In this document: one piece after another, positions 1 to 64,000 of the stretch
Layout of the letters: each line of letters begins with the position of its first letter
How positions within the stretch are numbered: the first letter of the stretch is position 1
Assembly (NCBI GenBank): GCA_041655935.1
Contig: JBBAEK010000006.1
Coordinates: 3,390 to 67,389, forward strand
Reading direction: 5' to 3'
DNA from: Eubacteriales bacterium
GTDB taxonomy: Bacteria > Bacillota > Clostridia > Oscillospirales > CAG-272
Length of the DNA stretch: 64,000 nt
Translations under genes and position numbers: made by a program
The notes under the pieces: model-generated
The model's database searches: none
What the model was told of the DNA's origin: nothing
Seen by the model: the letters and a program-made list of their open reading frames with translations, nothing else

Positions 1-1768
1 AGGTGTCCATGAACAGGGCGAGGATGTCCAAGAAGTAGATTGACTCCACCCCTGCCAACGCCGTATCAATGAGATCGATGTCTTTGTCGAAAATCGCAAT
101 GACAATAGCGCCGATGTCCAAGTGGGCAATCAGCTCTTTGACGGTTTTTTGATCGGGGTTTTGATATGTAATGACGATTTGGCCATCTTCTATGGTATAG
201 GGTACCTTCAGGAACTGAGCAAGGTAGATTTGCCGGAACATGGCGTTGATGTCCAGCTTGAATTTTTCGTCCTCATACTTTAAGAGCGTGCCGATGGTTT
301 TCTCCCCCAGCACCAGGTCCAGCCCTAACTTCTCAAGATTCAGTACCAGTCCAAAAATATCCGCCAGCTTGATCTGGTCAAAACTTTCGTAAAGGGTCAC
401 CAACAGGGAGCCGCCGTTGAAGATGGCATCCACCAGCCCGCCGACATGCACGGACGCCAACAGCTCAAAAATGGTCGGGTTTTCGGGATCTCTATAGACG
501 ACCACATAGTTGCCGTCCTCGTCAAAATGAGCATCGACATTAAAGAAAGCACCTAAATACAAGTCCTCTGTCAGTGCCGGCACATAAAGCGAAACCTGGC
601 CGTCCTGATAGCGCAAGAAGTCACCGATAGTCTTGTCTGCGAACACATCGTCCAGTCCCAGCCTCTCGAGATTCAGCACCGTACCGAACAGGTCATTGAA
701 AGCAATGTCTTTCAGGTCAGCATAGAAAGCTCCCATCACATCCCCGTCGTCAAAAATGGCGGCGGCGATGGCTCCCAGGTTGAAGGGCGCCAGCAGCTCA
801 AGGAACGTCGGAGAGTCGGGGTTTTGATACTCAACGACAAACCTGCCGTTTACCGCCTGCCCGTCCACCCCGAAAATAGTCGCAAGGTACATATGTTCAA
901 AGACCCCGGGGATATACAGCTCGTACTCGCCGCTGTGACCAATCTCGCGGAAGAAAGAACCAATCCCCTTGTCTGCCAGAATCCTGTCTGTTTTAATGAC
1001 GGAGGGGTCAACGAAGAAGCGAATGATGTCGTTGAAGCGAATGTGTCCCAGACACTTGTAAATGGCGGTCTGCACAGACCCGCCTGCCGTGAAAATACCC
1101 AGCACCACGCCCAGGTCGATGGGCGCCAAAAGTTCAAACAAAGTGGGGGCCTCCGGGTTCCGATGCCGAACCACATACTCCCCCTCCTCGGTTTTCTCAT
1201 AGTCCACCCCTAAGAAAAAGCCCAACTGCACCCCTTGCAGGAACGCAGAATAATCCCCGCTCTCGGGGAAAATGATCTCATAAAGACTCTTGGTGCCGAT
1301 GGTTTCTCCCACCTCATCCCCCAGCACTCCCTCGGGGATGAACTGCAACAGGTAGTTGAGCGGCGTGTTATGTAAGAGAATATCCAGACCTTCGCTGGAG
1401 AACAACTTGCCAATCGCGGCATCCATGATGGCATCACTGGGAAGATATTTTGTGACTTCATCAGGCAAAAGCAACCCGTATCGATTGATTAGGTCATTAA
1501 GCGAGTATTCATCGGTCTCCCCCGCAACGCCCAGAATTTCCTCCAGCAGCTTTTGCAGGGTGATGCTGTTCACCGGCACTTCGGCATTCGGGTCAAAATA
1601 GTTCCCCGTATCAATGCCCATGCCAAACTCGTTAAGTTTGTCAATCGACACATTGCCGTAAATATATGCGCCGGCGCCCACAACGACGGCAATGCAGGAC
1701 AAAAATCCTATGGTAAAGACCAGGAAAAATGAGACAAACTGCACGATAAATTTGGAAAAGTACCTCAT
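1..1768 (-). CDS. Membrane-anchored tandem-repeat protein, 3'-truncated by the window edge (absent from the supplied ORF track)
   Basis: I translated the minus strand by hand from the ATG at 1768-1766. It reads MRYFSKFIVQFVSFFLVFTIGFLSCIAVVVGAGAYIYG..., a hydrophobic N-terminal anchor. Spot checks at the N-terminus (to about 1739) and at the last 60 nt (...LAGVESIYFLDILALFMDT) found no stop, and the frame appears open through to position 2. A unit of about 330 bp (about 110 aa) recurs at least 4 times. The anchor motifs ELIAHLDIGAIVIAIF, ELLASVHVGGLVDAIF, ELLAPFNLGAIAAAIF and ELLAPIDLGVVLGIF are encoded near 125, 460, 790 and 1125. Confidence 0.7.
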   Translation of the reverse strand, partial: MRYFSKFIVQFVSFFLVFTIGFLSCIAVVVGAGAYIYGNVSIDKLNEFGMGIDTGNYFDPNAEVPVNSITLQKLLEEILGVAGETDEYSLNDLINRYGLLLPDEVTKYLPSDAIMDAAIGKLFSSEGLDILLHNTPLNYLLQFIPEGVLGDEVGETIGTKSLYEIIFPESGDYSAFLQGVQLGFFLGVDYEKTEEGEYVVRHRNPEAPTLFELLAPIDLGVVLGIFTAGGSVQTAIYKCLGHIRFNDIIRFFVDPSVIKTDRILADKGIGSFFREIGHSGEYELYIPGVFEHMYLATIFGVDGQAVNGRFVVEYQNPDSPTFLELLAPFNLGAIAAAIFDDGDVMGAFYADLKDIAFNDLFGTVLNLERLGLDDVFADKTIGDFLRYQDGQVSLYVPALTEDLYLGAFFNVDAHFDEDGNYVVVYRDPENPTIFELLASVHVGGLVDAIFNGGSLLVTLYESFDQIKLADIFGLVLNLEKLGLDLVLGEKTIGTLLKYEDEKFKLDINAMFRQIYLAQFLKVPYTIEDGQIVITYQNPDQKTVKELIAHLDIGAIVIAIFDKDIDLIDTALAGVESIYFLDILALFMDT

Positions 1769-1833
1769 GATACAAGTTCCTTTCACTCGGTGATGCGGTC
1801 TATGATACACAGAATCATTTCACTATGTTTCAA

Positions 1834-1862
1834 ATTATATCATCAATTGCATTTTTTTGCAA
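1834..1862 (-). promoter_or_regulatory. Sigma-A type promoter for the repeat-protein gene
   Basis: On the minus strand: TTGCAA, a 17-nt spacer, then TATAAT. It lies in an AT-rich intergenic region about 65 nt upstream of the ATG at 1768. Confidence 0.55.
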
Positions 1863-2036
1863 GGGATAATGTTAAGATTTTTAACTTTTTTTTAAACTTT
1901 TACTTTGGAACGAAAAAACGACGCCCCGCGCCCGTCCCGATAGTGTCCCGCCGTGCATTTCCGCTCGGCTCCGAACGCGACACGAAAAAAGAGAAAGCCG
2001 CCCCTCGGCAGCTTTCCCTTGCAAATATCTGCGCAC

Positions 2037-4925
2037 TTAGTTGACAATGACATCAAACAGCTCCCGAGCGGCATCCAGTTTGTCCGAGGCCCCCACCACA
2101 CAGCAAACCCTGTCCTGCAGCACATGGCGCAACACATCCGCATAGCCGCGAATCTGCTCCGCCGTGGTGCGCAACACCTCGGTGCGCCTTTTTTGGCGGT
2201 GCTCCAGGGTGATCCCGCGCAAAAAGCGGCTGTCCCCCACCTCTCCCTTTTCCCGCGGCAGCATCGGGCGGTCAAGTCCGGACAGGGTGCCGATGATATA
2301 CTTGGTCATCTCCCGTTCATCCGGGTGAAAGTCTTCCAGATAAGCCACCGCTTGATCAAAGACACTCAGCGTGCGCTGAATGTGCGGGTCCCGGTAGGAG
2401 GTGAACAGCATGGTGCCCTGTTCGGTCACGGACATCCCTGTGCCGTAGGCCCCGCCCTGCACACGCACCCGGTTCCACAGGTAATCCAGCGTGATGATTT
2501 TGGCGAGCACCTGCATCCCGCCCGAAAAGGCGTACCCCTTTTTCCTGAAATCCGCCCCCATCGCATCAAAGGAAACAGCGGCAGGGATGCGAATGCCCTC
2601 CTTGGCGGCCGTGGAGGAAAATACCGGCAAAACCGACTCTAAAACCGTCGAATTTTCAGGCATTTGCACATATTTATTTGCATATTTCTGAAAAATTGAG
2701 TCGTTCCCAGTGACGGAAAATGTCATGTTTTCTTTGCAAAAAATCTGCTCGGACAGCTCTTTCAGCCGCCCGCAAATCTCCTGAATATCGGCAGCGGCGA
2801 CGGCTTTGATGAACTGATAGTAGGCATACCCGCCAAAGGCATCCTTGTACTTGCCCTCGGTGGTGAGCTTGGCACTCACCCTGCCGGCGGCGATGGAAGT
2901 ACCCGAGGAGACCAGCACCTGCTCCATGGCAATCAACTGCTGCTGCACAATCTGCCTGACCTCGCTCGCCTCAAACACGGTTTCGAGGCAGACCTCTTCG
3001 ATCAGCTCGGTCGCGGATGCTATATTTTGCTCCAGTACGCTGCACTTCACCGTCAGGTAGCTCGAGAGCTCCTCCCTGTCCAGGCGCGCATAGGCGGCAG
3101 GAACAAAAATCAGGTCTCCCAGCGTCCCCTTGATGGCGGTAAAGAGAGCCAGGGCGGAGCGGCGGCGGGTGGCTGCCTTGCCCAGCACCTTGGCGAGCAG
3201 CGCCACCAGCGACATCCGGTCAAACGGAATATGCCGCAGGTCAAAGTAGCAGTTGAGATAGCCAATCCCATTGGTGAAAATATCGTGCCGGATGGTCGAA
3301 ATGCCGTCTATCTCCACCTTGGCGGTGGGAATGTCGGGCTGTGCATCGGGGTTAATATCGTTCAGTGTCAGCATCGGCAAGGACCGGAGAGCCGCCTCGC
3401 TGTCCGCCGTTTGCTGGAATGCCTGCAGGCGCCGGTTTTTGTCGCTCAGTTCGGCGAGCACTGCCTCCGTGTGACTTTCTTTGAAGCGCCGCACTCTGTC
3501 CCGCTCGGCCTGCATTCTTGCCTCTGCCAGGGTGCGGGAGGGCGTCAGCACCACCAGCGCGCTGTGCCGGCTGTCCGGCACCACCCGCCGCAGCAGCTCC
3601 TCCGGGTAAGTCGTGTCCAGCTTTTCACGGATGCCTTTCAGGATGTCCAGCCCGCTCAGGTAGGCAATGGGGTCGCCGCCATATAACCAGCCGTCCATGA
3701 CCGTCATGGCGTGCAGCACGCCGCTTGCCGTGCCGTTGTTGTCTCGTTCACGGTAGCTGAACTCGAAGTTGTTAATGGTCGCTTTGAGCTCATCCCTGTC
3801 AATCCCCTGCTCACAGAGCTTGGTTACCGTGTCCCTGAGCACCTGTAAAAACTGCTCGGCATTCGCAGGATTGCTTTTCCGCAAAGAGAAATAGAGATAG
3901 GGTTGCAGGAGGCCGTCAATCACATGAGCCGAAAAGTCTTTCCCCAGCCCCGCATCCAGCACAGCCTTTTTCAGCGGCGCATTGTTGGACCCGGCAATGG
4001 TATTGAGAATGATTTGCGCCGTCATGATGGTTTCACGATCGTCATAATCGCACAGCATATAGGCGGCAGCCATGCGGGCGTTGTCGGTCTCCTCGTCCTC
4101 CTGCCCGATCTCATACTGCCCTTCTCTTTTGACAAACCCGATCGGTTTTTGCTTGTCAATGGTGACCGTCTGGTGCTTTCGGTCATAGGCGGACAGGTAC
4201 TCCAGATTCAAAAAGGAGAGCTTTTCCTGCAAATCCATTTGCCCATACAGAAAAATATAGCTGTTCTCCGGGTGGTAAAACCGCTCATGCGCGTCGAGAA
4301 ACTGCCGGTAAGTCAGCTCGGGAATCGAGACCGGGTCGCCGCCCGACTCAAAGCGATAGGCGGTATCGGGGAACATCGCCTGGCAGCAGGCATGATAGAG
4401 CACCGTGTCGGGTGAGGAATGTGCCCCCTTCATTTCGTTGTAAACCACGCCGTTAAAATAGGGCGCTTCCTGCGCGGGCAACTCGCAATGCCAGCCTTCC
4501 TGCATGAAAATTTCCTCTTTGTCATAAATGCAGGGCTGTAGCACCGCATCCATATACACGCTCATCAGGTTCATAAAGTCCTTCTCGTTGGTGCTGGCGA
4601 ACGGGTACATGGTCTTGTCGGGGAAGGTCATGGCATTGAGAAAGGTTTGCATGGAGCCCTTGAGCAGTTCAACGAATGGCTCCTTGGTCGGGTATTTATC
4701 AGACCCACACAGCACCGAGTGTTCCAATATGTGAAAAACCCCCGTGTCATCCTCCGGCACCGTTTTGAAGGTGATGGAAAAGACCTTTTCCAGGTCGTCG
4801 TTTTCTACATAGAGCAACTGCGCTCCGCTTTTATCGTGCACGAATTGGTACGCCTTGGCGTCCAGTTCAGGTACCTCACAAATCCGCTTCAATGTAAAGC
4901 CGTGGTAGGCAACTCCAATGTTCAT
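2037..4925 (-). CDS. M16C (PreP/insulinase-like) zinc metallopeptidase
   Basis: The HxxEH zinc motif sits in FHILEHSVLCGSDKYPTKEPFVELLKGSMQTFLNAMTFPDKTMYPFAS, which is typical of M16C. I trimmed the start to MNIGVAYHGF (ATG at 4925), which is preceded by AAGGGAGAA. The ORF-track start at 5012 lacks an RBS. Confidence 0.9.
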   Translation of the reverse strand: MNIGVAYHGFTLKRICEVPELDAKAYQFVHDKSGAQLLYVENDDLEKVFSITFKTVPEDDTGVFHILEHSVLCGSDKYPTKEPFVELLKGSMQTFLNAMTFPDKTMYPFASTNEKDFMNLMSVYMDAVLQPCIYDKEEIFMQEGWHCELPAQEAPYFNGVVYNEMKGAHSSPDTVLYHACCQAMFPDTAYRFESGGDPVSIPELTYRQFLDAHERFYHPENSYIFLYGQMDLQEKLSFLNLEYLSAYDRKHQTVTIDKQKPIGFVKREGQYEIGQEDEETDNARMAAAYMLCDYDDRETIMTAQIILNTIAGSNNAPLKKAVLDAGLGKDFSAHVIDGLLQPYLYFSLRKSNPANAEQFLQVLRDTVTKLCEQGIDRDELKATINNFEFSYRERDNNGTASGVLHAMTVMDGWLYGGDPIAYLSGLDILKGIREKLDTTYPEELLRRVVPDSRHSALVVLTPSRTLAEARMQAERDRVRRFKESHTEAVLAELSDKNRRLQAFQQTADSEAALRSLPMLTLNDINPDAQPDIPTAKVEIDGISTIRHDIFTNGIGYLNCYFDLRHIPFDRMSLVALLAKVLGKAATRRRSALALFTAIKGTLGDLIFVPAAYARLDREELSSYLTVKCSVLEQNIASATELIEEVCLETVFEASEVRQIVQQQLIAMEQVLVSSGTSIAAGRVSAKLTTEGKYKDAFGGYAYYQFIKAVAAADIQEICGRLKELSEQIFCKENMTFSVTGNDSIFQKYANKYVQMPENSTVLESVLPVFSSTAAKEGIRIPAAVSFDAMGADFRKKGYAFSGGMQVLAKIITLDYLWNRVRVQGGAYGTGMSVTEQGTMLFTSYRDPHIQRTLSVFDQAVAYLEDFHPDEREMTKYIIGTLSGLDRPMLPREKGEVGDSRFLRGITLEHRQKRRTEVLRTTAEQIRGYADVLRHVLQDRVCCVVGASDKLDAARELFDVIVN

Positions 4926-4951
4926 AGCGTTCTCCCTTTTCCTTTTGTCAT

Positions 4952-4980
4952 AGTATACCACGCTCCCCCGCGTATTACAA
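4952..4980 (-). promoter_or_regulatory. Extended -10 promoter for the M16 peptidase gene
   Basis: On the minus strand: TTGTAA, a 17-nt spacer, then TGGTATACT. Confidence 0.5.
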
Positions 4981-5112
4981 GCAAACTTTTCTGCCCGCGC
5001 GTTTTTTAACAAAGAAGGCGGCGCACTTCACCGGGGAACCTCCAACAAAAACGCCCTTGACACCCAAAACCCCCACTTCTCCCGACAAATTCACAGACCG
5101 CTCCCCCTGCCC

Positions 5113-5155
5113 AAAAAGGCTGCCGCAACTCAATCCCGTCGCGGCAGCCCCTTTT
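5113..5155 (-). terminator. Rho-independent terminator after the LRR gene (bidirectional shape)
   Basis: GGCTGCCGC (5118-5126) pairs with GCGGCAGCC (5141-5149). On the minus strand a TTTTT run follows; on the plus strand CCTTTT follows. Confidence 0.6.
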
Positions 5156-5212
5156 CATCTTTTGAACCATCTCAAAGTTTGAAATAGCCCTAACATCCAA
5201 AGCCCCCTCCGA

Positions 5213-8200
5213 TTAGGGGTTGCGTTTCCAGTGTTCGGTGTAAAATCGATCTTGTTTCAAGCGGATCGCATTTTCCGCCGGATTGGTGACATCCACAGAG
5301 GTCCCGCTGGTGTAGGTCAGGTATCTGGTTAGATACCAACCGCTTGTGTTGACGAATGTCACGCCGGTTAAGCTGCTGCAAGCAAAGAACGCCTGCTCTC
5401 CGACCAAAGTCACGCCGCCTGGGATAGTGACAGTTGTCAGAGCGCTGCAGTCAGAGAACGCCCGCGAATCAATCGTGGTCAGGCTCTCAGGGAAAACAAT
5501 AGCGCTCAGCGCACTGCAACCAGAGAACGCGTCTGCACCGATAAAGGTCAACCCCTCGGGGAGGGTGATAGAGGTCAGACCGCTGCAAAGGGAAAATGCA
5601 GTGCTGCCGATGGTGGTCACGCCCTCAGGGAGCACAACAGTGCTTAAACCCCTGCAATCATAGAACGCGCCTGAACCGATAGAGGTCACGCCCTCAGGGA
5701 TGCTGATAGCAAGCAACCCGCTACCGGCAAAAGCAGATGGGCCGATAGAGGTCACGCTACCGTCATCGGGTATGATGCTGTTTTGGCAGCCCCTTATGAG
5801 CACCTGTGTGGCCGTCTCGATTAGACAATTGCCGCTGCTATGATAGACCGTATTACCTTCGTTCACTGAAATAGAGGTCAGGACACCGCAACCAAGGAAC
5901 GCCCCCTCACCGATGGTGGTCACACTGGCGGGAATATTGATAGAAGTCAAGGCGCTGCAAAAGGCGAACGCCTGCTTGCTGATGCTGGTCAAGCCGCCCC
6001 CGATCACCAAGGTGGTCAGCTCACCGCAACTAAGGAACGCCCCCTCACCGATGGCAGTCACACTGTCAGGGATGGTGAGAGACGTCAATTTGGCGCAACC
6101 CTCAAACGCCTTCACGTCGATGGTGGTCACGCTGTCCCCGATCACCAAAGTGGTCAGTTCGCCGCAACCATAGAACGCCCAAGGGCCGATGGTGATCACA
6201 CTGTCGGGGATGATGACAGAAGTCAGGGAAGTGCAGTAGCGGAACGCTCTGTCGCCAATCGAAGTCACGCCATTCCCTATCACGACAGAGGTCAGTTTCG
6301 TACACTGATAGAACGCCTCGAAATCGATTTTAGTCACGCTCTCCGGAATCGTCAGGCTGGTGCCTTGATAATTGCGAAAGGCAGCCTGCCCTATGGTGGT
6401 GATGGAAGGATTCTCCCCCCATAGGATGGTGGCGGCGCAAGCAGAGAAGGCATAAGGGCCAATAAATTTCACACCGTCCCCTATCAGAACGGATGTAAGC
6501 CCGTTACACCCGGAAAATGCTGCCTCGCCGATAAAGGTTGCACTGTTAGGGAGGGTCAGGGAGATAAGCCCGCTGCAACCCCAAAACGCATAGGAAGCGA
6601 TCGTTTTTAGACTGTCAGGGAGGGTCAGGGAGGTAAGCCCGCTACAACCGGAAAATGCCCCTTCAGCAATAGATGTCACGCTGCCGTCACTCGGTATGAT
6701 ACTGCCGTTAGAACCTCGCAGCAGTTCCTTGGTTTTGGTTTTGATCAAACAATTGCCGCTGCTGTGATATTTCGTATTTCCCTCGCTCACAGTAATCGAG
6801 GTAAGCCCGCTGCAAGCGTAAAATGCCCGCTCGCCGATATAGGAAACGCTGTCGGGGATTTCAATAGAAGTCAATTTTCTGCAAGCATAAAATGCCCGTG
6901 CGCTAATAGAGAGCACGCCATCTAAAATGGTGACGGAAGCAAGCTCTCTACAATTGTAAAATGCGTCAGAACCGATGTTTTTCACACCGCTCCCTATCTC
7001 GATAAAGGTAAGCGCACTGCAGCCGTAGAATGCGTAAGAGGAGATATAAGTCACGCCATTTCCTAACATGACGGAGACAAGCCCGTTGCAACCCACAAAC
7101 GCCTTGCTCGGTATATTCCCCCCAGTAATGGTAACCGTTTGTAGCGAGGCGGGGAGATAGTAGGTGGCCTTGTCTGTTGTTCCGTTGCCATATTGCTGGA
7201 TCGTCTTCACACCCCCGTCATAAATACTCCTGCCAAAGATGTAACCGAACAGTCCGCTGGTTACGTCATCGGGTATCCTTGCTTCAGAGGCGCCAACAAA
7301 AGGCAGCGTGAGGGTTGTTAACGCACTACATCCAGCAAAAGCCCACTCTCCGATAGCCGTCACACCCTCCCCTATCGTTACGGTGGTAAGGCTGCTGCAA
7401 TTTGAGAAGGCACCGCTCAAAATCTGCCCCCCGGTAACCGTCACCCTCTCCAGCGCGGCGGGGATATAGCCGGTTGCCCCTTTATAGTAGCTATACCACT
7501 GTGTCGTCTCCACACCCCCGGCATAACTGTCTGCGCCAAAGAGGTAGCCCAGCAGTGTGCTGCTCGAAGCTTCCTCCGGCAGGGGAGTGGCGCCGACAAA
7601 AGGCAAAGTGAGGGTGGTCAGCCCGCTGCACCCCGCAAACACGCCCGCCCCGATAAAAGCCACGCTGTCCGGGATGGTGGCGGAGGTGATGCCGCTGCAC
7701 CCCGCAAACACGCCCGGCCCGATAAAAGTCACGCTGTCCGGGATGGTGACGGAGGTGATGCCACGGCACCCCTCGAAGGCAAAGCCGACAATATTCACAA
7801 CGGGCAGTCCCTCTATTTCGGCGGGAATATCCAGGGTGGTTTGCGTCGCCCCCCGCTCGGTCAAGCCTGTGATGACGCAGGCATCTTCCGTTTGCAGAAA
7901 GGTGAACAGCGACGAAGCCGCCATCGGCTTCCACTTGGCATACACCGACACATTCGCGGAAAGCGGCTCCTCTAACAGCGCGTTTTCGTCAAAGGCTTGT
8001 TCCCCCTCACCCCTGTCCCAAAACCACCCGTCAAAGTCATACCCATCCTTTTGCGGGTCGCTTGGCATCTGGATAGCTTCCCCTCCGTTGGTATGCAACG
8101 TATGGTAGGTTTCCCCATCTGTAATAAATGAAACCCTAAAGCCGGCTCGCTCCACACAAGCCGCAAGGGTCAGTACGACGGTCAGCACGATGAGCAAAAC

Positions 8201-8227
8201 CGCCACATAGGTCGCCGTTCTTTTCAT
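5213..8227 (-). CDS. Surface lipoprotein with a Listeria-Bacteroides repeat (Flg_new-like) domain and about 30 BspA/TpLRR-type leucine-rich repeats
   Basis: A signal peptide and lipobox are present (LTLAAC). The motif GYDFDGWFWD...VYAKW follows. Then come many 23-aa units of the form LTSVTIPDSVTxIGxxAFxGCxx. Confidence 0.85.
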   Translation of the reverse strand: MKRTATYVAVLLIVLTVVLTLAACVERAGFRVSFITDGETYHTLHTNGGEAIQMPSDPQKDGYDFDGWFWDRGEGEQAFDENALLEEPLSANVSVYAKWKPMAASSLFTFLQTEDACVITGLTERGATQTTLDIPAEIEGLPVVNIVGFAFEGCRGITSVTIPDSVTFIGPGVFAGCSGITSATIPDSVAFIGAGVFAGCSGLTTLTLPFVGATPLPEEASSSTLLGYLFGADSYAGGVETTQWYSYYKGATGYIPAALERVTVTGGQILSGAFSNCSSLTTVTIGEGVTAIGEWAFAGCSALTTLTLPFVGASEARIPDDVTSGLFGYIFGRSIYDGGVKTIQQYGNGTTDKATYYLPASLQTVTITGGNIPSKAFVGCNGLVSVMLGNGVTYISSYAFYGCSALTFIEIGSGVKNIGSDAFYNCRELASVTILDGVLSISARAFYACRKLTSIEIPDSVSYIGERAFYACSGLTSITVSEGNTKYHSSGNCLIKTKTKELLRGSNGSIIPSDGSVTSIAEGAFSGCSGLTSLTLPDSLKTIASYAFWGCSGLISLTLPNSATFIGEAAFSGCNGLTSVLIGDGVKFIGPYAFSACAATILWGENPSITTIGQAAFRNYQGTSLTIPESVTKIDFEAFYQCTKLTSVVIGNGVTSIGDRAFRYCTSLTSVIIPDSVITIGPWAFYGCGELTTLVIGDSVTTIDVKAFEGCAKLTSLTIPDSVTAIGEGAFLSCGELTTLVIGGGLTSISKQAFAFCSALTSINIPASVTTIGEGAFLGCGVLTSISVNEGNTVYHSSGNCLIETATQVLIRGCQNSIIPDDGSVTSIGPSAFAGSGLLAISIPEGVTSIGSGAFYDCRGLSTVVLPEGVTTIGSTAFSLCSGLTSITLPEGLTFIGADAFSGCSALSAIVFPESLTTIDSRAFSDCSALTTVTIPGGVTLVGEQAFFACSSLTGVTFVNTSGWYLTRYLTYTSGTSVDVTNPAENAIRLKQDRFYTEHWKRNP
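7625..7762. repeat. Near-perfect 69-bp tandem duplication (one LRR unit) inside the LRR gene
   Basis: Unit 1 (7625-7693) and unit 2 (7694-7762) differ at 3 of 69 positions. Confidence 0.9.
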
Positions 8228-8283
8228 GACCTTTCCTCCATAGTCGTTTCATAGAGCGATACCTGTCAAGATGCATATAATAC

Positions 8284-8312
8284 ATGATATCTTAAAAAGA
8301 TAAATTTGGCAA
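8284..8312 (-). promoter_or_regulatory. Sigma-A type promoter for the LRR gene
   Basis: On the minus strand: TTGCCA, a 17-nt spacer, then TATCAT, about 55 nt upstream of the ATG at 8227. Confidence 0.5.
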
Positions 8313-8445
8313 GCCTTTTTTGAAAAATCCTGAAAATCTTGGAAACAAAACGGAGAAAACCAGAGCATCCGCACTGTTTTTCGCAGTTCTTTGGCTCTGG
8401 TTTTGTGAGGCGCTTGACGATAGTCCCTTCGTTGCCCCGCCTAGG

Positions 8446-9645
8446 CTATACGGCTCTGAGCGCGTCTATGGGGTGCAGGCGTGCCGCTTTCCGGGCGGGC
8501 AGAATGCCGAAAATAATGCCCAGCACCAGTGAAAACACCGTCGCGCCCAACAGGGTGGTGATGCGGTACCCAAAGGCGTAGCCGATCAGCACAGACGCCA
8601 CATAGGAAAGCCCCAGTCCCAGCAGGATACCAAGGACGCCCCCCGCCACGCTGATGATGACCGCCTCCATTAAAAATTGCAGTAAAATGACCCTTGGTTT
8701 CGCCCCCAGCGCCTTGCGCAGGCCGATTTCGGCCGTCCGCTCGGTCACGGTGACCAACATCATATTCATGATGCCAATGCCCCCTACCAACAGCGCGATA
8801 GCGGCAATCCCCGCCAGCATGCCCAGCGCCAGATCGGTGATAGATACCACCACATCCATCACCTCCTGCTGGTTAAACACCGTGTACCCGCGGTTGTCGT
8901 TCATCAGCTCGGTGCACAGCTCGTCAATGGCAAGCATGGCCGCCTGCATATCGTCGGTGTTGCGGATGATGGCGTCAAAGGTCCGCACCAGTCCCATGCC
9001 CAGTGTCTGCATCGCCACCGTATACGGCACCATCACGGCCGTGTTGGCGGACGTATCCACCCCCACCAGTGTGCCCATCACCCCGACAATCACAAACTCC
9101 ACATTTTGAATTTTCAGCCGCTCTCCCACAGGATTGTAGTTGCCGTACAGGCTTTTCCAGACTTGGTATCCCAGCACACAGACATTCGTGGAAAAGTCCA
9201 CGTCGCTCGCCGTAATCCCCCGCCCATACAGCAGCGAATCTTGCTTGACCGTGGCGCCATAGTAGTTGTCGTTGATGCCCATGATCCGTATACCGGTAAA
9301 GTGTGTTTCATCATACAGGCTGTTGGTCAGCGCAGGGTCCAGCAGGACATTCTTGCGGGAGGAAATCGAGGGGGAGAGGCCCTCCACCCCGTCGATCGCC
9401 TCAAAGGCGGAAAGTTCCGCCACAGTAAAGCCGGACTTCATTCTCGTGTTGGTAATGGAGACCGACACACGGTTGCCGCCCAGCCCCGAGAGCTGGTCAA
9501 TGACCGCGTAGGTCACCCCCTGCCCAATGGTAATGAACGCAATGATGGAGGAGATGCCGATGATGATGCCCAGCATGGTGAGAAAGGTTCTCATTTTATT
9601 GCTCAGCAAGTTTTTGACGCTGATTTTCAGAATATTGAGAATCAT
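8446..9645 (-). CDS. ABC transporter permease, MacB/FtsX family
   Basis: The layout is an N-terminal TM helix, a large extracytoplasmic domain and a C-terminal FtsX-like 3-TM bundle. The gene overlaps the upstream ATPase gene by 4 nt. Confidence 0.9.
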   Translation of the reverse strand: MILNILKISVKNLLSNKMRTFLTMLGIIIGISSIIAFITIGQGVTYAVIDQLSGLGGNRVSVSITNTRMKSGFTVAELSAFEAIDGVEGLSPSISSRKNVLLDPALTNSLYDETHFTGIRIMGINDNYYGATVKQDSLLYGRGITASDVDFSTNVCVLGYQVWKSLYGNYNPVGERLKIQNVEFVIVGVMGTLVGVDTSANTAVMVPYTVAMQTLGMGLVRTFDAIIRNTDDMQAAMLAIDELCTELMNDNRGYTVFNQQEVMDVVVSITDLALGMLAGIAAIALLVGGIGIMNMMLVTVTERTAEIGLRKALGAKPRVILLQFLMEAVIISVAGGVLGILLGLGLSYVASVLIGYAFGYRITTLLGATVFSLVLGIIFGILPARKAARLHPIDALRAV

Positions 9646-10364
9646 GTCTCTGCCTCCTCGCTGTCAGAAAAGACGCCCTCCCCCTCTCGGTAGAGCCTGC
9701 CGTCCAGCAACCGCACCACCCGCGAGGCATAGGCGGAAACCCGGGGGCTGTGCGTAATCATCACAATAGTCTTGCCTTCCCGGTGCAATTGCTCGAAAAT
9801 CTCCATGATCTGCACCCCCGTCTTCTGGTCCAAAGCCCCCGTCGGCTCATCCGCCAAAATCAGGGACGGGTTGCCCGCGAGCGCCCGCGCGATGGCCACC
9901 CGCTGCTGCTGGCCGCCCGAGAGCTGTGCGGGTGTGTTTTGCAGCTTATCCCCCAGCCCCACCTTCTCCAGCATCTGCCGCGCGACTTCGGCACGCTCCC
10001 GTTGCGGGTAGCGGCCGTAAATCAGGGGCAGCATCACATTGTCCAGCGCACTCATCCGCCCGAGCAACTGAAAACTTTGAAAAACAAAGCCGATTGCCCG
10101 GTTGCGAATGACCGCCAGTTGATTTTCGGACAGCAACGAGACTTCTTTTCCGTTCAGGCGGTATGAGCCTGCGTCTGCCGTATCCAGACAGCCGATGATG
10201 TTCATCAAAGTGGACTTTCCGGAGCCCGAAGGGCCCAAAATGCAGACAAACTCCCCCGCCTGCACCTCAAAATCGATACCAAACAAAACCTGGAGTGCCA
10301 CTTCCCCCATCTGATATGTTTTGTCGATACCCCGCATGGATAGCACGTTTTTTTCCATAGCCAT
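9642..10364 (-). CDS. ABC transporter ATP-binding protein (MacB/LolD type)
   Basis: Walker A is GPSGSGKST, the signature is [15 protein letters not shown] and Walker B is [12 protein letters not shown]. Confidence 0.95.
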
Positions 10365-11695
10365 TAAAAGAGGGAGCTGATGAGAGACCTGTTTTCGATG
10401 TATTTTGCCAGGTCCCCCTCTTCCAGTTGGTAGCCCTCCAGCGGCTGGACAGCGGCATCCTTGCCCGTGGAGAGTGTGATGTTGATAAATACCCTTTTTT
10501 CCTTGTTGTCCTCTCCCTGCAGTAGCAGGTAGGGACGCTTGTTGTCGTCATAGAAAATACACTTGGTGGGCACAATCAGCGTGTTTCGGATGACCGATTT
10601 CTGGATGGTCAGCGTGATTGAGTAGTTGTGTACCAGCTCCTGTTGGGTCAGATTATCCTTGAGTCCCACGCCGAGCGCCCGCACGGCGTCCTGGTCCAGC
10701 GAGGGGTCATAGTAGGTAAAGTCCCCATAGGGATTTTCCTCGCTGAGCCCTTCCAAATTCGCAAAAACCAGCCCCGCTTGCAGTGTATAGTAGGAAACCC
10801 CCGACATATTTTCGGTTTTTTGCACCGACAGCACCTCGGCGATCAGCTTACGGCCACCGAGCGCATTGACCGCCACGGCGGCATAGACCGTCTCCCCTTG
10901 GTTCATGCGCGCATTGATATCGGCATAGTCGTATTCCGATATCGTAAAGAGGGTGGTGAGGTAGCGGAAGGACAGGCTGAACAGGGTGCTGCCCAGCGTG
11001 AGCATGTCCCCCTCCCGGTAGGTGAGCTTGGACAGCTGGTATGCCTGTCCCCCGGCCAAAGGCACCGCTTGCTCCAGCAGTGTCTTGGGGTAGTTGGTGG
11101 TGACGGTAAAGGCAGCCTCATCATCCTCCCGCAAAAACTCGGACGGAATATGTTCGTGCTCAATATTCCCGGTCTGCTCGTTCAGCAGCACCGTGAAGAT
11201 AAAGGCCAGTAACGTCTCTGCCTCGGTCTCCCCCGCCGCCTGCTGCGCCTCATACGCCGCTACCAAGGCGGCAAAGTCAAAGTAAACGGGCACCAGCGTA
11301 ACCAACTCTATGGCGGGCAGGTCGGTGCGGTAGCTCATCGCCCGCTCGGACAGGGACTCATTGACCGCACTCACCCGGTAGGCAATCGGCTGCGGCTGCT
11401 CACTGAACAAAATCGTTGCCCAGTTGACCTCGTATCCCCGCTCCGAGACCTCCTCCATGTTTTCAATCCCATACACATAGGCGGCAAGCGGCACCTCACT
11501 TCCCCGGCTCATCTCATACACCACACCGGTGGCGGAAATGTTGCTGTACAGGGTGCCATAGGCGACCGACGCCCACTCCACCCGCCCCTCCGAGCCGGGA
11601 TCCGACAGGTAGATCACCGTGACCACCAGTGCCGACACCAACAGCAAGGCAAGCACCGTGGTGAGAATTCTTTTGCGGGTCTTGTGCTGCGTCAT
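10364..11695 (-). CDS. Putative HlyD-family periplasmic adaptor with an atypical central insert
   Basis: An N-terminal TM helix is followed by ASVAYGTLYSNISATGVV, an adaptor-like start. The C-terminal beta-barrel-like tail reads IRNTLIVPTKCIFYDDNKRPYLLLQ. The gene overlaps the ATPase start by 1 nt. I could not recognise an obvious heptad coiled-coil hairpin by eye. Confidence 0.65.
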   Translation of the reverse strand: MTQHKTRKRILTTVLALLLVSALVVTVIYLSDPGSEGRVEWASVAYGTLYSNISATGVVYEMSRGSEVPLAAYVYGIENMEEVSERGYEVNWATILFSEQPQPIAYRVSAVNESLSERAMSYRTDLPAIELVTLVPVYFDFAALVAAYEAQQAAGETEAETLLAFIFTVLLNEQTGNIEHEHIPSEFLREDDEAAFTVTTNYPKTLLEQAVPLAGGQAYQLSKLTYREGDMLTLGSTLFSLSFRYLTTLFTISEYDYADINARMNQGETVYAAVAVNALGGRKLIAEVLSVQKTENMSGVSYYTLQAGLVFANLEGLSEENPYGDFTYYDPSLDQDAVRALGVGLKDNLTQQELVHNYSITLTIQKSVIRNTLIVPTKCIFYDDNKRPYLLLQGEDNKEKRVFINITLSTGKDAAVQPLEGYQLEEGDLAKYIENRSLISSLF

Positions 11696-11738
11696 ATGAC
11701 TCTCCTTTTGGGCGTGTTGGCCCTCATTTGCTACGTTC

Positions 11739-11767
11739 AGTATAATACAATTGACGAGCTACGTCAA
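11739..11767 (-). promoter_or_regulatory. Sigma-A type promoter for the adaptor/ABC operon
   Basis: On the minus strand: TTGACG, a 17-nt spacer, then TATACT. Confidence 0.5.
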
Positions 11768-11829
11768 ATCCTTTTTCGGAAACAGAAAAAGCTCCCCCGC
11801 CCGCCTGTCAAGGTGGCGGGATGGTACGC

Positions 11830-13203
11830 TCAATACGCATTCACGCTGGCGGCGTCCACCACGATCTCCACCTCCACCGGTGTATTACCTCGCAACAGAT
11901 GCAGCGTGACGGTATCTCCCACGCGGGCATTCAGCATGGCGTCCACCACGACAAAGGTCCTGCTCACCTCATAGGTGCACCCCCGCAGCTCCAGTGAGAC
12001 AATCACATCCCCCGCCTGCAGTTTGCCCTCCGCCAGGCTGCCCGGCGCGACACTGCTCACCTCTACCCTTTCCACCACCCGCGCCATGCCGCTCGAGGGG
12101 TCATAGACTGCCTTGGAGCCACCGACCTCCACGCTCACCCCCAGCATACAGCGCTGCAAGGTGTTCAGTGTCCCGTCCGCACAGTGGTCAATGATGTTTT
12201 GCGCCACATTCACCGCAATATTGGCGGGGATGGCATACCCGATATTTTCGGTTTCGGCATCCACCATTTTGGCGTTGACAATGCCGATTAGCTGCCCCTG
12301 TGCGCTAAACAACCCGCCCCCGCTGTTGCCGAAGTTGATCGGGGTGTCCACACGGATCACCCGTTGGGTCACCACCGCCCGCTCATCGGGAGAGATCATG
12401 GTGATGTACTCCGAGTCCACGCAGACAATCCCCGAGGTAGCGGAAATCCCCTGTGCCTCCGGGTTGCCGATGGCGATGGCGGTTTGGCCCGCCGCCACCC
12501 CGTTTGAGTCGGCCGGCTCGACCGCGCACGCGTCACTGCCCGCCAGAATACTGCTGTCTTTCACCCGCAACACGGCGATGTCATAGTACATCGACCCCCC
12601 GACATATTCCACCTCAATCTGATAGGGTTCATATTCCATGCCGTACAGGTATATGTATATCTCGTCGCTGATGCCGTCCGGCGTGTCGCTGTCCGGGTGA
12701 TACACCACATGGTAGTTGGTGATGATATACGCGTCGCCGCTCGCCTTGTCCAATTGGTAGATGGCCCCCGACCCGGCAGCGCTTTCCTGCTCGGTGAAGG
12801 TATGGCTCCCGATGCGGTAGGTGACGTCGAAGTCAGCATAGATGCTGACGCAGGACAGAATGGCTTTTCCCAGCGCCGCCTGCCCCGCCTCCGCCTGAAT
12901 GGTGATATCGTATTGCTGAATGGTGGGACTGAGCGAGTCAATGAAGTCCTGTTCGGACCCCGTATTGCCAAGTCCGAGCCAGATGTCATAAGCAGACGCC
13001 CCCCGCAGGGCGGCGTACCATTCCTCCTCGCTTCCCTCAAATCCGCTTTGCACCGCGAGCTGATAGGGCGAGAGCACCCCGACGTCCGATGTCGTCGTGG
13101 TGGCGTCAAACTCCATCACACACCCACTCAGTCCCGAAAGTGACACACAGAGCAGCAACGACAGGCAAAACATCGCCGCCCGATACCCAAAGCGCTGTTT
13201 CAT
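11830..13203 (-). CDS. Trypsin-like serine protease (HtrA/DegP-like) lipoprotein with a C-terminal PDZ-like region
   Basis: The catalytic serine motif is GNSGGGLF and the histidine region is ITNYHVV. A lipobox is present (LSGLSGCV). I trimmed the start to MKQRFGY (ATG at 13203), which follows AGAAGGAGA. Confidence 0.85.
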   Translation of the reverse strand: MKQRFGYRAAMFCLSLLLCVSLSGLSGCVMEFDATTTTSDVGVLSPYQLAVQSGFEGSEEEWYAALRGASAYDIWLGLGNTGSEQDFIDSLSPTIQQYDITIQAEAGQAALGKAILSCVSIYADFDVTYRIGSHTFTEQESAAGSGAIYQLDKASGDAYIITNYHVVYHPDSDTPDGISDEIYIYLYGMEYEPYQIEVEYVGGSMYYDIAVLRVKDSSILAGSDACAVEPADSNGVAAGQTAIAIGNPEAQGISATSGIVCVDSEYITMISPDERAVVTQRVIRVDTPINFGNSGGGLFSAQGQLIGIVNAKMVDAETENIGYAIPANIAVNVAQNIIDHCADGTLNTLQRCMLGVSVEVGGSKAVYDPSSGMARVVERVEVSSVAPGSLAEGKLQAGDVIVSLELRGCTYEVSRTFVVVDAMLNARVGDTVTLHLLRGNTPVEVEIVVDAASVNAY

Positions 13204-13342
13204 GGTAACCGTCTCCTTCTGTTTTTCATTCTGCATACCGCCCTCACGCGCCATATGCCGGTTTGTTCCCTTTATTCTACCCCTTATTTGTGAGAAAAAT
13301 ATGAATTTTTGACCGCTCGACCGTAAATGCTTTGAAAAAACA

Positions 13343-13371
13343 TTGACAAACCACCCCCCCGGTGGTATACT
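13343..13371 (+). promoter_or_regulatory. Consensus sigma-A promoter driving the T-box leader
   Basis: TTGACA (13343-13348), a 17-nt spacer, then TGGTATACT (-10 hexamer at 13366-13371). Confidence 0.65.
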
Positions 13372-13380
13372 GTACGCACA

Positions 13381-13637
13381 TGCGATGATCGGAAACAAGT
13401 AGTCCGGCAAACCTTTTGCAGAGACGCTGCGGCAGGTGCGAGCAGCGAAAGAGTGGCCGGTATGAATACCTTCCGGGAGCAGCGCACCGAAAGGCCGCGA
13501 GTAGGCTGCGACGGCGACGCCCGTTATGCGTCGGGGTCATCACCTGACCCGTCAAGGCCGTCTGTCGCGAGACAGCGGTAAATTGAGGTGGTAACACGGC
13601 CACGGTCGTCCTCTGCGATGCCAGAGGACTTTTTTTA
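13381..13637 (+). promoter_or_regulatory. T-box leader (tRNA-sensing transcription attenuator)
   Basis: The Stem I base is TGCGATGA...AAGTAG and the distal elements are GCAGAGAC...GGCAGGTGCGAGC. The candidate specifier loop is CCGAAAGGCCGCGAGTAG. The T-box sequence is AATTGAGGTGGTAACACGG (13581-13599). The terminator pairs GTCCTCTG (13608-13615) with CAGAGGAC (13622-13629) and is followed by T7. Confidence 0.8.
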
Positions 13638-13669
13638 TTGCCCAAAGCCAGTCTGAAAGGATGTCCAGC

Positions 13670-15301
13670 ATGCCCATCACCGAATTTCTGCGAACCAACG
13701 CCGCCCGGTACCCCGACGAGGTTGCCTTGGTGGAGATCAACCCCACCGACCGGCCCGCCGCCCCCCAGGCATGGCGGGAGTTTCAGCTCATCGAGCCCGC
13801 CCGCGCCGACAGCTACCGGCGCACCCTGACCTGGGCGCAGTTTGACCGCGTGGCCAACCAAGTCGCCCATATGCTCCAGGCTCACGGGGTCAAACCCGGC
13901 GAAAAAGTCGCCATTTTGCTTATGAACTGCCTGGAATGGCTCCCCCTGTATTTCGGCGTGTTGCGCGCGGGTGCCATCGTGGTGCCCATGAACTATCGCT
14001 ACACCGCCGAGGAGATTCAATACTGTCTGGAGCTGGCAGATGTCAGTCTGCTGGTCTTCGGGCCCGAGTTCACCACCCGCATCGAGCAGGTCCTGCCCAA
14101 GCTGCGGGTACGGGAATTTTTCTTTGTGGGCGAGCCCCGCCCCGCCTTTGCCGGGTCGCTTTCGGAGGCAGACAGCTTCCCCGCCGCCCCGCCCGCCCTC
14201 CCCTTGCGGGATGAGGACGACGCCGCCATCTACTTTTCCTCCGGCACCACCGGCTTTCCCAAAGCCATCTTACATACTCATGCTGCCCTGGTCTCCTCCT
14301 GCCTCACCGAGCAGCACCACCACGGCCAGTGCCATGAGGACGTCTTTTTGTGCATCCCCCCGCTCTACCATACCGGCGCCAAAATGCACTGGTTCGGCAG
14401 TCTGCTCTCGGGCAGCCGCGCGGTGTTGCTGCGCGGGGTGAGGCCCGAGTGGATCTTACAGACAGTCAGTGCGGAGCACGTCACCATTGTCTGGCTGCTG
14501 GTGCCGTGGGCACAGGACATCCTTGACGCCATCGAGCGGGGCGAGCTCAAGCCGGAGCAGTACCGCCTCTCCCAGTGGCGGCTGATGCATATCGGCGCCC
14601 AGCCCGTCCCCCCCTCTCTGGTCAAGCGCTGGCTGACCTGCTTCCCCCACCATCAGTATGACACCAATTATGGCCTTTCCGAGTCCATCGGTCCCGGCTG
14701 TGTGCATCTCGGGGTGGAGAACATTGACCATGTCGGTGCCATTGGCAAGGCGGGCTATCTCTGGCAGACCAAAATCATTGACGAACAGGGAGCCCCGGTG
14801 AAGCAGGGGCAGGTCGGTGAGCTGGCGGTCAAGGGGCCCGGCGTGATGAAAGAATACTACAAAAACCCCGAGGCGACCGCCGCCATCCTAAAGGAGGACG
14901 GCTGGTTGCTGACCGGCGATATGGCGCGCGAGGACGAGCAGGGCTTCATTTACCTGGTAGACCGCAAGAAGGATGTCATCATCTCCGGGGGCGAGAATAT
15001 TTACCCCGTTCAGATCGAGGACTTCCTGCGCGCCCACCCGCACATCAAGGATGTGGCGGTCATCGGACTGCCCGAGTCGCGGCTGGGCGAGATCACCGCC
15101 GCCATCATCTCCTGCAAGGACGGGTGCAGCCTGACCGAAGCGGAAGTACAGTCCTTCTGCGAAGGCCTCCCCCGCTACAAGCGGCCAAGAAAGGTCATTT
15201 TTGCCGAGGTTCCCCGCAATCCTACCGGCAAGATTGAAAAACCAAAGCTCCGCGAGATCTACTGCGGTGTCCGCCTGGTGGAAGCGCAGACCACCAAGTA
15301 A
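13670..15301 (+). CDS. AMP-dependent synthetase/ligase (acyl-CoA-synthetase-like adenylate-forming enzyme)
   Basis: The AMP-binding motifs are YFSSGTTGFPKA, YGLSES, LTGDMA and ISGGENIYP, with the C-terminal lysine in PTGKIEK. I prefer the ATG at 13670 (GAAAGGA, 8 nt, ATG) over 13661. Confidence 0.9.
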   Translation: MPITEFLRTNAARYPDEVALVEINPTDRPAAPQAWREFQLIEPARADSYRRTLTWAQFDRVANQVAHMLQAHGVKPGEKVAILLMNCLEWLPLYFGVLRAGAIVVPMNYRYTAEEIQYCLELADVSLLVFGPEFTTRIEQVLPKLRVREFFFVGEPRPAFAGSLSEADSFPAAPPALPLRDEDDAAIYFSSGTTGFPKAILHTHAALVSSCLTEQHHHGQCHEDVFLCIPPLYHTGAKMHWFGSLLSGSRAVLLRGVRPEWILQTVSAEHVTIVWLLVPWAQDILDAIERGELKPEQYRLSQWRLMHIGAQPVPPSLVKRWLTCFPHHQYDTNYGLSESIGPGCVHLGVENIDHVGAIGKAGYLWQTKIIDEQGAPVKQGQVGELAVKGPGVMKEYYKNPEATAAILKEDGWLLTGDMAREDEQGFIYLVDRKKDVIISGGENIYPVQIEDFLRAHPHIKDVAVIGLPESRLGEITAAIISCKDGCSLTEAEVQSFCEGLPRYKRPRKVIFAEVPRNPTGKIEKPKLREIYCGVRLVEAQTTK

Positions 15302-15340
15302 TCCCCCGTCAAACCCAGGCACCGCGAGCCGGTGCCCCCC

Positions 15341-15388
15341 AAAAGAACGCTGCCCAAGCCATCGTCAGGCTTGGGCAGCGTTCTTTTA
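15341..15388. terminator. Bidirectional rho-independent terminator between convergent genes
   Basis: An 18-bp stem pairs AAGAACGCTGCCCAAGCC (15343-15360) with GGCTTGGGCAGCGTTCTT (15368-15385). T or A runs flank it on both sides. Confidence 0.7.
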
Positions 15389-15922
15389 CGGAATATAGAC
15401 CTTTTGCTTGCGCAGTATTTGTACCCACGGGGGAATGACGAGCAGTTGCAGGATGATCCCCGGGAGCGCAGTGACAAACGCGCCGGCCACAAAGGCGTTC
15501 ATGCCAAACGACCCGCCCCGAAAGCCGAAAATGATGGCCGACACCACCCCCCACAGCACACGCCCTGCCAGCATGGCGGCCAGCAGTACCAGATAGGTGT
15601 TGAGCAAGTTCTTTTTCGTCACCTGCCGAAAGAGGTAGCCCGCCACCAGCCCATACACCGCCAGCTCAAAGGCCATCGCCAGCCCGACAGGCATAATGGG
15701 CGGCATGCCCGCGATCAAAAAGCGCAACAGCGGCGCGGTAAAGCCCACCGCCGCCCCCCAGCTACCCCCGCAGATAAAGCCGCAGAGCAGCACGGGGATG
15801 TGCATGGGCAGGAACATCTGCCCCACCTGTTGCAGTTGCCCTGTGAGGTAGGGCAGCACCAGTGCCAGCGCCAAAAACAGCCCTGACATACAAATTTGCA
15901 GTACTCTTGTTTGTTGTTTCAT
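15386..15922 (-). CDS. ECF-transporter S (substrate-capture) component, substrate unknown
   Basis: This is a small polytopic membrane protein with FLPMHIPVLLCGFICG, typical of ECF S units. I trimmed the start to MKQQTRV (ATG at 15922), which follows GGAGAAAGAA. No ECF A or T genes are nearby. Confidence 0.75.
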   Translation of the reverse strand: MKQQTRVLQICMSGLFLALALVLPYLTGQLQQVGQMFLPMHIPVLLCGFICGGSWGAAVGFTAPLLRFLIAGMPPIMPVGLAMAFELAVYGLVAGYLFRQVTKKNLLNTYLVLLAAMLAGRVLWGVVSAIIFGFRGGSFGMNAFVAGAFVTALPGIILQLLVIPPWVQILRKQKVYIP

Positions 15923-16118
15923 TTCTTTCTCCTTCTGTCTGTCAATGAATCTACACGGGCATGCCGCAAAGGGCCTATCCCGCCTCATAAAACCCTGTTT
16001 TTAGGGTATCATAATGGATGACCGCACACCGCCGCCCTCGGCGGGGGTGCGCAGCACTCTTTTGACAGGCAACGGCACACTCTGTGAAAAATATACGGTA
16101 AGAGAAAGGAATGTTCCG

Positions 16119-16805
16119 ATGATCGCTATCTTCTTCCGCGCCCTGATCATCTACATAACACTCATGCTGACTTTGCGTTTCATGGGCAAACGGCAGGTGG
16201 GTGAACTGGAGATGTCAGACCTGATCGGTTCACTCCTGCTGTCCGAGATCGCTGCCATGCCGATCGACGATCCGGATATCCCTTTGCTGTATGCGCTCAT
16301 TCCCATTTTATTCATTATGTCCATGGAAATCATCATCACATTCAGCAAAACGAAACTCAATTTCCTCAAAAAAATCTTTGAAAGCCACCCCATTTTCATC
16401 ATCGAACAGGGGGTGATTCGGGAGGATCAAATGCGGCGCATGCGCATTTCGGTCGAAGAGCTGCTCAGCGAGTGCCGCCAGCAGGGCGTCGTCAACCTGT
16501 CGGATGTCCGCTATGCCATCCTCGAGCAGAACGGCAAGTTTTCCATCATCCCGAACGCCTCCAAGGCACCGGCGACCCCCGCCGACCTCGGTATCAAATC
16601 GGTAGATGTGGGGATCATGCACTCGGTCATCCTGGACGGCACCATTGAAAAGAACGCACTCGCCAAAACCGGCTACACCGAAACGCAGCTCCACGAGTTG
16701 TGCGCCCGGTACCGCTGTGCCGTCGGTGACATTTTTGTGCTGGGCATTGACGACTTAGGGCACATCACGGTGGTCAAGAAGAAAACCGAGCGGGAGGACA
16801 CATGA
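16119..16805 (+). CDS. DUF421 (YetF-like) membrane protein
   Basis: The sequence MIAIFFRALIIYITLMLTLRFMGKRQVGELEMSDL is a typical YetF-family N-terminus. I trimmed the start to the ATG at 16119, which follows AGAGAAAGGA. Confidence 0.8.
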   Translation: MIAIFFRALIIYITLMLTLRFMGKRQVGELEMSDLIGSLLLSEIAAMPIDDPDIPLLYALIPILFIMSMEIIITFSKTKLNFLKKIFESHPIFIIEQGVIREDQMRRMRISVEELLSECRQQGVVNLSDVRYAILEQNGKFSIIPNASKAPATPADLGIKSVDVGIMHSVILDGTIEKNALAKTGYTETQLHELCARYRCAVGDIFVLGIDDLGHITVVKKKTEREDT

Positions 16806-17197
16806 AAACCTTTATCATTACCCTCTCCCTGCTGGCGGTGTTGGTCGGTTTCGTATTTGTCAACGCCCACCTCGTGGTGCGGCAGATCAGCGAGACGGCC
16901 ACCGCCGTCGCCGCGCTCCCCCTGCCCGAAAAGCCGGAAGATCCCGCCCGGGCAGACCTGTCAGGGCAAGGCGAGCAAGTCAGAGGCATCCACCAAAGCT
17001 GGCAGGAAAAACTACGCTATATCTCCCTGACCGTCAACCACCACGACCTCATGCAGGTGCAGGATCAGTTCGCCGCGCTCATGGGTGCCTGTGAGGCCGG
17101 CAATTACACCGACTATATCCTCACCCTTTCCATGTTACAGAGCGGCCTTTCCCACCTGAGGGAACAGTCGCTTTGCTCGCTTGGAAACATTTTCTGA
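16802..17197 (+). CDS. DUF4363-like small membrane-anchored protein
   Basis: The gene overlaps the DUF421 gene by 4 nt (the usual DUF421-DUF4363 pairing in Clostridia) and has an N-terminal TM helix. Confidence 0.6.
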   Translation: MKTFIITLSLLAVLVGFVFVNAHLVVRQISETATAVAALPLPEKPEDPARADLSGQGEQVRGIHQSWQEKLRYISLTVNHHDLMQVQDQFAALMGACEAGNYTDYILTLSMLQSGLSHLREQSLCSLGNIF

Positions 17198-17218
17198 CCC
17201 GCCCCCGCGGACAACCCC

Positions 17219-17923
17219 TCATCGAAAGGGCTGCATGTCCTCCGCAAACACCCCCGTGCGGCAGATGGTGTGTCCCTGCGCTGCTCCCTCCGCAATGCCG
17301 CACGCGCTTTTCAGCGCTCCGAGCACATATTCCGGGTTGAGGAAGGAGGCCTGCTGTGCCGACAGCACCAATCGCAACGCCAGACAGTCCGCCGCGGGAT
17401 CGTATCGGCACGCCGCTTCTTTAATCTGCGGCCTGATATTGCTTTCCCGCTCCCCGCTCTTGGTTTTTTTCAGCACCATAATGACCGGGGAGGCCAAAAA
17501 ATCCTGACAGGCAGCCGCCAGCCCGTCGCTCGCCCCGTCGGTGAACACCTGTACCTCATAGCCTATCCAGGCCAGCGCGCTGAGCTTGGTCTCGGGGACA
17601 TACAGCTCGGTCACGGCCATGTGTACGGGCAAGTTCTCCCGCAGCGCCGCCACCGCCCTTTCCGGGTCAACCGGGCGGGTCAGGCGCACATCCACTAGCT
17701 CGCACTCACTGCTCACCCCCACCGACAGGGGCGCCGCCACCGAAATTTTGGGGATGGGGTTGTACCCCATCGAGTACCACAGGGGCAGACCCGCGCGCAC
17801 CAGCGCCTTTTGCAGGGTGCGCAAAAAATCCAAGTGTGAGATGAATTGCAGCGGCCCCGCCTTGCGCATGCGCAGCCGCACCCAAACCGGCGTTTGCGCC
17901 CCTCCGTTCATGCTCGGCACCAT
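17219..17923 (-). CDS. Radical-SAM-linked protein (TIGR03936/DUF2344 family)
   Basis: The sequence RKAGPLQFISHLDFLRTLQKALVRAGLPLWYSMGYNPIPKISVAAPL is present. The gene overlaps the 3' end of the upstream radical SAM gene. Confidence 0.85.
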   Translation of the reverse strand: MVPSMNGGAQTPVWVRLRMRKAGPLQFISHLDFLRTLQKALVRAGLPLWYSMGYNPIPKISVAAPLSVGVSSECELVDVRLTRPVDPERAVAALRENLPVHMAVTELYVPETKLSALAWIGYEVQVFTDGASDGLAAACQDFLASPVIMVLKKTKSGERESNIRPQIKEAACRYDPAADCLALRLVLSAQQASFLNPEYVLGALKSACGIAEGAAQGHTICRTGVFAEDMQPFR

Positions 17924-19761
17924 CGTCCCTCACCTCCCAAGCAGTTGGCCCCGCAACCGCTGCATTGCTCCGCGCAGTTCGGCGTGGGCCGGGCGGCATA
18001 GGCCCGCTCCCGCTCCCGCCACAGAAACGCTTTGCTCACCCCGCAGTCAATCATATCCCAAGGAAGGGTCTCGTCCTTCTCCATCACGCGGTTGGCATAA
18101 AAGGTCGGGTCTATGCCGCAACGGCGAAAGACCTCCATCCATTTGTCAAAATCAAAGCACTCGTCCCATGCGTCAAAGAAAAGCCCCTCGCGGCAGGCCG
18201 TCGCCAGTGCCGGCGCCAGCCGCCTGTCCCCCCGGGCAAAGACCGCCTCCAGGTGAGAGGCCCGGGCGTCGTGCCAGTGGTAGCGCACCTGTCGGTTGGT
18301 GATCTCCCCGCGCAGAAACTGCTGTTTTTCCTCCAGAGTGCCCAGCGGGTCCTGCCCGTCCCACTGAAAAGGGGTAAAGGGTTTGGGGATGAAGCAGGAG
18401 ACGCTCACCGTCACATTGAGCCCGCGGCTCCGCTGCTCTTTGGGAATCGCGCGGTAGGTCTCGGTCACCTTGTCGGCCAGGCGGGCAATGCCCCGCAAGT
18501 CCTCCTGCCCCTCGGTGGGCAGCCCTTGCATAAAGTAGAGCTTCACCGAGCTTTTCCCGTTTCGGAAGGCAATGTCCACCGCCCGCACCAGGTCCGCCTC
18601 GGTGATATTCTTATTGATCACATCCCGCAGCCGCTGGGTGCCCGCCTCCGGGGCAAATGTCAGACCCCCCTGACGAACAGAGGAGACACGCTCCATCAGC
18701 TCCTGGCTGAAGCTGTCCAGCCGCAGGGAGGGCAGCGACAGCCCCACATGGGCGTCGTCGGTCCATGTCAGCAACAGTCGGGTCAGCTCGTCCAGTTTTG
18801 AGTAGTCGCTGATGCTCAGCGACACCAGGGACACCTCGTCATAGCCCGTGTTTTCATAGAGGCACCTGGCTTGCCGCGCCAGGGTCTCGGGTTTTTTTTC
18901 ACGGTTCGGGCGGCACACCATTCCCGCCTGACAGAACCGACAGCCGCGAATACAGCCGCGATTGACCTCCACGACCACGCGGTCATGCACGGTTTCGATA
19001 TAGGGCAGCACAAAGTGGGTGGGAAAGGGAGCGCTGTCAAGATCAGCCACAATTCTTTTTCTGACTTTGGCCGGCACATCGCCGTATCGGGGCACAATCC
19101 CTGCCACCCGACCGTCCTCCCGGTAGCTCACCTCATACAGGGAGGGCACATACATCCCCCCGATCTTGGCGGCCTCACGCAAAAAGCCCTGCTTGGTATA
19201 GCCCCCCGCCTCTTTCATGCGGATATACAGCCGGCAAAGCTCCGGCAGCGACTCCTCCGCCTCGCCGATGGCAAACACATCAAAAAAGTCGGCCACCGGC
19301 TCGGCATTATAGGCACAGGGCCCGCCCCCGATGATCAAGGGGGCGCTCTCGTCCCGCTCCGCGGCATAAAGGGGAATCCCCGCCAGGTCCAGCATATGCA
19401 GCGCGGTGGTGTAGCACAGTTCGTACTGCAAGGAAAACCCCACCATCTCAAACGCCGTCAGCTGCTCTCCGCTTTCCATCGTACACAGGGGGATGCCGTG
19501 CGCCCGCATGGCACGGTCCATATCGAGCCACGGGGCATAGGCCCGCTCGCAGGCAATGTCCTCGGCACGGTTCAGCACATCGTACAGGATGCGCACCCCT
19601 AAGTTGGACATGCCGATTTCATACGTATCCGGGAAGCAGAGGGCAAATCGTAACTTGACCGCCGCGCTGTCTTTTTGGACCTGCCCGTATTCGGCACCGA
19701 TGTACCGCCCCGGCTTGCTCACGGTCTTGAGTAGGGTATCTATGCGCTGTTGATGGGTCAT
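17908..19761 (-). CDS. B12-binding-domain radical SAM protein (TIGR03960 family)
   Basis: The N-terminus is SKPGRYIGAEYGQV. The radical SAM cluster is CIRGCRFCQAG. An ATGA overlap joins it to the upstream gene. Confidence 0.9.
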   Translation of the reverse strand: MTHQQRIDTLLKTVSKPGRYIGAEYGQVQKDSAAVKLRFALCFPDTYEIGMSNLGVRILYDVLNRAEDIACERAYAPWLDMDRAMRAHGIPLCTMESGEQLTAFEMVGFSLQYELCYTTALHMLDLAGIPLYAAERDESAPLIIGGGPCAYNAEPVADFFDVFAIGEAEESLPELCRLYIRMKEAGGYTKQGFLREAAKIGGMYVPSLYEVSYREDGRVAGIVPRYGDVPAKVRKRIVADLDSAPFPTHFVLPYIETVHDRVVVEVNRGCIRGCRFCQAGMVCRPNREKKPETLARQARCLYENTGYDEVSLVSLSISDYSKLDELTRLLLTWTDDAHVGLSLPSLRLDSFSQELMERVSSVRQGGLTFAPEAGTQRLRDVINKNITEADLVRAVDIAFRNGKSSVKLYFMQGLPTEGQEDLRGIARLADKVTETYRAIPKEQRSRGLNVTVSVSCFIPKPFTPFQWDGQDPLGTLEEKQQFLRGEITNRQVRYHWHDARASHLEAVFARGDRRLAPALATACREGLFFDAWDECFDFDKWMEVFRRCGIDPTFYANRVMEKDETLPWDMIDCGVSKAFLWRERERAYAARPTPNCAEQCSGCGANCLGGEGRWCRA

Positions 19762-22652
19762 GTGAGTTCTTTTCCAATCTTGTGTTTCATCATCGCCGCC
19801 TCAATGAACAGCAGCGGCGGTACCAGCGAAGCCACTTGGCAAACGACTGCCGGCAGTGCATACGCGGTAAAGGAGGGCACGAAGGCGGCGAGCAACACGC
19901 CCAGCCCGCCTGCCAGAATCGTGAGGATGACCGACAGATATCGCAGGCGTTTTTGCGTGGTCCGGTAGCCCTTGAAGAGCAACGCCGCATGGTACAGATC
20001 CCGCACCCTGCCGCCACGGCTGAACAGTCCGGTGCGGCACCCGCCGCCCGAGGGGTTCTCTCCGTCGGCTGTCTGCCGATGCAACAGACCAATGCGGCAC
20101 ACGCTGAGATAGGTCAGCCTGTCCAGCAGCTTTTCGGTCATATTGGGGTCCGCCGTTTTGAGGACGGGGTAGATATGTTGCTTGTCCAGTTGTTCCGCAT
20201 ACTTCACAAATCCCGCCCGGATGCCGTAGGCCAGGTACAGCTTGGCACAGGGCTGCCCCTCGACGGCGGTGAACATGATGCGGACATCCCCCCGCTCAAT
20301 CTGTCCCTCGTCGTCCGAGTCATAGTAGAAATTGATTCCCTTGCGCTCCATATAGGTCCCGCGCCCCGCCAAAAAGGCGACCCCGTCAATCACGGCGGCC
20401 AGCCCGTCCTCCGCCACTTCACTGACCAGGACCGCGGGCGGGTTCGGAGTGTCCGTGCGGAACACCCCCTGCAGAGGCCCCCCCACCTCGCCAAAGAGGG
20501 CGGACAGGTACCCCATCACTTTATCCAGCCGGTTTTCACCGCACAGCTTGATTTTTCGCACCTGTACCTGCTCGATGGGAAAGGCGTCGGTGTCCGCAAA
20601 GGTCATCACACCCACCCGGGCATACTCTCTCACCGCCCGCTCCCCCGCCACAGTCAGCCCGTGCTTGGCGAGCAAACGGCGCAGCCGTGCAAAGGTGTAC
20701 CGATGCAGAAAGGCGGCGGACAGGGGCAGCGCCATCAGACAGGTGCTCAGCCCGCGATGCAGGGCGCTCAGTACCCCGCCGTCCGCAAACCACGCGACCA
20801 CCGCCGCGGAGGCAGCCATCACCAACGCGACAATCAGGGGAAAGCGAAGCTGCTGCCACTCGTCATAGCGCACATTGAGCTGGGCCAGAAAACCGCTGTC
20901 CTGCTCGGTACGCGGCTGTGTCTGTATGAGCACCTTAGCAGAGGCCTCCTCGCCCTGTTGCAGACCCGGATACTCCTTGGTACTCCCCAGGGTGGCGCAC
21001 AGCCCTTCCTTTTGCGCCAGCCAATCGGTGGCACTTTGGTACACCCCCCGCACAGACAGCAGCTCAAAGCAGGCCGGGACCAGGAGCAACAGTGCCGCCG
21101 GCAAGCCATAATACACCGCATGCCCCACATGCGCAAAATACTGGTACAGTGTCATGGCACTGCTCAGGCACAAGCCGCACCAGGCCGGCGCCCAGATATC
21201 AACCAATCCTCGCCCCAGACGGCGCAGCGAGCGGTAGAGCGGCCGCCAGGCCACTCCCGCCGCTATCAGGAGAAGCTGCAGGTCAAACAGCAACCACACG
21301 CCACCTACCCGCGCGAGTCCCATCCGCGCCGGCAGGCCCTGCCGCCAGGCGGGCAGGTAGGTCAACAAGACGAGCAGTACGCACAGCGCGCCCTGCACGA
21401 TCAGCCCCACCAGCCGGCGGCGGCACTCTTTTCGCAACTTTTCAAGCCCCGCCTGCGGGTCCTGCTCGTCAAAGTATGCCTCGTCGGCGGGCAATCGCTG
21501 CCGCTTTTGCACCCGCTGAATGGCGGCGCGCCGCTTGTCGCGCCCGGCATCCCTGCCCTCGCGTCCGCTCGACCCTTTGTCGCGCCCGGCTGCCCCTTTT
21601 TTGACCCCGTTTTCTTTATTTTTGTCCGGCGTGTCCGTGCGTTGCAGGGTCTCCAGCCGGCTCATATCCACCTCGGTAAAGGTGCCCTCCCCATGTTCCC
21701 CTCGGACGGACGGCACCGTCTCGGTCACCGAGGCGAAATCCTGCAGACCTGGCGCGGGCGGACTGACCTCAATTGCCTCTATCGTCCCCGTCTTCGCCGG
21801 GTCGTCTCCGGCAGCCTTGGCAGGCTCCGCGGACTGAAACAGGAACAGTCGTCCCTTCCTTTTCCCCAAAGCCTCGCTATACGCGGGCATCGCCGGGGCA
21901 CTCTCCGCCGCAGTCTCCGTTGTGGTAGCCTTTGCCGGGGGGCTCTCCACCCGGTCACTCTCCGCCGGGACAGTTTCTGCCGGGGCGGCCTCCGCCGGGG
22001 CGCTCTTTGTGCGGGCACTCTCCACCCGGGCACTCTCCGCCGAAGTGCTGTCCTCCGTCCGCCGCTTCAGCTGCGGAGCGACGGACGCGCCCTCTCCCTG
22101 CCGGGAAAGGGGTCCCCTTGCCTGCCCTTGATTTTCATGTTCGGCCGCCGCCGGGTGCACCTCCCGCACAGCGGCTTTTTGCGCCACAGCAGCGCCCGCC
22201 GGCAGCTTGTCCCTTGCCGCCGTAGCCGTCGCTCCCTGCTCGTTTGGCTCCGTCACCGCAGCCCCCGCCTGTCGAGCGGCAGAGGTAAAGGGGGCGACCC
22301 TCTCAGGCGCACCCCTGTCCGGCGCCCTGCGGGTGTCCGATAGCACCGCTTCCTGCTCGGAGGGCACCGCCATTCCATCCTGTGCGGCCTGCCGCTCCGA
22401 CGGAGTAGCCTGTCCCTTGACCCCTGCCGCTTGTCGGCCGGACGGTGCCGCACGATGCTCGCCCGTGTCTTTGCTCGGCTTGGCGGATGACTCCTGCTCG
22501 GCTTGGTGCAGGATCTGCTGCACATCCACCCCCTCCGCCGCCCCCTGCTCGTCCGTGCGCGTGGCGTCGGCGTTGAGGTTGGCCTTGAGACGTGTCAACA
22601 AGTCCCTGATATACTCTTTTTCCTGTTGATTGATGCGCTCTTGATCGGCCAT
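19758..22652 (-). CDS. P1B-type ATPase homolog with degenerate catalytic motifs and a long disordered Ala/Pro/Glu/Arg-rich N-terminal region
   Basis: An RBS (GAAGGAGGG) precedes the ATG at 22652. About 430 aa of low-complexity sequence come first, then TM helices. The segment LAKHGLTVAGERAVREYARVGVMTFADTDAFP is colinear with the canonical A(e/k)xGiLiKggeale...vvFDKTGTLT. LKTADPNMT aligns with mlTGDnxxTA, and TADGENPSGG aligns with vGDGINDAPA. Confidence 0.7.
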   Translation of the reverse strand: MADQERINQQEKEYIRDLLTRLKANLNADATRTDEQGAAEGVDVQQILHQAEQESSAKPSKDTGEHRAAPSGRQAAGVKGQATPSERQAAQDGMAVPSEQEAVLSDTRRAPDRGAPERVAPFTSAARQAGAAVTEPNEQGATATAARDKLPAGAAVAQKAAVREVHPAAAEHENQGQARGPLSRQGEGASVAPQLKRRTEDSTSAESARVESARTKSAPAEAAPAETVPAESDRVESPPAKATTTETAAESAPAMPAYSEALGKRKGRLFLFQSAEPAKAAGDDPAKTGTIEAIEVSPPAPGLQDFASVTETVPSVRGEHGEGTFTEVDMSRLETLQRTDTPDKNKENGVKKGAAGRDKGSSGREGRDAGRDKRRAAIQRVQKRQRLPADEAYFDEQDPQAGLEKLRKECRRRLVGLIVQGALCVLLVLLTYLPAWRQGLPARMGLARVGGVWLLFDLQLLLIAAGVAWRPLYRSLRRLGRGLVDIWAPAWCGLCLSSAMTLYQYFAHVGHAVYYGLPAALLLLVPACFELLSVRGVYQSATDWLAQKEGLCATLGSTKEYPGLQQGEEASAKVLIQTQPRTEQDSGFLAQLNVRYDEWQQLRFPLIVALVMAASAAVVAWFADGGVLSALHRGLSTCLMALPLSAAFLHRYTFARLRRLLAKHGLTVAGERAVREYARVGVMTFADTDAFPIEQVQVRKIKLCGENRLDKVMGYLSALFGEVGGPLQGVFRTDTPNPPAVLVSEVAEDGLAAVIDGVAFLAGRGTYMERKGINFYYDSDDEGQIERGDVRIMFTAVEGQPCAKLYLAYGIRAGFVKYAEQLDKQHIYPVLKTADPNMTEKLLDRLTYLSVCRIGLLHRQTADGENPSGGGCRTGLFSRGGRVRDLYHAALLFKGYRTTQKRLRYLSVILTILAGGLGVLLAAFVPSFTAYALPAVVCQVASLVPPLLFIEAAMMKHKIGKELT

Positions 22653-22675
22653 CGGAGTCCCTCCTTCAAAATCGT

Positions 22676-23695
22676 CTACTGACCCTTGCGTTGCCTTGCC
22701 GCCTCACACAAAATCACCGCGGCGGCACTCGATACATTGAGAGAGTTGATTTTCCCATACAGTGGGATGCTCACTGAAAAATCGCATTTTTCCCTCACCA
22801 GGCGGGAGATGCCCGCCCCCTCGCTGCCAAGCACGATGGCGGCGGGACCGCGCAGATCGACACGATGGTAGGGCTCCCCGTCCATATCGGCGGCATAAAT
22901 CCACAACCCCTGTTCTTTCAGGGTGTCGAGGGCAACGGCAAGATTGGTGACTCTGGCCACCGGCAGGTGCGCGAGCGCACCGGCGGAAGCGCGCGCCACC
23001 GCCGACGTCAGCCCGACAGCCCGCCGCTTGGGGATCACCACGCCATGCGCCCCGGCACACTCCGCGGAGCGAATGAGCGCTCCTAAGTTGTGCGGGTCCT
23101 CAATGCCGTCCGCCACCACCAGCAAGGGCGCTTCCCCCAAGGCCGCCGCCCGGTCCAGCATCTCCTGTAGCGACACATAGTTCTGTTCGGCCACCATGCC
23201 CACAATGCCTTGGTGGTTTCTGTGCCCGCACAGCAACTCCAGCCTCGCCCGCTCCACCTCTATGATGGGGACTTTCAGGGCGGCGATGTCCTGCAGTAAC
23301 CGTACCAGTCCGCCGTCCCGATCCCCTTTGGCCACAAACACTTTGTCAATGTCCCGCCCGGCTTTCAGCATTTCCCGTAGCGCATTTCGCCCGGCAATCA
23401 GACTCTCGCTCGGCGAGTCCCCCTCTGCCTCAGGCATCACGCCCTGACGGGTCAATGTCTCCCCCGACAGTTCGGAAGCCGTCACCGGAGCCCCCCGCCG
23501 CTCGGTCTCGGCACCCCGCCGTTCGCCTCCGACGGCCCGCCGCTCGTTCCCGGCGCCCCGCGCCGGAAAACGCCCATCCGTCCGACCGGCAGGCACCTTT
23601 TTGGTGCCTTGCTGCACCATCCCGGCGCCCCGCGCCGCAGATTTCTCATTCACCCGCCCGGCAACCGTCGTCTTTTTTCCGTTTTCCTCGTGCAT
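22676..23695 (-). CDS. rlmB: 23S rRNA (guanosine-2'-O)-methyltransferase RlmB (SpoU/TrmH family) with an Arg/Gly-rich N-terminal extension
   Basis: The sequences IAGRNALREMLKAGRDIDKVFV, EDPHNLGALIRSAECAGAHGVVIP, IVLGSEGAGISRLV and INSLNVSSAAAVILCE are present. The start is taken at MHEENGKK (ATG at 23695), which follows GGAAAGGG. Confidence 0.85.
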   Translation of the reverse strand: MHEENGKKTTVAGRVNEKSAARGAGMVQQGTKKVPAGRTDGRFPARGAGNERRAVGGERRGAETERRGAPVTASELSGETLTRQGVMPEAEGDSPSESLIAGRNALREMLKAGRDIDKVFVAKGDRDGGLVRLLQDIAALKVPIIEVERARLELLCGHRNHQGIVGMVAEQNYVSLQEMLDRAAALGEAPLLVVADGIEDPHNLGALIRSAECAGAHGVVIPKRRAVGLTSAVARASAGALAHLPVARVTNLAVALDTLKEQGLWIYAADMDGEPYHRVDLRGPAAIVLGSEGAGISRLVREKCDFSVSIPLYGKINSLNVSSAAAVILCEAARQRKGQ

Positions 23696-23800
23696 ATTCA
23701 GCCCTTTCCGGCGTTTGCCGCGGCAAAGCGGCTCTCTTTGATTCACAATTCCCTTGATAATATGTTACGATCAAAACGCTTCTCTTGCCATGGCACCTTG

Positions 23801-23894
23801 GCGCAGCCGTCCATCAGGCAAGCCGCACGGATGTGCGGCAGGAGCGGTAGCTCCCCGTATGGCAAAAGCAATACGGATTGCCTGTATTATACCA
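23801..23894 (-). promoter_or_regulatory. Extended -10 promoter plus conserved triple-hairpin leader module, copy A (upstream of rlmB)
   Basis: On the minus strand the module reads TGGTATAAT-ACAGGCAATC-[CCGTATTGC TTTT GCCATACGG]-G-[GGAGC TACC GCTCC]-T-[GCCGCAC ATCC GTGCGGC]-TTGCCTGATGGACGGCTGCGC. It is about 80 percent identical to 43521-43614, and the differences lie in loops or are compensatory. Confidence 0.55.
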
Positions 23895-24013
23895 CAACTC
23901 ACAAAAAAAGTATAGCCCCATGTCAAAAGTTGCAAATCAAAAGCCGGACATCCGCCCCCCGAACACCCGCACCCTCCCGGGCACACCCGCCTCGCCATCA
24001 AACCCTATCCGCA

Positions 24014-24058
24014 AAAGAAAAGCACGCAAACCCGATATTCGGGTTTGCGTGCTTTTCT
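24014..24058. terminator. Bidirectional rho-independent terminator after the zinc-ribbon gene
   Basis: A perfect 14-bp stem pairs AGCACGCAAACCCG (24021-24034) with CGGGTTTGCGTGCT (24040-24053). It is flanked by AAAAGAAA and TTTTC. Confidence 0.8.
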
Positions 24059-24068
24059 CCGCCGAAAC

Positions 24069-24341
24069 TTAGTTTCTCTTTGCTGCGTAGCATTCGCTGC
24101 AGTAAACCGCTTTGCCTTCGGTCGGATTGAAGGGCACTTTGCATTCCTTGCCACAATCGGCGCAAATGGCATCAAACATCTCCCGCGCGCCTCTTGTTGC
24201 CTGCTTCCTGCTGTCGCGACAAACCTTGCATCTCTGGGGCTCGTTTTGGAAACCCTTCTCTGCATAGAATTCCTGCTCACCTGCTGTGAACACGAAATCG
24301 CTGCCGCAATCCTTGCACTTCATTGTCTTGTCCTGAAACAT
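24069..24341 (-). CDS. Small zinc-ribbon protein (two CxxC pairs twice)
   Basis: The sequence is MFQDKTMKCKDCGSDFVFTAGEQEFYAEKGFQNEPQRCKVCR...CADCGKECKVPFNPTEGKAVYCSECY. I trimmed the start to the ATG at 24341, which follows GAGG with a 9-nt spacer. Confidence 0.75.
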   Translation of the reverse strand: MFQDKTMKCKDCGSDFVFTAGEQEFYAEKGFQNEPQRCKVCRDSRKQATRGAREMFDAICADCGKECKVPFNPTEGKAVYCSECYAAKRN

Positions 24342-24458
24342 CTGCACTACCTCGCTTAAAATGGTTAAAAATTTTGCCCTTAGACGGATTCCAACCGACA
24401 CCTTTGATAACAACGCTCTCCCTTAAGCTACTGGGGCATATAGACATTTTAATTAAGA

Positions 24459-25046
24459 TCACTGAATTTTTCGGCGCAATTTCATGGTGGCTCTGCCAAG
24501 CGCATTGCTGACCGATTTGACACTTTTGCCCGCCTCTTTCGCAATTTGCCGGAGTGGCATGGCATCGACATATCGCTCAAACACGTACATTTCATACTTT
24601 GACAGTACCTGTTTGATACGCTCGTAAAGTGCATCGGCAGCTTCAGAATCAATTAATTTTTTCAAAACATCATCGCAGTTGCCCGCGCTGATATAACTGT
24701 CCAGTTGGCCCTTCTCGTTCAGTTCGTCAAGGGAAACGCAATCAGGGGAAGCGGAACGCCTACGCACAAAGTGCGAGATCAATGCATGGTTGATGCAGAT
24801 TTTCGCATACAAACCAAAGGTCGGATCGGCAGATTCCATACGGTAAGACAGGGCCGCCCGATACAAAGCGCGCCTGCCTTCCTGCAACACTTCCTGTCGG
24901 TCGGCGTACGGACACCGTACCAAACAAGCGCTGACGCAGGCAGTGAGCAGCGGTTCATACTGACAAAGAAGCCGTTCAAATGAAATTTGGTCTCCCTTTT
25001 TGACCGCTCGGATGAGGGCTTGGAGGTCTGCATTTGTATGATTCAT
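24459..25046 (-). CDS. Sigma-70 family RNA polymerase sigma factor (SigH-like size and layout)
   Basis: Region 2 reads EVLQEGRRALYRAALSY...FGLYAKICINHALISHF. The region 4 HTH reads MPLRQIAKEAGKSVKSVSNALGRATMKLRR. Confidence 0.85.
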   Translation of the reverse strand: MNHTNADLQALIRAVKKGDQISFERLLCQYEPLLTACVSACLVRCPYADRQEVLQEGRRALYRAALSYRMESADPTFGLYAKICINHALISHFVRRRSASPDCVSLDELNEKGQLDSYISAGNCDDVLKKLIDSEAADALYERIKQVLSKYEMYVFERYVDAMPLRQIAKEAGKSVKSVSNALGRATMKLRRKIQ

Positions 25047-25082
25047 ATATAACCAAGTGCAAAATTAAGCCATTTCAAGTAC

Positions 25083-25110
25083 ATTATACCAGTCGTGACG
25101 CAAATGTCAA
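25083..25110 (-). promoter_or_regulatory. Extended -10 promoter for the sigma-factor gene
   Basis: On the minus strand: TTGACA, a 16-nt spacer, then TGGTATAAT. Confidence 0.55.
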
Positions 25111-25196
25111 GCATTTTGTAAACTTTTTTTGAAAATTATTAATAAATTATTCAATTCATCCGTTTTTTGACTCATCTGCCGCGCACAGGCGCCCGC

Positions 25197-25754
25197 TCAA
25201 TTCAGCAGGTAGTCCACTTCTCCCGCCAGCACGGCGAGCACACCCCGGAATACCGCATCCGGCTTTTTTTCAAAATTGTGCTTAATCTGCTCGGCCTCCG
25301 CCTGGGTGGTCACGGTGGCGCGCACCTGCAACAACTCCCCCGACGACTCGGTGATGCGGCAGGTCACCTCATACCGTTTATCGTCGCGCAAAGTCACACT
25401 GCACCCTACGCGCGCACCGCGCCGGCGCAGGCTGAGCAGTTTGGCGGCCGCCACGGCACTTTGGGTGCGAACGGTCTCCGAAATGCCGCTTTGCAGCTCT
25501 GCCGCCACTTCCCTGCCGCTTTGCGCGATCACATAAAACCGCTCCCCGTCCACCTCGTCCGAGAGGACATGCCCCAGCTCGACCAGCTCATCAAAGCACT
25601 CGGCGAAATCAAAGGCATGCACAAGGCCGCCCCCGCAGGCCATATCATGAATGGTCTGATAGTCCAGCGGCTGCGATGTGCCGCTGAGCAGGTACAGCAG
25701 GAACACTTTGATATCCGTCTTATCCTCGAGTGCCGGTTCCGGTGTGTATTTCAT
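25197..25754 (-). CDS. DUF4364-family protein
   Basis: The sequence IKVFLLYLLSGTSQPLDYQTIHDMACGGGLVHAFDFAECFDELVELGHV matches the DUF4364 pattern. I trimmed the start to MKYTPEP (ATG at 25754), which follows AGAGGAAAA. Confidence 0.7.
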   Translation of the reverse strand: MKYTPEPALEDKTDIKVFLLYLLSGTSQPLDYQTIHDMACGGGLVHAFDFAECFDELVELGHVLSDEVDGERFYVIAQSGREVAAELQSGISETVRTQSAVAAAKLLSLRRRGARVGCSVTLRDDKRYEVTCRITESSGELLQVRATVTTQAEAEQIKHNFEKKPDAVFRGVLAVLAGEVDYLLN

Positions 25755-25814
25755 GGTGTTTTCCTCTTTGGTACAGGGAGGCTCGTTCCGCCCGTGCGCC
25801 TTGGCTCCGACCAC

Positions 25815-27626
25815 TCACTCCTCTTCTTCCTCAGGGAACAGAATCTTGTCAATTTCCTCCAGGAAGTACCGGTCGTATTTTCTCAGCTTAGCTTTCGTGA
25901 ATACCGGGTAGCCGAAGTAGTCCACCGTTACCTTTTTCAGATTCTTATTGAGCAGGTAGTAGGTCTGGTTAAACAGCAAGGGCATCACCGGCAGCTCCTC
26001 CATGAGCAGCTCCTCCGCGTCGTGCAGAATGTCCGCCCGCTTTTTGTCGTCCTTCTCCTGCCGAGCGCTCGCAATCAGCTCATCATAGGCCTCGTTTGAC
26101 CAATTGGCGGGGTTTGACTTGATCTGCAGGTAGTCCTCCGACTCGTAATCCATATCGGTGCCGTTGCCGTTCAGGGTGCTGGTCAGGGTGCTCAGCACCG
26201 GCAGGGCATTGACAGACATCATCTGGTAGTCGATGGCGATGACATCAAAGTCTCCGGTTTCATAGGTGAGCTGCAGCTCCGCCTCGGTATAAAACACCCC
26301 GGCATACTCTACCTGCGTTTCGGAAACCCCCTTGATATTCACGCGGTAGCCGAGCTGCTCCCAAATGTCTTTGACATAGAACGCGATTTCCTGTTCTTCC
26401 TCAGACTGCTGGTAGGTGATGGAGAAGGTGCCGCGCGGTGCTCCGATGTCATCCAGCGCGTCATAGGCCTCATCAATGCTCATGCCGGCAGTGCCCGACA
26501 GCAGTGCCCCGCCTTTTTTGCGGAAGGAGGAACGCCGGCTGTTGGTGTTAAAGACCCCCTGCGGGATCAGCCCGGTAGCAGGCTTGGCAAAGACGGCAAT
26601 CTCCGCAATCTGCTCACGGTCGAGCACCGCAGACAAAATCTGGCGCACCTCGGGGTCGGCGAACAGCGGGTTTTCCGTGTTGAACACGTAGGTATAGGTG
26701 GACAGGCGGTCAGCCGTTTCCAGGTTCCGCGCCCGGCTGACTTCCCGACGCGCCTCGGGCGACAGAGAGCCCAGATAAAACACCAGGTTTTGTTCCACAT
26801 ACTCCTGTAACTGCGTCAGATAGTCCCGCTTGGACAGCCCGCTTTCCACATTCCACAGCGTGCGGATGACGGCGGGGGTGACATATTTGTCCACCGGCTT
26901 TTTGGAGTTTGCGGGGCGGTGGTAGTCGGCATTGCGCGCCAGGGTGAAGTAGCCGTAGAGCAGGTTGAAGGTGCGCAGTTTGAACGGGCCGTTGGTGTAA
27001 ATGGTGGTGGCGGACTTCGCCCACACACTGTCCTGCCCCTGCACCACCGCCGCGCGCACCGGCGAGAGCATCACGCTGGCAAGGTTGTACAAAAAGGCGT
27101 CGTAATCAATCTCCCCCTCAAGCGTAATCTCAAGGGTGCGGTTGCTATCCAGCGAATGAATGCCCAGATCATAGACAGTCAGCCCGTCTTCGGCATGCTT
27201 CACTTTCACCGCATTTTTAATGTCAAACAGCAAAGCCGCCGCCGGGCTCTGGTTGGTCGGGTCCAGAATGCGGCGCCACGCGTACACGAAATCGTCCGCC
27301 ATGACGACCTGACCGTCGCTCCAGTAGGATTCCCGTAAGGTGATGTAAATTTTATGGTTGTCCTTGTCAATGTCATAGGACTTTGCGGCGGCCTTCTGCA
27401 GTTTCCCCTTCCGGTCCACCACAAACAGCGGCTCAAAGAGCAGGCTCATCGCGAGCAGGGCATTGTCGTCGGTATACGACATGGCCGGGTCAAAATCAAA
27501 CACTTCATCGTTTAAGTATATGTTGATTTCCGCACCATCCATGACCAACTTGCCGCAGGAAGACAGGGAAAGCAGCGATCCGGCAAGCATCACCATGGCT
27601 AACAGGGCACTCAAAAACTTTTTCAT
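25815..27626 (-). CDS. ABC transporter substrate-binding lipoprotein, family 5 (peptide/nickel, OppA-like)
   Basis: A lipobox is present (LLSLSSCGK). The roughly 600-aa size and composition fit family-5 SBPs. I trimmed the start to MKKFLSAL (ATG at 27626), which follows AGGAG. Confidence 0.85.
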   Translation of the reverse strand: MKKFLSALLAMVMLAGSLLSLSSCGKLVMDGAEINIYLNDEVFDFDPAMSYTDDNALLAMSLLFEPLFVVDRKGKLQKAAAKSYDIDKDNHKIYITLRESYWSDGQVVMADDFVYAWRRILDPTNQSPAAALLFDIKNAVKVKHAEDGLTVYDLGIHSLDSNRTLEITLEGEIDYDAFLYNLASVMLSPVRAAVVQGQDSVWAKSATTIYTNGPFKLRTFNLLYGYFTLARNADYHRPANSKKPVDKYVTPAVIRTLWNVESGLSKRDYLTQLQEYVEQNLVFYLGSLSPEARREVSRARNLETADRLSTYTYVFNTENPLFADPEVRQILSAVLDREQIAEIAVFAKPATGLIPQGVFNTNSRRSSFRKKGGALLSGTAGMSIDEAYDALDDIGAPRGTFSITYQQSEEEQEIAFYVKDIWEQLGYRVNIKGVSETQVEYAGVFYTEAELQLTYETGDFDVIAIDYQMMSVNALPVLSTLTSTLNGNGTDMDYESEDYLQIKSNPANWSNEAYDELIASARQEKDDKKRADILHDAEELLMEELPVMPLLFNQTYYLLNKNLKKVTVDYFGYPVFTKAKLRKYDRYFLEEIDKILFPEEEEE

Positions 27627-27665
27627 GACATACGGCTCCTTTGAACAGGTAATCAAACAACTTTT

Positions 27666-27694
27666 ATTATATCATTAACCCGTGGGTTTTTCAA
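27666..27694 (-). promoter_or_regulatory. Sigma-A type promoter for the family-5 SBP gene
   Basis: On the minus strand: TTGAAA, a 17-nt spacer, then TATAAT. Confidence 0.55.
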
Positions 27695-27908
27695 TCTTTT
27701 TTTTCGGGTCTTGGATTTTTGTAACAATGCACAATTATTTTCGGACAGATTGTTGACCCTTACTAAATAGTATGAACATTTTTTGAGCAAACGGGGTCTT
27801 TTTTGCCCTCCGCCTGCCGCCAAAAAAACAAAAATCTGCAAAACTTTGGTTTGAAAGGGAGACGGACAGGCATACTAAGTGTATCAAAATCTACCCAAAG
27901 GAGCGACC

Positions 27909-28817
27909 ATGGAACAGTCTCACTCTCCCGGGGCACGCCGTATGCCCCATACCGACCTTGCCTACGAACGGCACCGCGCCGACTTGGCACTGCCCGGCGT
28001 CACTCAGAAAGAAACAGCACACGGCTGTGTGAAAATCAGCGAACTGGTCGTGGACTCCGACGAGGGGGCGGCGAGCCTTGGCAAACCAAAGGGCAACTAT
28101 ATCACCCTGTTTCATCCCCACGCATGGTCGATGAGCGCGGAGGAAAAAGAGGTCGTAAAGTCGGTCTTGGGCGAACAGCTCAAGGGGCTGTATGACCGCC
28201 TGACCGACAACCTCCCCATTGAAAACGCCACCATTTTGGTGGTAGGGCTGGGGAACGGGCACCTCACCGCTGACGCGGTCGGCCCCCGTGCCGCGACGCA
28301 CCTGACCGCCACGCGCCACATCAAGGAGCAGATGCCCGAGCTGTTCGCCAAAATGGCGTGCAGCGGCATCAGCGTATTCACCCCCGGCGTGATGTTCCAG
28401 ACCGGCATGGAGGCGGCGGACCTGGTCGCCTGCGCCGCTCAGCAAGCCTCCCCGAACCTCATCATCGCCATTGATGCCCTGGCGGCGCGCTCACTGGACC
28501 GGCTGGCGTCCACCATCCAGTTGAGCGACACCGGCATTACCCCCGGCTCGGGCGTCGGCAACCACCGCCGCGCCATTGACAGAGAGAGCCTGCAAAAGCC
28601 CGTCATTGCCATCGGCGTGCCCACCGTGGTCGAGTCCAAAACACTGGTCGCCGACGCGCTGGAGGCGGCAGGGATTGAGTCGCTCCCCACCTCACTGGAC
28701 GAGGCGCTGGGCGACAGCAACTATTTTGTCTCGCCCAAGGATGTCGATGAAGTCACCGACAACATGTCAAAACTGATCGCCGAGGTGCTCAACGAAGTGT
28801 TCGGCTACCCGGCATAA
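27909..28817 (+). CDS. gpr: Germination protease GPR (spore endopeptidase, family A25)
   Basis: The sequences HTDLAYE, ILVVGLGNGHLTADAVGP and AIDALAARSLDRLASTIQLSDTGITPGSGVGNHR are present. The start is the ATG at 27909, which follows AAAGGAG. Confidence 0.9.
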   Translation: MEQSHSPGARRMPHTDLAYERHRADLALPGVTQKETAHGCVKISELVVDSDEGAASLGKPKGNYITLFHPHAWSMSAEEKEVVKSVLGEQLKGLYDRLTDNLPIENATILVVGLGNGHLTADAVGPRAATHLTATRHIKEQMPELFAKMACSGISVFTPGVMFQTGMEAADLVACAAQQASPNLIIAIDALAARSLDRLASTIQLSDTGITPGSGVGNHRRAIDRESLQKPVIAIGVPTVVESKTLVADALEAAGIESLPTSLDEALGDSNYFVSPKDVDEVTDNMSKLIAEVLNEVFGYPA

Positions 28818-28942
28818 GCGCTTGCCCGCCAAGATGCCCTTTGCCCCGCCGCAACAATACCGCAGGGGCACCCCGTCACAAACACCGCCATCCATGGGAT
28901 GGCCCCCACTTCCCCGGTGTCCGGGCATAGAAAGGAGCCGTT

Positions 28943-29203
28943 ATGTTTCGTTTAATTAAGCGTCTGGTCGTGAGCTGCCTGCTGGCAGCGGTCGCCGCAG
29001 GAATTTTTTTCAGTACCCCGCAAGGGAAAGCCTTCCTGGCAAAAGACAGCTTTTCAGTCGGCGGCATGGACATCACCCTCAGCGACACCCCCGGCAACTA
29101 CCTGGCGGAACATGTCCCCTTCTTTGACCCCTTCAGTGCCGCCGTGGAGGGAATTCGGGCGGTGTGGTCTGCCATTGTCGAGCATACCGCCGACCGGCCG
29201 TAA
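28943..29203 (+). CDS. Small membrane-anchored hypothetical protein (86 aa)
   Basis: A strong RBS (GAAAGGAG) sits 6 nt upstream of the ATG. An N-terminal TM helix is present. I recognised no family. Confidence 0.5.
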   Translation: MFRLIKRLVVSCLLAAVAAGIFFSTPQGKAFLAKDSFSVGGMDITLSDTPGNYLAEHVPFFDPFSAAVEGIRAVWSAIVEHTADRP

Positions 29204-29284
29204 CGGGAACGCTGCCCGCCGGCCAAAAGCCCCCAAAGCCCCCCTCGGAGGGGATCTCGGGTCGCGAAAGAGCGCCGACCGTCG

Positions 29285-30157
29285 TCAGTCAGCGCATCCC
29301 ACAGAGCCGAAAATCTCCATTTTCTCCCTGACCGTCGCCTTGATGGCTTCCACGCCGGGCGCGAGCAGTTTGCGCGGGTCAAACCCTTTGCCAACCAGAT
29401 CCTTGCCCGCCTCGATATAACCGCGCACAGCCGCGGCAAAGGTCAGCTGGCACTCGGTATTCACATTGATTTTCGCTACCCCCAGCGAGATGGCGCGCCG
29501 GATCATCTCGGTGGGAATCCCCGTGCCGCCGTGCAGCACCAGGGGCATCAGACCGGTTTTTTGCTGCACCGCCTCCAGGGTGTCAAAGGACAGTCCCGGC
29601 CAGTTGTCGGGGTACTTGCCGTGGATGTTGCCGATACCGGCGGCCAGCATATCCACGCCCAGGTCGGCAATCATTTTGCATTCGTCGGGGTCGGCAAACT
29701 CACCGCCGCCCAGCACACCGTCCTCCTCACCGCCAATGGACCCCACCTCGGCCTCCAGTGACAGGCCGCGCTCGGCGGCCAGCTTCACCAGCGCCCGGGT
29801 CTTTTCCACATTTTCCTCAATGGGGTAGTGCGAACCGTCAAACATGATGGACGAAAACCCCGCCTCCACGCATTGCAGGCACTCGTCGTAGGTGCCGTGG
29901 TCCAGGTGCAGGGCGACCGGCACGGTGATTTTCAGGGTTTTCATCATTTCCCGTACCATCGCGGCGACGGTGTTGAAGCCGCACATGTACTTGCCAGCCC
30001 CCGCCGACACGCCCAGAATCACCGGCGAGCGCAGCTCCTCCGCCGTGGTCAAAATCGCTTTGGTCCATTCCAAATTGTTGATATTGAACTGCCCCACGGC
30101 ATATTTGCCCGCCTTGGCACGGGACAGCATTTCTTTTGCAGATACCAGCATATTCAT
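29285..30157 (-). CDS. fba: Class II fructose-1,6-bisphosphate aldolase
   Basis: The sequences AKAGKYAVGQFNINNLEW, VPVALHLDHG and VLHGGTGIP are present. Confidence 0.95.
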   Translation of the reverse strand: MNMLVSAKEMLSRAKAGKYAVGQFNINNLEWTKAILTTAEELRSPVILGVSAGAGKYMCGFNTVAAMVREMMKTLKITVPVALHLDHGTYDECLQCVEAGFSSIMFDGSHYPIEENVEKTRALVKLAAERGLSLEAEVGSIGGEEDGVLGGGEFADPDECKMIADLGVDMLAAGIGNIHGKYPDNWPGLSFDTLEAVQQKTGLMPLVLHGGTGIPTEMIRRAISLGVAKINVNTECQLTFAAAVRGYIEAGKDLVGKGFDPRKLLAPGVEAIKATVREKMEIFGSVGCAD

Positions 30158-30200
30158 TCTCCTTTTCAGTCATATTATTCCCATTAGTCACACCGTGTTT

Positions 30201-30229
30201 ATTGTACACGATTTCACCGGAAAAATCAA
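30201..30229 (-). promoter_or_regulatory. Extended -10 promoter for fba
   Basis: On the minus strand: TTGATT, a 17-nt spacer, then TGTACAAT. Confidence 0.55.
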
Positions 30230-30287
30230 GCCAAAACGCACTTTTCGACAGCGCAAACCTTTCCCCGGCGCACACCGCGGCCGAAAA

Positions 30288-30373
30288 GCGCCGCCCCGGC
30301 ACACAAAAAGCGTCTTGCGACGACAGCAAAGCGCCGCCCCGGCACACAAAAAGCGTCTTGCGACGACAGCAAA
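30288..30373. repeat. Perfect 43-bp tandem duplication in the yerC-like/fba intergenic region
   Basis: The unit GCGCCGCCCCGGCACACAAAAAGCGTCTTGCGACGACAGCAAA occupies 30288-30330 and is repeated exactly at 30331-30373. Confidence 0.95.
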
Positions 30374-30388
30374 ATCGCCGCAAGACGC
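30346..30388 (-). terminator. Rho-independent terminator after the YerC-like gene
   Basis: On the minus strand, GCGTCTTGCG (30388-30379) pairs with CGCAAGACGC (30362-30353) across a 16-nt loop, and TTTTTGTGTG follows. Confidence 0.65.
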
Positions 30389-30412
30389 TTTGAGGGTTGT
30401 CTGTCCCCTGCC

Positions 30413-30721
30413 TTAGGTAGGCTGCTCCCCACATGGCGCAGAAGGACGGGAGAGGATGGTCGGATAACCGCCGGGGCCGTGCTTGATACAGCGGGACACC
30501 CGGCTGAGCGTGGCGCTGGAAATATCGGTTTCGGCGATGACCTGCTGGTAGGTCTTCCCCTCCAGCAACATCTTGGCGGCACGGATGCGCTGCAACATAG
30601 ACTCCAGCTCCTTGTACGTGCAGAGGTCGCTGAAAAACGCCTGGCATTCCGCCAGCGTTCTGATCTTGAGCACTTCCTCATAGAGCTCATCCATGGGATG
30701 GTGCGTGTCCTTCTCGGTCAT
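30413..30721 (-). CDS. YerC/YecD-family TrpR-like DNA-binding protein
   Basis: The sequence FFSDLCTYKELESMLQRIRAAKMLLEGKTYQQVIAETDISSATLSRVSRCIKHG is present. An ATGA overlap joins it to the upstream ABC ATPase gene. Confidence 0.8.
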   Translation of the reverse strand: MTEKDTHHPMDELYEEVLKIRTLAECQAFFSDLCTYKELESMLQRIRAAKMLLEGKTYQQVIAETDISSATLSRVSRCIKHGPGGYPTILSRPSAPCGEQPT

Positions 30722-31494
30722 AGCTCTCCTCCTGATTGAAAAACAGTCTTGAGCAGCTCGGGGGTCCCCTCGTCCTTGACCCTGCCGTCCTCCATGAGGA
30801 CCACACGGTCGGCCACACGGGCGGCAAAATCCATGTCATGAGTGACCACAATCATCGCCCGCTCCTCGGAGCACAGGCTGCGAATGACGCGCAGCACCTC
30901 GCCCGTCAGCGCCGGGTCCAGCGCACTGGTCGGCTCGTCAAAGCAAAGTACGGACGGCTCCAAAATCAGCGCGCGCGCAATGGCAAGCCGCTGGCACTGC
31001 CCGCCCGACAGCTCACAGGGGTAGGCGTGGAGCTTCTCTCCCAGCCCCACCTGCCGCAGCATGGCCTCGGCGGCAGCGGTGCTCTCGGCCAACCGCCGCT
31101 TTTTTTCTGCCTGATAGGCACCAAAGGACAGCCGCTGCGCTTTCAGCTTTTCCTTCCACTGCAACTGCAACGGCATGCGTACATTTTGCAGTGCCGTGTA
31201 CTGGGGGAACAGGTTGAAGGACTGAAACACCAGCCCGAAGTTCAGCCGCAGCTCCCGCAGCTCCGCCTTGGTATAGTGCACCCCCGCCTGCCAAATGCAC
31301 TTGCCGTTCAAATGGATGGTGCCCTGATCGGGCAGCTCCAGAAAGTTCAGGCAACGCAGCAGCGTGGTTTTGCCGGCGCCGGAGGCACCGATGATGGCGG
31401 TGATGGTCCCGCGCTCGGCGGAAAAGGACACATCCCGCAACACCTCGGTGGCGCCGAAGTCCTTATACACATGCTCCACAGATAAAAACGACAT
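30718..31494 (-). CDS. Polar amino-acid ABC transporter ATP-binding protein
   Basis: Walker A is GASGAGKTT, the signature is LSGGQCQRLAIARAL and Walker B is VLCFDEPTSALD. Confidence 0.95.
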   Translation of the reverse strand: MSFLSVEHVYKDFGATEVLRDVSFSAERGTITAIIGASGAGKTTLLRCLNFLELPDQGTIHLNGKCIWQAGVHYTKAELRELRLNFGLVFQSFNLFPQYTALQNVRMPLQLQWKEKLKAQRLSFGAYQAEKKRRLAESTAAAEAMLRQVGLGEKLHAYPCELSGGQCQRLAIARALILEPSVLCFDEPTSALDPALTGEVLRVIRSLCSEERAMIVVTHDMDFAARVADRVVLMEDGRVKDEGTPELLKTVFQSGGEL

Positions 31495-31497
31495 TTT

Positions 31498-32142
31498 TTA
31501 CACCTTATAGTAGGAGACTTTTTTCTCCAGAAATTGAAACAGCAGTGTCAGGACACCGATGAAGAGCAGATAGAACAGGGCGGTATAGAACAAGGGCCAG
31601 ACGAGCGCCTTGGTCGTCAATAACTGATTGGCCATAAACATGATTTCCAGCACGGAAATGGTCCTCGCCAGTGCCGTATCCTTGACCAGCGTGATGACCT
31701 CATTGCTGACGGGCGCCAGGATATTGCGGAACACCTGAAACAACACGACCCGCCCGAAAACCTGACCTCCCCGCATCCCCAACACCTGCCCCGCCTCGGT
31801 CTGCCCGACCGGCACACTTTGAATGCCGCCCTTGAAGATCACCGCAAAGTAACAGGCGTAATTGACGACAAAGGCAAGCAGCGCCGCCGGATACCGGTCA
31901 AGCGTGACCCCAAACGCAAAACCGGGCACATAAAAGACGATGAAGAGCAGTAGCATCAGCGGTGTGCCGCGAATGGCCCAGACCACCACATTCATCACCC
32001 CCCGCAGCGGCCGAAAGTTGGAGAGCAACCCAAAGGAGATGAGCAACCCCAGCGGCAGGGAATACAGCAAAGTTTCAGCAAACAGCCGACAGGTGAGCCA
32101 GAAACCATCCATCAGCTCGGCTGTCACTTGAAAAAAAGACAT
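31498..32142 (-). CDS. Polar amino-acid ABC transporter permease (HisM/GlnP family)
   Basis: The protein is polytopic, with an EAA-like loop (TEAGQVLGMRGGQVFGRVVLFQ). I trimmed the start to MSFFQVT (ATG at 32142). The ORF-track start at 32217 is a TTG. Confidence 0.85.
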   Translation of the reverse strand: MSFFQVTAELMDGFWLTCRLFAETLLYSLPLGLLISFGLLSNFRPLRGVMNVVVWAIRGTPLMLLLFIVFYVPGFAFGVTLDRYPAALLAFVVNYACYFAVIFKGGIQSVPVGQTEAGQVLGMRGGQVFGRVVLFQVFRNILAPVSNEVITLVKDTALARTISVLEIMFMANQLLTTKALVWPLFYTALFYLLFIGVLTLLFQFLEKKVSYYKV

Positions 32143-32240
32143 GAGGACCCCGTTTCTCCACCGCCCATAGAATCCCATGCGCAATCCCGGTGGAAGATTG
32201 CGCATGACAGGGGACAATATCAGTCACAACGCAGGAGCAG

Positions 32241-33047
32241 TTATTCGCCGATATCGGGAATCAGGGCATTGGACACGCCATACTTCGCGGCAATCGTGTC
32301 CAGTGTGCCGTCGGCGGACAGGGCAGCAATGGCCTCATTCACCCGGGCGGTGAAATCGCTGCCTTTGCGGAAACCGATGCCGTACTCCTCGGGGGTGAGC
32401 TGGATTGCGCTCACCAGTGCCAGGTCGGCAAAGTCGCCGCTGCCTACCATCGATTGAGCCATCAGCACGTCAATGACGGCAAAGTCGGCGGTGCCCGCCT
32501 GTACTTCCATCAGCGCGGTGGTCTGTGCGGAAACGCCCGTGTATGTCACGACTTCCTCGGAGGCATTCATCCCCTGCACAATCGTTTCGCCGGCAGAACC
32601 GGTCTCCGCCACGGCCCGCTTGCCTTCCAGAGAGGCGGTGCCTGTGTAGGTGTCGAGATTGGCGGCCTTGACCACGATGCACTGGGAGTTGTTCATATAA
32701 CTATAGGAGAAGTCCACCTCCTGGCGGCGCTCGTCATCAATGGTGAACCCGTTCCAGATGGCGTCAATGCTGCCCGAATTCAGCTCCAGGAACTTGCTGC
32801 CCCAATCAATGATCTGGAACTTGACCTCCAGTTCGAGGTAGTCTGCGACTGCCTGGGCAAACTCGGTGTCAAAGCCCACAAGATTGCTGTCATCATCAAA
32901 GTAGTTCATAGGCGCATAGTATGTGATGCCGCATACAAAATACCCTTTGTCTTTGATTGCTTGGTCATCCGATTTTTTCCCGCCGCAGGAAATCAGTCCG
33001 GTCAGCGTCACAGACAGCAACAGGAAGAGAGCGAGTAGTTTTTTCAT
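32241..33047 (-). CDS. Polar amino-acid ABC transporter substrate-binding lipoprotein (family 3)
   Basis: A lipobox is present (GLISCGG). The sequence VDAIWNGFTI...R is typical of family-3 SBPs. Confidence 0.9.
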   Translation of the reverse strand: MKKLLALFLLLSVTLTGLISCGGKKSDDQAIKDKGYFVCGITYYAPMNYFDDDSNLVGFDTEFAQAVADYLELEVKFQIIDWGSKFLELNSGSIDAIWNGFTIDDERRQEVDFSYSYMNNSQCIVVKAANLDTYTGTASLEGKRAVAETGSAGETIVQGMNASEEVVTYTGVSAQTTALMEVQAGTADFAVIDVLMAQSMVGSGDFADLALVSAIQLTPEEYGIGFRKGSDFTARVNEAIAALSADGTLDTIAAKYGVSNALIPDIGE

Positions 33048-33107
33048 GATGAGTATTCCTTCTTTCTCAATGTGTTCAGCACTTTAGCGCACTAAACTAT
33101 TGAGGAT

Positions 33108-33136
33108 ATTATACTTCATCAAACTAAAGTTGTAAA
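33108..33136 (-). promoter_or_regulatory. Sigma-A type promoter for the amino-acid ABC operon
   Basis: On the minus strand: TTTACA, a 17-nt spacer, then TATAAT. Confidence 0.5.
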
Positions 33137-33399
33137 GAGCTTTTTCGAAAAAACTTTATTTTTGTAAATTGCGCACAAAAAGTATTCGATTTCTTGTGCG
33201 AAATTCGTTATTTCCGTCGCTTTGTCAGACCCACATGCCCTTTTTTGTGCTTTTTGAAGTACATCCCGCACCAAAGACCACCGCCCGCCGCTGTTGTTTG
33301 TCACTTTTGCCGTCACAAAAGCGACCTCGCGCGCCGGTCATCCCGCCGCTCGCTGCCGCTCCGTGGTTTTTTGATGGGCGCGGGCATCCCCGCAGGGCA

Positions 33400-35343
33400 T
33401 CAGCCCGCCGACTCGCCCCTGGACGAGTGGCAGACAAAGTACAGAATTTGCCGTCGCTCCGCCAACTTTCGCAGCAGGTCAAGCGCCGCCTCAACGTGTC
33501 GGTCGTCCAGGTTGGCAAAAGGATCGTCCAGAATCATAAACGGCTGCTCCTGCTCAAAGAGCGCGTCTGTCAGGGCAAACCGCACGCACAGAGAGATGAG
33601 GTCCCTGTACCCGCGGCTCAGCGCCTCGGGTGCCCGGCTCGCCCCCTCACGGAACACCGCCACCTCAAAGGTCGGGGTGAGCGTATAGCCCTCCGCCGCC
33701 CCCGCCTCTGCCAGCAGTGCAACATAGTTGCCAAACTTTTGGTGGATGCCCTCGGCATACCGGTTGGTCAGATTTTGTTGGGCTCCTTTCAGCAGGGTGC
33801 TGGTGTGCTGTAAAATCCGGTGCCGCTCGGTATCGACAGCCAGCTTTTCCTGCAGGGACAGCAGTTCCTGCTCCAAATCCGCGCATTGCGAGGCCTGCGC
33901 TTCCTCCCGCGCAAAGCGCCGCTCGAGTGTCAGTCGCTGCTCCACCAGCGCAGACAGCTCCCTTGTCAGGCTTTTCTCCTGTTCCAGGAGGGACGGCAGG
34001 TCGAACGATGTTGCCGGCATCTCCCCGCCAAGGACGGGGTTTTGTCGCCTGTACTCGTCCAGGTTTGCCTGCGCGCTTGCCTCCAATGCCACTTGCAGCC
34101 GGTATTTTTGACACGCCTCCGACAGGGCGCGCAGCTGCGCCCGGAGATCCCCCGTCAAACCATACCCGGCCAACTCATCCCGCAATTGCTGCTCGGCAGC
34201 CCGCACGGCCGAGCCCGCCTGTGACCCTTCTGCTTCCTGCCGACGACGGCGCTGCTGCCTTTGGCGCCACTCATAAAGCGCAAAGACCACACAGGGCACC
34301 ACCAGGCAGAAAAAGAGGATGCGCAGGGCAAGCGGGGGCACCAGCAAGCCCAGAAGCAGGCAAAGCACCCCTGCCCCCAACGCTGCTATGAAGCGGCGCG
34401 GCGACACCGCCTGCCCCTCCCCGGAGCTCTCAGCCTGGGCGCGGAGGCTCTCCAGCCGCGCATAGGCGGCTTGCCGGGCGTCCAGCTCCTCCTGTGTGGG
34501 GACCCGTCCGCCGAACAAGGCGCGCTGCCGCTCAAGTTCCCGCTGCTCGTCCTCCAGCTTCCCCCGCAGGTACGCCTCCTGCTCAAACACACGGTGGAGG
34601 GCTTGGCTTTCCTTGGCGGCGTCTGTCTGAGAGCGCACCTCACCCAGCGTTTGCCGCAGCTGTTGCTGTTGGGCGTCCAACTGCCCTTGCTCCTCCCGCA
34701 AGCCCGACAGCCGCTCGGCGGCGGCGACGGCAGCAGCCAAATCCCGTTGCTTTTCAGCAATTTTGCTTTTGGTTTGGTTGATGCTCCCCTTGTTGCCAAT
34801 GGTCTGGTAGTCTTTGCAGCGCTTGTCCAGGCGGGCAAGGGCGGCCGTCACATCCGCCAGGTCCTGCGTTTCCGACAGCTTGGCCTGAATGTCGGCATAG
34901 TCCCCTTTGTCCGCCGACAACTGCTCGGTGATATACGTGGTGCGCTCGTAACTCTTTTGGTCCATCCAGAACAGCGCCTCTCCCAGCGCCGGCCCGAAGT
35001 CCTCGGAGGGCAGGTTGGTCTCCAGCGAGTAAAGCGCATAGGTATCCTCGCTTTCCCGCCTGCCGAAGGTGCGCTCCACCCGGTACCGCTTTCCTTTTAC
35101 CATAAAGGAGAGCGAGCCGCCGTAAGTACCGCCCTGCCACGGAGTGTACCGCTGCCGCTCGTTTTCAAAGAGGTTCTTGGCACGACTCCCGGGCAGGCCG
35201 TACAGCATGGCCTTGATAAACGCGGCAAGGGTGCTTTTCCCCCACCCGTTTTCCCGCCGGATGGTATGCAACCCCTCCTCAAAGGTACAGGAGAAGTTTG
35301 AGAAATGCCCGAAATTCTGTATGGTGCAGGCCAGTAGTTTCAT
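33400..35343 (-). CDS. SbcC/Rad50-like AAA ATPase (YhaN/SbcE-like) with a central hydrophobic hairpin
   Basis: The N-terminal Walker A is ENGWGKSTL and the C-terminal Walker B is FMILDDPFANLD. Long Q/E/R/A-rich helical arms are interrupted by FIAALGAGVLCLLLGLLVPPLALRILFFCLVVPCVVFALY. I trimmed the start to MKLLACTIQNFGHF (ATG at 35343), which gives a TGATG overlap with the upstream gene. Confidence 0.8.
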   Translation of the reverse strand: MKLLACTIQNFGHFSNFSCTFEEGLHTIRRENGWGKSTLAAFIKAMLYGLPGSRAKNLFENERQRYTPWQGGTYGGSLSFMVKGKRYRVERTFGRRESEDTYALYSLETNLPSEDFGPALGEALFWMDQKSYERTTYITEQLSADKGDYADIQAKLSETQDLADVTAALARLDKRCKDYQTIGNKGSINQTKSKIAEKQRDLAAAVAAAERLSGLREEQGQLDAQQQQLRQTLGEVRSQTDAAKESQALHRVFEQEAYLRGKLEDEQRELERQRALFGGRVPTQEELDARQAAYARLESLRAQAESSGEGQAVSPRRFIAALGAGVLCLLLGLLVPPLALRILFFCLVVPCVVFALYEWRQRQQRRRRQEAEGSQAGSAVRAAEQQLRDELAGYGLTGDLRAQLRALSEACQKYRLQVALEASAQANLDEYRRQNPVLGGEMPATSFDLPSLLEQEKSLTRELSALVEQRLTLERRFAREEAQASQCADLEQELLSLQEKLAVDTERHRILQHTSTLLKGAQQNLTNRYAEGIHQKFGNYVALLAEAGAAEGYTLTPTFEVAVFREGASRAPEALSRGYRDLISLCVRFALTDALFEQEQPFMILDDPFANLDDRHVEAALDLLRKLAERRQILYFVCHSSRGESAG

Positions 35344-36395
35344 CAGATCTCCTCCCCGTTCAGCGCGCGCGTCCCGCACAGAATCACCTGTTCCCTGTCC
35401 TGCTCGGACAGCTCGGACGCCAGCACGGTGCGCACAAATTCACCCCGCAGGGAAAGGTCGTAGCGGTAGTCCTCCGCCCGGACAGCCAGCCGCAGAGCGT
35501 CTTCCACACGCGCGGCAAAAAAATGCTCGGACAACCACTCCGCCAGCAAAGCGGTGTCCATCAGCACCTCCAGTCCCACCGTCCCCTGCAGCACCACCTT
35601 GACCAGGTCTTCCTTGGGCAACTCGGCCACCGCCTCCCGCACCCGCTTCTCCACCACGGCAAAGTCGGGCGCGCCGGTCAGGTCTATCGGCACGGTATGA
35701 CAGCGGCGGCGTGCCCCGGAGGGCACAAAGGTATGCGTCAGCCGCCCGTCGGCGACCTCCAGCAGGACATAGCCCTTCTCCCCGCACTCGTCATACCCCC
35801 GCCCCTCGGGGCAACCGCTGTAACACCACACCCCCCGCTCCGGCAAAGGGCCGCTCTGGTAGCTGTGGACATGCCCCAGCGCCAGGTAATCAATGTGCCT
35901 GTGTTCAAACGCCCGCAGGTCAACCAGCCCCTCGCCGGCCGCCCGCCCCGCCTGCCCGTGCAGCATGACGATGTTGAGCGAGTCCTTGTCGAGGGGCGGC
36001 AGGGGGATATCCGGCTTTTCGCAGCCATAGACCGCCACCTGGCCGTAGCGATAGCAGGTATACTCGTTCTGCCCAAAAAACTTCAGGTTCTCGGGCGGCG
36101 ACAGCAACGACAAACTGGCCCTGTCATGGTTACCGCGCAGCAGCAGAAAATCCACCTGCGGGTGCCTGCTCACCAGATCCAAAAAGGCGGCCAGTGCCGC
36201 GGCGGTAGGGTAACTGCTCTCAAACAGGTCCCCCGCGATGAGCACCGCCCGCACCCCCTGCCGTGCCCCCGCCTCCACCATGTCCGAAAAGGTGCGCTGC
36301 AGCTCGCCCCGCCGCCGGCGCGCCTGCTCCGGGCTTAGGTTGGACTGCATCGGTGAGTCCAGGTGAACATCGGCTGTGTGCAACAGTTTCATCAA
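35343..36395 (-). CDS. SbcD/Mre11-like metallophosphoesterase DNA exonuclease (YhaO/SbcF-like)
   Basis: The calcineurin-like motifs are LLHTADVHLD, IAGDLF, RGNHD, MLHG and GHVH. Confidence 0.85.
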   Translation of the reverse strand: MMKLLHTADVHLDSPMQSNLSPEQARRRRGELQRTFSDMVEAGARQGVRAVLIAGDLFESSYPTAAALAAFLDLVSRHPQVDFLLLRGNHDRASLSLLSPPENLKFFGQNEYTCYRYGQVAVYGCEKPDIPLPPLDKDSLNIVMLHGQAGRAAGEGLVDLRAFEHRHIDYLALGHVHSYQSGPLPERGVWCYSGCPEGRGYDECGEKGYVLLEVADGRLTHTFVPSGARRRCHTVPIDLTGAPDFAVVEKRVREAVAELPKEDLVKVVLQGTVGLEVLMDTALLAEWLSEHFFAARVEDALRLAVRAEDYRYDLSLRGEFVRTVLASELSEQDREQVILCGTRALNGEEI

Positions 36396-36712
36396 AGTTC
36401 CCTCCCCTCTGTCTTATCCCCGTCATCATAGCAAAAAAATCGGCAATCGCAAGCCAAAACCCAAAATTGCCGCCGAACCTCCCCCACCGCCCTGATTGGC
36501 AGGGGGTAGCGCTCCCGCCGTCCTACCGCTTCCCTCCCCGGGATCCCGGTCGGCCGCCGGCGTTTGCCCAAACCGTTGTCGTATTTCCGTGTTTACTTTT
36601 GTTTACTTTCCTCCCCGTCCACCACTTGGTTGTCGGGGGTTCGGTGTGTCATGCCGTGAGACAAGGGCGTACATGGTGATCTCCGAGCCGACGGCCCCCC
36701 AAAAAGCTGGCG

Positions 36713-37405
36713 TCACACCGCCTCATCAGCCGATGTGCTCTCCTTCTTCTTTTTGTTTTGCCAAGCCATCACACCGCCCACGGCACCGCCGACCACCGCG
36801 CCGATCGCCGTTCCCATGAGCACACGCCGGCCGGCGCTGCTCGTCGCAAACAGCTCATCTTTGATGACAAAGCTCTCCACCATCGCATTCATTTCAGCGT
36901 CAGCTCTGCCGTCGGCGTGTGTCGTCGAAAAAGTGATGCTATAAACCTTGTTTTTGCTTGAAAAGTTGTAGGAGTGCTGCGTGGTAGCGGTCGTTTTGCC
37001 GACATATGTCATGTTATTGTACACCAAGAAGTACAGCGCCTTGTATTGGCCCACCGTCTTGATTTCAGTCTTTTCGATTTCAAATTCTGCGCTGATACCG
37101 CGGCTTGCCAGCTCTGCAAATCCCGCCTCCAACTGCTCCTTAAAGCTGTCTTGCAACGCCTGTAGCTGTCCCCGGCGCACCCGGGCATAATTGATCCCCT
37201 TCTCATTGGGCGCAACACCGATGTTGATATTCGAATACCCGTCACTGCTTCGCCATACCTGCAGGTCGCTCTCGGTGCTTTGCGCCGTATACCCTGCGCT
37301 GATGGTGATCTCATAGTCTGCGGTTGAAAAGGCGGCTATCGGCAACGCCCAAATCCCTACCAGTAAAGCCACCACAAGACAGGATAGCACTGCTTTTCGA
37401 ATCAT
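36713..37405 (-). CDS. Hypothetical exported protein with a C-terminal TM anchor
   Basis: An N-terminal signal-like helix is present (LVVALLVGIWALPIAAFS). The C-terminal Gly/Ala-rich TM helix reads GTAIGAVVGGAVGGVMAW and is followed by a KKKK stop-transfer. I recognised no family. Confidence 0.6.
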   Translation of the reverse strand: MIRKAVLSCLVVALLVGIWALPIAAFSTADYEITISAGYTAQSTESDLQVWRSSDGYSNINIGVAPNEKGINYARVRRGQLQALQDSFKEQLEAGFAELASRGISAEFEIEKTEIKTVGQYKALYFLVYNNMTYVGKTTATTQHSYNFSSKNKVYSITFSTTHADGRADAEMNAMVESFVIKDELFATSSAGRRVLMGTAIGAVVGGAVGGVMAWQNKKKKESTSADEAV

Positions 37406-37456
37406 TGTCGTTCCCTCGCTGTCGTTATTTCGATATAGCCCTTTCCATGGCGACCG

Positions 37457-38494
37457 TCACCGCCGGAGCAACTTCTCCGCGGCTTCAAACAGCCCGTGCA
37501 GATACGCCGCACCCAGCGCCCGGTCGTACAGCCCGTAGCCCGGCTTGCCGGTCTCTCCCCAGATATTGCGGCCGTGGTCGGGGCGGACATAGCCGTCAAA
37601 GCCGTTGGCCACCAGTGCCCGCACCACCCCGAAAATATCAAGGTCCCCCTTGTCGGTCATATGCCCCGCCTCGGTAAAGTCAAACTCCCCCGCATATTTT
37701 AGTTGCCGGATATGCGCGAAGTGGACCCGGTCGGCATACCGCTCAATGAGCGCGATCAGGTCGTTGTCCCGTCCCGCCCCCAGAGACCCGGTGCAGAGGG
37801 TCATCCCGTTATGCCGGCTGGGCAGGGCAGCAAAGAGGTTGTCATAGTCGCTTTGCTTGGAGATGATGCGCGGCAGACCGAACATATCCCACGGCGGGTC
37901 GTCCGGGTGAATGGCCATATGAATCCCCGTCTCCTCACACGCCGGCAGAATGCCCCGCAGGAAATAGATCAGGTTGTCAAAAAGCTGCCGGTGAGACATC
38001 CCTTTGTAGGCGTCCAGCAGACTGTTCAGCTCACCGGTGGTGTAGCTCTCGTCCCAGCCCGGCAGGTGCAGGTTTCTCACATCCAGCCCCAGCAAGGCCT
38101 CATGGCGGTAGGCAAGCGCGGTAGACCCGTCGGGTTGCGGCGCCGCCAGTTCGGTGCGCAGCCAGTCAAACACGGGCATGAAGTTGTAGCACACGCACTT
38201 GACCCCCGCCGCGCCCAGGTGAAAGAGGGTCTGCCGATACGCCTCGATATACCCCTCCCGGCTCGGCCGGCCCAGCTTGATGTCCTCATGCACCGGCACC
38301 GACTCAATGACCTCCATCGCCAGCCCCTGCTCCTCACACAACTTTTTGAGGTGCAAAATCCGTTCTAAGGGCCATACCCCCCCCACCGGGATGTCATAAA
38401 CGGCGGTAACCACCCCGCTCATCCCATGAATCTGGCGAATATATGCCAAGGGAATACTGTCGCCCTCCCCGTACCAACGAAACGTCATCTTCAT
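37457..38494 (-). CDS. uxuA: Mannonate dehydratase
   Basis: The N-terminus MKMTFRWYGEGDSIPLAYIRQI is the characteristic UxuA start. The roughly 345-aa TIM-barrel size also fits. Confidence 0.9.
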   Translation of the reverse strand: MKMTFRWYGEGDSIPLAYIRQIHGMSGVVTAVYDIPVGGVWPLERILHLKKLCEEQGLAMEVIESVPVHEDIKLGRPSREGYIEAYRQTLFHLGAAGVKCVCYNFMPVFDWLRTELAAPQPDGSTALAYRHEALLGLDVRNLHLPGWDESYTTGELNSLLDAYKGMSHRQLFDNLIYFLRGILPACEETGIHMAIHPDDPPWDMFGLPRIISKQSDYDNLFAALPSRHNGMTLCTGSLGAGRDNDLIALIERYADRVHFAHIRQLKYAGEFDFTEAGHMTDKGDLDIFGVVRALVANGFDGYVRPDHGRNIWGETGKPGYGLYDRALGAAYLHGLFEAAEKLLRR

Positions 38495-38578
38495 ATAAAC
38501 TCTCCTTTTAATCGATCGTCCGATTTTATCCGATTGAATGGTAGTCCGATTGATTGGTTATCCAAAAGCATCTCCCGC

Positions 38579-41500
38579 TCACCCCAACCGTTTCAAGCGC
38601 AGCACGGGCAACATGACAGCCGTTTCTTGCTCGTCATTTTCGCCCCGCCAAGCAACGATATACTCCACGCGCGCCCCCACGGGCTGGTAGCCCTTACTTT
38701 CCAGCTCCTTCAGTTTCTCGACAAACGCCTTGGAGAATTTGGCGACGCATTGTTTTTCCCCGTGGAGCACAGCCCGGAGAAAAGGGGCATCGACCACCAA
38801 CTCGTCCCCGCTGCGAAGCTGCATCACACTTTCTTTCCTTTCCTTGAAAAAGTCCAGGAAAACATCTTTGTGCGTCAGTTGAAGAGACATTTCCGTGGGT
38901 TCACCGTACTCGGCAGTGTCCCTGGATTGCATGACCCCGTCAAGGGCAAACTGATTAAGAACAGGGGTGTTGCAGTGGATATAGAGCGCCTCTTTGGCAC
39001 GAGTCAGGGCGACATACAGCTTTCGCTTCTCCTCATCACTCGAGGCAGACACTTGGTTTAAGAGCAAGTAGACGGTGTCAAACTCCCGCCCCTTGGCTTT
39101 GTGAATGGTCGAGATCGTGACGGCCTCCCCTTCCTCTTCATAAAAATCCTCATAGTTGGATTCCTTGATGAATTCATCCAGGTCCGTCCGGAATTTGTGC
39201 TCGGACACGCTTTCAAATTCTTTGAGCATCCGCAGACAATTGGGCAAGCAGGTGCTCCCGGCATATACCACTGCCAACCGCTCTTTTGCTGCCTGCCACA
39301 GTGACTCGTCAATGATGGGTGTGTGGAGCTTGTCATCAATCAACTTTAGGAAGAACCGCACTTCCGCCAGATTGTACAGCTTGAAGGCCTCGTTTGACTG
39401 TATCAGCTTGGCGCGGATGCCCCTTTGGGTCAACAGGTCGAGCATCTGCAACGCCTCATGGTTGGTGTTGGTCAGCACACACGCCCTCTCTCCTCGGTAT
39501 GTCTGTGCCACGCGATGGGCGAGAGGCTCCTCGATATGCTTTGATGTATGCCGGGTAATCTCCACCCTGCCGGGCTCTGCCTGCACCGCCTGAATGGGGT
39601 CTGACTTCATCCGTTCACGCAAGGTCGCGGCAAAAGCATTGCTCAACGCCACAATGCTGCGCTTGCTTCTGTAATTCTCCGGCATCTGATAGGTAACAGC
39701 ACCGTAGTCCTCGACAAGCGCGCGCAGGTATTTGGAATGCGAGCCTCTGAACTCATAGATATTTTGGTCGTCATCCCCTACCGCAATCACGCGCATATCG
39801 TCATTGGCATGAATCAGCGCTTGGACGAGCGCAAATTCATTCTCATCCATATCCTGCGCCTCATCAATCACCAACACCCGCTTCATGATTTTCCCCGGTT
39901 CCACCTCACCGCGTTCAATCATATCGGCGGCATTTCTGACCACATCGGCAACCCCTTCCAGCGTGCCGATCTTGCCCAGCAGATCAAAACAATAGGAGTG
40001 AAATGTTTTGATCTCCACATAATGCGCCGCATTGCCTATCAGCTCCATTAAGCGCTTTTTGAACTCGGTGGCAGCCGCGCGCGAAAATGTCAGCATCAAC
40101 AGTTGTTCGTTCTTGACATCCTCCAGGTGCAAGAGTGAGGCAAGCTTGTGCACCAACACACGGGTTTTCCCACTCCCGGGACCTGCCGCCACCACAATGT
40201 ATTTGGATTCCTGGTCATCGATAATTTCCCGCTGCACATCGGACAGTTGCTCAAAAAGCTCGTTGAACTTTTGAGGCGTCATATTGCGCTCAATTTCTTT
40301 GGCGCGTTCTCCCTTGAAATAGGTCGCAATAAATTTTTTAAAGTCCATCTGAAAATAATCATGCACAAACTGTAGTGCCTGCTGATAGTCCCGCACCATC
40401 AGGTTGGCGTACTCGCCGACAATGTGGATTTGTCTGATTTTTTGCTTGTAGAACTCATCCAGCAATCGATAGTCGTCCACCTTGTACTGAATCCTGTTGT
40501 CGGGCACCAGCCGCTTGATTTCCATGGCCTGATACAGCACCAGGAAGCCCCCCTCCAGCTTCATCGCGCCGATTTTCGAGAGGTAAAGCAATGCATCTGC
40601 CACATCAGGCAAACTGAGGGTAGACTTATCCACCCCCAGGACGGGAGCCGCCTTGTAGGCGTTGAACAGACCGACCAGCGAAAACAATACCGGAGCATCT
40701 TCCTGGCGGTTCGGCTGCGCCTCATGCTTGGCATATAGCTCTGTCACAATAAATTCACAGATATCCAGCCTGCGCGCCAGCTTCTCAGAGAGCGGCCGGA
40801 GGCTCATGGCAGGCTGGACCTCAACCATTCCTGCCGCGGCATCCTCTTTTTTATGAACATAACCCTTGATGGTCAGGAAATAGAGCAATGTTTTGATATT
40901 CTTGACGCTTGAGGCAGTCACGCCCAAGGCAAGCGCCTCCTCGTTCCACTCTTTGTAGTGGAGAGAGCAGCCCTCCTCAGGCAGCTTGTCAAACAGAAAC
41001 TTCTCCAGCTGTGCAAATCGGTCGAGCACTTGCAGCGATTTGTTTTGCGTGTCACTCCTCAGGATATAGGCGGACATATCGGCATCATCCCGGAGCAGTC
41101 CCTCCTGCCGAAGCAAATTGATCAGTTCAATGGCACTTTCCTTCTCAATCCCCAAAATATCCGCCAGATAATCCACCCGTGACTCTGCCTCTTCGTTGCC
41201 TGCCCGGGCAATGCTGCGGCTGGAAATCAGGGACTTGATGATTCGTTTGGCAGTCTGCCTCTGCGACTCGGAAAACAGCGGCGAACGCTCTATCCGAAAA
41301 CTTGCCTCCTGCATATTTTTGGCACAAATGCTGGTGGCAAACAGGTGGGGCACATTTTGCCCGCGCTTGATATAGCCGGCCCGCTCCAACGCGGCAATGG
41401 CGGTCTTGACTCTGGTCTCCATTTCCGACCCGGAATCCTTCCATCCCGCCTGACGGGCAATTTCAAGCGGCGAGCAACAAATGCTCTTCCGCGTTTTGGT

Positions 41501-43369
41501 CAAGTCTTTGATGGCCCGCCATACCTGCTGAATTTCGCTGATGCTGAGCTTGGTCTGATTCAAGAGGATAAAATGCTTGTTCAGGTCATTGTCATGAAAG
41601 AGCACATAACAGTCCGCCTCGAGCGAAGAGTCTCGCCCCGCCCGCCCGGCCTCCTGCACATAGTTTTCCAAGGAATCGGAAATATCATAGTGGATCACCA
41701 GACCCACATCCTTTTTGTCCACCCCCATGCCGAACGCCGAGGTCGCCACGATCACCTGCACCTCATTGCGCATGAAAGCCTCTTGATGTTTCACCTTCTC
41801 CACAGGATCCATTTTGCCGTTAAAGGGCAGCGCTGAGAGGCCGTCGCTCGTCAGCTTGGTGGCCAGTTGATGGGTGCGCTTGGTGCGGGAAACATAGACA
41901 ATGCACGGGCAGCGCTTCTGCGCAATCAGCGCGCGCAGGGTGGCATACTTTTCCTCATCGGTTTCCTTGTAAAGAACCACATAGCGGAGATTTTCACGCG
42001 TCGCCGACGACGCAAACAGGGAAAGAGTGATGTCCAGCTTATGCTTGAAATACTCGCAAATATCACTGATCACCTTTTGCTTGGCGGTAGCGGTAAAGCA
42101 GGAAACGGGGATGGGATTTTTATCGATCTTTTTCTGTTGCAGCTCACGGATGAAGTCTCCGATGTACAGGTAGTCCACGCGAAAATCCTGCCCCCAGGCA
42201 GAAAAGCAATGCGCTTCATCAATCACAAAGCGAACAATATTGCGTGAGAGCAGCATTTTTTCAATAGTTTTTGACCGCAACTGCTCCGGGGATATGTATA
42301 AAAGCGTCGCCATCCCGTTTGCGATGCGCTCATAGGCTTCTGCCCGCTCCACCGGGCTGAGCAACCCGTTGACCGTCACAGCGTCCACGATGCCAAACTC
42401 CGCCAAATTGTCCACCTGGTCCTTCATCAGCGACTGGAGCGGGGAGATGACCACCGTGAGCCCGTGCACATTCTTACCCGCCATCAGCGCCGGTAACTGA
42501 AAGGTGATGGACTTGCCCCCGCCGGTGGGAAAGACAGCCAGCAGCGATTGCCCCTCCACCGCCGCCCGGACTGCCTGCTCCTGTAGCGGCTCCCCGTGAT
42601 AGGTACGAAAAGAGCCATAGCCGAAAATCTCTTTCAGTCCTTTGTGGATGTTTAGCCTCTCTGCACAGTAGGCGCACCCCTGTGCGCAGGGAGTGTTGCA
42701 CAAAAACTTCACCACATTCTCTATTCTCGGGTAATGCTTCAGGAGCCACGGCGGGGTAATGGACCGATAGTCGTCGCTGCCGATCAGCGCCAGCGCATAG
42801 GCCAGCTCCACGGGGTAATGCTTGATCAGCGAAGAGACCGCGGCATTTGAACACATGCGAGCGGCATACTCAGCCTCAATGTACTTTCCCAGAAGGGTCT
42901 GTTGCGGCACAAAACCGACATGCTTGAAAAAACCCCTGAACTCCTCCACGGGAGACAAAAGGCAACCGTATATTTGCTTCCGTTGCGGGGAGAGCGCATG
43001 GAAAGCATTGAGCTCATCATAAAAGAGCTTCTTCGCTTTTTGCGCATCATTCAGCGGATTGTTCAGCGCATCCGACTGGAGCTTATCATCCTTCAGCAGC
43101 GCATGATAAGGACGTTTCGGAAAGAGCAAAGGAGAAAGATAGAGTGTGTCAATGTAGGCGTCTGTCACACGCCTCGGGAGATGTGGTTTGATGAATGACA
43201 GATCATGGTGGATAATATTGTGCCCGCAAAGATATTCCGCGCCGGAGATAAAATCGCAAAAATCCCGTACAGATGCGCTGTGAAATATCGCCCCGTCACT
43301 GCGCACCGCACCCAGATCATGTATTTTGTGATCATCGACACCAATCTCGCTGTCGATAAACACCATCAT
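38579..43369 (-). CDS. Tri-domain helicase: N-terminal DEDD 3'-5' exonuclease + RecQ-family SF2 helicase + UvrD/PcrA-like SF1 helicase
   Basis: The exonuclease motifs are FIDSEIG and HNIIHHDL. The RecQ motifs are FPTGGGKSITFQLPAL and FVIDEAHCFSAWGQDFR. The UvrD motifs are AAGPGSGKTRVLVHKLA, VLVIDEAQDMDENE, TISTIHKAKGREFDTV and LYVALTRAKEALYI. The start is taken at MMVFID (ATG at 43369), which lies 9 nt after GAGGAG. Confidence 0.9.
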   Translation of the reverse strand: MMVFIDSEIGVDDHKIHDLGAVRSDGAIFHSASVRDFCDFISGAEYLCGHNIIHHDLSFIKPHLPRRVTDAYIDTLYLSPLLFPKRPYHALLKDDKLQSDALNNPLNDAQKAKKLFYDELNAFHALSPQRKQIYGCLLSPVEEFRGFFKHVGFVPQQTLLGKYIEAEYAARMCSNAAVSSLIKHYPVELAYALALIGSDDYRSITPPWLLKHYPRIENVVKFLCNTPCAQGCAYCAERLNIHKGLKEIFGYGSFRTYHGEPLQEQAVRAAVEGQSLLAVFPTGGGKSITFQLPALMAGKNVHGLTVVISPLQSLMKDQVDNLAEFGIVDAVTVNGLLSPVERAEAYERIANGMATLLYISPEQLRSKTIEKMLLSRNIVRFVIDEAHCFSAWGQDFRVDYLYIGDFIRELQQKKIDKNPIPVSCFTATAKQKVISDICEYFKHKLDITLSLFASSATRENLRYVVLYKETDEEKYATLRALIAQKRCPCIVYVSRTKRTHQLATKLTSDGLSALPFNGKMDPVEKVKHQEAFMRNEVQVIVATSAFGMGVDKKDVGLVIHYDISDSLENYVQEAGRAGRDSSLEADCYVLFHDNDLNKHFILLNQTKLSISEIQQVWRAIKDLTKTRKSICCSPLEIARQAGWKDSGSEMETRVKTAIAALERAGYIKRGQNVPHLFATSICAKNMQEASFRIERSPLFSESQRQTAKRIIKSLISSRSIARAGNEEAESRVDYLADILGIEKESAIELINLLRQEGLLRDDADMSAYILRSDTQNKSLQVLDRFAQLEKFLFDKLPEEGCSLHYKEWNEEALALGVTASSVKNIKTLLYFLTIKGYVHKKEDAAAGMVEVQPAMSLRPLSEKLARRLDICEFIVTELYAKHEAQPNRQEDAPVLFSLVGLFNAYKAAPVLGVDKSTLSLPDVADALLYLSKIGAMKLEGGFLVLYQAMEIKRLVPDNRIQYKVDDYRLLDEFYKQKIRQIHIVGEYANLMVRDYQQALQFVHDYFQMDFKKFIATYFKGERAKEIERNMTPQKFNELFEQLSDVQREIIDDQESKYIVVAAGPGSGKTRVLVHKLASLLHLEDVKNEQLLMLTFSRAAATEFKKRLMELIGNAAHYVEIKTFHSYCFDLLGKIGTLEGVADVVRNAADMIERGEVEPGKIMKRVLVIDEAQDMDENEFALVQALIHANDDMRVIAVGDDDQNIYEFRGSHSKYLRALVEDYGAVTYQMPENYRSKRSIVALSNAFAATLRERMKSDPIQAVQAEPGRVEITRHTSKHIEEPLAHRVAQTYRGERACVLTNTNHEALQMLDLLTQRGIRAKLIQSNEAFKLYNLAEVRFFLKLIDDKLHTPIIDESLWQAAKERLAVVYAGSTCLPNCLRMLKEFESVSEHKFRTDLDEFIKESNYEDFYEEEGEAVTISTIHKAKGREFDTVYLLLNQVSASSDEEKRKLYVALTRAKEALYIHCNTPVLNQFALDGVMQSRDTAEYGEPTEMSLQLTHKDVFLDFFKERKESVMQLRSGDELVVDAPFLRAVLHGEKQCVAKFSKAFVEKLKELESKGYQPVGARVEYIVAWRGENDEQETAVMLPVLRLKRLG

Positions 43370-43520
43370 CTTTGCCATCTCCTCTCTCACCCCGCAGTCT
43401 CTGCCTCCCAAGGACACAGCCACGCACGACCCAAAGGCATGACTCCCCCTTTCCTTTTTTGCTTATTTCCATATGATGATACCATGAGTAAAAAAAAATG
43501 TAGACATGCCGGACATTTTT

Positions 43521-43634
43521 GCGAAGCCGTCAATCAGGCCCCCGCACGAAAGTGCGGGGAGGAGCGTCAGCTCCCGGTATGGCGACTGCCATACCGATTG
43601 CCTGCATTATACCATATTTCCATCCGAAATTCAA
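43521..43634 (-). promoter_or_regulatory. Sigma-A promoter plus conserved triple-hairpin leader module, copy B (upstream of the fusion helicase)
   Basis: On the minus strand: TTGAAT (43634-43629), a 17-nt spacer, then TGGTATAAT. The module continues GCAGGCAATC-[CGGTATGGC AGTC GCCATACCG]-G-[GGAGC TGAC GCTCC]-T-[CCCCGCAC TTTC GTGCGGGG]-GCCTGATTGACGGCTTCGC. Confidence 0.55.
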
Positions 43635-43685
43635 TCACTTTCTCATGCGGCATGATTTTCGGACACAAGTTTCAATCAAAGCAGG

Positions 43686-43739
43686 ACAAAAAGGTGATGG
43701 CGAGCGCTTCACGCATCCGGCAAAGCAGCCGCCATCACC
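43686..43739 (-). terminator. Rho-independent terminator after the oxidoreductase gene
   Basis: On the minus strand, GGTGATGGCG (43739-43730) pairs with CGCCATCACC (43702-43693) across a 27-nt loop, and TTTTTG follows. Confidence 0.6.
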
Positions 43740-43793
43740 ATGCAAATGCCCCCGTTCGGGATGGACTCACCCGCCCAAAAGGAGCGCTATCGC

Positions 43794-45059
43794 CTAAAAC
43801 CTCCCCATAAACTCCTGCATATCCACCACCTGACCGCTCAGACGGGACTCCTCGGCGGCAAAGGCAATCATGTGGTTGCGGGTGGCGGTAGAGATATCGC
43901 AAAGCGAATCCCTGTAGGGGGAGTGCTTGTCCCCGAGGGTGGCGAGTGCCCGCACGATCCCCCCGTCACCGCCGCCATGCCCGCCCACAATGCTCTGGTC
44001 GGAAAGTGCCTCACTGATGATGATTTTCTCCACAGCCCCACTCGAGAAACGAAAGAGCGAGACAAAGTCATCCCCCATATCCGCCATGATCTCCCCTTTG
44101 GTCCCCATGATGCGGATGGTCCGGGAGCCCTGGTTGAATGCGCACATGGAGAAGGTCGCCGTCGCCCGATTCTCAAACTCAAGGTTCACCACCTGGTGGT
44201 CCACCACATTGTTGTCGCACTGATAGACGCATCTGCCGTAGTTTGTCGTGCGGATCGCCCTCTCCACATCCGCATCGGTGGGCCGGATACGCTTGGTCGC
44301 GGCACACCTGAACCAGTTGCTTTTGCTGTGCAGGTACAGCTTCACGGCATTATACACACAGCTCTCCCCCACCGGGCAGCCCTCAATACAAAACTCCGGC
44401 GCACCTGCCGGCGCATTGTCACGGGTGAAGTGGGACAGTGTGCCGAAGCTCTGCACCTTGGTGCACGCCTCGCCCATAAGCCACTGCAAAATATCCATGT
44501 CATGGCAGGACTTGGCGAGAATCATCGGCGCCGAGCGGTCGCTGTTCCCCCAGTTCCCCCGCACATAGCTGTGGCTTTGGTGGAGATGGCCGACACCCTC
44601 GTTGTGCTGAATATTGACGACCTGCCCCACCTCCCCGTCATCAATCAGCTTTTTCAGCAGCCGGAAGAAGGGCGTGTAGCGCAGTACGTGACACACCAGC
44701 ACAAATCTCCCGTGCGCCTGTGCCGTTTGCTCGATCAGCACGCACTCCTCGGGCGTGGGGGCGGTCGGCTTTTCTAACAGCAGGTCATATCCTGCCTTCA
44801 TGGCAGCCAGCGCGGGCGCGGTGTGCTCCCTGTCCATGGTGGCGACAATGCAAACGTCCGCGATTTTCCCCAGCGCCAGCAGCCCCTCCCAGCTCTCAAA
44901 GCACCGCTCGTCCGGAATCCGATGCTTCTCTTGCACATACAGCCGCCGCTCCTCTATCGGCTCAGCGACCGCCACCACTTGGAAGTCAGTCTGCTCTGCC
45001 ATGAGGTTGGTGTACCCCTGACCGCGAATCCCGGCCCCGATTAAAATGACTTTTTTCAA
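43794..45059 (-). CDS. Gfo/Idh/MocA-family NAD(P)-dependent oxidoreductase
   Basis: The Rossmann start is KKVILIGAGIRGQGY and the EKP motif is LLEKPTAPT. The likely start is the TTG at 45059, which lies 6 nt after GAGGAGGAAG. The ORF-track start at 45101 lacks an RBS. Confidence 0.85.
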   Translation of the reverse strand: MKKVILIGAGIRGQGYTNLMAEQTDFQVVAVAEPIEERRLYVQEKHRIPDERCFESWEGLLALGKIADVCIVATMDREHTAPALAAMKAGYDLLLEKPTAPTPEECVLIEQTAQAHGRFVLVCHVLRYTPFFRLLKKLIDDGEVGQVVNIQHNEGVGHLHQSHSYVRGNWGNSDRSAPMILAKSCHDMDILQWLMGEACTKVQSFGTLSHFTRDNAPAGAPEFCIEGCPVGESCVYNAVKLYLHSKSNWFRCAATKRIRPTDADVERAIRTTNYGRCVYQCDNNVVDHQVVNLEFENRATATFSMCAFNQGSRTIRIMGTKGEIMADMGDDFVSLFRFSSGAVEKIIISEALSDQSIVGGHGGGDGGIVRALATLGDKHSPYRDSLCDISTATRNHMIAFAAEESRLSGQVVDMQEFMGRF

Positions 45060-45121
45060 GTTTTCTTCCTCCTCTCTCCGTGACCTATTATGATGAAGCA
45101 TACCTTATGCGCCGCCGCTTG

Positions 45122-45955
45122 TCAAGAGCTTTGCGAGAAGTTTTCTCCCTCCCCGGTGTCAGGCTGCAACACCGGGGAAAGACTCTCCTTGCGCCTTGTT
45201 TCCTGCTGTTTTTTCCACTCTCCCGGTGTCATACCGGTCGCCATCTTAAACGCCTTTCCGAAATGATAGACATCATGATATCCGAGCATCAAAGCAATCC
45301 CTTCCTGCCGATCAAAATCAAAGAGCAACATATCTTTGGCTTTTTCAATCCGCAAATGATTCCGATATCGCATGGGGGACACGCCGTATTTTTTGGTAAA
45401 GAGCTTTCGAAAGTACACCTCGCTCACCCCCAACACCCGGGCCAGCTGCTCATTCGTCACCGCCTCCGCCATGTGCTCCGCCATATAGGACAAAACAGCA
45501 TCCAAGGCATCCGAAAGAGTGGCAGCGTGATGACTCTTTTGTTCTTCCGCCAGCAAGTACAGAATGGCATAGAAATCCCGCATATTCTCCATTTCATAGG
45601 AAGAGGATTTCAACAGACTTCGCTTTTCCATTTGATCAATGAGCTCATGAATTTTGCCCATCTGACGGCAAGGAAGCGCGGCAATCTCTTTCGGAAGCGC
45701 CTCCAAGGTATCGAATTCAATCGAAGAAAATCTGCCCGGAGAAAGGCACTTCCAGTGATAACCGGAGCCTTTCGGCAGGAAAATCGGGTTCGCATGGTTC
45801 GAGCGCACTCGTCTTGATCCCTGGGTATATTCCGTTTCACCTTCCCACTTAAAGAGGAGGGCAGAGGCATATCGGTTCTGAGTTCCCCCCTCTCTCCCCA
45901 CATGATTATATGCTGTGGTGATGACATGAATGTTGGTGACGGTCATCGTTTTCAT
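45122..45955 (-). CDS. AraC-family transcriptional regulator
   Basis: The C-terminal double HTH reads VTNEQLARVLGVSEVYFRKLFTKKYGVSPMRYRNHLRIEKAKDML...GYHDVYHFGKAFKMATGMTPGEW. I trimmed the start to MKTMTVT (ATG at 45955). Confidence 0.85.
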   Translation of the reverse strand: MKTMTVTNIHVITTAYNHVGREGGTQNRYASALLFKWEGETEYTQGSRRVRSNHANPIFLPKGSGYHWKCLSPGRFSSIEFDTLEALPKEIAALPCRQMGKIHELIDQMEKRSLLKSSSYEMENMRDFYAILYLLAEEQKSHHAATLSDALDAVLSYMAEHMAEAVTNEQLARVLGVSEVYFRKLFTKKYGVSPMRYRNHLRIEKAKDMLLFDFDRQEGIALMLGYHDVYHFGKAFKMATGMTPGEWKKQQETRRKESLSPVLQPDTGEGENFSQSS

Positions 45956-46096
45956 AGGAGCACCTTCCCAAAACAATCTTTTATTTATAGTATCATAATT
46001 TACAAAAAGTATCAAGATTTCCATTGAAAAAAATGCGCCGCTGAGTAGACTGGTGGCAAGAAGATACCCTGAGCCTTTTTACAGGGAGGGACAACC

Positions 46097-46936
46097 ATGA
46101 AAAACCGTTCATTGCTGCAACAGCCGCCGCCGATCTGCATTGCCAGCATCAGACAGCCCACCAAAGATCTTGCCATCTCCAATATCTTGAACGCCCAAGC
46201 ACACGGCGCCCGGGGTATCAACCTGCACCTGTCTTTTCTTGATGAACAGTACCAAAATTACGACTCTATCAAAGAAATCATTTCTTATACCACCGTGTCC
46301 GCCGCCATCCTCAACTACTCTGTCAAACTGGATGGCAGTGTGATGAGTTGGTCCGACGAAGAACGCCTCGCCCTCTCTATGGAAGGACTGCGGGCGGGCG
46401 GCGACGTGATTGACATTCAAGGCTATTCTTTTGACCCCGACGCAAAAGCATTTTATACAAAGGAAAATCCGTTTGCCTCCGGCTATTCTTTTCTCGACGC
46501 ACACCCCAAAGAGGTCACCCTGTCTGCGCGCGCCATCGAGCAGCAATGTGCCCTCATTGAAGCGGTCCATGCCATGGGCAAAGAGGTGCTGCTCTCGACC
46601 CATGCCGGTGTGCCGCTCGATCGGGACCGGCTGACCGAGCTTTGTCTCTATCTTGAAAAACGGCACCCGGATATCATCAAAATCGTCACCTTGGCCAACA
46701 CCGAAGAGGAGATGTTCGAAACATTCCACTCCATCCGGCAACTGCAAAAAGAAATCCGGACGCCGGTGCATTTACATGCCTCCGGCAAATACGGGCCCAT
46801 GACACGCATCATCTGCCCCATTCTGGGTTCCAAATTCGTGTTTTGTAACGATGAAGTGCGTCCGGGGGTCGACTACACGCAGCCCAATCTCGCACTCTCC
46901 GTGCGCATCATGGATGCCGTCAAACAAATGTTTTAA
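46097..46936 (+). CDS. Type I 3-dehydroquinate dehydratase (AroD)-like family protein
   Basis: The protein is colinear with AroD landmarks. LSTHAGVPL aligns with the SNHDFHKTP histidine region. DIIKIVTLANT aligns with the DIPKIALMPQS catalytic lysine region. ASGKYGPMTRIICPILGSKFVFC aligns with [22 protein letters not shown]. Confidence 0.65.
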   Translation: MKNRSLLQQPPPICIASIRQPTKDLAISNILNAQAHGARGINLHLSFLDEQYQNYDSIKEIISYTTVSAAILNYSVKLDGSVMSWSDEERLALSMEGLRAGGDVIDIQGYSFDPDAKAFYTKENPFASGYSFLDAHPKEVTLSARAIEQQCALIEAVHAMGKEVLLSTHAGVPLDRDRLTELCLYLEKRHPDIIKIVTLANTEEEMFETFHSIRQLQKEIRTPVHLHASGKYGPMTRIICPILGSKFVFCNDEVRPGVDYTQPNLALSVRIMDAVKQMF

Positions 46937-46948
46937 GGGGGAACGCTC

Positions 46949-47713
46949 ATGAAACAAGTGGCTTTGATTACGGGTGCCGGCGGCTATATCGGCGGACAAA
47001 TCGCGAAAGATTTAGCCAAGGAACAAATCATTGTCGTCCTGGCAGACAGCAACCTTGAAACAGCAGAGAAAAAAGCGGCAGAGGTGCAGGCTCTCGGTTT
47101 GGAAGCGCGCGCCGTGTACTGCGATGTGACCGACTCTGCCTCTGTCAATGAAGCCGTGGCCATGACGGTCTCCGCCTACGGACGACTGGATATCGCGGTT
47201 CATGCCGCCGGCGGCAGCTCCAAAATCGCGGGCCCCCATGCGCAATACCTGCCGCTTGCGGAACAGGAAGACTATGTACTCGATCGCGTCCTGAAAGTCA
47301 ATCTGTATGGCGCGCTCTATGTGTCCCGTGCCGCCGCCAAACAAATGATCCTGCAGGGAGCAGGCGGCCGCATTGTCCACATCACCTCTGCCATCGGCAT
47401 CAATGGGCTGGTCAATAAAACCGACTATGCCGCGGCAAAAGGCGGCGTCATTGCCATGATTCGTTCCCTGGCCAAAGAGGTCGGCCCCTACGGCATCACG
47501 GTCAACGGCGTCGCGCCCGGCGCTGTCGGAAACGCCTGGGTCCCCGATGATGCCCCCGGCATGTGCACCACCAACTTTTTGGGGATTCGCGGCAGTGCCC
47601 CGGATATTTCAAGTGCCGTTCGGTTCCTGTGTTCTGCCGACGCCCGATTCATCACCGGCCAGAATATCCCGGTGGACGGCGGGCGAACCCTGTGCATGAA
47701 AGGCAGCGAATAA
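46949..47713 (+). CDS. Short-chain dehydrogenase/reductase (FabG-like SDR)
   Basis: The cofactor motif is TGAGGYIGGQIA and the catalytic motif YxxxK is YAAAKGG, with a NAAG-like HAAG upstream. Confidence 0.9.
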   Translation: MKQVALITGAGGYIGGQIAKDLAKEQIIVVLADSNLETAEKKAAEVQALGLEARAVYCDVTDSASVNEAVAMTVSAYGRLDIAVHAAGGSSKIAGPHAQYLPLAEQEDYVLDRVLKVNLYGALYVSRAAAKQMILQGAGGRIVHITSAIGINGLVNKTDYAAAKGGVIAMIRSLAKEVGPYGITVNGVAPGAVGNAWVPDDAPGMCTTNFLGIRGSAPDISSAVRFLCSADARFITGQNIPVDGGRTLCMKGSE

Positions 47714-47887
47714 CCGGCCTCCTCCTCAGAAAAATCGTACCGACCCAAAAGCATGCTTTCATAGAGTTTGTTCTTGCTTTGTTCTTCACCACAATCGGAG
47801 TTTTCTCTCCCATATTCAAAAGAAAAGTCTATACTGTCTTCACCACAAACAACTGAAAGCGCACATGGAGAAAATTCATAAAAACAA

Positions 47888-47925
47888 GAACCGCAGGTTT
47901 TCACAGGCCTGCGGGATCTTTTTTA
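47888..47925 (+). terminator. Rho-independent terminator about 180 nt downstream of the SDR gene
   Basis: CCGCAGG (47891-47897) pairs with CCTGCGG (47908-47914), and GATC plus T6 follows. Confidence 0.55.
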
Positions 47926-48128
47926 TATTTTGTGAAAATTTCTTTACCAAGTCAAAAAAACAATGATGCTATCGCGGACAAACCAAAACTTAACCCAAGT
48001 CAGTTTTGGAAAATGACAAAACAACTTGACTTTCCAGGGCTTTTGTGGCAAAATCTAAATATAAATGCAAAGTTCAAGCGTGCCTACGCAATATTTCCCG
48101 GTCTTGAGCGACGGAAAGGATGAGACTC

Positions 48129-49832
48129 ATGATCTATCGGCCGGAACATCCAAAGCCTCAGTTTGAAAGAGAACATTGGATGAATTTAAACGGAACCTGG
48201 CAGTTCGAGATAGACCGCGGCAACAGCGGCGCGGCAAGAAAGCTCTACGATGACGCCATACAACTGAAACAGACGATCACCATCCCGTTTTGCCCGCAAA
48301 GCCGGCTTTCGGGCATTGCCGACACCGATTTTATGACGTCGGTGTGGTACAAACGCACGGTGGAGCTGCCTGACCGTCAGTTGCAGGGAAAAGCGGTGCT
48401 TCACTTCGGCGCCGTCGATTACAGGGCCACCGTCTACGTCAACGGCGTCAGGTGCGGCACCCATCAGGGCGGCTATGTGTCCTTCGGTTTCGACGTCACC
48501 GAGTACCTCCGTGCCGGCGTGAACACCATCACCGTCCACGCCGAGGACAACGAACGCGACCGAATGATCCCCACCGGGAAGCAGAGCGGCGAATATGCCT
48601 CGCACGGTTGTATGTATACCAGAACCACCGGTATATGGCAGACCGTATGGCTGGAGTTTCTGCCCGAAACGCATATCACAAAAGTCAAATACTACCCCTC
48701 GTTCGAAACCGGCAACCTCGTGCTGACAGCCGACCTCTGCGGCGCGTCAACCTTTTGCGCCGAGGCGTTCTATGACGGACGGAGCATGGGAAAGGTGTCG
48801 GCCGCCTCTGCAGGAGAGCCGCTTGTCCTGACGCTTGAGCTTGCCGAAAAGCACCTGTGGGAGCTGGGCAAGGGCGGCCTGCATGACCTTGTCCTGACCT
48901 ATGGAGAGGACAAAGTCAGGAGCTATTTCGGTTTGAGAAGTATTGATTACCACGACAGGAAATTCTATTTGAACGGCCGGTCGGTTTTCCAGCGGCTGGT
49001 GCTGGACCAGGGCTTTTACCCCGACGGCATCTACACCGCCCCCTCCGATGCCGAGCTGGCGGCGGATATTGACCGTGCCGTTGCCATGGGCTTCAACGGC
49101 GCGAGACTCCACCAAAAGGTATTTGAGGAGCGTTTCCTCTATCATTGTGACCGCAAGGGCTATCTGGTCTGGGGCGAGTTTCCGAGCTGGGGACTGGACC
49201 ACTCCTATCCTGACGCCATCTACGGCATCCTCCCCGAATGGCTGGAGGTGCTCGACCGTGATTTTAACCACCCGGCCATCGTCGGCTGGTGCCCCTTCAA
49301 CGAAACATGGGATCGGGACGGAAGAAAGCAATACGATGCCCTGCTTGCGACCGTCTACAAAGCCACGAAAGCGGCCGACCCGACACGCCCGTGTATCGAC
49401 GCCAGCGGCAATTATCATGTGCTGACCGATATCTACGACGTGCACAATTATGAGCAGAACCCGGAGACCTTTGCCGAGCACTATCGGAAGCTCGCCCTTG
49501 ACGGCAGCCATACCGACCACTGCGGCCAGCGCCAGCGCTATGATAACCACCTGCCTTTCTTTGTGAGCGAGTACGGCGGGATCCGGTGGACCGACAGCCA
49601 GGACGGCTGGGGCTACGGCCGGGCACCGCAGAGCAGCCGGGATTTCTTAGCACGCCTGAAAGGCCTGACCGATGTGCTGCTGGACAACCCCGCCATGTTC
49701 GCGTTTTGCTATACACAGCTGACCGATGTCGAGCAGGAACAGAACGGACTCTACACCTATGACCGAAAAGCAAAATTCGACCCCGCGCTCATGAGACCGA
49801 TCTTTTCCCGCAAAGCGCAGGTCGAGGAATAG
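48129..49832 (+). CDS. Glycoside hydrolase family 2 enzyme
   Basis: The GH2 sugar-binding N-terminus reads LNGTWQFEIDRG. The TIM-barrel region reads GFNGARLHQKVFEERFLYHCDRKGYLVWGEFPSWG. The acid/base NE is in WCPFNETWD. I prefer the ATG at 48129 (GGAAAGGA, 8 nt, ATG) over 48120. Confidence 0.85.
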   Translation: MIYRPEHPKPQFEREHWMNLNGTWQFEIDRGNSGAARKLYDDAIQLKQTITIPFCPQSRLSGIADTDFMTSVWYKRTVELPDRQLQGKAVLHFGAVDYRATVYVNGVRCGTHQGGYVSFGFDVTEYLRAGVNTITVHAEDNERDRMIPTGKQSGEYASHGCMYTRTTGIWQTVWLEFLPETHITKVKYYPSFETGNLVLTADLCGASTFCAEAFYDGRSMGKVSAASAGEPLVLTLELAEKHLWELGKGGLHDLVLTYGEDKVRSYFGLRSIDYHDRKFYLNGRSVFQRLVLDQGFYPDGIYTAPSDAELAADIDRAVAMGFNGARLHQKVFEERFLYHCDRKGYLVWGEFPSWGLDHSYPDAIYGILPEWLEVLDRDFNHPAIVGWCPFNETWDRDGRKQYDALLATVYKATKAADPTRPCIDASGNYHVLTDIYDVHNYEQNPETFAEHYRKLALDGSHTDHCGQRQRYDNHLPFFVSEYGGIRWTDSQDGWGYGRAPQSSRDFLARLKGLTDVLLDNPAMFAFCYTQLTDVEQEQNGLYTYDRKAKFDPALMRPIFSRKAQVEE

Positions 49833-49915
49833 TCAATAGAACACCTTTCAGCCAAACATGGTTTTTTGTCTTTTCACACCAACCTCCCAGCCATGCAAAG
49901 CATCATTCCAACCAT

Positions 49916-49956
49916 ATAAAAAAGCAGCCGCGAGGTTACCCTTGCGGCTGCTTTTG
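49916..49956. terminator. Bidirectional terminator between the convergent GH2 and M3 peptidase genes
   Basis: AGCAGCCGC (49923-49931) pairs with GCGGCTGCT (49944-49952). It is flanked by AAAAAA and TTTT. Confidence 0.7.
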
Positions 49957-49999
49957 CGGTTTTCAGCCGCAGAAATGGCGGGGAAAAGAAATTCACCCC

Positions 50000-51685
50000 T
50001 TACGCCTCAAACCCTTCGATGATTTTTTCCACCTCGCCGAAAATATTCCTCAAAGCGCCCTCCTCAAAGGGAGAAACCAGGCCCGCGCCTTTCACGAGAG
50101 ACTCGAACGCCTGTGTGCCGCCTTTTTTGGAGAATTCCAGATATTTTTGCAGGGCGTTCCGGTAATTATCTTTGGACGCGATAAAAAATTCTATGGCGAC
50201 CGTTTGGGCCAGACAGTAGTCGATGTAATAAAACGGCGTTTCATAGATATGCATCTGATACTGCCAGCGCGTCCCTTCTTCCAGGTACTCGATCCCCTCA
50301 TAGCTCAAGTAGGGGCGATACTTCTTTTCAAGCGAAAGGTACGCCTCTTTTCTTTGGGCGGGCGTCATCTCGGGGTGGGCATAAACTATATGTTGAAACT
50401 CGTCCACAATCACCCCGTACGGAATGAAGGAAAGCGCGTCCATCAGGTGCTTATACCGGTACTTATCCGCATTCTCCCCGAAGAATTTTTCCATATAGCG
50501 CTCGCAGAAGAACTCCATGCCCATGGAATGACATTCGGCCGTTTCCATCCCGCCGACATTCAGCTCGATATCACCGTACCTGAAAACATGTTTGGCTGCC
50601 AGCGCGTGGCCGAATTCATGGGTGATGACATCAATATCGCCGCATCCCCCGTTAAAATTGGCCAGAATGAAGGGCTGTTGGTACTTCATAAACGTGGTGC
50701 AATATCCCCCGCCCCATTTCCCGTCACGCGGCAATACGTCAAAGGCCTCTGCCTCGATCATTTCATGCATAAACTTGCCGACATCCAAATCCATGTCGTC
50801 ATACATTTCAACGGCGGCGGCAAATATTCCGTCCACTGACAGATTCGGTTTCAGCGTTTCTCCGACACTGTAAACCTCATTGTCATAGAACATAAACCGT
50901 TCCCAGCCAAACTTCTCCGCGATGCTTTCCTTCAGCTTTTTCACGACAGGCACCAGGTCGCACGCCACGTTTTTGCGGAAGTTTGAGACCATGGGGGCGT
51001 CATAATCCATTCTCGACATCCGGTAATAGCCCAGCTCAATGAAGTTTTCATACCCCATTTTCTTGGCTATTTGATCACGGATTTTCACCAGCCTGTCATA
51101 GATGTCGTCCAGTCTGTCGGCATTTTTTGCAAGGCCCTGCCCCAATGCCTGCGCCGCATCCTTGCGGATCTTTCTGTCCGAATTCTCGAAATATCCCCGT
51201 AACACCGACAGGGGCATATCCTCGCCGTTGAAATGGAAAACCATTTCAGACATGAACTTGGAATATTCGGTGGTGATGGCGTTCTCCGTCTGCAATTCCT
51301 CAATGGTGTCCTTGCTGAAAGCTTTCTGTGCTATTTCGTAGGACTTGAATATTCTCGGATTCAGCATCTTTTCCAGTTCATTTCTGTACTTGGATGTCAG
51401 CATGATATCCGCGTATTCAACCATGATCTCTTGGAACAGTGGGGTGGCATGATCATAATAGTCTTTTTCGTTTTGATAGAACTCATCCCTTGTATTGAGT
51501 GTAAATCTGCAGTTTGACAACGATGCGGCGGTGACAAAGTCAATATAGCAACCCATGAATTTTTCCCGCGCGGCCATCACGTCACGGGCAGATTTGGCAG
51601 CCGTGACAGATTTCCTGAACTCCTCAAAAGCCTCTTTGCCTTCTTCAATGGTATAACGCACATATGGAATTTCCGATACCTTCAA
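50000..51685 (-). CDS. M3-family oligoendopeptidase (PepF-like)
   Basis: The zinc motif is ITHEFGHALAAKH. The likely start is the TTG at 51685 (LKVSEIPYVRY), which lies 6 nt after AGAGAGGTG. The in-frame upstream extension to 51976 overlaps the HTH gene region and lacks an RBS. Confidence 0.85.
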   Translation of the reverse strand: MKVSEIPYVRYTIEEGKEAFEEFRKSVTAAKSARDVMAAREKFMGCYIDFVTAASLSNCRFTLNTRDEFYQNEKDYYDHATPLFQEIMVEYADIMLTSKYRNELEKMLNPRIFKSYEIAQKAFSKDTIEELQTENAITTEYSKFMSEMVFHFNGEDMPLSVLRGYFENSDRKIRKDAAQALGQGLAKNADRLDDIYDRLVKIRDQIAKKMGYENFIELGYYRMSRMDYDAPMVSNFRKNVACDLVPVVKKLKESIAEKFGWERFMFYDNEVYSVGETLKPNLSVDGIFAAAVEMYDDMDLDVGKFMHEMIEAEAFDVLPRDGKWGGGYCTTFMKYQQPFILANFNGGCGDIDVITHEFGHALAAKHVFRYGDIELNVGGMETAECHSMGMEFFCERYMEKFFGENADKYRYKHLMDALSFIPYGVIVDEFQHIVYAHPEMTPAQRKEAYLSLEKKYRPYLSYEGIEYLEEGTRWQYQMHIYETPFYYIDYCLAQTVAIEFFIASKDNYRNALQKYLEFSKKGGTQAFESLVKGAGLVSPFEEGALRNIFGEVEKIIEGFEA

Positions 51686-51822
51686 AACAAACACCTCTCT
51701 TTGTTTTACATATAAGGGGGCTGTCCTATCCCCCTTTGAAACCACAAGAAAACTATCCCCGCGTCGCTTTCCGCAAGAGCGCTGCCTCAGGTCCCGAATC
51801 GCTTCCCCGAAAGCCCCCGTAA

Positions 51823-52026
51823 TCATTTTCCCTTCTTGCCGGGCACGGCTTCCATATCGAACATGGCAAGCGCCACATTGACTTTGTCCATGCGCACCGT
51901 TTCCTTCCCCTGCTCCAACTCCCGTATAAAGCGAAGCCCGAGCCCGGCGCGCGTGGCAAACTGTTTTTGCGTCCACCCCGCCGCCTTGCGCCGTTCCTTG
52001 ATAGATGCCGCTATCTTATTCATCAT
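51823..52026 (-). CDS. XRE-family HTH protein (HipB/Y4mF antitoxin-like), 67 aa
   Basis: The sequence is IKERRKAAGWTQKQFATRAGLGLRFIRELEQGKETVRMDKVNVALAMF. Confidence 0.75.
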   Translation of the reverse strand: MMNKIAASIKERRKAAGWTQKQFATRAGLGLRFIRELEQGKETVRMDKVNVALAMFDMEAVPGKKGK

Positions 52027-52053
52027 CTCTCACATGTATCCGTACTTACAACC

Positions 52054-52082
52054 ATATTACACCCTTTCGGGACGCTTGTCAA
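52054..52082 (-). promoter_or_regulatory. Extended -10 promoter for the HTH gene
   Basis: On the minus strand: TTGACA, a 17-nt spacer, then TGTAATAT. Confidence 0.55.
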
Positions 52083-52108
52083 GATGAATTTTCCTGACAA
52101 ACACAGTA

Positions 52109-52137
52109 TTGACAAACCCGGAATATTATTGTATAAT
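52109..52137 (+). promoter_or_regulatory. Perfect consensus sigma-A promoter for the glycine-cleavage operon
   Basis: TTGACA (52109-52114), a 17-nt spacer ending in TG, then TATAAT (52132-52137). Confidence 0.7.
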
Positions 52138-52214
52138 CTTACATAAAATCAGATGCAACCAAAAGCAGGCGTTTTGGCATAGAACACGCACTTAAAATTG
52201 AATATTTCGAGCGA

Positions 52215-52372
52215 AGAATTCGGGAGAGACCGCTGCACAGCGGCGCCGAAGGTGAATTGCGCTAAACTCTCAGGCAAAAGAACCGAATTTGGACGAAACT
52301 CTGGAAAGCCATCAAATTGGCACCGAAGAAGCAATTCCTTTGGGAAGAATCTTTCAGGTAAAAAGGCAGAGA
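52215..52372 (+). promoter_or_regulatory. Tandem glycine riboswitch
   Basis: Aptamer 1 reads CGGGAGAGACCGCTGCACAGCGGCGCCGAAGGTGAA...ACTCTCAGGCAAAAGAAC. Aptamer 2 reads CTCTGGAAAGCC...GGCACCGAAGAAGCAA...TCTTTCAGGTAAAAGGCAGAG. It sits directly upstream of gcvT. Confidence 0.85.
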
Positions 52373-52403
52373 CGCACCATTTTTCGTGTGTCCTGTCTTT
52401 TTT
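52365..52403 (+). terminator. Riboswitch expression-platform terminator
   Basis: GGCAG-A-GACGCAC pairs with GTGTGTC-CTGTC (12 bp with one bulge and one or two G-U pairs), and T6 follows. The 5' arm overlaps the 3' end of aptamer 2, consistent with a glycine-ON switch. Confidence 0.7.
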
Positions 52404-52429
52404 CTTGCAAAAACGGAGGTAGACACAGC

Positions 52430-53518
52430 ATGGATTTGAAAACGGCACTCTACGATTGGCATGTGGCCGGCGGCGGAAAGATGGTTCCGTTTGCGGGGTA
52501 CCTGCTGCCCGTCCAATACGAGACGGGCATCATCGCCGAACATATGGCGGTCCGGACAAAGGCGGGGCTTTTTGATGTGTCTCATATGGGAGAAGTGCTT
52601 TATGAAGGCAAGGACGCGCTTGTGAATCTCAACCGCCTGCTCACCAACGACTTTTCAAACATGGTATGCGGCCAGGTTCGTTACAGCCTGATGTGCAACG
52701 AGCAAGGCGGCGTGGTCGATGACCTGATTGTCTATAAATACAGTGATGTCAAGTACATGGTGGTGGTCAACGCCGCCAATCGCGCGAAAGATGTCCGCTG
52801 GATGCAGGCGCATGCGTTCGGCGAGGTCGATATTCGGGATATTTCCGATGACATGTCACAAATAGCGCTGCAGGGGCCCTTATCCACCGAAATTCTTAAA
52901 AAAATCACGGATGAGCAATCCATTCCCAAAAAGTATTATTATTTTAACGGCGACGCCAAAATCCGAGATGTCAACTGCATCATCTCCTACACCGGCTATA
53001 CCGGAGAGGTGGGCTACGAGATCTATATGCCGAGCCAGGATGCGCCTGCGATTTGGGAGCTGTTGCTGGAGGCTGGTAAAGACCTGGGCTTGCTCCCTTG
53101 CGGGCTGGGCGCGCGCGATACATTGCGGCTGGAAGCGTCGATGCCCCTGTATGGCCATGAGCTCGACGAGGATATCACGCCGTTTGAGGCAGGGCTGCAT
53201 TTTGCCGTGAAGATGGAGAAAGACGACTTTCTCGGCAAGTCGGCGCTGGAACGGCTGGGCCCGCCGAAAAGAAAACGCGTCGGGCTGACCATCACAGGGC
53301 GCGGCATTGTACGGGAACACACCGCACTCTATGTCGGCACACAGCCAGTCGGCATCACGACATCAGGCACCTACCTCCCCTACCTGGGCAAGGCGGTTGC
53401 CATGGCGCTCATAGATAATGACTTTGCTGAAATCAACACAACGGTAGAGGCGGATGTCCGCGGGCGGAGAATCACCGCCGAGGTCACCGCGCTTCCGTTT
53501 TATAAAATCAAACGATAA
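52430..53518 (+). CDS. gcvT: Glycine cleavage system aminomethyltransferase (T protein)
   Basis: The sequence is [55 protein letters not shown]. The ATG at 52430 follows ACGGAGG. Confidence 0.95.
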
Positions 53519-53528
53519 GGGAGACAAA

Positions 53529-53912
53529 ATGATGGCAATCAGAAGCGGCTTGAAGTACACCAAAACACATGAATGGGTGGAATTTACTGATGAAAAAACA
53601 GCGAAAATCGGCTTAACCGATTTTGCGCAAAAAGCTCTCGGGGACCTGGTGTTTGTCAATTTGCCCGAGGCAGGAAACGCGATTACTGCCGGCGAATCCT
53701 TTGCGGACGTGGAATCGGTCAAAGCCGTATCCGACGTATACAGCCCCGTCACCGGTACCATTGAATCGGTGAACGAAGATTTGCTTGATGCCCCCGAGAA
53801 CATCAACAGCGCCCCCTATGACAGCTGGTTCATCGTGGTGGGCGATATCACCGACAAAGTCGAACTGTTAGACGCCGCAGAATATGAAAAACTCTGCGCC
53901 GAGGAGGCATAG
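53529..53912 (+). CDS. gcvH: Glycine cleavage system H protein
   Basis: The sequence [10 protein letters not shown] is present, and the lipoyl-lysine motif is [15 protein letters not shown]. Confidence 0.95.
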
Positions 53913-53915
53913 CGC

Positions 53916-55241
53916 ATGGGCGGCTATACCCCGGTGACCGACAATGAAAAACGGGAGATGCTGGATAAAATCGGCGCCTCCGGCGTCAGCGATTTGTTCT
54001 GTGCCATTCCCGAAGAGGTGAAAATCGACAGCCTCAATATACCGGAAGGAAAATCCGAGCTGGAAGTTCTTTGCGATATGGAAAGGCTTGCGGCCAAAAA
54101 TAAAGTGTTCGCCTCTGTTTTTCGTGGCGCGGGCGCTTATCACCACTTTATCCCGCCGCTTGTCAGGAGCATTGTCGCCAAAGAAGAGTTTTTAACCGCC
54201 TATACCCCCTATCAGGCGGAGATCAGCCAGGGGCTTTTGCAGGGCATTTTTGAGTTCCAAACCATGATCTGCGAGCTGACCGGCATGGATGTCTCCAACG
54301 CCTCGGTGTACGACGGAGCCACCGCGACCGCGGAGGCGGTGACCATGTGCCGTGATAAAAAGCGCACCAAGATCATTCTGTCCGCGGCCTTGCATCCCAT
54401 GACCGTCGCGACCGTCCAGACCTATTGCGGCGACTGTGAGATTGTCACAGCGCCTGTCCGGGACGGGAAAACAGACCTCACGGCGCTCCGCCGGCTGGTA
54501 GGCGAGGATACCGCCTGTGTGTGCGTACAGCAGCCCAACTTTTACGGGATGATCGAGGATGCCGATGCCATCGGGGAAGCGGTCCACAGCGCCGGCGCCA
54601 AATTCATCATGGCCGTCAACCCCATCGCCGCGGCGATTCTGACCCCCCCCGGGGACTGCGGCGCCGATATCGCCGTGGGTGAAGGACAGCCTTTGGGGAT
54701 GCCGCTTTCTTTCGGCGGCCCCTATCTGGGATTTATGGCCTGCACTGACGCCATGATGAGAAAGCTCCCGGGCAGAATCGTCGGCGAAACCCTGGACAGA
54801 AACGGAAAACGAGCGTTTGTGTTAACCATGCAGGCAAGAGAGCAACATATCCGGCGCGAGAAAGCGTCGTCCAATATCTGCTCGAACCAGGCGCTTTGCG
54901 CGCTGACCGCGTCGGTCTATCTGTCCTGTATGGGCGCGTCCGGGCTTCAAAAAACGGCTGAACTATGCGTCTCCAAAGCGCATTACGCCGCCGAGCAACT
55001 CTGCTCCGTCAAAGGCTTCACCTTGAAACATACGGGTGAATTCTTTCACGAGTTCGTCACCGTTTGCCCGGTGGATGCAAACATTCTTTTACATCAGCTT
55101 GAAGAGCGGGATATCCTGGGCGGCTATCGGCTGAGTGAGCGCGAGATACTCTGGTGCGTCACCGAAATGAATTCAAAAGAGCAGATCAATGCTCTGGTAG
55201 CGGCAGTGAAGGAGGTGTGCCTCAGTGAAACTGATTTTTGA
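53916..55241 (+). CDS. gcvPA: Glycine dehydrogenase (aminomethyl-transferring) subunit 1
   Basis: The sequence FLTAYTPYQAEISQGLLQGIFEFQTMICELTGMDVSNASVYDGATA is present. Confidence 0.95.
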   Translation: MGGYTPVTDNEKREMLDKIGASGVSDLFCAIPEEVKIDSLNIPEGKSELEVLCDMERLAAKNKVFASVFRGAGAYHHFIPPLVRSIVAKEEFLTAYTPYQAEISQGLLQGIFEFQTMICELTGMDVSNASVYDGATATAEAVTMCRDKKRTKIILSAALHPMTVATVQTYCGDCEIVTAPVRDGKTDLTALRRLVGEDTACVCVQQPNFYGMIEDADAIGEAVHSAGAKFIMAVNPIAAAILTPPGDCGADIAVGEGQPLGMPLSFGGPYLGFMACTDAMMRKLPGRIVGETLDRNGKRAFVLTMQAREQHIRREKASSNICSNQALCALTASVYLSCMGASGLQKTAELCVSKAHYAAEQLCSVKGFTLKHTGEFFHEFVTVCPVDANILLHQLEERDILGGYRLSEREILWCVTEMNSKEQINALVAAVKEVCLSETDF

Positions 55242-56661
55242 AAAAAGCACGCAGGGGCATGCTTGCTCCTTGTTGCCCGACAGCGATGTCGGCAGCTACC
55301 GTCTGCCGCAACAGTTGCTCAGGCCTTCGGCACCCAGGCTGCCGCAGCTTGCCGAGATTGAAATCGCCCGCCATTTTACCGCTCTGGCAGAGCAGGTGCA
55401 CGGAGTGAACAACGGATTTTATCCTTTGGGCTCCTGCACCATGAAATACAATCCGAAAATCAATGAGGAAGTGGCAAGTTTCCCCGGCTTCACCAAGATT
55501 CACCCGCTGCAACCCGAGGAAAGCGCGCAGGGCTGTTTGGAGGCGATGTATCAGGCGCAACAATACCTGTGCGAGATCACGGGGATGGATGCCATCAGCC
55601 TGCAGGGTGCCGCGGGGGCTCACGGGGAGTTTGCGGGGTGGCTGCTGATCAAAGCGTATCACCACTCCAGGGGGGACACGGGGCGAAAGAAAATCATCGT
55701 ACCGGATTCCGCCCACGGCACCAATCCGGCGTCTGCCGCGATGGCGGGGTTTGATGTCGTCAACATTCCTTCGGATGACAAAGGTTGCGTGGACCTGGAG
55801 CGGCTGCGTGAGATCGCCGGAGCAGACACCGCCGGCTTAATGCTGACCAACCCCAACACCGTCGGTATCTTCGACTCGAATATTCTGAAGATTACGGAGA
55901 TCATCCATGACGCTGGCGGACTGGTGTACTACGACGGCGCCAACCTCAATGCCGTGGCGGGCATCGTCCGCCCCGGCGATATGGGCTTTGACGTAATCCA
56001 TTTAAACCTGCATAAAACCTTTTCCACCCCCCACGGCGGCGGAGGCCCCGGCGCCGGACCTGTGGGTTGTAAAGACATATTGACACCGTTCCTGCCTTCG
56101 CCGGTCGTTTCCGAGGAAAACGGGAGATACTTTTTCTCTGACAGCACGGCTTCCATCGGGCGGATGAAATCCTTTTACGGTCATTTTCTGGTCATCCTCC
56201 GGGCTTTGACTTATATCAAGGTGTTGGGCGCGACAGGGATCAGACAGGCTTCCGAGCATGCGGTGCTGAATGCCAACTACCTGAAAAGCTGCCTGGAGGG
56301 TGTGTATGACGTGGCTTATCAGGGCTTTTGCATGCATGAGTTTGTGCTCACCCTGGAACGAACGAAAAAGGAAACCGGTGTATCGGCGCTCGATATCGCC
56401 AAGGCGCTGTTAGACTACGGGATGCATCCGCCGACCATGTATTTCCCGCTGATTGTTCATGAGGCTTTGATGTTTGAGCCGACAGAAACGGAGTCGAAAG
56501 AGACGCTGGACGAGGCAGCAAAGATATTGATAGATATCTATCAGCTGGCACGGGAAAATCCGCAAGCGCTGCATGAGATGCCGCAGAAAACGCCTGTCAG
56601 CAGGCCGGACGAGGTGGCGGCGGCCAGGAACCCCAGGCTCAGATTCAACTTTCACGCCTGA
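55225..56661 (+). CDS. gcvPB: Glycine dehydrogenase (aminomethyl-transferring) subunit 2
   Basis: The PLP region reads HLNLHKTFSTPHGGGGPGAGPVG. The start is a GTG at 55225, which lies 9 nt after GGAGG. Confidence 0.95.
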   Translation: MKLIFEKSTQGHACSLLPDSDVGSYRLPQQLLRPSAPRLPQLAEIEIARHFTALAEQVHGVNNGFYPLGSCTMKYNPKINEEVASFPGFTKIHPLQPEESAQGCLEAMYQAQQYLCEITGMDAISLQGAAGAHGEFAGWLLIKAYHHSRGDTGRKKIIVPDSAHGTNPASAAMAGFDVVNIPSDDKGCVDLERLREIAGADTAGLMLTNPNTVGIFDSNILKITEIIHDAGGLVYYDGANLNAVAGIVRPGDMGFDVIHLNLHKTFSTPHGGGGPGAGPVGCKDILTPFLPSPVVSEENGRYFFSDSTASIGRMKSFYGHFLVILRALTYIKVLGATGIRQASEHAVLNANYLKSCLEGVYDVAYQGFCMHEFVLTLERTKKETGVSALDIAKALLDYGMHPPTMYFPLIVHEALMFEPTETESKETLDEAAKILIDIYQLARENPQALHEMPQKTPVSRPDEVAAARNPRLRFNFHA

Positions 56662-56714
56662 AACCTGCAAAAGGGCACCGGTGGCATATACCGTATGCAA
56701 AGAAAAAGGAGCGC

Positions 56715-56740
56715 TTTGATATAGGGAGCCCTATATCAAA
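56715..56740. repeat. Perfect 12-bp-arm inverted repeat between gcvPB and lplA
   Basis: TTTGATATAGGG (56715-56726), then AG, then CCCTATATCAAA (56729-56740). Confidence 0.9.
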
Positions 56741-56750
56741 CAACGTGGAT

Positions 56751-57749
56751 ATGATACGCAAAGCACGGTATATCATCGCGGAGGGATACGTGCCTTTTCC
56801 CAATATGGCGCTGGAAGAATACCTGCTCCTGCAGGTAGGGCCGGACGAATGTATTCTGTATCTGTGGCAGAATAAAAACACGGTGGTCATCGGCAGAAAT
56901 CAAAACTGCTGGAAAGAATGCAGGGTTGCCCAGCTGGAAGAAAGCGGCGGATACGTCGCCCGCCGCCTGTCGGGCGGCGGGGCGGTTTTCCACGATACAG
57001 GCAATCTAAACTTTACATTTTTAGCCCGCAAGGCTGCCTATGATGTCCCCCGACAGACAGAGGTCATCCTGAGAGCGGTCTCCTCCTTTGGCATTGATGC
57101 CCGCCGCTCCGGCAGAAACGACATCACGGTAGACGGCAGAAAATTCTCCGGCAACGCGTTTTATCAGACGGGAGACCGTTGCTATCACCACGGGACCATT
57201 CTGATCAATGCCGACATCCCCATGCTGTCGCATTACCTCCATGTTTCCGCAGAGAAGCTCAGGTCAAAGGGTGTCGACTCGGTGAAATCGCGTGTGGTCA
57301 ATCTCTGCGACATCAACCCCGACATCACGGTCGAGAAGATGAAAGCGCGCCTGATCACCGCCTTTGAGGAGGTGTACGGTGTCACGCCGGAGCCCATCGG
57401 CAGGGATGAAATCAACCAGGCCGAACTCGAAAGACTGACGCAAAAGTTTTCCGATGATACCTGGCGATTCGGTCGTCCCATCCCATTCACGTGTCAGTTA
57501 GAGAAAAGGTTTGCCTGGGGCGAGATACAACTGCAGTTACACGTGCACGGCGGGCAGATTGTTGAGGCAGCCGTATTTTCCGATGCCATGAACGCCGAGC
57601 TCATTTCCCGGATTCCCGCCGCCTTGCAAGGGGTTTTCTTTTCGTCCGATCTCCTTTCCGAGGCATTGGGGCAGATCAGTTGCGCGGATGAGGCTGAGCG
57701 TGACATGACAAGCGACATCAAGAATTTGATAAAGGAGCAGGAATTTTGA
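56751..57749 (+). CDS. lplA: Lipoate-protein ligase A
   Basis: The sequence NMALEEYLLLQV...ILYLWQNKNTVVIGRNQNCWKECR...RRLSGGGAVFHDTGNLNFTF is present. The start is ambiguous: ATG at 56751 or GTG at 56745, both with a weak SD. Confidence 0.9.
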   Translation: MIRKARYIIAEGYVPFPNMALEEYLLLQVGPDECILYLWQNKNTVVIGRNQNCWKECRVAQLEESGGYVARRLSGGGAVFHDTGNLNFTFLARKAAYDVPRQTEVILRAVSSFGIDARRSGRNDITVDGRKFSGNAFYQTGDRCYHHGTILINADIPMLSHYLHVSAEKLRSKGVDSVKSRVVNLCDINPDITVEKMKARLITAFEEVYGVTPEPIGRDEINQAELERLTQKFSDDTWRFGRPIPFTCQLEKRFAWGEIQLQLHVHGGQIVEAAVFSDAMNAELISRIPAALQGVFFSSDLLSEALGQISCADEAERDMTSDIKNLIKEQEF

Positions 57750-59104
57750 TGACTGACTTCGATTTGATGGTCATCGGCGCGGGACCGGGCGGCTATACGG
57801 CCGCTCTGAAAGCGGCGCAACTGGGGCTCAGGACCGCGGTGATTGAAAACAGCGAGGTCGGGGGCACCTGCCTGAACAGGGGCTGCATTCCCACCAAGAC
57901 TTTACTCCACGCCGCGGAGCTGCTGCACGAACTGAAAAACGGCGACGAATTCGGCATCAGTGCCGAACACGTCACCTGCGATATCGACAAGCTGTATCAA
58001 AGAAAAAACGAGGTGGTCTCTCAACTCCGGGGCGGTATCGAATTCCTTTTTCAATCAAAAAAGGTGGAACTCATCCGCGGCACAGCCAAAATTCTCGGAG
58101 CGGGTGTCGTTCTTGTCGATCACAAAGAATACTCCTGTTCTCACATGCTGATTGCCACAGGTTCGGTTCCTTCCATCCCGCCCATCCCGGGCGCGAACCT
58201 GCCCGGGGTGGTGACCAGCGACCATTTTCTGGCCGCGGAGGGCGCGCGTTTCCAAAAGCTCGTGATTCTGGGCGGCGGCGTCATCGGCATGGAATTCGCG
58301 ACCATCTGCAATTTTTTAGGCTCCAACGTGACTGTCATTGAAGCCGAAAGCCGTATTTTGCCCAATTTCGACCGGGAGATCTCACAGAACCTGAGCATGA
58401 TTTTGAAAAAACGAGGGGTGGAGATCCTCACCGGCGCCCTCGCCGAAAAGATAGAGGACACCGGCGGATTGACGATGCATTACACGCAAGGCGGCAAAAG
58501 CTTGCATGTCGGGGCCGACTGTATACTGATCGCCACGGGCAGACGGGCGAATACTGCCGGGCTGTTGTCGGAAGGCGTAGACCTGCAAACCGAGCGGGGG
58601 CAGATTCCGGTGAACTCGTCATTTGAAAGTTGTATCAAAGGGATCTATGCCATCGGAGACGTGATACGGGGCGGCGTCCAGCTTGCGCACGCCGCGTCCG
58701 CTCAGGGGATCAACGCCGTGCACGCGATGTGCGGCAAAACGCCGCCTGTCAATTTGCACCTAATCCCCTCGTGCGTCTATACCACCCCCGAAATTGCCTG
58801 TGTCGGGCTGAGCGAGGAACAGGCGAAAAAAAGCGGTCTCAACGTAAAAACAGGCAAACACCTCATGTCCGCGAACGGTAAATCCGTGTTGACCGGGGCT
58901 GACCGCGGATTTGTCAAACTCGTCATAGACGGGGATACCGACCGTATCATCGGCGCCCAGCTCATGTGCAGCCGCGCGACCGACATGATAGCTGAGTTGT
59001 CCCTTGCCATCGCAAACGGCCTGACAAGAGAGCAGCTGGCGTCGGTGATTCATCCGCACCCGACATTCAGCGAGGGGATCTTTGAGGCCGCCGAGCATGT
59101 GTAA
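57749..59104 (+). CDS. lpdA: Dihydrolipoyl dehydrogenase (L protein / E3)
   Basis: The FAD motif is VIGAGPGGYTAA and the redox disulfide is GGTCLNRGCIPTK. The ATG at 57749 overlaps the lplA TGA by 1 nt. Confidence 0.9.
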   Translation: MTDFDLMVIGAGPGGYTAALKAAQLGLRTAVIENSEVGGTCLNRGCIPTKTLLHAAELLHELKNGDEFGISAEHVTCDIDKLYQRKNEVVSQLRGGIEFLFQSKKVELIRGTAKILGAGVVLVDHKEYSCSHMLIATGSVPSIPPIPGANLPGVVTSDHFLAAEGARFQKLVILGGGVIGMEFATICNFLGSNVTVIEAESRILPNFDREISQNLSMILKKRGVEILTGALAEKIEDTGGLTMHYTQGGKSLHVGADCILIATGRRANTAGLLSEGVDLQTERGQIPVNSSFESCIKGIYAIGDVIRGGVQLAHAASAQGINAVHAMCGKTPPVNLHLIPSCVYTTPEIACVGLSEEQAKKSGLNVKTGKHLMSANGKSVLTGADRGFVKLVIDGDTDRIIGAQLMCSRATDMIAELSLAIANGLTREQLASVIHPHPTFSEGIFEAAEHV

Positions 59105-59144
59105 CCCCCTCTTTGATGAATGATTTTTTCTCTCCGAGATAAGA

Positions 59145-59181
59145 AAAAGCCTTGAAACCACCGGTTTTCAAGGCTTTTTTG
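59145..59181 (+). terminator. Rho-independent terminator of the gcv-lplA-lpdA operon
   Basis: GCCTTGAAA (59149-59157) pairs with TTTCAAGGC (59166-59174), and T6 follows. Confidence 0.75.
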
Positions 59182-59216
59182 GCGGCGCCGACGGCCGCAA
59201 ACATAGATTGCCAATT

Positions 59217-59533
59217 AGAGTCTGTTCACACTCATTGGCAAACGACATTCAGCGTGATATAATTCTAATGGTCAGAGCATAGGAGGGCGACAATATGCGC
59301 TCTAAAGCAACTGAAACAGGACATATCCCTGTTGTGCCCCAAAAGCAACCAGCAAAGATCCATGGGCGTACCATAAGGATCGATATAAACAAAGAAATGA
59401 AATAGAGCGGTATTTCCTTCGCCTTAAACGCTTTCGCACAATCTTTACTCGATATGATAAACTCGATGTTTTATTTTGCGGCTTTGTTTATTTTGCTATG
59501 ATGATTGACGCATGATGAGTGTGAGCAGACTCT
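59217..59533 (+). mobile_element. Internally deleted IS5-family insertion-sequence remnant bounded by 18-bp inverted repeats
   Basis: The left repeat AGAGTCTGTTCACACTCA (59217-59234) matches the reverse complement of the right repeat TGAGTGTGAGCAGACTCT (59516-59533) at 17 of 18 positions. The interior encodes only a transposase C-terminus. Confidence 0.7.
59295..59515 (+). pseudogene. IS5-family DDE transposase C-terminal fragment with a frameshift
   Basis: One frame reads MRSKATETGHIPVVPQKQPAK. A shifted frame reads DPWAYHKDRYKQRNEIERYFLRLKRFRTIFTRYDKLDVLFCGFVYFAMMIDA*, which carries the IS5-type YKxRNxIERxFxxLKxFRxIxTRYDK signature. The catalytic N-terminal two thirds are absent. Confidence 0.7.
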
Positions 59534-59573
59534 GTAGTAGACCCATTGTTAGATCTGACATAAAATGAAAATT

Positions 59574-59605
59574 GTGGTCTGGACAAAATTGTCCAGACCA
59601 CTTTT
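59574..59605. terminator. Bidirectional rho-independent terminator after ugd
   Basis: A perfect 12-bp stem pairs GTGGTCTGGACA (59574-59585) with TGTCCAGACCAC (59590-59601) around the loop AAAT. TTTT follows on the plus strand and an A/T-rich tail follows on the minus strand. Confidence 0.8.
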
Positions 59606-59607
59606 CG

Positions 59608-60792
59608 TTAATCTCTAAAATACAGATCTCTTGTATATACCTTGTCGAGCACATCGGTGAGATCTTCATTATTTCGGTTAGCAAGTATGACATCGCAGGT
59701 AGACTTGAACTCGTCAAGATCGCGAATGACGCGGCTGTTGAAGAAAGCATCTTCTTTCATTGTCGGCTCGTAGATTACAACCTCAATGCCCTTCGCCTTG
59801 ATGCGTTTCATAACACCCTGAATAGACGATTGACGAAAATTATCCGAACCGGCTTTCATGGTCAAACGATACACGCCGACCGTTTTCGGGTGTTTGGCAA
59901 TGATGGAATCGGCAATGAAATCCTTACGGGTACTGTTCGCGGCAACGATAGCGGAAATGATGTTTTCCGGCACGTCTTTATAATTGGCAAGAAGCTGCTT
60001 GGTGTCCTTTGGCAGGCAATATCCGCCATAACCAAATGAGGGGTTGTTGTAGTGACTGCCGATACGCGGATCAAGGCAAACGCCTTCGATAATAGACTTG
60101 GTGTCAAGTCCACGCACCTGTGCGTAGGTGTCAAGTTCGTTGAAATAGGACACGCGGAGAGCGAGATATGTATTGGCGAAGAGCTTGACTGCTTCGGCTT
60201 CGGTCGGGTTCATGAAACGGACTTCAACATTCTCCTTGATAGCCCCCTCCTGCAACAGCTCTGCGAATGTATGAGCCGCTTTTTCAAGGCGCTTATTTCC
60301 AACGGGAACACCGACAACAATTCTTGAAGGATAGAGGTTATCGTATAACGCCTTACCTTCGCGCAAGAACTCAGGGCTAAACAGAATATTGTCGCAACTA
60401 TAACGCACGCGGACTTCCTCTGTAAATCCTACGGGAACGGTGGATTTGACAATCATCACCGCATCGGGGTTGACGGCAATCACCTGCTCTATGACTGATT
60501 CCACGGAAGAAGTGTCAAAATAGTTCTTTGTGCTATCGTAATTGGTAGGGGTGCTGATGATGACAAACTGCGCTTCTCGGTAGGCGCTATCTCCGTCCGT
60601 CGTAGCTTTGAGATTTAGGTCCTTTGCAGCAAGGTATTCTTCAATTTCCTTGTCCACAACGGGACTCTTATGGTCGTTGATGAGGTCAACCTTTGCCGGG
60701 ATGATGTCCACGGCGGTGACTTCGTTGTGCTGGCTTAATAAAGTGGCGATGGAAAGACCGACATAGCCGGTTCCGGCGACTGCGATTTTCAT
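59608..60792 (-). CDS. ugd: UDP-glucose 6-dehydrogenase (nucleotide-sugar dehydrogenase)
   Basis: The sequences [35 protein letters not shown] and GGYCLPKDT (catalytic cysteine) are present. Confidence 0.9.
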
Positions 60793-60944
60793 AGATGTAT
60801 ATCACCTTAAAGTATTCAGTTGATTTTTTTTGCGTTTTCCGCAGACGCTACCTCGATTTCCCGTGTATCTGTCTTTGGATAAACTGAATGCTATCGGTCA
60901 GTCCCTTTGGATATATGGCAACCTCACAACAGCAGAATTGTGTT

Positions 60945-62018
60945 TCAGATTTTATAGAAATTTTTATACCACTCCGCAAATCTACGAAGTCCTGAGCGGA
61001 GGGTTGTATTCGGCTTAAATTCCATATCCGCTTCCAGTGCGGTAGTATCGGCATACGTCACCGGAACATCCCCCGGTTGCATGGGAACGAGCTTTTTGTG
61101 CGCTTCAAAGTCGTAATCGGCGGGCAGGACTTCGGCACGGATAAGCTCCTCCTGCAATATCGTCACGAAATCAAGCAGATTTTCGGGGCTGTTATTGCCG
61201 ATATTATAGACGCGGTACGGGGGAACGGGCAGTCCGTCCTCTCCGTTCTTTTTCTCGGGTGCACGTTGCATAACGCGCTTGACACCCTCAACTATATCGT
61301 CAACATAGGTAAAGTCGCGCTTGCAGTTTCCGTAGTTGAAAATCTGAATCGTGTCGCCCTTGAGGAGTTTATTGGTGAATTCGAAATATGCCATATCGGG
61401 ACGACCTGCGGGACCGTAAACCGTGAAGAAACGAAGTCCCGTAGACGGAATGTTATAAAGCTTTGAGTAAGCGTGAGCCATCAGCTCGTTGCTCTTTTTT
61501 GTTGCCGCGTACAGGCTGACAGGGTTATCTACCTTATCGTCTGTCGAGTACGGAACCTTTTTGTTTGAGCCGTATACCGAAGACGAAGACGCATATACAA
61601 GATGCTCGACAGGATAATTGCGGCATGCCTCCAGAATGTTATAGAATCCGATGAGGTTCGATTCGATATACACATCGGGGTTGGTAATGGAATAGCGGAC
61701 ACCAGCCTGCGCCGCGAGGTTGACCACAACCGCTGGCTTGTATGCTTCAAAAATGTTTGTGATTGCTTCCTTATCGGCAATATTGCCCTTGACGAAAATC
61801 CACTTGGACGCGGGTTTCTCTCCGGCAAGCTTTTCAATCTCGGCAAGGCGGTACTCCTTGATGGACACATTGTAATAGTCGTTCATGTTGTCGATACCGA
61901 TAACGGTCACATGTTCGACTGTACGGAGAAGCTCCATGACGAGATTTGAGCCGATGAATCCTGCGGCTCCGGTGACAAGAATTGTCTTGTTTTCGAGTTC
62001 AATATTGGGTGCTAACAT
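60945..62018 (-). CDS. NAD-dependent epimerase/dehydratase, UDP-glucuronate 4-epimerase-like
   Basis: The sequences ILVTGAAGFIGSNLVMELL, IDNMNDYYNVSIKEYRL, YAATKKSNE (YxxxK) and GLRFFTVYGPAGRPDMA are present. Confidence 0.85.
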   Translation of the reverse strand: MLAPNIELENKTILVTGAAGFIGSNLVMELLRTVEHVTVIGIDNMNDYYNVSIKEYRLAEIEKLAGEKPASKWIFVKGNIADKEAITNIFEAYKPAVVVNLAAQAGVRYSITNPDVYIESNLIGFYNILEACRNYPVEHLVYASSSSVYGSNKKVPYSTDDKVDNPVSLYAATKKSNELMAHAYSKLYNIPSTGLRFFTVYGPAGRPDMAYFEFTNKLLKGDTIQIFNYGNCKRDFTYVDDIVEGVKRVMQRAPEKKNGEDGLPVPPYRVYNIGNNSPENLLDFVTILQEELIRAEVLPADYDFEAHKKLVPMQPGDVPVTYADTTALEADMEFKPNTTLRSGLRRFAEWYKNFYKI

Positions 62019-62753
62019 TTATTTAATACCTCCGTATTCTTTCTGTACCGCATCGTAGCTTGCAAGGTTCCCAATATCGTAGCGTTTGCCCGGCATTTCC
62101 ATTGCGTGAACGGTCGTTTGTTTGCACAGCCATGCGATGTAACTTCCGGGCGCGTCGGTGCCGCAACCCGATTCGATGCCTTTTCTGACGAGCCTTGCGT
62201 CCTCTCTCGTGTAATAATAGAAAGGCGGCGTACACCAATTCGTTGCGGGATTCGGTGACTTCTCGGTCATATCTATGATTTTATCGTTTCCGTCAACCGT
62301 CACAACACCGCATTTGAGCAGTTTCTTCTCAGACGGCTCATAGTAGCGCATGACACACGATGTCTTCTTCTTTTGCGCATATGTCATAAACTTTGTCAGA
62401 CTGAAATCAAGCACATTATCTCCGGCGATCACCAGCATATCGTCATCCAGTCCCAATTCGTCAATGGCAAACTGAATGTCGCAGACCGCGCCGAGGCGGG
62501 TTTCGTTGGTAGATGTTCCGTCGTCCACAACGGTAATTTTCTGCTTTTTCCTGTCTGCCCACTTTTGAAAGTGTGATGCGAACTTGTGATTTGATATCAC
62601 AACATATTCGTCGACCGCTCCGAGCGCGTCTATATCGTCAATCAGCCAATCAAGGATGGTTTTCTCCCCAACTGTGAGAAGTGGCTTCGGGAAGTTTTCG
62701 GTCAATGGGTAAAGCCGTGTTGCATATCCGGCGGCTAAAATCAGACATTTCAT
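62019..62753 (-). CDS. Sugar-phosphate nucleotidyltransferase
   Basis: The sequence MKCLILAAGYATRLYPLTENFPKPLLTVGEKTILDWLIDD is present. The stop abuts the epimerase ATG. Confidence 0.85.
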   Translation of the reverse strand: MKCLILAAGYATRLYPLTENFPKPLLTVGEKTILDWLIDDIDALGAVDEYVVISNHKFASHFQKWADRKKQKITVVDDGTSTNETRLGAVCDIQFAIDELGLDDDMLVIAGDNVLDFSLTKFMTYAQKKKTSCVMRYYEPSEKKLLKCGVVTVDGNDKIIDMTEKSPNPATNWCTPPFYYYTREDARLVRKGIESGCGTDAPGSYIAWLCKQTTVHAMEMPGKRYDIGNLASYDAVQKEYGGIK

Positions 62754-62762
62754 GTTGCTACC

Positions 62763-63998
62763 TCATTTCAACAGCACGCCGTCCGCCGTGTGGCAAATGT
62801 GCGCGGAATATTTGCCCTTCAGATTTGGGAATGCTTTCAGATACTCTTTTTCAACCTTTTCAAGAATGGATTGTTCAAACGCCGGATCAATCAGTGCCAT
62901 ACAGCACCCCTTGAACCCTGCACCGGAGAACCGACCGCCGTAGATGCCTTCGGTCTTTGTCATAATCTCATAAAGTTTAATGAGTTCCGGCGAGCCGGTC
63001 TCCCAGTTGTAAATCGAGGATTTTCCGCTTTCAAAGGAAAGCCGACCGAACTCTTCAATGTCTCCCCTTCTCCACGCCTCGGCACCTCTTTGCACACGGT
63101 CAAACTCGGTGTACCAGTGTTCGGCACGTTTCGCCCAGTTTTCAGGAAGTTTATCTTTATAATTCAGAAACACTTCATAGGGCACGTCACGCAGGTTGGT
63201 TTCCTCAAATTTTCCGTATTCCATCCCTGCAAACGCTTTGAGCGCATAGGCGGCAGAACGGCATTCGTCCACACGCATATTGAATTTGCTTCCGGCAAGA
63301 GCGCGTTCCAAGCCGCTGAAAAAAATAGCGATTTCGTACGGCTTCATATTCGGATTTTGCGGAATCAATTCATAGGAATCGTCTTTCAGATCCATATAGA
63401 GCAGACTGTTCTTCCGGCAATAGACCTCGCAGGATTGATCCAGTTTTCCGCACGAAACGCCGACATACTTGTTTTCGGCTTCCTTGGAGATTTCAATCAG
63501 TTCCTTCGGCGAAAGTGTGATATTGTTCAGTTTGGAAAGTGCCGACAGGAATGTAATGATGACCGCCGCCGAGGACGAAAGCCCACCGATGGGCAGTTCC
63601 CCGTCCAGCACTGCGCAAAGTGCGATGCGAAGCGGATAACGACTGTTGAGTGCGATTGTTGCACCGCGCAGATGATCTGCCCAGTCGCCCTGCTTTTCGG
63701 TCGGGGTGGAAGCAACGTGCCACTGTGCCCGCTTCGGAAACTGCAGGGAGGCAATTTCAATCACGCCGTTCATCTTCGGTCCGTAAGCAATATGGATTCC
63801 CTTATCAATTGCAAAACCGGTGATTTTTCCGAGTTGGTGATCGCTGTGCGCACCGATCGGGCAAATGCGGTAAGGCGTGAACGCGGTGTATTCCGGCGAC
63901 TTCTTGTAGGTCTTTTCAAACATCTCGATCGCGTGTCGGTTCGCGCCGATTTCCGTGTAGTGCGTCTGACTTCCGGAAACCTCAATCGGAGCATTCTT
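62763..63998 (-). CDS. GHMP-family sugar kinase (galactokinase-like); the 5' end may lie beyond the window
   Basis: The sequences PYRICPIGAHSDHQ (GalK-signature-like) and ELPIGGLSSSAAVIITF (GHMP ATP motif) are present. The frame stays open upstream of the ATG at 63923 all the way to the window edge (...NAPIEVSGSQTHYTEIGANRHAIE-MFEKTY). No SD precedes 63923. Confidence 0.8.
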   Translation of the reverse strand, partial: KNAPIEVSGSQTHYTEIGANRHAIEMFEKTYKKSPEYTAFTPYRICPIGAHSDHQLGKITGFAIDKGIHIAYGPKMNGVIEIASLQFPKRAQWHVASTPTEKQGDWADHLRGATIALNSRYPLRIALCAVLDGELPIGGLSSSAAVIITFLSALSKLNNITLSPKELIEISKEAENKYVGVSCGKLDQSCEVYCRKNSLLYMDLKDDSYELIPQNPNMKPYEIAIFFSGLERALAGSKFNMRVDECRSAAYALKAFAGMEYGKFEETNLRDVPYEVFLNYKDKLPENWAKRAEHWYTEFDRVQRGAEAWRRGDIEEFGRLSFESGKSSIYNWETGSPELIKLYEIMTKTEGIYGGRFSGAGFKGCCMALIDPAFEQSILEKVEKEYLKAFPNLKGKYSAHICHTADGVLLK

Positions 63999-64000
63999 CT

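Follow-up and report, generated by a model that had tools for sequence, protein, structure and literature searches.

A T-box leader predicted to read tRNA-Tyr precedes an ANL-superfamily acid-CoA ligase gene, a candidate for 4-hydroxyphenylacetate salvage in Clostridia

The window, a 64,000-nucleotide stretch of an Eubacteriales bacterium contig (JBBAEK010000006.1), carries a T-box leader followed by a single gene encoding a 543-residue ANL-superfamily enzyme, both on the forward strand. A sigma-70-type promoter is positioned at 13343–13371 (+), where TTGACA and TATACT (11/12 matches) are separated by a 17-nt spacer with a TG extension; it is the sole promoter-like site in 13100–15600 (shuffle mean 0.5). 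The class I transcriptional leader extends over 13376–13616 (+) and aligns with the full Rfam RF00230 model (model positions 1–219), where it reaches 100.7 bits and the gathering threshold is 93 (E 5e-21), displaying Stem I, Stem II, the IIA/B region, Stem III and the antiterminator. The T-box sequence AAATTGAGGTGGTAACACGG and the 5′ half of the antiterminator occupy 13580–13599 (+), as located by sequence and RF00230 alignment, and include at 13589–13592 a UGGU bulge whose predicted partner is the ACCA-3′ of uncharged tRNA. The intrinsic terminator GTCCTCTG-CGATGC-CAGAGGAC at 13608–13629 (+) is formed by an 8-bp stem and a 6-nt loop, with a T7 run extending to 13636. The CCUC segment (13610–13613) is common to the terminator 5′ arm and the antiterminator 3′ strand, making the two helices mutually exclusive, and the terminator hairpin is present in the minimum-free-energy fold. 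A ribosome-binding site, GAAAGGA (13655–13661, +), lies 8 nt upstream of the ATG at 13670, a start favoured over the upstream ATG at 13661 by the orthologue N-termini (MPIT... or MPD...), and the coding sequence runs over 13670–15301 (+). Beyond the stop codon a perfect 19-bp inverted repeat with A-run and T-run flanks (AAAAGAACGCTGCCCAAGC / GCTTGGGCAGCGTTCTTTT, 15341–15387), read directly from the sequence, is likely a bidirectional terminator ending the ligase unit. The unit is monocistronic, the next gene (ECF S-component, 15386–15988) being convergent on the other strand. The T-box leader upstream of the ANL ligase is genuine. The initial annotation had described a complete T-box, with its T-box sequence and T7 terminator, ahead of an ANL enzyme instead of an aminoacyl-tRNA synthetase, classical biosynthetic or transporter gene, with no further gene in the unit; it had proposed the RF00230 alignment as a check, and on all these points its description holds.

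The same annotation had placed the specifier loop at CCGAAAGGCCGCGAGTAG (13487–13504, +), reading there a Gly (GGC) or an Ala (GCC) codon. This segment aligns to RF00230 model positions about 109–130, in the second hairpin, and is the Stem II loop (GAAA...AGUA). The covariance-model alignments locate the specifier loop on the 3′ side of Stem I, at 13464–13470 (+), where GAA (13464–13466) is followed by UAC (Tyr, 13467–13469) and C (13470). The gapless model alignment positions ACC rather than UAC at the codon, both in the window leader and in one related leader (L017). The UAC register follows from the closure of the lower stem by GGAA:UUCC and is backed by leaders reading GAA-UAC-A (e.g. L009, L012 and L008), while GAAU-UAC-A in five related leaders of canonical register excludes the ACC (Thr) reading and fixes the UAC register. 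TAC is invariant across a 15-leader alignment and UAC is found in 17 further leaders, thus in 32/32 complete leaders spanning many genera, the set comprising complete T-boxes upstream of ANL orthologues or of symporter-orthologue operons in other Clostridia. Checking orthologues for T-boxes, as had been suggested at the outset, has revealed many that possess one, with specifier UAC. With this and the RF00230 score, neither of the two outcomes that the initial annotation had named as refuting its claim was observed. A point against the reading is that the base following the codon is C and not the usual purine, although the same is observed in two related leaders (G018 and L060) and, within the source genome, in the Leu and Trp T-boxes.

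The tRNA discriminator bases were compared with the bulge. The genome's tRNA-Tyr(GUA), encoded on contig C5, has discriminator A, which fits UGGU; the Trp T-box of the genome provides an internal control, with a UGGC bulge and G as the tRNA-Trp discriminator. The tRNA-Gly and tRNA-Thr of the genome both have discriminator U, which UGGU does not fit, and for tRNA-Gly a UGGA bulge would be needed. The threonine register is thereby rejected on the tRNA side as well, and the glycine or alanine assignment fails both through the location of its codons in the Stem II loop and through the mismatched tRNA-Gly discriminator. On sequence grounds the specifier is that of tRNA-Tyr(GUA), making this a tyrosine and not a glycine or alanine T-box.

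The ligase displays the Pfam AMP-binding (PF00501, 257 bits) and AMP-binding_C (PF13193, 47 bits) domains and belongs to a FadD13/4CL-like clade. Its ANL core motifs are intact (SSGTTGFPK, YGLSE, TGD, DRKKDVIISGGENIYP and PTGKIEK), with A3, A5, A7, A8 and the A10 lysine all present. The AF2 model (pLDDT 78) retrieves ANL structures at probability 1.00 with Foldseek. In searches by sequence and by fold the enzyme comes no closer to fatty-acid ligases than to hydroxycinnamate ligases, and luciferase relatives also tie in Foldseek; with such ties on a generic ANL fold, the structure says nothing on the substrate. The top NCBIfam match is NF004837, a 'long-chain-fatty-acid--CoA ligase' subfamily model, at 394.4 bits, below its cut-off of 476, and none among the best 25 of 103 matched models reaches its cut-off, so that no curated equivalog model is attained among these. 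TIGR02155 (PaaK) is absent from the best 25 NCBIfam matches, and the C-terminal domain is AMP-binding_C, not AMP-binding_C_2. By these models the enzyme classifies neither as PaaK nor as a long-chain fatty-acid-CoA ligase. It is assigned as an AMP-forming acid-CoA ligase, its family being closest to CoA ligases. The family was found in 188/401 sampled genomes of the class, about half of the sampled Clostridia; a cultured strain, Yeguia hominis NSJ-40, carries an orthologue (L041).

Genomic context ties the ligase family to IorAB, an indolepyruvate/arylpyruvate:ferredoxin oxidoreductase, and to a PaaK phenylacetate-CoA ligase, a sodium:solute symporter (SSF) and an ACT-pair protein, which neighbour its orthologues in Clostridia and Desulfobacterota. 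The true PaaK neighbour reaches 561 bits against TIGR02155. In one genome (G034) a Tyr T-box, ANL, SSF, IorA, IorB, PaaK and ACT follow each other on one strand, while in another (G032) a Tyr T-box and ANL are directly followed by a Phe (UUC) T-box leading PaaK, IorA, IorB, ACT and SSF; the IorA and IorB of G032 exceed their NCBIfam equivalog cut-offs. The order Tyr T-box, SSF, ANL is displayed by 13 operons. Seven orthologues without a T-box have IorA-IorB directly after ANL or ANL-SSF, with PaaK-ACT next in 5/7, and the Desulfobacterota orthologues (57–59% identity) have IorA-IorB directly downstream at at least 20 loci. In a sample of 61 relatives, IorA is present in 21/21 ANL carriers vs 22/40 non-carriers (Fisher p = 9.5e-5). 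A T-box was not found within the examined flank of many orthologues, nor at any Kiritimatiellia or Desulfobacterota orthologue, so the function of the family is independent of the switch. Kiritimatiellia neighbourhoods showed no conserved metabolic neighbour. IorAB clusters are usually read as oxidative and catabolic, a reading that stands against salvage.

The source genome has its own iorA-iorB-paaK-ACT-SSF genes on contigs C37 and C65, apart from the contig of the ligase, with IorAB encoded at C37:8855–11166. No T-box was found upstream of this iorAB-paaK operon, and thus the remaining steps of the route proposed below are not co-regulated with the ligase in this genome. ANL ligases lie downstream of 4/6 T-boxes in the genome (Leu, Ile, Val and Tyr). 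The Val T-box precedes an HTH-cupin-ANL fusion, IlvE and three 2-oxoacid:ferredoxin oxidoreductase-type subunits, the last three being unscanned ORFs of which one resembles IorB. Downstream of the Ile and Leu T-boxes lie other ANL enzymes.

It is reasonably probable that tyrosine starvation in this gut anaerobe induces a 4-hydroxyphenylacetate-CoA ligase, whose product would be reductively carboxylated to 4-hydroxyphenylpyruvate on the way to tyrosine. Under tyrosine shortage, tRNA-Tyr lacking its amino acid would dock on Stem I and its free ACCA-3′ would pair with the UGGU bulge, an interaction that would stabilise the antiterminator and allow the polymerase to pass the terminator at 13608–13636 into the single gene. 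The ligase would convert imported 4-hydroxyphenylacetate, a fermentation acid, into 4-hydroxyphenylacetyl-CoA, from which IorAB, encoded elsewhere in the genome, would form 4-hydroxyphenylpyruvate at the expense of reduced ferredoxin and CO2, and an aminotransferase would complete the conversion to tyrosine. The analysis establishes that the T-box is present, specific for tyrosine and conserved, that the enzyme has the fold and motifs of the ANL superfamily and that its family is linked to IorAB; from these we infer which substrate it uses, that the route runs in the anabolic direction and what its physiological role is. The substrate is probably 4-hydroxyphenylacetate, as the regulatory logic and the gene neighbourhood together suggest. 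The suggestion in the initial annotation that the enzyme may activate an amino-acid-derived acid agrees with the direction of the comparative evidence. Since characterised PaaK enzymes accept phenylacetate as sole substrate (PMC8388817), the route would need a second ligase. The source genome encodes prephenate dehydrogenase (PDH_N) and chorismate synthase; salvage would thus supplement de novo tyrosine synthesis and not replace it, and salvage as the sole tyrosine source is rejected. Absence of tyrA did not differ significantly between ANL carriers (5/21) and the others (4/40; p = 0.25).

We also lean, by a narrower measure of confidence, towards a wider proposal, that the FadD13/4CL-like family supplies the 4-hydroxyphenylacetate-CoA ligase so far missing from a widespread route of arylacetate salvage made up of symporter, ligase, IorAB reductive carboxylation and aminotransferase, itself one arm of a general T-box regulon. 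In such a regulon fermentation acids would be recovered as amino acids through acid-CoA ligases that the T-boxes of gut and rumen Clostridia switch on.

A different acid could serve the same purpose. With the Tyr T-box taken as real, the ligase may accept other tyrosine-related or broader aromatic acids, still for tyrosine supply. Besides 4-coumarate, the candidates include 4-hydroxyphenylpropionate and 4-hydroxyphenyllactate, or else the arylacetates as a whole, phenylacetate and indoleacetate among them. The nearest solved relatives comprise, at the same distance as FadD13, feruloyl-CoA synthetase and 4-coumarate-CoA ligase, and a single Tyr T-box heads the entire ANL-SSF-IorAB-PaaK-ACT operon of G034. 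However, IorAB, the most consistent partner, has only arylacetyl-CoAs as its acyl-CoA substrates or products, and the occurrence of a separate PaaK in the same operons, under a Phe T-box in G032, argues for distinct substrates; we regard this broader specificity as unlikely, though it deserves some weight. Lower still is the likelihood of a catabolic arylpyruvate fermentation, in which IorAB oxidises arylpyruvates to arylacetyl-CoA, the ligases work backwards or recycle acids and the T-box serves a purpose other than making tyrosine. IorAB is classically described as oxidative and many clusters are devoid of a T-box, but inducing a tyrosine-degrading enzyme upon accumulation of uncharged tRNA-Tyr would be counter-productive. 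The catabolic direction also sits poorly with the UAC codon kept in every leader across many genera, with the genome's own Val T-box operon, which shares the design and includes the aminotransferase IlvE, and with the coupling of an uptake-type symporter to the ligase in the T-box operons.

The ANL superfamily includes amino-acid-adenylating enzymes, and the initial annotation had raised the possibility that this one activates an amino acid. Adenylation of tyrosine or another amino acid, e.g. for an amide or ester product, in place of a deaminated acid is nevertheless very improbable: the adjacent genes encode no carrier protein, condensation domain or acceptor enzyme, using up tyrosine during tyrosine starvation is illogical, and both the proximity of the family to CoA ligases and the IorAB linkage indicate a 2-oxoacid/acyl-CoA route. 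There is hardly any likelihood that a generic fatty-acid-CoA ligase stands behind the T-box by chance, or that the T-box has a Gly/Ala specifier. The best NCBIfam match is indeed a long-chain fatty-acid-CoA ligase subfamily model, but it stays below cut-off (394 vs 476 bits) and the pairing with a T-box is repeated in 32 leaders; the Gly/Ala specifier is already refuted by the Stem II position of GGC and GCC and by the tRNA-Gly discriminator U against UGGU.

If the 4-hydroxyphenylacetate reading is correct, it would provide genes and control logic for the reductive carboxylation of arylacetic acids to aromatic amino acids. For an ANL enzyme that could not otherwise be annotated, the T-box specifier would in effect indicate the class of its substrate. 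4-Hydroxyphenylacetate is the gut precursor of p-cresol, and a common commensal sink for this acid could shift host-relevant metabolite pools.

Textbook T-box regulons comprise aminoacyl-tRNA synthetase, biosynthesis and transporter genes, and a conserved T-box class gating acid-CoA ligases would widen them. A literature search retrieved no paper linking T-boxes with CoA ligases, acyl-CoA synthetases, reductive carboxylation or indolepyruvate oxidoreductase, and nothing relevant on 4-hydroxyphenylacetate-CoA ligase; the putative T-box/acid-CoA ligase regulon thus appears undescribed in the literature searched. The founding Tyr (UAC) T-box is that of Bacillus subtilis tyrS. The leader described here has the architecture of that T-box and of class I transcriptional T-boxes (RF00230) in general: Stem I bears a K-turn, the specifier loop and distal platform motifs, and after it come Stem II, the IIA/B region, Stem III and a competing antiterminator and terminator. 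Similarly to the tyrS leader, it displays a UAC specifier and a UGGU bulge fitting discriminator A. In contrast, the position 3′ to the codon holds C instead of a purine, and the controlled gene encodes an acid-CoA ligase and not an aminoacyl-tRNA synthetase, a classical biosynthetic enzyme or a stand-alone amino-acid transporter.

Labelling of rumen and gut anaerobes in the 1960s–70s demonstrated the conversion of phenylacetate to Phe, 4-hydroxyphenylacetate to Tyr and indoleacetate to Trp. The route proposed here follows the same succession of acid, acyl-CoA, 2-oxoacid (through a ferredoxin-dependent oxidoreductase) and amino acid. The phenylacetate to Phe case is cited in PMC7356843. In the literature searched, neither genes nor a regulatory signal appear to have been tied to this physiology, known from rumen labelling, for which candidate genes and tRNA sensing are proposed here. 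PaaK (TIGR02155, found with iorAB) resembles the ligase in the AMP-forming activation of an aryl acid, as proposed for the latter, and shares operons with its family. It differs in belonging to another ANL subfamily of ~440 residues with AMP-binding_C_2, the window ligase having 543 residues and AMP-binding_C, and in G032 the two have separate T-boxes, Phe for PaaK and Tyr for the ligase family. The nearest solved relatives are FadD13, FadD5, feruloyl-CoA synthetase and 4-coumarate-CoA ligase (PDB 3r44, 8r2q, 8wev and 5bsm), which share with it the two-domain ANL fold and the core motifs at only 24–29% identity (Foldseek alignments of the AF2 model). The genomic context of the ligase family consists of IorAB, PaaK and the symporter, and not of beta-oxidation or phenylpropanoid genes.

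The leader at 13376-13616 (+) is a bona fide T-box, matched over the whole Rfam covariance model RF00230 with 100.7 bits (E 5e-21) against a gathering score of 93, as the initial annotation had proposed from the sequence. The sole promoter-like site of the region, at 13343-13371 (+), is near consensus with an extended -10 (TTGACA-17-TATACT). The T-box sequence AAATTGAGGTGGTAACACGG and the terminator GTCCTCTG/CAGAGGAC with its T7 run, both claimed earlier, are located at 13580-13599 (+) and 13608-13636 (+), respectively, with the 5' arm of the terminator overlapping the 3' strand of the antiterminator. The preferred start of the downstream ORF is the ATG at 13670 (+), because the RBS GAAAGGA lies 8 nt upstream and orthologues start with MPIT.../MPD.... 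The 543-residue product displays the Pfam domains AMP-binding and AMP-binding_C, so that the single gene controlled encodes, as first annotated, an ANL-superfamily enzyme instead of an aminoacyl-tRNA synthetase. Behind the ORF come a perfect inverted repeat of 19 bp (15341-15387) and an ECF S-component gene running in the convergent direction; the unit is thus monocistronic, again as anticipated. Upstream lies a divergent HtrA-type protease gene.

The specifier, in contrast, had been sought in the wrong loop. The specifier loop of a T-box is an internal loop of Stem I, and the sequence CCGAAAGGCCGCGAGTAG, initially read as GGC (Gly) or GCC (Ala), is assigned to the loop of Stem II when the leader is aligned to the covariance model. 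The specifier loop of this leader comprises ACAAGUA on the 5' side and AUGAA-UAC-C on the 3' side, and the lower stem is closed by GGAA:UUCC, which places a UAC (Tyr) codon at 13467-13469 (+). Gapless model alignment also permits ACC in this one leader, the register being settled by comparing leaders: leaders of orthologues elsewhere have GAA-UAC-A, in five the sequence is GAAU-UAC-A with UAC exactly on the model codon positions followed by a conserved A, and 15 such leaders, once aligned, show TAC without exception. The antiterminator bulge UGGU and the A-CCA end of the genome's own tRNA-Tyr(GUA) agree with the Tyr reading; as an internal control, the bulge of the own Trp T-box is UGGC and the tRNA-Trp discriminator is G. 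All own tRNA-Gly and tRNA-Thr genes carry discriminator U, which would require a UGGA bulge. Glycine is therefore ruled out twice, by position and by discriminator, threonine by the leader comparison and its discriminator, while alanine fails on position. The base 3' of UAC is C and not a purine, an oddity of this leader, with C also following the codon in two orthologous leaders and in the own Leu and Trp T-boxes. Overall, the leader is predicted to respond to tRNA-Tyr.

Of 61 close relatives (this genome counted), 21 have an orthologue of the ligase, with 60-71% identity. Across the class, 188 of the 401 genomes sampled have one (97 of 217 genera), and others at 57-68% identity are present in Kiritimatiellia/Lentisphaerae, one Eggerthellaceae MAG and many Desulfobacterota. 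Whether orthologues also carry T-boxes, and with which specifier, had been raised by the initial annotation: 32 complete leaders are tied to them, this one included, some directly preceding the orthologue and 13 preceding a bicistron of a sodium:solute symporter and the orthologue, while one further leader, cut by a contig end, lies outside this set. UAC is present in all 32 and UGGU in the 27 with a located bulge; many other orthologues have no T-box within the flank examined. At one locus (L034, 7540-8000) the ~470 nt between terminator and ligase start consist of GC-rich hairpin repeats, as read in L034 alone, and the corresponding gap at another locus (L037) is about as long. Orthologues in rumen and gut MAGs of Kiritimatiellia, Lentisphaerae and Verrucomicrobia (loci L043-L069 and L078) are 65-68% identical to the query, on a par with many Clostridia orthologues, and none has IorAB, PaaK or a symporter next to it; this identity outside Clostridia suggests that the gene has moved horizontally between anaerobes of the gut and rumen.

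Sequence and fold comparisons place the ligase in the neighbourhood of FadD13/FadD5/feruloyl-CoA synthetase/4CL at 24-29% identity, and as no curated equivalog is reached, they do not discriminate its substrate. Gene linkage points to indolepyruvate:ferredoxin oxidoreductase (IorAB), which interconverts arylpyruvates and arylacetyl-CoAs. IorA is present in 21/21 ligase carriers against 22/40 non-carriers among the 61 relatives (p = 9.5e-5). In genome G034 the genes for the ligase, the symporter, IorA, IorB, PaaK (phenylacetate-CoA ligase) and ACT follow a single Tyr T-box in this order, all on the same strand. Seven T-box-less orthologues, alone or with the symporter, are directly followed by IorA-IorB, five continuing with PaaK-ACT; in Desulfobacterota, IorA-IorB directly follow the orthologue in at least 20 loci and PaaK in three. 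In genome G032 the Tyr T-box and ligase directly precede a second T-box with specifier UUC (Phe; L030 8940-9192, minus strand) heading PaaK, IorA, IorB, an ACT-pair protein and the symporter, with IorA and IorB above NCBIfam equivalog cut-offs and PaaK at 561 bits on TIGR02155. Thus, the Phe and Tyr branches of one proposed salvage scheme adjoin each other. This genome has iorA-iorB-paaK-ACT-symporter on contigs C37 and C65, with no T-box ahead of the operon. A conserved 143-aa tandem-ACT protein (Pfam ACT_8) ends the IorAB-PaaK operons (L030 4749-5180; own C65:1102-1509) and may regulate the module by binding an amino acid.

The predicted specific induction of the ligase by uncharged tRNA-Tyr, together with its links to IorAB and to a symporter of uptake type, is best accounted for by a route from 4-hydroxyphenylacetate to tyrosine. 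The AMP-forming ligase would activate 4-hydroxyphenylacetate, IorAB would reductively carboxylate the CoA ester to 4-hydroxyphenylpyruvate, and transamination would yield tyrosine; both the ligase substrate and the IorAB direction are deduced from this context. For copies without a T-box the IorAB clusters are possibly catabolic, a reading hard to square with induction on tyrosine starvation. The salvage route would supplement de novo synthesis, as the genome encodes prephenate dehydrogenase and chorismate synthase. Characterised PaaK enzymes accept phenylacetate as sole substrate (PMC8388817), which would explain a second ligase, of another subfamily, in PaaK operons.

The T-box-plus-ANL design recurs elsewhere in this genome, where only one of six T-boxes controls an aminoacyl-tRNA synthetase (valS, by sequence pattern). 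Three in series outside the window (L001, L004 and L006; C1:65063-79804) have the look of a cluster for the salvage of branched-chain fatty acids. Behind the Leu T-box (CUC) come a LeuA-like protein, a TIM-barrel-ANL fusion and an amidohydrolase. The Ile (AUC) and Val (GUC) T-boxes each head an HTH-cupin-ANL fusion, the two being paralogous, and the Val fusion is followed by IlvE and three 2-oxoacid:ferredoxin oxidoreductase-type subunits, typed from the ORFs by eye, one resembling IorB. The Trp T-box (L005; C23:23700-25537; specifier UGG) controls neither trpS nor a trp operon but a 458-aa enzyme with a PALP domain (PF00291), TrpB2-like by its sequence. Within the window, two RF00504 aptamers (63.8 and 41.9 bits; 52211-52371, +) form a tandem glycine riboswitch that precedes a series of ORFs on the same strand. 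The Rfam tRNA model matches 63 nt at 24375-24437 (-) with 33.1 bits; this stretch, which has a shortened anticodon arm and is not called as tRNA by ARAGORN, may be a tRNA-like element or remnant.

Conversion of arylacetates to aromatic amino acids is old rumen physiology. Its Phe case is cited in PMC7356843. Full-text literature searches returned no paper joining T-boxes with CoA ligases or acyl-CoA synthetases, with reductive carboxylation or with indolepyruvate oxidoreductase, and none on a 4-hydroxyphenylacetate-CoA ligase gene. As an RNA, the leader is a usual representative of the known T-box class; the new variation lies in the kind of gene under its control and the pathway this implies.

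Follow-up and report, generated by a model that had tools for sequence, protein, structure and literature searches.

A gene lodged between an rRNA methyltransferase gene and a pair of radical SAM genes had been described, in an original prediction made from the DNA letters, as a heavy-metal P-type ATPase homolog with degenerate catalytic motifs, and we questioned whether this gene (X) is truly derived from a metal pump and what it may be kept for. X is an uninterrupted open reading frame of 964 amino acids on the minus strand (19758..22652, including the stop codon) of our window, the 64,000-nucleotide stretch of a Clostridia genome that was analysed. Its ATG at 22652 lies 23 nt past the stop codon of rlmB (22676..23746, minus strand), which encodes the 23S rRNA Gm2251 2'-O-methyltransferase (TIGR00186 at 6e-68), and a strong Shine-Dalgarno sequence, GAAGGAGG (22660..22667, minus strand, from sequence reading), is placed 7 nt 5' of this codon. 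This ribosome-binding site favours the long 964-aa start over the 710-aa database call, and so does a motif conserved at the N-terminus. On the other side, the stop codon of X overlaps, in an ATGA, the start of a B12-binding radical SAM gene (TIGR03960 by NCBIfam match; 17908..19761, minus strand), and a radical-SAM-associated gene (TIGR03936/DUF2344 by Pfam and NCBIfam matches; 17219..17923, minus strand) ends the local operon. The embedded position first reported for X is therefore correct in the window.

The ancestry of X was not apparent from its own sequence. Searches of the single protein against Pfam, NCBIfam and the PDB gave no meaningful match, a single-protein search for related loci recovered zero relatives, and an alignment-based homologue search returned the query alone, dominated by low-complexity words of the arm. 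Neither PF00122 nor PF00702 matched X at E values up to 1, while PF00122 matched five other genes of the genome; Pfam P-type ATPase models and extra domains were likewise absent from 46 family members (E up to 0.1) and from the eight longest. No name for X was found in the database clusters checked or in Pfam or NCBIfam annotation. Taken alone, the missing single-sequence matches would suit a chance resemblance to P-type ATPases, but profile and fold comparisons gave E values on the order of 1e-14 to 1e-16. The family profile matched Legionella pneumophila CopA (3rfu) at E 2.6e-14, with weaker matches to CadA (7qbz, E 2e-5) and ATP7B (E 4.5e-3), and hhalign of the family against the genome's own CopA aligned 534 colinear columns at a probability of 98.6% (E 8.7e-16). 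An AlphaFold2 model, with pLDDT above 90 over about residues 365–960, was searched with Foldseek: every one of the best 50 PDB matches was a P-type ATPase, and CopA (4bbj; E 2.8e-16, probability 1.0, about 700 aligned columns) ranked first. Homology to P1B ATPases is therefore confirmed, and the colinear C-terminal part, put at roughly 530 aa in the original prediction, extends over about 570 aa in the profile alignments and Foldseek. Both the general P-type fold (an M1–M6 core with P and N domains, from Foldseek and hhalign) and the P1B-specific helices MA and MB with their kinked platform (residues 399–480, matched to CopA by hhalign, hmmsearch and the model helices) are present.

From these comparisons, we annotate X as a catalytically dead P1B-ATPase derivative (on its reading frame, translation, family profile, Foldseek and hhalign) with the following layout, all on the minus strand. 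An N-terminal amphipathic helix (residues 9–36, EKEYIRDLLTRLKANLNAD; 22545..22628; pLDDT 85–89) precedes a disordered arm (residues 37–357; 21582..22544). Transmembrane helices MA, MB (with a conserved DLQLL), M1 and M2 (residues 399–546; 21015..21458) were placed by alignment to MA–M2 of CopA, column statistics and model helices at 399–432, 452–480, 488–507 and 516–546. They lead into a remnant of the actuator (A) domain that has no TGES (residues 547–599; 20856..21014), and then into M3 and M4 (residues 600–663; 20664..20855; two profile alignments). A cytosolic headpiece follows, made of a partial P-domain and an N-domain (residues 664–882; 20007..20663; alignments and column statistics), and M5 and M6 (residues 883–956; 19785..20006; model helices and column statistics) complete the protein and carry family-specific Q939 and P945.

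The catalytic machinery is lost family-wide, as had been proposed in calling X a pseudoenzyme that keeps the fold and not the chemistry. Neither DKTGT nor GDGxND occurs in any of 157 representatives or 88 genomic orthologues, so that orthologues with an intact phosphorylation motif were looked for and not found; all five canonical P-type ATPases of the same genome keep DKTGT. Two independent profile alignments agree in placing ADTDA (residues 686–690; 20583-20597, minus strand) at the DKTGT position and TADPN (residues 833–837; 20142-20156, minus strand) at the TGDN position, both as first read. In the column of the phosphorylated Asp, the window has A686, and 63 family members have E (30), D (10), A (8) or others, with D or E in 40 of the 63. 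The TGDN column reads T-x-D-P-N across the family, T833, D835 and P836 being conserved. At the metal site in M4, the loss of CPC stands but the proposed register (ALP) was one residue off: the true equivalent is L642-P643-L644 (20721-20729, minus strand; alignments and column statistics), of which P643 is the sole conserved residue (59/63) among hydrophobic neighbours. The reading of ADGEN as a degenerate GDGxND did not survive. Under hhalign, X has a gap where CopA carries this segment, which is thus deleted, so ADGEN is a chance match; the stretch that holds it, TADGENPSGG, falls in a non-conserved loop (columns 862–873).

Two further losses had escaped the earlier reading, namely the near-complete deletion of the actuator domain with TGES and the replacement of SEHPL by VGGPL. 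Under hhalign, about 100 CopA residues including TGES stand opposite gaps, leaving a remnant of about 53 aa that consists of two strands and a short helix (DSSP, E550–557, E574–580 and H587–592). VGGPL (residues 723–727; 20472-20486, minus strand), with V or I at 723, occupies the SEHPL position by alignment and column statistics, and the other nucleotide-site residues of the N-domain are also changed in the alignment, the first Gly of GxG being E or D and the Asn of GN being K or R. Column statistics revealed no equivalents of the M5/M6 copper ligands (YN and MxxSS), and no Pfam match to an HMA (CxxC) metal-binding domain was found in X, whose N-terminus is instead the helix and the disordered arm.

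Other positions are held tightly. D687 is present in 62 of 63 members and an acidic residue at 689 in 59; G724, G725, P726 and L727 each occur in at least 60; and A803, K804, Y806, Y809, T833, D835 and P836 are found in all 63. Conservation of these family-specific motifs drops off in the remotest families, GGPL being kept in 54 of the 88 genomic orthologues. Conserved polar positions also occur in the transmembrane helices, namely D457 and Q459 in MB, an acidic one at 530 in M2 and Q939 in M6. As judged from these conserved columns, the invariant D687, acidic 689, T833, D835 and K804 could form a putative working site, for a cation or for unorthodox phosphoryl chemistry, and X may then bind a divalent cation or phosphorylated ligand as a sensor, unorthodox enzyme or transporter. 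The near-invariance of these positions in the closer members and the conserved membrane polar residues are in keeping with such a site, as is the likeness of D687-x-[D/E]689 to HAD motif I and of T833 to motif II. K804 would be the candidate for motif III. However, D687 falls at the Lys of DKTGT, one residue past the nucleophile, in the two profile alignments and by the secondary structure of the model; the magnesium-binding GDGxND segment (HAD motif IV) and the actuator domain are deleted, the nucleotide-site residues SEHPL, GxG and GN are lost, and all P1B metal ligands are gone. We consider a retained ligand site quite unlikely.

X is a core, single-copy gene of an order of gut and rumen Clostridia, where it was present in 151/151 genomes from 27 families and 94 genera, with the reading frame intact in nearly all. 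Outside the order, no X was found, and only canonical pumps matched. The family is very diverse (1,317 clusters at 50% identity) and diverges fast, with 25–33% identity inside one genus and long tree branches. Such rapid divergence, like the missing single-sequence matches, might be expected of a decaying or strain-specific pseudogene. Against this, dN/dS was well below 1 (0.055–0.19 in the core, 0.14–0.30 in the arm), and on these ratios X is under purifying selection and not decaying, in line with the earlier view of a functional gene, which order-wide presence also bears out. A pseudogene or a chance resemblance, refuted by profile, fold, universality in the order and dN/dS, is scarcely credible. 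X is very probably a dead pump that has been maintained for a new role.

The N-terminal part offers some indication of what such a role may involve. That this part is disordered was borne out, with residues ~37–357 predicted disordered (pLDDT below 50), and the short tandem repeats seen there are real but modest, amounting to one array at 21960-22002 (15-nt unit, 2.9 copies; TRF). In the window, the arm is rich in Ala, Glu, Gly and Pro and weakly acidic (net charge −8), whereas most relatives have strongly acidic arms (median 303 aa, 27% D+E and net charge −55). Arms vary in length and composition behind a conserved tip motif (about sA[DE]ELLxxLkxN[LI]), found in nearly all representatives listed. 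With a conserved tip on a variable arm, and without added domains in the longest proteins scanned, the family has a tether-like layout. One family of the order has forms of about 550 aa without the arm, so tip and arm are not indispensable.

We assessed whether the genes around X point to a partner. The radical SAM genes are the obvious candidates in the window, where X is translationally coupled to the TIGR03960 gene through the ATGA overlap and could serve the pair as a functional partner, for example a membrane anchor. Among loci anchored on the radical SAM gene, X lies directly 5' of it in 60 of 80, even where X identity has fallen to 23–25%. However, the TIGR03960 gene adjoined X in none of the 20 other families of the order, and no radical SAM gene was found within 7 kb of X in any of these 20. 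About a dozen radical SAM loci with full upstream flanks have no X, and the radical SAM protein retains 61–66% identity where X has 23–25%, with no sign of co-evolution. We found no literature on TIGR03960 or DUF2344. The phyletic pattern largely refutes the functional tie implied by the original prediction, and we regard it as very improbable.

By contrast with this lineage-confined adjacency, rlmB was directly upstream of X in 19/20 other families, often overlapping or a few bases apart. The survey of gene order among relatives thus upheld the rlmB side of the proposed arrangement and not the radical SAM side: on gene order, the conserved partner gene of X is rlmB, and the radical SAM pair is adjacent only in the window's lineage. 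The genes 3' of X frequently have to do with translation: an EF-G-like gene in about seven families, and MetRS or YebC in others. X might therefore partner RlmB as a membrane tether or regulator of the 23S rRNA methyltransferase or of late 50S assembly, which would be a subtype of scaffold. The order-wide linkage, the translation-related genes downstream and the location of X in the slot that yacP (Rae1) fills after rlmB in Bacillus, NYN_YacP being absent from this genome, are consistent with such a partnership. YacP/Rae1, a soluble, ribosome-associated NYN ribonuclease whose gene follows rlmB in Bacillus subtilis, is unrelated to X in sequence and fold and is a positional analogue only, by its location directly 3' of rlmB and close to a gene for a SigH-like sigma factor. 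On the other side, the charge and length of the basic N-terminal extension of RlmB did not correlate with the X arm (Spearman rho −0.08, p 0.5, 79 loci), no RlmB–X fusion or extra domain was seen in the 46 members and eight longest scanned, and an intact CopA also lies 3' of rlmB in another order. Because of this CopA, the rlmB–X linkage may be inherited from a pump unrelated to RlmB. A partnership with RlmB is, in our estimation, unlikely.

The same CopA bears on where X came from. In a family of a neighbouring order (f56, loci L131 and L134), an intact single-HMA CopA sits directly 3' of rlmB and is fully canonical, with CxxC, CPC, DKTGT, TGES, TGDN and GDGIND. It has in common with X the slot immediately 3' of rlmB and differs in keeping all the catalytic motifs, of which X has none intact. 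Of the canonical pumps, these rlmB-linked CopAs match the X profile best: hhalign gave E values of 5e-19 to 6e-20 for them and of 4e-17 to 3e-14 for other CopAs. A constrained tree that unites them with X was not rejected (p-AU 0.55, lnL +2.5), although without the constraint they branch basally in the CopA clade, apart from X. An intact CopA in this slot hints that X arose in place from an rlmB-linked copA. It is conceivable, though we think it improbable, that X represents a class of bacterial membrane adaptor born in place from such a gene, whose arm and tip recruit RlmB, nascent 50S particles or other translation machinery to the membrane throughout the order.

We propose that X is derived from a copper-exporting P-type ATPase of the CopA type (P1B-1) and can no longer run a pump cycle. 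It has kept the eight-helix membrane core (MA, MB and M1–M6) and a headpiece of part of the P-domain and the N-domain, while losing the N-terminal metal-binding domain, nearly all of the actuator with TGES, both CPC cysteines, the DKTGT loop, the SEHPL His and the GDGxND magnesium-binding segment. Its gains are TxDPN, an AKxYxxY strand, a remodelled acidic loop ([E/D/x]-D-x-[E/D]-A-F-P) and a flexible arm of about 300 aa ending in a conserved amphipathic helix. The likeliest role is that of a non-catalytic scaffold or adaptor anchored in the membrane. The dead pump body may act as its anchor and binding surface, and the arm could hold out the conserved tip for binding by a partner in the cytosol or by X's own headpiece. 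In working P-type ATPases, regulatory termini dock on the headpiece, and these would be a model for self-docking of the tip. For the scaffold or tether mechanism specifically, we would put the odds at somewhat short of even. The whole statement, a dead CopA-type pump acting as a scaffold, mechanism included, has in our judgement a probability of roughly 0.55.

Few membrane enzymes have been studied as thoroughly as P-type ATPases, and pseudoenzyme forms of them are, to our knowledge, hardly known. Our literature search found no bacterial pseudoenzyme derivatives of P-type ATPases, and a term search of a 2023 review of P-type ATPase enigmas met no mention of pseudo-pumps or of degenerate forms. 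Compared with CopA-type P1B-1 pumps (3RFU/4BBJ, ATP7B, HMA4 and the genome's CopA), X has the same colinear eight-helix core and N-domain fold; it also keeps the first half of the P-domain, the proline of CPC in M4 and, from TGDN, the Thr and the Asp. It differs in having no HMA, actuator/TGES, CPC cysteines, DKTGT, SEHPL His, GDGxND or M5/M6 ligands, in the gain of a long and disordered arm whose tip is conserved, and in falling below the PF00122 and PF00702 thresholds. Two other systems offer partial parallels. Apicomplexan guanylate cyclases carry a P-type-ATPase-like domain, apparently a reuse of the scaffold beyond ordinary pumping as in X, but they are eukaryotic, cyclase-fused and much larger (bioRxiv 10.1101/475848). 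The PcrP/PA2803 subfamily of Pseudomonas aeruginosa comprises a HAD-superfamily protein with a reported non-catalytic function and, unlike X, does not descend from a pump; its context is unrelated (PMC12632274).

X thus appears to be a pump stripped of its actuator, phosphorylation loop and metal sites, with the membrane core and headpiece reused. The order that carries it consists of abundant, mostly uncultured Clostridia, so X is no single-strain curiosity, and the intact rlmB-linked CopA of the neighbouring order may be a living "before" state. For annotation pipelines, X should be called neither a metal pump nor a 710-aa protein. Its role, once found, would give a function to a gene universal in the order and could show that rRNA modification is connected with the membrane.

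The gene under study (X, minus strand, 19758-22652) is an unbroken open reading frame of 964 codons, whose ATG at 22652 lies 23 nt beyond the rlmB stop codon, with GAAGGAGG ahead of it at proper Shine-Dalgarno spacing. Its TGA shares an ATGA with the start of the next gene, as the original prediction had it, and the neighbor identities given there were borne out by profile matches: RlmB (TIGR00186, 6e-68) and, 3′ of X, a B12-binding radical-SAM protein (TIGR03960, 8.8e-272; hereafter rSAM) followed by a TIGR03936/DUF2344 protein. No convincing terminator was found between the genes of the rlmB-X-rSAM stretch. The public gene call at this locus (P0002) begins at an internal Met and yields 710 aa, 254 residues too short. 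Because the first ~30 residues of the full-length product (EKEYIRDLLTRLKANLNAD) match the extreme N-terminal motif of homologs that are only 20%–35% identical, the long start is, judging from this motif and the Shine-Dalgarno-preceded ATG, the right one and the 710-aa call is wrong.

As a single sequence, X had no match in Pfam, NCBIfam, or the PDB. When its C-terminal 534 aa served as query, exhaustive phmmer searching returned 1,317 cluster representatives (630 at E ≤ 1e-10), nearly all of them 800–1,100 aa long and matching in their C-terminal half. A profile of 63 full-length family members (A1) matched Legionella CopA (3rfu) at E 2.6e-14, in a colinear stretch that starts at M3/M4, spans the P- and N-domains, and ends at TGD, as well as a cadmium pump (2e-5) and ATP7B (4.5e-3), and hhalign aligned the X family with the genome's own CopA over 534 columns, from MA to M5 (98.6% probability, E 8.7e-16). 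The AlphaFold2 model derived from A1 has pLDDT >90 at about residues 365–960, and its best 50 PDB matches in Foldseek were all P-type ATPases, headed by copper pumps (4bbj, E 2.8e-16, probability 1.0, ~700 columns) and then ATP7B, HMA4, KdpB, and ZntA. Since the A1 profile match, hhalign, and the fold search on the predicted model agree, homology of X to P1B pumps, with the CopA type closest, can be regarded as established at the level of profiles and modeled structure, and the P-type ATPase homology first proposed for X survives. Pfam's P-type ATPase models detected none of the family members scanned, which leaves the family in effect without annotation. The window's genome (1.76 Mb) also encodes five canonical P-type ATPases, all with DKTGT intact (C2:99341-99880, C42:825-1427, C2:54588-55124, C16:8855-9394, and C1:140809-141441); one of these sits in an unusually long 1,180-aa open frame.

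Features kept and lost were called from two profile alignments, the secondary structure of the model, and column statistics. All eight membrane helices are kept (MA 399-432, MB 452-480, M1 488-507, M2 516-546, M3 600-624, M4 627-663, M5 883-924, and M6 932-956). About 100 CopA residues of the M2–M3 stretch, TGES included, face gaps in X, where the actuator remnant amounts to 53 residues. M4 carries L-P-L in place of CPC (the Pro is retained in 59/63 sequences), and the M5/M6 copper ligands are missing. The profile alignments confirmed the predicted replacement of DKTGT by A-D-T-D-A; across the family, the column of the phosphorylated Asp varies (E30, D10, A8, P3, R3, T3), Asp occupies the Lys position in 62 of the 63 sequences, and position +3 is acidic in 59. 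SEHPL is replaced by a nearly invariant V-G-G-P-L, which removes the His and Glu required to bind nucleotide; in addition, other residues stand in for the first GxG Gly and the GN-motif Asn. TGDN has become T-x-D-P-N, in which D835 and P836 do not vary. The CopA segment bearing GDGxND faces gaps in X; the ADGEN originally read as this motif lies in a non-conserved loop (columns 862–873), and we rejected it as a chance match. Neither DKTGT nor GDGxND occurs in any of 157 representatives or 88 genomic orthologs, which is not the pattern of a strain-specific pseudogene whose orthologs retain an intact DKTGT. With the actuator domain, phosphorylation loop, magnesium site, nucleotide-site residues, and metal ligands all lacking, we firmly infer that a Post-Albers pump cycle is impossible for X. 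A set of positions is conserved and family-specific (G670-E671, D687, F691-P692, K702, D710, G750, G763, D778/D781, A803-K804-x-Y806-x-x-Y809, F815, Q939, and P945), albeit laxer in the most distant families, and this conservation points to a remodeled site or surface still under constraint. The acidic loop may keep a ligand-binding or sensing role, though this seems unlikely.

Selection was assessed, as had been proposed, by Nei-Gojobori dN/dS on ortholog pairs of 65%–90% identity. Values were 0.055–0.19 for the core (closest pair: dN 0.056, dS 1.02) and 0.14–0.30 for the N-terminal arm; these are rough because dS is near saturation, yet still far below 1. X diverges far more quickly than its neighbors (rSAM is 61%–66% identical where X is 23%–25%), reaches only 25%–33% identity inside the genus, and has tree branches several times longer than those of the pumps. 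A family-profile search recovered X from 151 of 151 genomes sampled across the order (27 families, 94 genera), mostly at E <1e-40. For the class's other orders (115 genomes), the top matches were only partial (E 1e-6 to 1e-19) and sat in ORFs of ~800–850 aa encoding canonical CopA pumps; against the profile, CopA of the window's genome scored 1e-11. X is therefore a core gene limited to one order. Its named relatives all come from uncultured gut or rumen MAGs labeled Clostridia, Eubacteriales, Oscillospiraceae, and similar.

X lies directly upstream of rSAM in 60 of 80 rSAM-anchored loci. Of 20 other families of the order, 19 have rlmB immediately upstream of X, and in none was an rSAM gene found within 7 kb of X. 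The conserved partner of the X gene is therefore rlmB; adjacency to rSAM is specific to the window's lineage, and the link originally drawn to that gene did not hold. The gene 3′ of X in the other families, assigned by eye rather than by profile, is EF-G-like in ~7 and otherwise YebC, MetRS, or shikimate kinase. The EF-G-like genes (loci L114, L118, and L123-L127) encode 663–694 aa, those of L124 and L127 looking like EF-G-type GTPases by sequence and the others being typed by length. Just upstream of rlmB, a SigH-like sigma factor gene (best NCBIfam matches to SigH models, below curated cut-offs) is paired with one for a CxxC-x17-CxxC zinc-finger protein (24069-25046), an order kept in relatives whose X is only 23%–35% identical. 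The small NYN gene yacP (YacP/Rae1), the next gene after rlmB in Bacillus, is absent from the window's genome; an NYN_YacP domain lies within open frames of ~860–900 aa in 9 of 31 relatives (G027, G029, G012, and others; L128-L130). RlmB itself has an Arg/Gly-rich N-terminal extension of ~100 aa in the window (23400-23746), and extensions of at least 40 aa were found in 27 of 79 related loci. The conserved rlmB-X linkage could suggest that X partners with RlmB, but this is unlikely: a charge test over the 79 loci detected no co-variation between the RlmB extension and the X arm, and the linkage may be plain inheritance from an ancestral pump.

In a family of another order (f56), two genera carry an intact single-HMA CopA directly after rlmB (L131 3068-6054 in G198; L134 2611-5696 in G285), the same slot that X occupies in the window's order. 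These pumps (730–743 aa) have CxxC, CPC, DKTGT, TGES, TGDN, and GDGIND all present, and none of the CopA sampled in 16 other families adjoins rlmB. They are also the canonical pumps closest to the X profile (hhalign E 5e-19 to 6e-20, versus 4e-17 to 3e-14 for others). Maximum-likelihood analysis recovered X as a monophyletic group (100) whose stem is 2.28 changes per site long; its sister is the CopA clade, in which the rlmB-linked pumps form the first branch. A tree constrained to unite these pumps with X had a slightly higher likelihood (+2.5) and was not rejected (p-AU 0.55), long-branch effects limiting the test. Given this proximity to the profile and the tolerated joint tree, X plausibly arose in place from an rlmB-linked copA, and the intact, rlmB-linked CopA may be the ancestral state of the slot.

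At the N-terminus of X, a helix is confidently predicted at residues 9–36 (pLDDT 85–89), and residues 37–357 are disordered in the model. The tip motif (approximately sA[DE]ELLxxLkxN[LI]) is widely conserved across the family, in which the arm has a median length of 303 aa (range 0–667) and is usually strongly acidic (median 27% D+E, net charge −55). In the window, the arm is rich in Ala, Glu, Gly, and Pro and carries a net charge of just −8, probably reflecting the regional GC of 63%–70%; it contains one degenerate repeat array (15 nt, 2.9 copies). No extra Pfam domains were found in the longest family members.

The original observation thus largely stands, as does its main interpretation, the GDGxND assignment and the rSAM link excepted; we put at about 0.9 the probability that X is a dead pump retained for some new function. 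We would give slightly less than even odds that it acts as a scaffold or tether. The rigid eight-helix body would be the membrane anchor, and the conserved headpiece with its remodeled acidic pocket, together with a flexible arm ending in a conserved tip, would make up a membrane-anchored adaptor whose tip may capture a cytosolic partner. Alternatively, the tip could dock back onto its own headpiece; regulatory termini of working P-type ATPases (P1B, P2B, P3A) bind the headpiece. X represents a large family of non-catalytic P1B-ATPase derivatives that is new and lacks annotation, and the ~550–575-aa forms without N-terminal tip and arm in family f5 (e.g., G022, G049, G071, and G089) are a natural minimal X that is handy for biochemistry.

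Follow-up and report, generated by a model that had tools for sequence, protein, structure and literature searches.

The rlmB-like gene and the helicase gene of a Clostridia genome (Eubacteriales bacterium, contig JBBAEK010000006.1) are preceded by the same cluster of RNA hairpins, which raises the question of why two such genes should share a leader. A first-pass annotation took the shared leader as a sign of a regulatory input common to both genes. Alternatively, the leader might be a dispersed repeat. The window referred to throughout is the whole stretch of 64,000 nucleotides that was analysed; the coordinates given for it are its own, and both loci lie on its minus strand.

The hairpin module and its fold

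Copy A of the module occupies positions 23885-23796, upstream of rlmB, and copy B occupies positions 43605-43516, ahead of a gene encoding a 1599-aa DEAD+UvrD helicase. The RNAfold energy of copy A is -46.3 kcal/mol (z = -4.1) and the fold of copy B reaches -51 kcal/mol (z = -5.6 against shuffles), while a single covariance model, R1, recognises both copies, with 97.6 and 105.4 bits, respectively. These folds and scores are far beyond chance. They bear out the three-hairpin module annotated ahead of rlmB, as well as the claim that the rlmB transcript would open with the same module as that of the helicase gene. The two copies are about 77-80% identical (77% over 91 aligned columns).

In copy A the three hairpins predicted by RNAfold are P2 (23876-23855), P3 (23854-23841) and P4 (23839-23822). 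Two further features had not been part of the annotated module, i.e. a small fifth hairpin, P5 (23813-23799), and the two halves of P1, CAGGC (23884-23880) and GCCTG (23819-23815), whose pairing could join the hairpins in a four-way junction. The complete unit of copy B (43634-43476) consists of a -35 box TTGAAT (43634-43629), the box TGGTATAAT (43614-43606), the module, a weak hairpin with a U9 run (43498-43490) and a second -10-like box, TGGTATCAT (43484-43476). The corresponding tail of copy A (23751-23798) has decayed. Read by eye against the tails of copy B and of the metagenomic locus L022 (see below), it contains the homolog of the terminator hairpin of the other copies, followed by a degenerate second -10 box, TATTAT (23762-23757), and CAAGG; blastn similarity reaches 23772-23784, and the fold of this tail is not terminator-like (z = +1.3). 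As the terminator of copy A is decayed, rlmB transcripts should read through the module.

Together with the copies from a metagenome, four independent sequence variants at four loci are known, a sample that constrains the boundaries, the copy number and the spread of the module only poorly. Among the four distinct variants 95% of the cells in the predicted hairpins are paired. Both partners have changed in five pairs (two each in P2 and P4 and one in P5, the last being a switch from U-A to G-C between copies A and B), versus 2.1 in shuffles, with n = 4 sequences. P1 and P3 are invariant, and variable columns make up 17 of the 64 paired and 16 of the 27 unpaired ones. This pattern in the aligned copies indicates that the hairpins kept pairing through compensatory changes. 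Their structure is not strictly kept, since P2 is broken in both copies of another metagenomic locus, L015.

Compensatory changes that preserve P2, P4 and P5 are also what might be seen in a lineage-specific cis-regulatory RNA, either riboswitch-like or a protein-binding attenuator, placing rlmB, the helicase gene, ruvC and dus (the last two being the genes downstream of the metagenomic copies) under one input. The hairpin cluster would then be the sensor and the overlap of P5 with the terminator the expression platform: in L022 and in copy B the 5' strand of the U-run hairpin (GCAAAAAUG) overlaps the 3' strand of P5 by 4 nt at the terminator base, so that the two structures compete. However, the terminator is decayed at rlmB, leaving copy A with none, P2 is broken in L015, and the loops and junctions, in which ligand contacts would be expected, are the parts that vary most. 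The comparison of orthologous loci, presented in the next section, bears on this reading more directly.

Pattern searches for further or partial copies of the module in the window returned only chance matches, at positions 56991 and 61193. A reading of the module as a small ORF was rejected, as the frames are interrupted in both copies A and B. A tRNA-like cloverleaf was ruled out as well: ARAGORN finds no tRNA in the window and the Rfam tRNA model misses the module.

Copy A alone has a potential alternative fold. The sequence CUUUUGCCAU, covering the P2 loop and 3' arm (23858-23867, minus strand), has its complement, AUGGCAAGAG, in the decayed tail (23782-23791, minus strand), and RNA starting at the predicted +1 of copy A is predicted to fold into the CUUUUGCCAU/AUGGCAAGAG alternative instead of P2. 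No such pairing occurs in the other copies.

The rlmB locus and its orthologs

Upstream of rlmB, the zinc-ribbon gene (Pfam zf_Tbcl) ends at position 24069 and is followed by an intrinsic terminator (24057-24017), composed of the GAAAAGCACGCAAACCCG/CGGGTTTGCGTGCTTTTC hairpin with a 17-bp stem and a T-run; the terminator of the orthologs aligns at the same place. The predicted rlmB promoter (23914-23886) comprises a -35-like box TATACT (23914-23909), a 17-nt spacer and an extended -10 element, TGTGGTATAAT (23896-23886), within which the box TGGTATAAT can be read at 23894-23886. The transcription unit is thus as cleanly delimited as had been annotated, with both the terminator and the extended -10 promoter in place. 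In sigma-70-type promoters the start position follows from a spacing rule relative to the -10 box, and its application points to A23879, preceded by C and located 7 nt past the -10 box. As this predicted start lies 3' of CAGGC, P1 would be absent from RNA made from the adjacent promoter. Such RNA would carry P2 to P5 only, and the four-way closure would be possible only in DNA or in read-through RNA.

The rlmB-like gene (22676-23709 including its RBS; Pfam SpoU_sub_bind and SpoU_methylase) begins with an ATG at 23695, preceded by the RBS GGAAAGGG (23709-23702), and is the first gene of an operon in which it is followed by the genes of a 964-aa protein and a radical-SAM protein. The start at 23695 is backed by N-terminal homology, with MHEENGKK matching MAYEKNKPK of the orthologs, and therefore a later Met, which would leave the N-terminal extension untranslated, was ruled out as the start. 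The Arg/Gly-rich N-terminal tail of this RlmB (23437-23695, minus strand) is about 70 aa longer than those of most orthologs. Within its coding region a stretch of 53 nt is directly repeated (23539-23591 and 23611-23663), and the hairpin CCGGCGC-CCC-GCGCCGG occurs in both copies.

Homologs of RlmB with 57-70% identity were traced to their contigs and the loci were compared. The gene order SBP_bac_5, DUF4364, sigma-like, zf_Tbcl, rlmB, large protein, radical SAM and DUF2344 is kept throughout, so the annotated succession of rlmB, the large protein and radical SAM holds in relatives of this organism too. The module is absent, by eye and by covariance model, from all six distinct orthologous rlmB loci (L002/L095, L003, L004, L090, L092 and L093), in each of which a terminator and the promoter TGTACA-17-TGnTATAAT are followed by a short leader (~25-45 nt). 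The sequence TATACT-17-TGTGGTATAAT of the window aligns column for column with CTGTACA-17-TGTGCTATAAT of the module-less orthologs, and L092 and L093 have the same promoter; the -35-like box, the 17-nt spacer and TGTG-n-TATAAT are common to the promoter of copy A and to the orthologs. From this alignment it follows that the promoter ahead of copy A is the ancestral rlmB promoter and that the module lies downstream of a resident promoter. Judging from the aligned loci, the module (~135 nt, down to roughly position 23751) appears to have been inserted directly after the -10 box, between the promoter and the old leader. The left -10 box at copy A reads TGG, as do the internal boxes of the unit, whereas the six rlmB orthologs have TGC or TGA; this match suggests recombination within the -10 box rather than insertion after it.

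The first-pass annotation had itself named orthologous rlmB loci without the module as evidence that would speak against a shared regulatory leader. Exactly such loci were found: six keep the terminator, the promoter and the gene, yet have no module. It is likewise absent from the orthologs of the helicase (73-75% identity; three distinct proteins at eight loci). The proposal of a shared regulatory leader is therefore not upheld. The comparison of these loci indicates that the module is a lineage-restricted repeat and not a conserved regulator of rlmB; a regulatory input common to rlmB and the helicase gene is possible but unsupported.

The same comparison weighs on the cis-regulatory RNA described above. 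A riboswitch would be present ahead of orthologous genes across relatives, and the module is missing from every orthologous locus examined. Neither copy, nor any of the metagenome loci, matches a family of Rfam 15 (E<=10). Furthermore, in the form common to three of the four variants the module is absent from 185,579 species-representative genomes. The same unit precedes the unrelated ruvC and dus genes in tandemly amplified form, which is the behaviour of a dispersed repeat, and each array unit has its own -10 box, unlike the known riboswitch tandems. On the other hand, the four known downstream genes all encode enzymes acting on nucleic acids (rRNA/tRNA modification, Holliday-junction resolution, helicase). 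This counts against a dispersed repeat, and the common theme could hint at a regulon rather than at random insertion, with n = 4 and a category picked post hoc. All in all, we regard a cis-regulatory RNA as unlikely.

Between the module and the rlmB start the annotation had noticed a perfect 14-bp palindrome, TTTGCCGCGGCAAA (23727-23714), in the 5' UTR, 18 nt before the ATG, and suggested that it might be an operator or an RBS-proximal hairpin. The palindrome is indeed there, but neither role finds support. The window contains four perfect 14-bp palindromes, versus 4.8 expected from first-order Markov simulations, the leader around TTTGCCGCGGCAAA folds no better than shuffles (z = -0.75), and the rlmB orthologs, with leaders of no more than about 25-45 nt, have no counterpart of TTTGCCGCGGCAAA. 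A shorter palindrome of 10 bp, TGCCGCGGCA, occurs three times in the window (23716, 40832 and 47428), versus 0.15 expected. The flanks of these sites show 73-74% similarity; one of the sites forms the core of TTTGCCGCGGCAAA, and another falls within the helicase gene.

Other features of this locus and of the window deserve mention in their own right. A G-rich insert of about 70 nt (23945-24012, minus strand), located downstream of the zf_Tbcl terminator and ahead of the rlmB promoter, has no counterpart in the orthologs and contains GGGTGTGCCCGGGAGGGTGCGGG, a G-quadruplex-type motif. Between the sigma-like and zf_Tbcl genes there is a 63-nt tRNA-like element (24375-24437, minus strand), scoring 33-39 bits with the Rfam tRNA model, which received no ARAGORN call in the window. 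Five orthologous loci have it in the corresponding place (L002 2483-2545, L004 2493-2555, L090 9496-9558, L092 8081-8144 and L093 9442-9504), and because of this positional conservation it is probably a functional tRNA-like structure rather than a chance match. Apart from one tRNA-like match, an Rfam scan of the window at gathering thresholds returned only a T-box leader (13376-13616, plus strand, 100.7 bits) and the two aptamers of a tandem glycine riboswitch (52211-52371, plus strand, 63.8 and 41.9 bits). The window also contains a long array of diverged 69-nt (23-codon) repeats (5358-7745), presumably encoding a repeat protein, and a 43-nt tandem pair (30278-30363).

Copies outside the window and tandem arrays

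A scan of metagenomes yielded real copies of the module in a single data set, the JGI metagenome Ga0265293. The copies of the window and of Ga0265293 are 73-87% identical over about 90 nt, their flanks and downstream genes (rlmB, helicase, RuvC, Dus) are unrelated, and the similarity between the metagenome loci and the window is limited to the unit. The two organisms share no genes in the compared loci; an indirect measure of their relatedness comes from the DAO protein of Ga0265293, whose identity to the DAO protein of a relative of the window organism amounts to 54%. With 83-87% identity, copy B resembles the metagenome copies more than it does copy A of its own genome (77%), as would be expected from the sequences of an old dispersed family.

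Locus L015 carries a full unit, then a partial one and then ruvC, while L025/L022 contains a head-to-tail array with a period of 126 nt, the last copy of which ends after P4 and runs into dus. The array units extend between successive -10 boxes. Copy B and L015 have identical right ends (19/19), TTTTTACTCATGGTATCAT, and this identity, together with the L022/L025 array, implies that the 3' end of the unit includes a -10-like box. The first -10 box of each locus is accompanied by its own -35 box at a distance of 17 nt (TTGAAT, TTGACG, TTGTTT or TATACT), and from their sequences the first promoters of the four loci look like resident promoters. Within the terminator hairpin of the L015 unit (436-507, minus strand) the palindromic 12-nt sequence CCCTTGCAAGCA is expanded to six copies, giving a stem of -48.7 kcal/mol, which looks like slippage-prone variation in terminator strength.

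Searches elsewhere were negative. Model R1 scores full copies at 90-105 bits and has no other match in 277 kb of loci and the window. The scan of the 185,579 species-representative genomes with the pattern CAGGCAATC...GGAGCTNNCGCTCC gave seven matches, all of them chance on inspection; this pattern fits three of the four variants and would not match L022-type copies. Two pattern scans of viral contigs produced 1 and 56 loci, none of which proved real by inspection or covariance model, and blastn against plasmids and phages gave no match. When concatenated six-frame translations of the module arrays were used as a protein query, no spurious ORFs spanning such arrays were found among 5.8 billion proteins.

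The arrays suggest a further reading, i.e. a multicopy sRNA gene, in which the full unit (promoter, structured RNA of ~110-125 nt and terminator) would yield a stable stand-alone RNA, with its place ahead of genes incidental and read-through a by-product. Tandem promoter-sRNA-terminator arrays are a known layout of sRNA families such as LhrC of Listeria and PrrF of Pseudomonas, and the full units in L022, L015 and copy B do combine an extended -10 promoter, a very stable fold and a U-run hairpin. This hairpin is convincing as a terminator in L022 and L015 but weak in copy B (-7.5 kcal/mol, z = -0.25), and copy A has no terminator. Moreover, the last copies of the arrays are truncated and fused to mRNA leaders, the hairpin loops are unconserved and thus offer no obvious seed region, and every copy is sense-oriented and placed directly ahead of a gene. 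A family of sRNA genes is for these reasons an improbable explanation.

Origin and possible effect of the unit

We favour, with a confidence somewhat above even, the view that copy A is a member of a lineage-restricted family of dispersed, tandem-amplifiable units located at the boundary between the -10 box and +1 in sigma-A promoters of the extended -10 type. This view builds on direct observations, i.e. the repeat family itself, its absence from orthologous loci, its place relative to the ancestral promoter, the conservation of the hairpins and the tandem arrays elsewhere. The family unit would measure about 120-135 bp, from one TGGTATAAT box to the next, and comprise 3-5 GC-rich hairpins, a U-run hairpin of variable strength and a second -10-like box. 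At rlmB it would have been inserted directly 3' of the ancestral -10 box, between the promoter and the gene.

How such a unit spreads may be approached through its ends. Compared by eye, these show no terminal inverted repeats, the criterion for MITEs; the termini are direct (TGGTATAAT ... TGGTATCAT). Copy B is flanked on both sides by ATGGAAATA, a potential target-site duplication, while copy A has only TTGTGAGT versus TTGTGAAT and none is clear in L015 or L025/L022. No transposase was found next to any copy. Elements of the IS200/IS605 type likewise lack terminal inverted repeats, and the unit might accordingly be a non-autonomous single-strand-DNA transposon end or REP-like element, whose hairpins and CAGGC/GCCTG closure would serve, in the form of folded DNA, as the recognition site of a Y1/HUH transposase with its gene elsewhere, and which would insert 3' of TATAAT-like targets. 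The position of the CAGGC half of P1 between the -10 box and the predicted start, where the four-way junction can form in DNA and not in RNA from the adjacent promoter, would suit this, as would the resident-looking -10 box, complete with a -35 box of its own, that directly adjoins each first copy. Nevertheless, we hold this reading to be very unlikely, as no such transposase accompanies any copy, the invariance of P1 deprives the closure of covariation support, only four loci are known, and the left -10 box reads TGG, with a final G that departs from the C or A of the six rlmB orthologs and agrees with the unit-internal boxes.

For a dispersed repeat of the kind favoured here, spread might proceed by recombination at the -10 boxes, possibly via circles excised from tandem arrays, or through a transposase acting on the hairpins. 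A bolder version, which we would put forward only with considerable doubt, is that of a selfish ~126-bp cassette homing to the -10/+1 boundary of extended -10 promoters. It would be transcribed from the host promoter, its 3' -10 box would serve as a replacement that keeps the host gene expressed, and each insertion would recreate the target, giving rise to head-to-tail arrays. If this were true, the cassette would be a promoter-homing mobile element without known counterpart.

Among described systems, the unit can be counted among the putative mobile promoters (PMPs; Matus-Garcia, Nijveen and van Passel 2012, as summarised in PMC3575422), which are defined operationally: non-paralogous genes must be preceded by stretches of 50 nt or more that are 80% or more identical (PMC3575422). 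Copies A and B are 83.6% identical over 55 nt, copy B and L015 88% over 101 nt, and the downstream genes are unrelated. As with PMPs, similar upstream sequences precede non-homologous genes, are common to different organisms and have no Rfam match; upstream sequences of this kind, unmatched in Rfam, are a class left unexplained in the PMP paper as summarised there (PMC3575422). In contrast to PMPs, for which neither a structure nor a mechanism has been defined, the shared part begins here at the -10 box, is mostly transcribed leader, is rich in hairpins and forms -10-to--10 tandem arrays.

By analogy, the unit also resembles structured co-transcribed repeats such as the pneumococcal BOX. BOX, RUP and SPRITE are small, species-restricted intergenic repeats, structured and modular with tandem sub-units, which are co-transcribed, likely affect the expression of neighbours and are absent from related taxa (PMC3049150). 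The unit is similarly small, lineage-restricted, structured and capable of tandem arrangement. However, BOX elements are scattered in both orientations, whereas the known copies described here are all in sense and exactly at the -10/+1 boundary, and the sequences are unrelated. Correia elements, ERIC and REPIN are promoter-bearing or hairpin-forming miniature elements (PMC3575422) and share with the unit the nature of a short non-coding repeat able to bring or create promoters, with hairpins in transcripts. They have terminal inverted repeats or consist of single REP palindromes, mostly at the 3' ends of genes, in contrast to the direct -10-like boxes at both ends and the multi-hairpin core found here; the position of the unit 5' of genes and its size do not fit REP/REPIN, which are short single palindromes, usually located 3' of genes and accompanied by a RAYT transposase elsewhere in the genome.

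At rlmB, the mRNA from the predicted A23879 would begin with 3-4 free nt, followed by P2, P3 and P4 and then the small P5, and the decayed terminator of the unit would permit read-through into rlmB and on through the 964-aa and radical-SAM genes. Its effect on the host gene would most likely be passive, the 5'-proximal hairpin stack protecting the mRNA against 5'-end-dependent decay. Stem-loops at the 5' terminus are known to stabilise mRNA in ompA and papA of E. coli and in the aprE leader of B. subtilis (reviewed in PMC3997798), and the stable hairpin predicted a few nt from the 5' end of the rlmB mRNA is of that kind. Those leaders contain a single hairpin native to one gene, while here a repeated cassette of three to five hairpins is found among genes, and stabilisation is what we would infer from the likeness. 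The hairpin stack perhaps also modulates early elongation; sensing of a signal is not to be expected.

The case of rlmB also calls for caution in annotation: a covarying leader shared by genes within one genome need not be a regulator, and it is the orthologous loci that separate the two. What is seen at this locus is a short structured repeat that has come to separate a conserved housekeeping promoter from its gene, with the promoter kept and the 5' end of the mRNA of an essential-type operon changed. If the position after the -10 box reflects a true insertion preference, it would constitute a new route by which small elements spread, and rewire or buffer transcription.

Follow-up and report, generated by a model that had tools for sequence, protein, structure and literature searches.

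A duplicated module of an extended -10 box and three tetraloop hairpins upstream of two unrelated operons in a Eubacteriales bacterium: a putative reused promoter and leader cassette

We describe a short module, in which an extended -10 box is followed immediately by three tetraloop hairpins, that is present in two copies on the minus strand of a 64,000-nucleotide stretch of DNA from a Eubacteriales bacterium (contig JBBAEK010000006.1, positions 3,390 to 67,389; the window in what follows). One copy (A) precedes an rlmB operon and the other (B) precedes a large helicase gene. The module is a real duplicated unit and not a chance repeat, and its interpretation as a cassette of DNA, about 100-120 bp long and restricted to one lineage, copies of which were placed in the 5' regions of two unrelated operons of a spore-forming member of the Clostridia, is well supported. 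As to its function, the best reading we can offer, and we offer it tentatively, is a reused ("putative mobile") promoter joined to a 5'-stabilising hairpin leader; the good support extends to the cassette part of this reading, and the stabilising part is one that we infer.

The original prediction held that a 94-nt arrangement in front of the helicase recurs at 23801-23894 with about 80 percent identity. In agreement with this, a blastn comparison of copy B (43518-43614) with copy A (23798-23894), both on the minus strand, yields an alignment of 98 nt (80.6% identity, E 3e-16). The window has two occurrences of a 35-nt core pattern for which shuffles give an expectation of 0.00, and a covariance model derived from the two copies and searched with filters off recovers these two copies and no diverged third one within the window. 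The boundary of the repeat falls exactly at TGGTATAAT, the non-loop parts are all conserved, and similarity between the two loci is absent in the flanks outside the module.

Copy B opens with the extended -10 box TGGTATAAT (43606..43614, minus strand, as for all features of the two copies), which is the first conserved element of the repeat and is identical to its counterpart in copy A at 9/9 positions. A promoter scan pairs it with the -35-like hexamer TTGAAT (43629..43634), which lies outside the repeated block and is not conserved in copy A; the resulting promoter, TTGAAT-17-TATAAT, has 10/12 hexamer matches and an upstream TG. One base after TGGTATAAT comes CAGGC (43604-43600), with AAT next, and then hairpin 1 (43596-43575; 9 bp, CGGTATGGC-AGTC-GCCATACCG, loop AGTC), hairpin 2 (43574-43561; 5 bp, GGAGC-TGAC-GCTCC, loop TGAC), a single T, and hairpin 3 (43559-43540; 8 bp, CCCCGCAC-TTTC-GTGCGGGG, loop TTTC), so that the near-consensus promoter and the three tetraloop hairpins of 9, 5 and 8 bp reported at the outset are all present. 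GCCTG (43539-43535) supplies the 3' side of an outer helix with CAGGC, and the alignments place behind it a conserved unstructured tail, ATTGACGGCTTCGC (43534-43521), with weaker similarity continuing to about 43501; no stable fold was found in the tail region 43501..43534. The module as a whole lies at -236 to -143 relative to the helicase start codon.

Copy A (23894-23801) has the same order of elements. It begins 14 nt downstream of the resident rlmB promoter, the ancestral-type TTTGCA-16-TATACT (23909..23936), which is immediately upstream of it. Its own TGGTATAAT (23886..23894) is without a good -35 and was not called as a full promoter by the scan. There follow CAGGC(AA) (23884-23878) as the 5' side of the outer helix, hairpin 1 (23876-23855; 9 bp including one T/C mismatch), hairpin 2 (23854-23841), hairpin 3 (23839-23822; 7 bp), (TT)GCCTG (23821-23815) as the 3' side of the outer helix, and the conserved tail ATGGACGGCTGCGC (23801..23814), the last delimited from the alignments. 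A change of GG to TT beside hairpin 3 extends the outer helix to 7 bp in this copy (CAGGCAA/TTGCCTG). With the rlmB start codon at 23695, the module occupies -199 to -106, and a further metagenome assembly from this species has it at 100% identity.

Both copies are predicted to fold as a four-way junction well under their shuffled controls. The core of copy B (43535..43604) has an MFE of -57.2 kcal/mol, with the MFE and centroid structures being the same (z -5.41), and that of copy A (23815..23884) has an MFE of -52.1 kcal/mol (z -3.49). The junction is closed in both predicted folds by CAGGC/GCCTG, as had been suggested, and in both copies hairpins 1-3 persist in folds of the entire leader from a 5' end placed inside CAGGCAA. 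An examination of the 18 alignment columns that differ between the copies shows that 7 of the 12 loop columns and 11 of the 74 others are affected (hypergeometric P=0.0024), which bears out the earlier impression that substitutions concentrate in the loops. Within the stems, the pair table contains the G-C versus C-G swap at the second pair of hairpin 1 and the T/C mismatch of copy A, both previously noticed, together with another compensatory swap that had escaped notice, C-G/G-C in hairpin 3 at its outer end. The remaining stem changes amount to that one mismatch and one lost terminal pair, hairpin 3 being one pair longer in copy B as stated before. When the same number of substitutions is placed at random, two or more double-sided swaps arise with P=0.04, and the broken pairs number at most two with P=0.004. 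The pattern of differences is non-random at about the 10^-3 level, from two sequences only; a formal covariation count on two sequences has no statistical power (23/25 pairs invariant, with 258/500 shuffles doing equally well).

All stem pairs are Watson-Crick, and consequently neither the strand nor the choice between RNA and DNA can be read from them; the model gives a score to the reverse strand as well (18.7 and 17.6 bits). The three palindromes are mutually unrelated, each is perfect and has a spacer of exactly 4 bp in both copies, and the sequences of the stems are conserved beyond pairing alone. A DNA-level element, in the form of three operator palindromes or a cruciform beside the -10 box, would draw on the perfect palindromes with their constant spacers and on the conserved stem sequences. 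Against it, each of the three unrelated palindromes would call for a dimeric regulator of its own, and the compensatory swaps preserve self-complementarity and not a fixed half-site sequence, and we regard such an element as highly improbable. Two further candidates were rejected. A small peptide would have to be encoded by an ATG-initiated frame of 25 codons in copy B, which has ATA at that position in copy A and a ribosome-binding site in neither copy. The repeat pair of a diversity-generating retroelement is likewise dismissed, as the differences are not adenine-specific and there is no coding target. The translations of A and B share too few words for a six-frame protein search to serve in finding further copies, and the gene caller places no ORF over either copy.

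The two modules precede unrelated genes, as originally proposed. Downstream of copy A is a SpoU/RlmB methyltransferase (Pfam SpoU_methylase and SpoU_sub_bind), followed by a 964-aa ORF, a radical-SAM gene and a DUF2344 gene in an operon of about 6.5 kb. The 964-aa ORF (19758-22652, minus strand), which lies immediately downstream of rlmB, has no Pfam match, and in 4/4 syntenic relatives rlmB is likewise followed by a large unannotated protein of 1022-1156 aa. The nearest RlmB relatives share only 63-70% protein identity with the one encoded here. The gene order that the relatives share with the window is SBP_bac_5, DUF4364, sigma factor, zinc-ribbon gene, rlmB and the large protein. The relatives syntenic at rlmB encode homologues of SpoIVA and the germination protease; the G+C content of the window is 56%. 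In all four of them the terminator of the zinc-ribbon gene is followed by TGTACA-17-TATA(C/A)T at 25-55 nt before the start codon, to which TTTGCA-16-TATACT is the equivalent in the window, and the module, which was sought at rlmB in the same four genomes, is absent from every one.

The neighborhood of rlmB also contains a tRNA-like element of 63 nt (24375-24437, minus strand) between the sigma-factor and zinc-ribbon (zf_Tbcl) genes, directly behind a TATAT box. It matches the Rfam tRNA model at 33.1 bits (gathering threshold 29), ARAGORN calls no tRNA there, and its anticodon arm is truncated (UUG-UUAU-CAA). Counterparts occur in four loci of relatives (L042 2482-2556, L043 2490-2563, and also L065 and L066), and about 70 nt are near-identical across the five genomes, with RlmB at no more than the identity given above; the G+C content of the loci that carry it is 49 to 60% where measured. 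This element has the look of a structured 5' leader or a processing signal under strong constraint.

The gene downstream of copy B encodes a protein of 1596 aa with DEAD/Helicase_C and UvrD domains by Pfam (start at 43378 or 43369), in a transcription unit of 4.8 kb or more. It had been named an Exo-RecQ-UvrD helicase; the "Exo" part was confirmed neither by Pfam nor by a PDB sequence search. For residues 1-269 of the product (gene at 38579-43378, minus strand), Pfam had no match at E up to 1 and the PDB search returned nothing meaningful; by eye only, FIDSE and HNIIHHD in this N-terminal region are motifs like those of a DEDDh exonuclease. Orthologues of the helicase with 74-75% identity occur in genomes of 36-38% G+C with different neighbors, and the module is absent from all five loci that carry the two orthologues. 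In these two low-G+C relatives the helicase is preceded by a conserved promoter and leader of about 60 nt, unrelated to the module (GGGTATAA.. GTAATAA.. ACAGA.C .. CACATC.AAG .. TGCATTT..AAAAA.AC; L059 2350-2425, L061 2365-2440).

Between module B and the helicase lie a T9 run (43498-43490, minus strand) and a second promoter-like site detected by the promoter scan, TCTACA-17-TATCAT with a TG and the box TGGTATCAT (43504-43476, minus strand); the run and the -10-like box had been pointed out from the start. Judging by the (G)GGTATAA(C/T) box that the orthologues carry at the equivalent place, this site is probably the older helicase promoter. The interval also contains a 17-codon upstream ORF, MPLGRAWLCPWEAETAG* (43387..43440, minus strand), which has a strong Shine-Dalgarno sequence (GGAAAGGGGGAG) and ends with a stop codon within the ribosome-binding site of the helicase, an arrangement that suggests translational coupling. 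In the folded leader of copy B the T9 run and ACUCA pair with the purine-rich ribosome-binding site of the helicase.

Relative to the resident promoter the module is situated downstream at locus A and upstream at locus B. This difference in position, together with its absence from the orthologous sites, argues that it is an autonomous unit acquired in this lineage. On the comparison of these loci, the module appears to be a lineage-specific inserted or duplicated cassette and not a conserved leader of either gene.

Searches for further members were made at several scales. The whole window was scanned against Rfam 15, and no family matched either copy at the gathering thresholds, in accord with the statement that it resembles no recognised riboswitch or leader class; with both copies at E up to 10 there were only meaningless partial matches of 11-15 bits. 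The same scan identified two ordinary known elements elsewhere in the window, a T-box leader (13376-13616, plus strand; 100.7 bits) preceding an ORF at 13661-15301 and a tandem glycine riboswitch (52211-52371, plus strand; 63.8 and 41.9 bits) preceding ORFs at 52289-55241. The scans of large collections required an exact match at 18-23 fixed bases in collections from which the source lineage is absent. Under these terms, the pattern CAGGCAA..GGAGC....GCTCC..GCCTGA in one genome each for 185,579 species gave 13 loci, all of them chance matches in coding DNA of unrelated phyla; GCCATACNGGGAGCNNNNGCTCC in a metagenome contig collection gave 13 matches, all by chance; and two scans of IMG/VR gave 1 and 26 matches, all chance or coding. 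The tail pattern alone is not specific as a search pattern. A blastn search with copy B found no match among plasmids and phages, and the two-copy covariance model found nothing further in about 125 kb of related loci (ten loci around rlmB and helicase genes, and 18 kb of the nearest relative), the three of the ten that belong to the source species yielding only their own two modules. The original prediction had proposed a search for further copies in this genome and related Clostridia and had itself named a lack of further homologues as a refuting outcome; none was found by the collection scans, BLAST or the covariance model, an outcome that is to be read with the exact matching of the scans and the absence of the source lineage from those collections. 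Its proposal of a functional RNA is upheld insofar as the hairpins are kept non-randomly, but homologues were not found in these searches and the module is absent from the orthologous loci. A functional RNA is a reasonable but unproven reading, and a reused promoter and leader cassette describes the evidence better.

Such a cassette has precedents. In the survey of putative mobile promoters by Matus-Garcia, Nijveen and van Passel (2012), as summarised in PMC3575422, more than 4000 families of at least 80% identity over at least 50 nt were found upstream of unrelated genes. Most of them are pairs, a likeness to known RNA families or insertion sequences is seen in few, and the mechanism of copying is described there as unknown. 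The similarity of our pair (80.6% over 98 nt) lies within these limits, and the adjacent genes, SpoU/RlmB on one side and DEAD plus UvrD on the other, are non-paralogous. However, that screen, by its outline, used the region from -150 to -50 relative to the start codon, mostly excluding the -10 box, unlike the present module, which starts at the -10 box and is mainly a predicted transcribed leader.

A possible but rather doubtful alternative is that the module is a selfish miniature repeat of the MITE, REP or BOX kind, the hairpins of which are kept for a copying machinery that recognises the folded single-stranded DNA or the repeat ends, with the promoter box being incidental and any effect on neighboring genes a by-product. 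Elements such as Correia/CREE, ERIC, BOX and REP/REPIN can supply promoters or change mRNA stability and are co-transcribed with their neighbors. The module resembles them in being short, intergenic and strongly folding, and it is inserted relative to the relatives; its all-Watson-Crick stems would allow both strands and DNA to fold equally well, and a density of two copies in 64 kb could amount to many in the whole genome. That Correia, ERIC and REPIN elements carry promoters is documented (PMC3575422). Nevertheless, these two copies are the only ones known, 18 kb of the nearest relative contain none, and an exact-pattern match is absent from every collection scanned. The module consists of three hairpins unrelated in sequence, as opposed to a long palindrome or the doublets and clusters of REP sequences, and both copies are oriented toward the downstream gene. 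There is no terminal inverted repeat beyond the 5-7 bp CAGGC(AA)/(TT)GCCTG, which is internal to the conserved block, and no target-site duplication or direct repeat flanks either copy. A recognisable MITE is rejected on the last two grounds.

If, as we tentatively prefer, the module is a reused promoter with a stabilising leader, its parts would be the extended -10 TGGTATAAT, a compact and very stable leader of three tetraloop hairpins and a short conserved single-stranded tail. RNA polymerase would start about 7 nt after TATAAT, inside CAGGCAA, as predicted from the -10 box only, and the 5' end of the transcript would consist of 2-3 unpaired bases, the 9-bp G+C-rich hairpin 1, and then hairpins 2 and 3. 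Secondary structure at the 5' end stabilises mRNA; the RppH of Bacillus needs at least 2 unpaired 5' nucleotides and prefers three or more, and a stable hairpin near the 5' end is a geometry that blocks RppH and 5'-end-dependent nucleases (PMC3997798). With a start at the predicted distance from TATAAT, the geometry of the module fits that of a 5'-terminal stem-loop stabiliser, and it is comparable to the leaders of ompA, papA and aprE (PMC3997798) in having a hairpin within 2-4 nt of the predicted 5' end; unlike those leaders it has three hairpins and a conserved tail and is duplicated at two loci. Such a 5'-terminal structure could protect the mRNA against an RppH-type pyrophosphohydrolase and RNase J, which act in 5'-end-dependent decay, and the long operon downstream would then gain from the cassette both extra transcription and a longer-lived transcript. 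The way in which the copies differ would be explained if selection acted on the hairpins but not on the sequences of the loops.

Three features fit this scheme poorly. The first is the missing -35 of copy A, and as this copy also lies just behind another promoter, its own promoter may be redundant. The second is the conserved unstructured tail, which is unexplained by a stabilising role. The third is the outer helix CAGGC/GCCTG, which is fully conserved and longer in copy A, suggesting that the closed four-way junction matters; for the junction to close, transcripts would have to begin upstream of TGGTATAAT, or else the module would have to act at the DNA level.

The tail could be accounted for differently if the two copies were paralogous small RNA genes, each driven by a promoter of its own and encoding a structured 5' domain and the tail GAUnGACGGCUnCGC, which would act as the seed in pairing with targets. 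The near-consensus promoter of copy B, the conservation of the tail despite its lack of structure, the T9 run after copy B and the second promoter, which could serve the helicase independently, are all consistent with this. But an intrinsic terminator is predicted after neither copy, copy A, which has only a -10 and no -35, is followed by the rlmB leader without a U-run and would read into rlmB, and homologues were not found in other organisms by the searches above, and we consider small RNA genes unlikely. The more specific idea that an attenuator or the end of a small RNA lies at the T9 run was abandoned: shuffled sequences fold as well as this region does (z -0.06), the scan contains no terminator there, and copy A has no equivalent U-run.

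A cis-regulatory sensor, that is, a riboswitch, protein-binding leader or attenuator that controls both operons, is suggested by the promoter-proximal position of the module in the 5' UTR on the gene strand, and by the closed four-way junction with its conserved tail. The helices are, however, all perfect, with neither bulges nor internal loops; the unpaired nucleotides of the junction number only about 4, and the loops are free to vary; an expression platform is missing, as neither a terminator nor sequestering of the ribosome-binding site is common to both copies; and the module has no Rfam match and is absent before the same genes in relatives. Control by such a sensor is thus quite improbable, and a riboswitch in particular is rejected in view of the perfect helices, the variable loops, the lack of a shared platform and the orthologous loci without the module.

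It is also conceivable by analogy that the module acts in cis on two long operons as a processive antiterminator or as a cloverleaf-shaped substrate for tRNA processing. The putL and putR sites of phage HK022 are paralogous promoter-proximal antiterminator RNAs with two hairpins that contain bulges. The module is like them in comprising two paralogous, promoter-proximal, multi-hairpin RNAs in which the stems and not the loops are conserved, although the analogy is one of function only, put acting in a phage and the module having three hairpins. In favor of this proposal, both copies lie directly behind promoters of units of about 6.5 kb and at least 4.8 kb, and a four-way junction has the topology of a cloverleaf. 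Similarity to put, EAR or tRNA models was not detected, though, a transcript from the predicted start site would lack the outer helix, and the idea is one of analogy only; we hold it to be very improbable. In its most far-reaching form the module would be a new class of self-promoting four-way-junction ("cloverleaf-like") RNA that acts in cis on the machinery by which long operons are transcribed or processed, spreads within a genome as a unit with its own -10 box, and could serve as a processive antiterminator like put or as a processing mark of the RNase P/Z type, and to this form we likewise attach very little probability.

As thousands of upstream repeat pairs have already been catalogued, the general phenomenon to which this pair belongs is not new, and as it stands the module is one more orphan structured repeat, with no match in Rfam, in a single uncultured lineage. 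If its interpretation as a promoter with a protective 5' leader is true, it would provide a clean natural example of the rewiring of bacterial expression, in which a compact "expression module" was copied before unrelated housekeeping operons, and the cassette could then serve as a portable part for the engineering of Clostridia.
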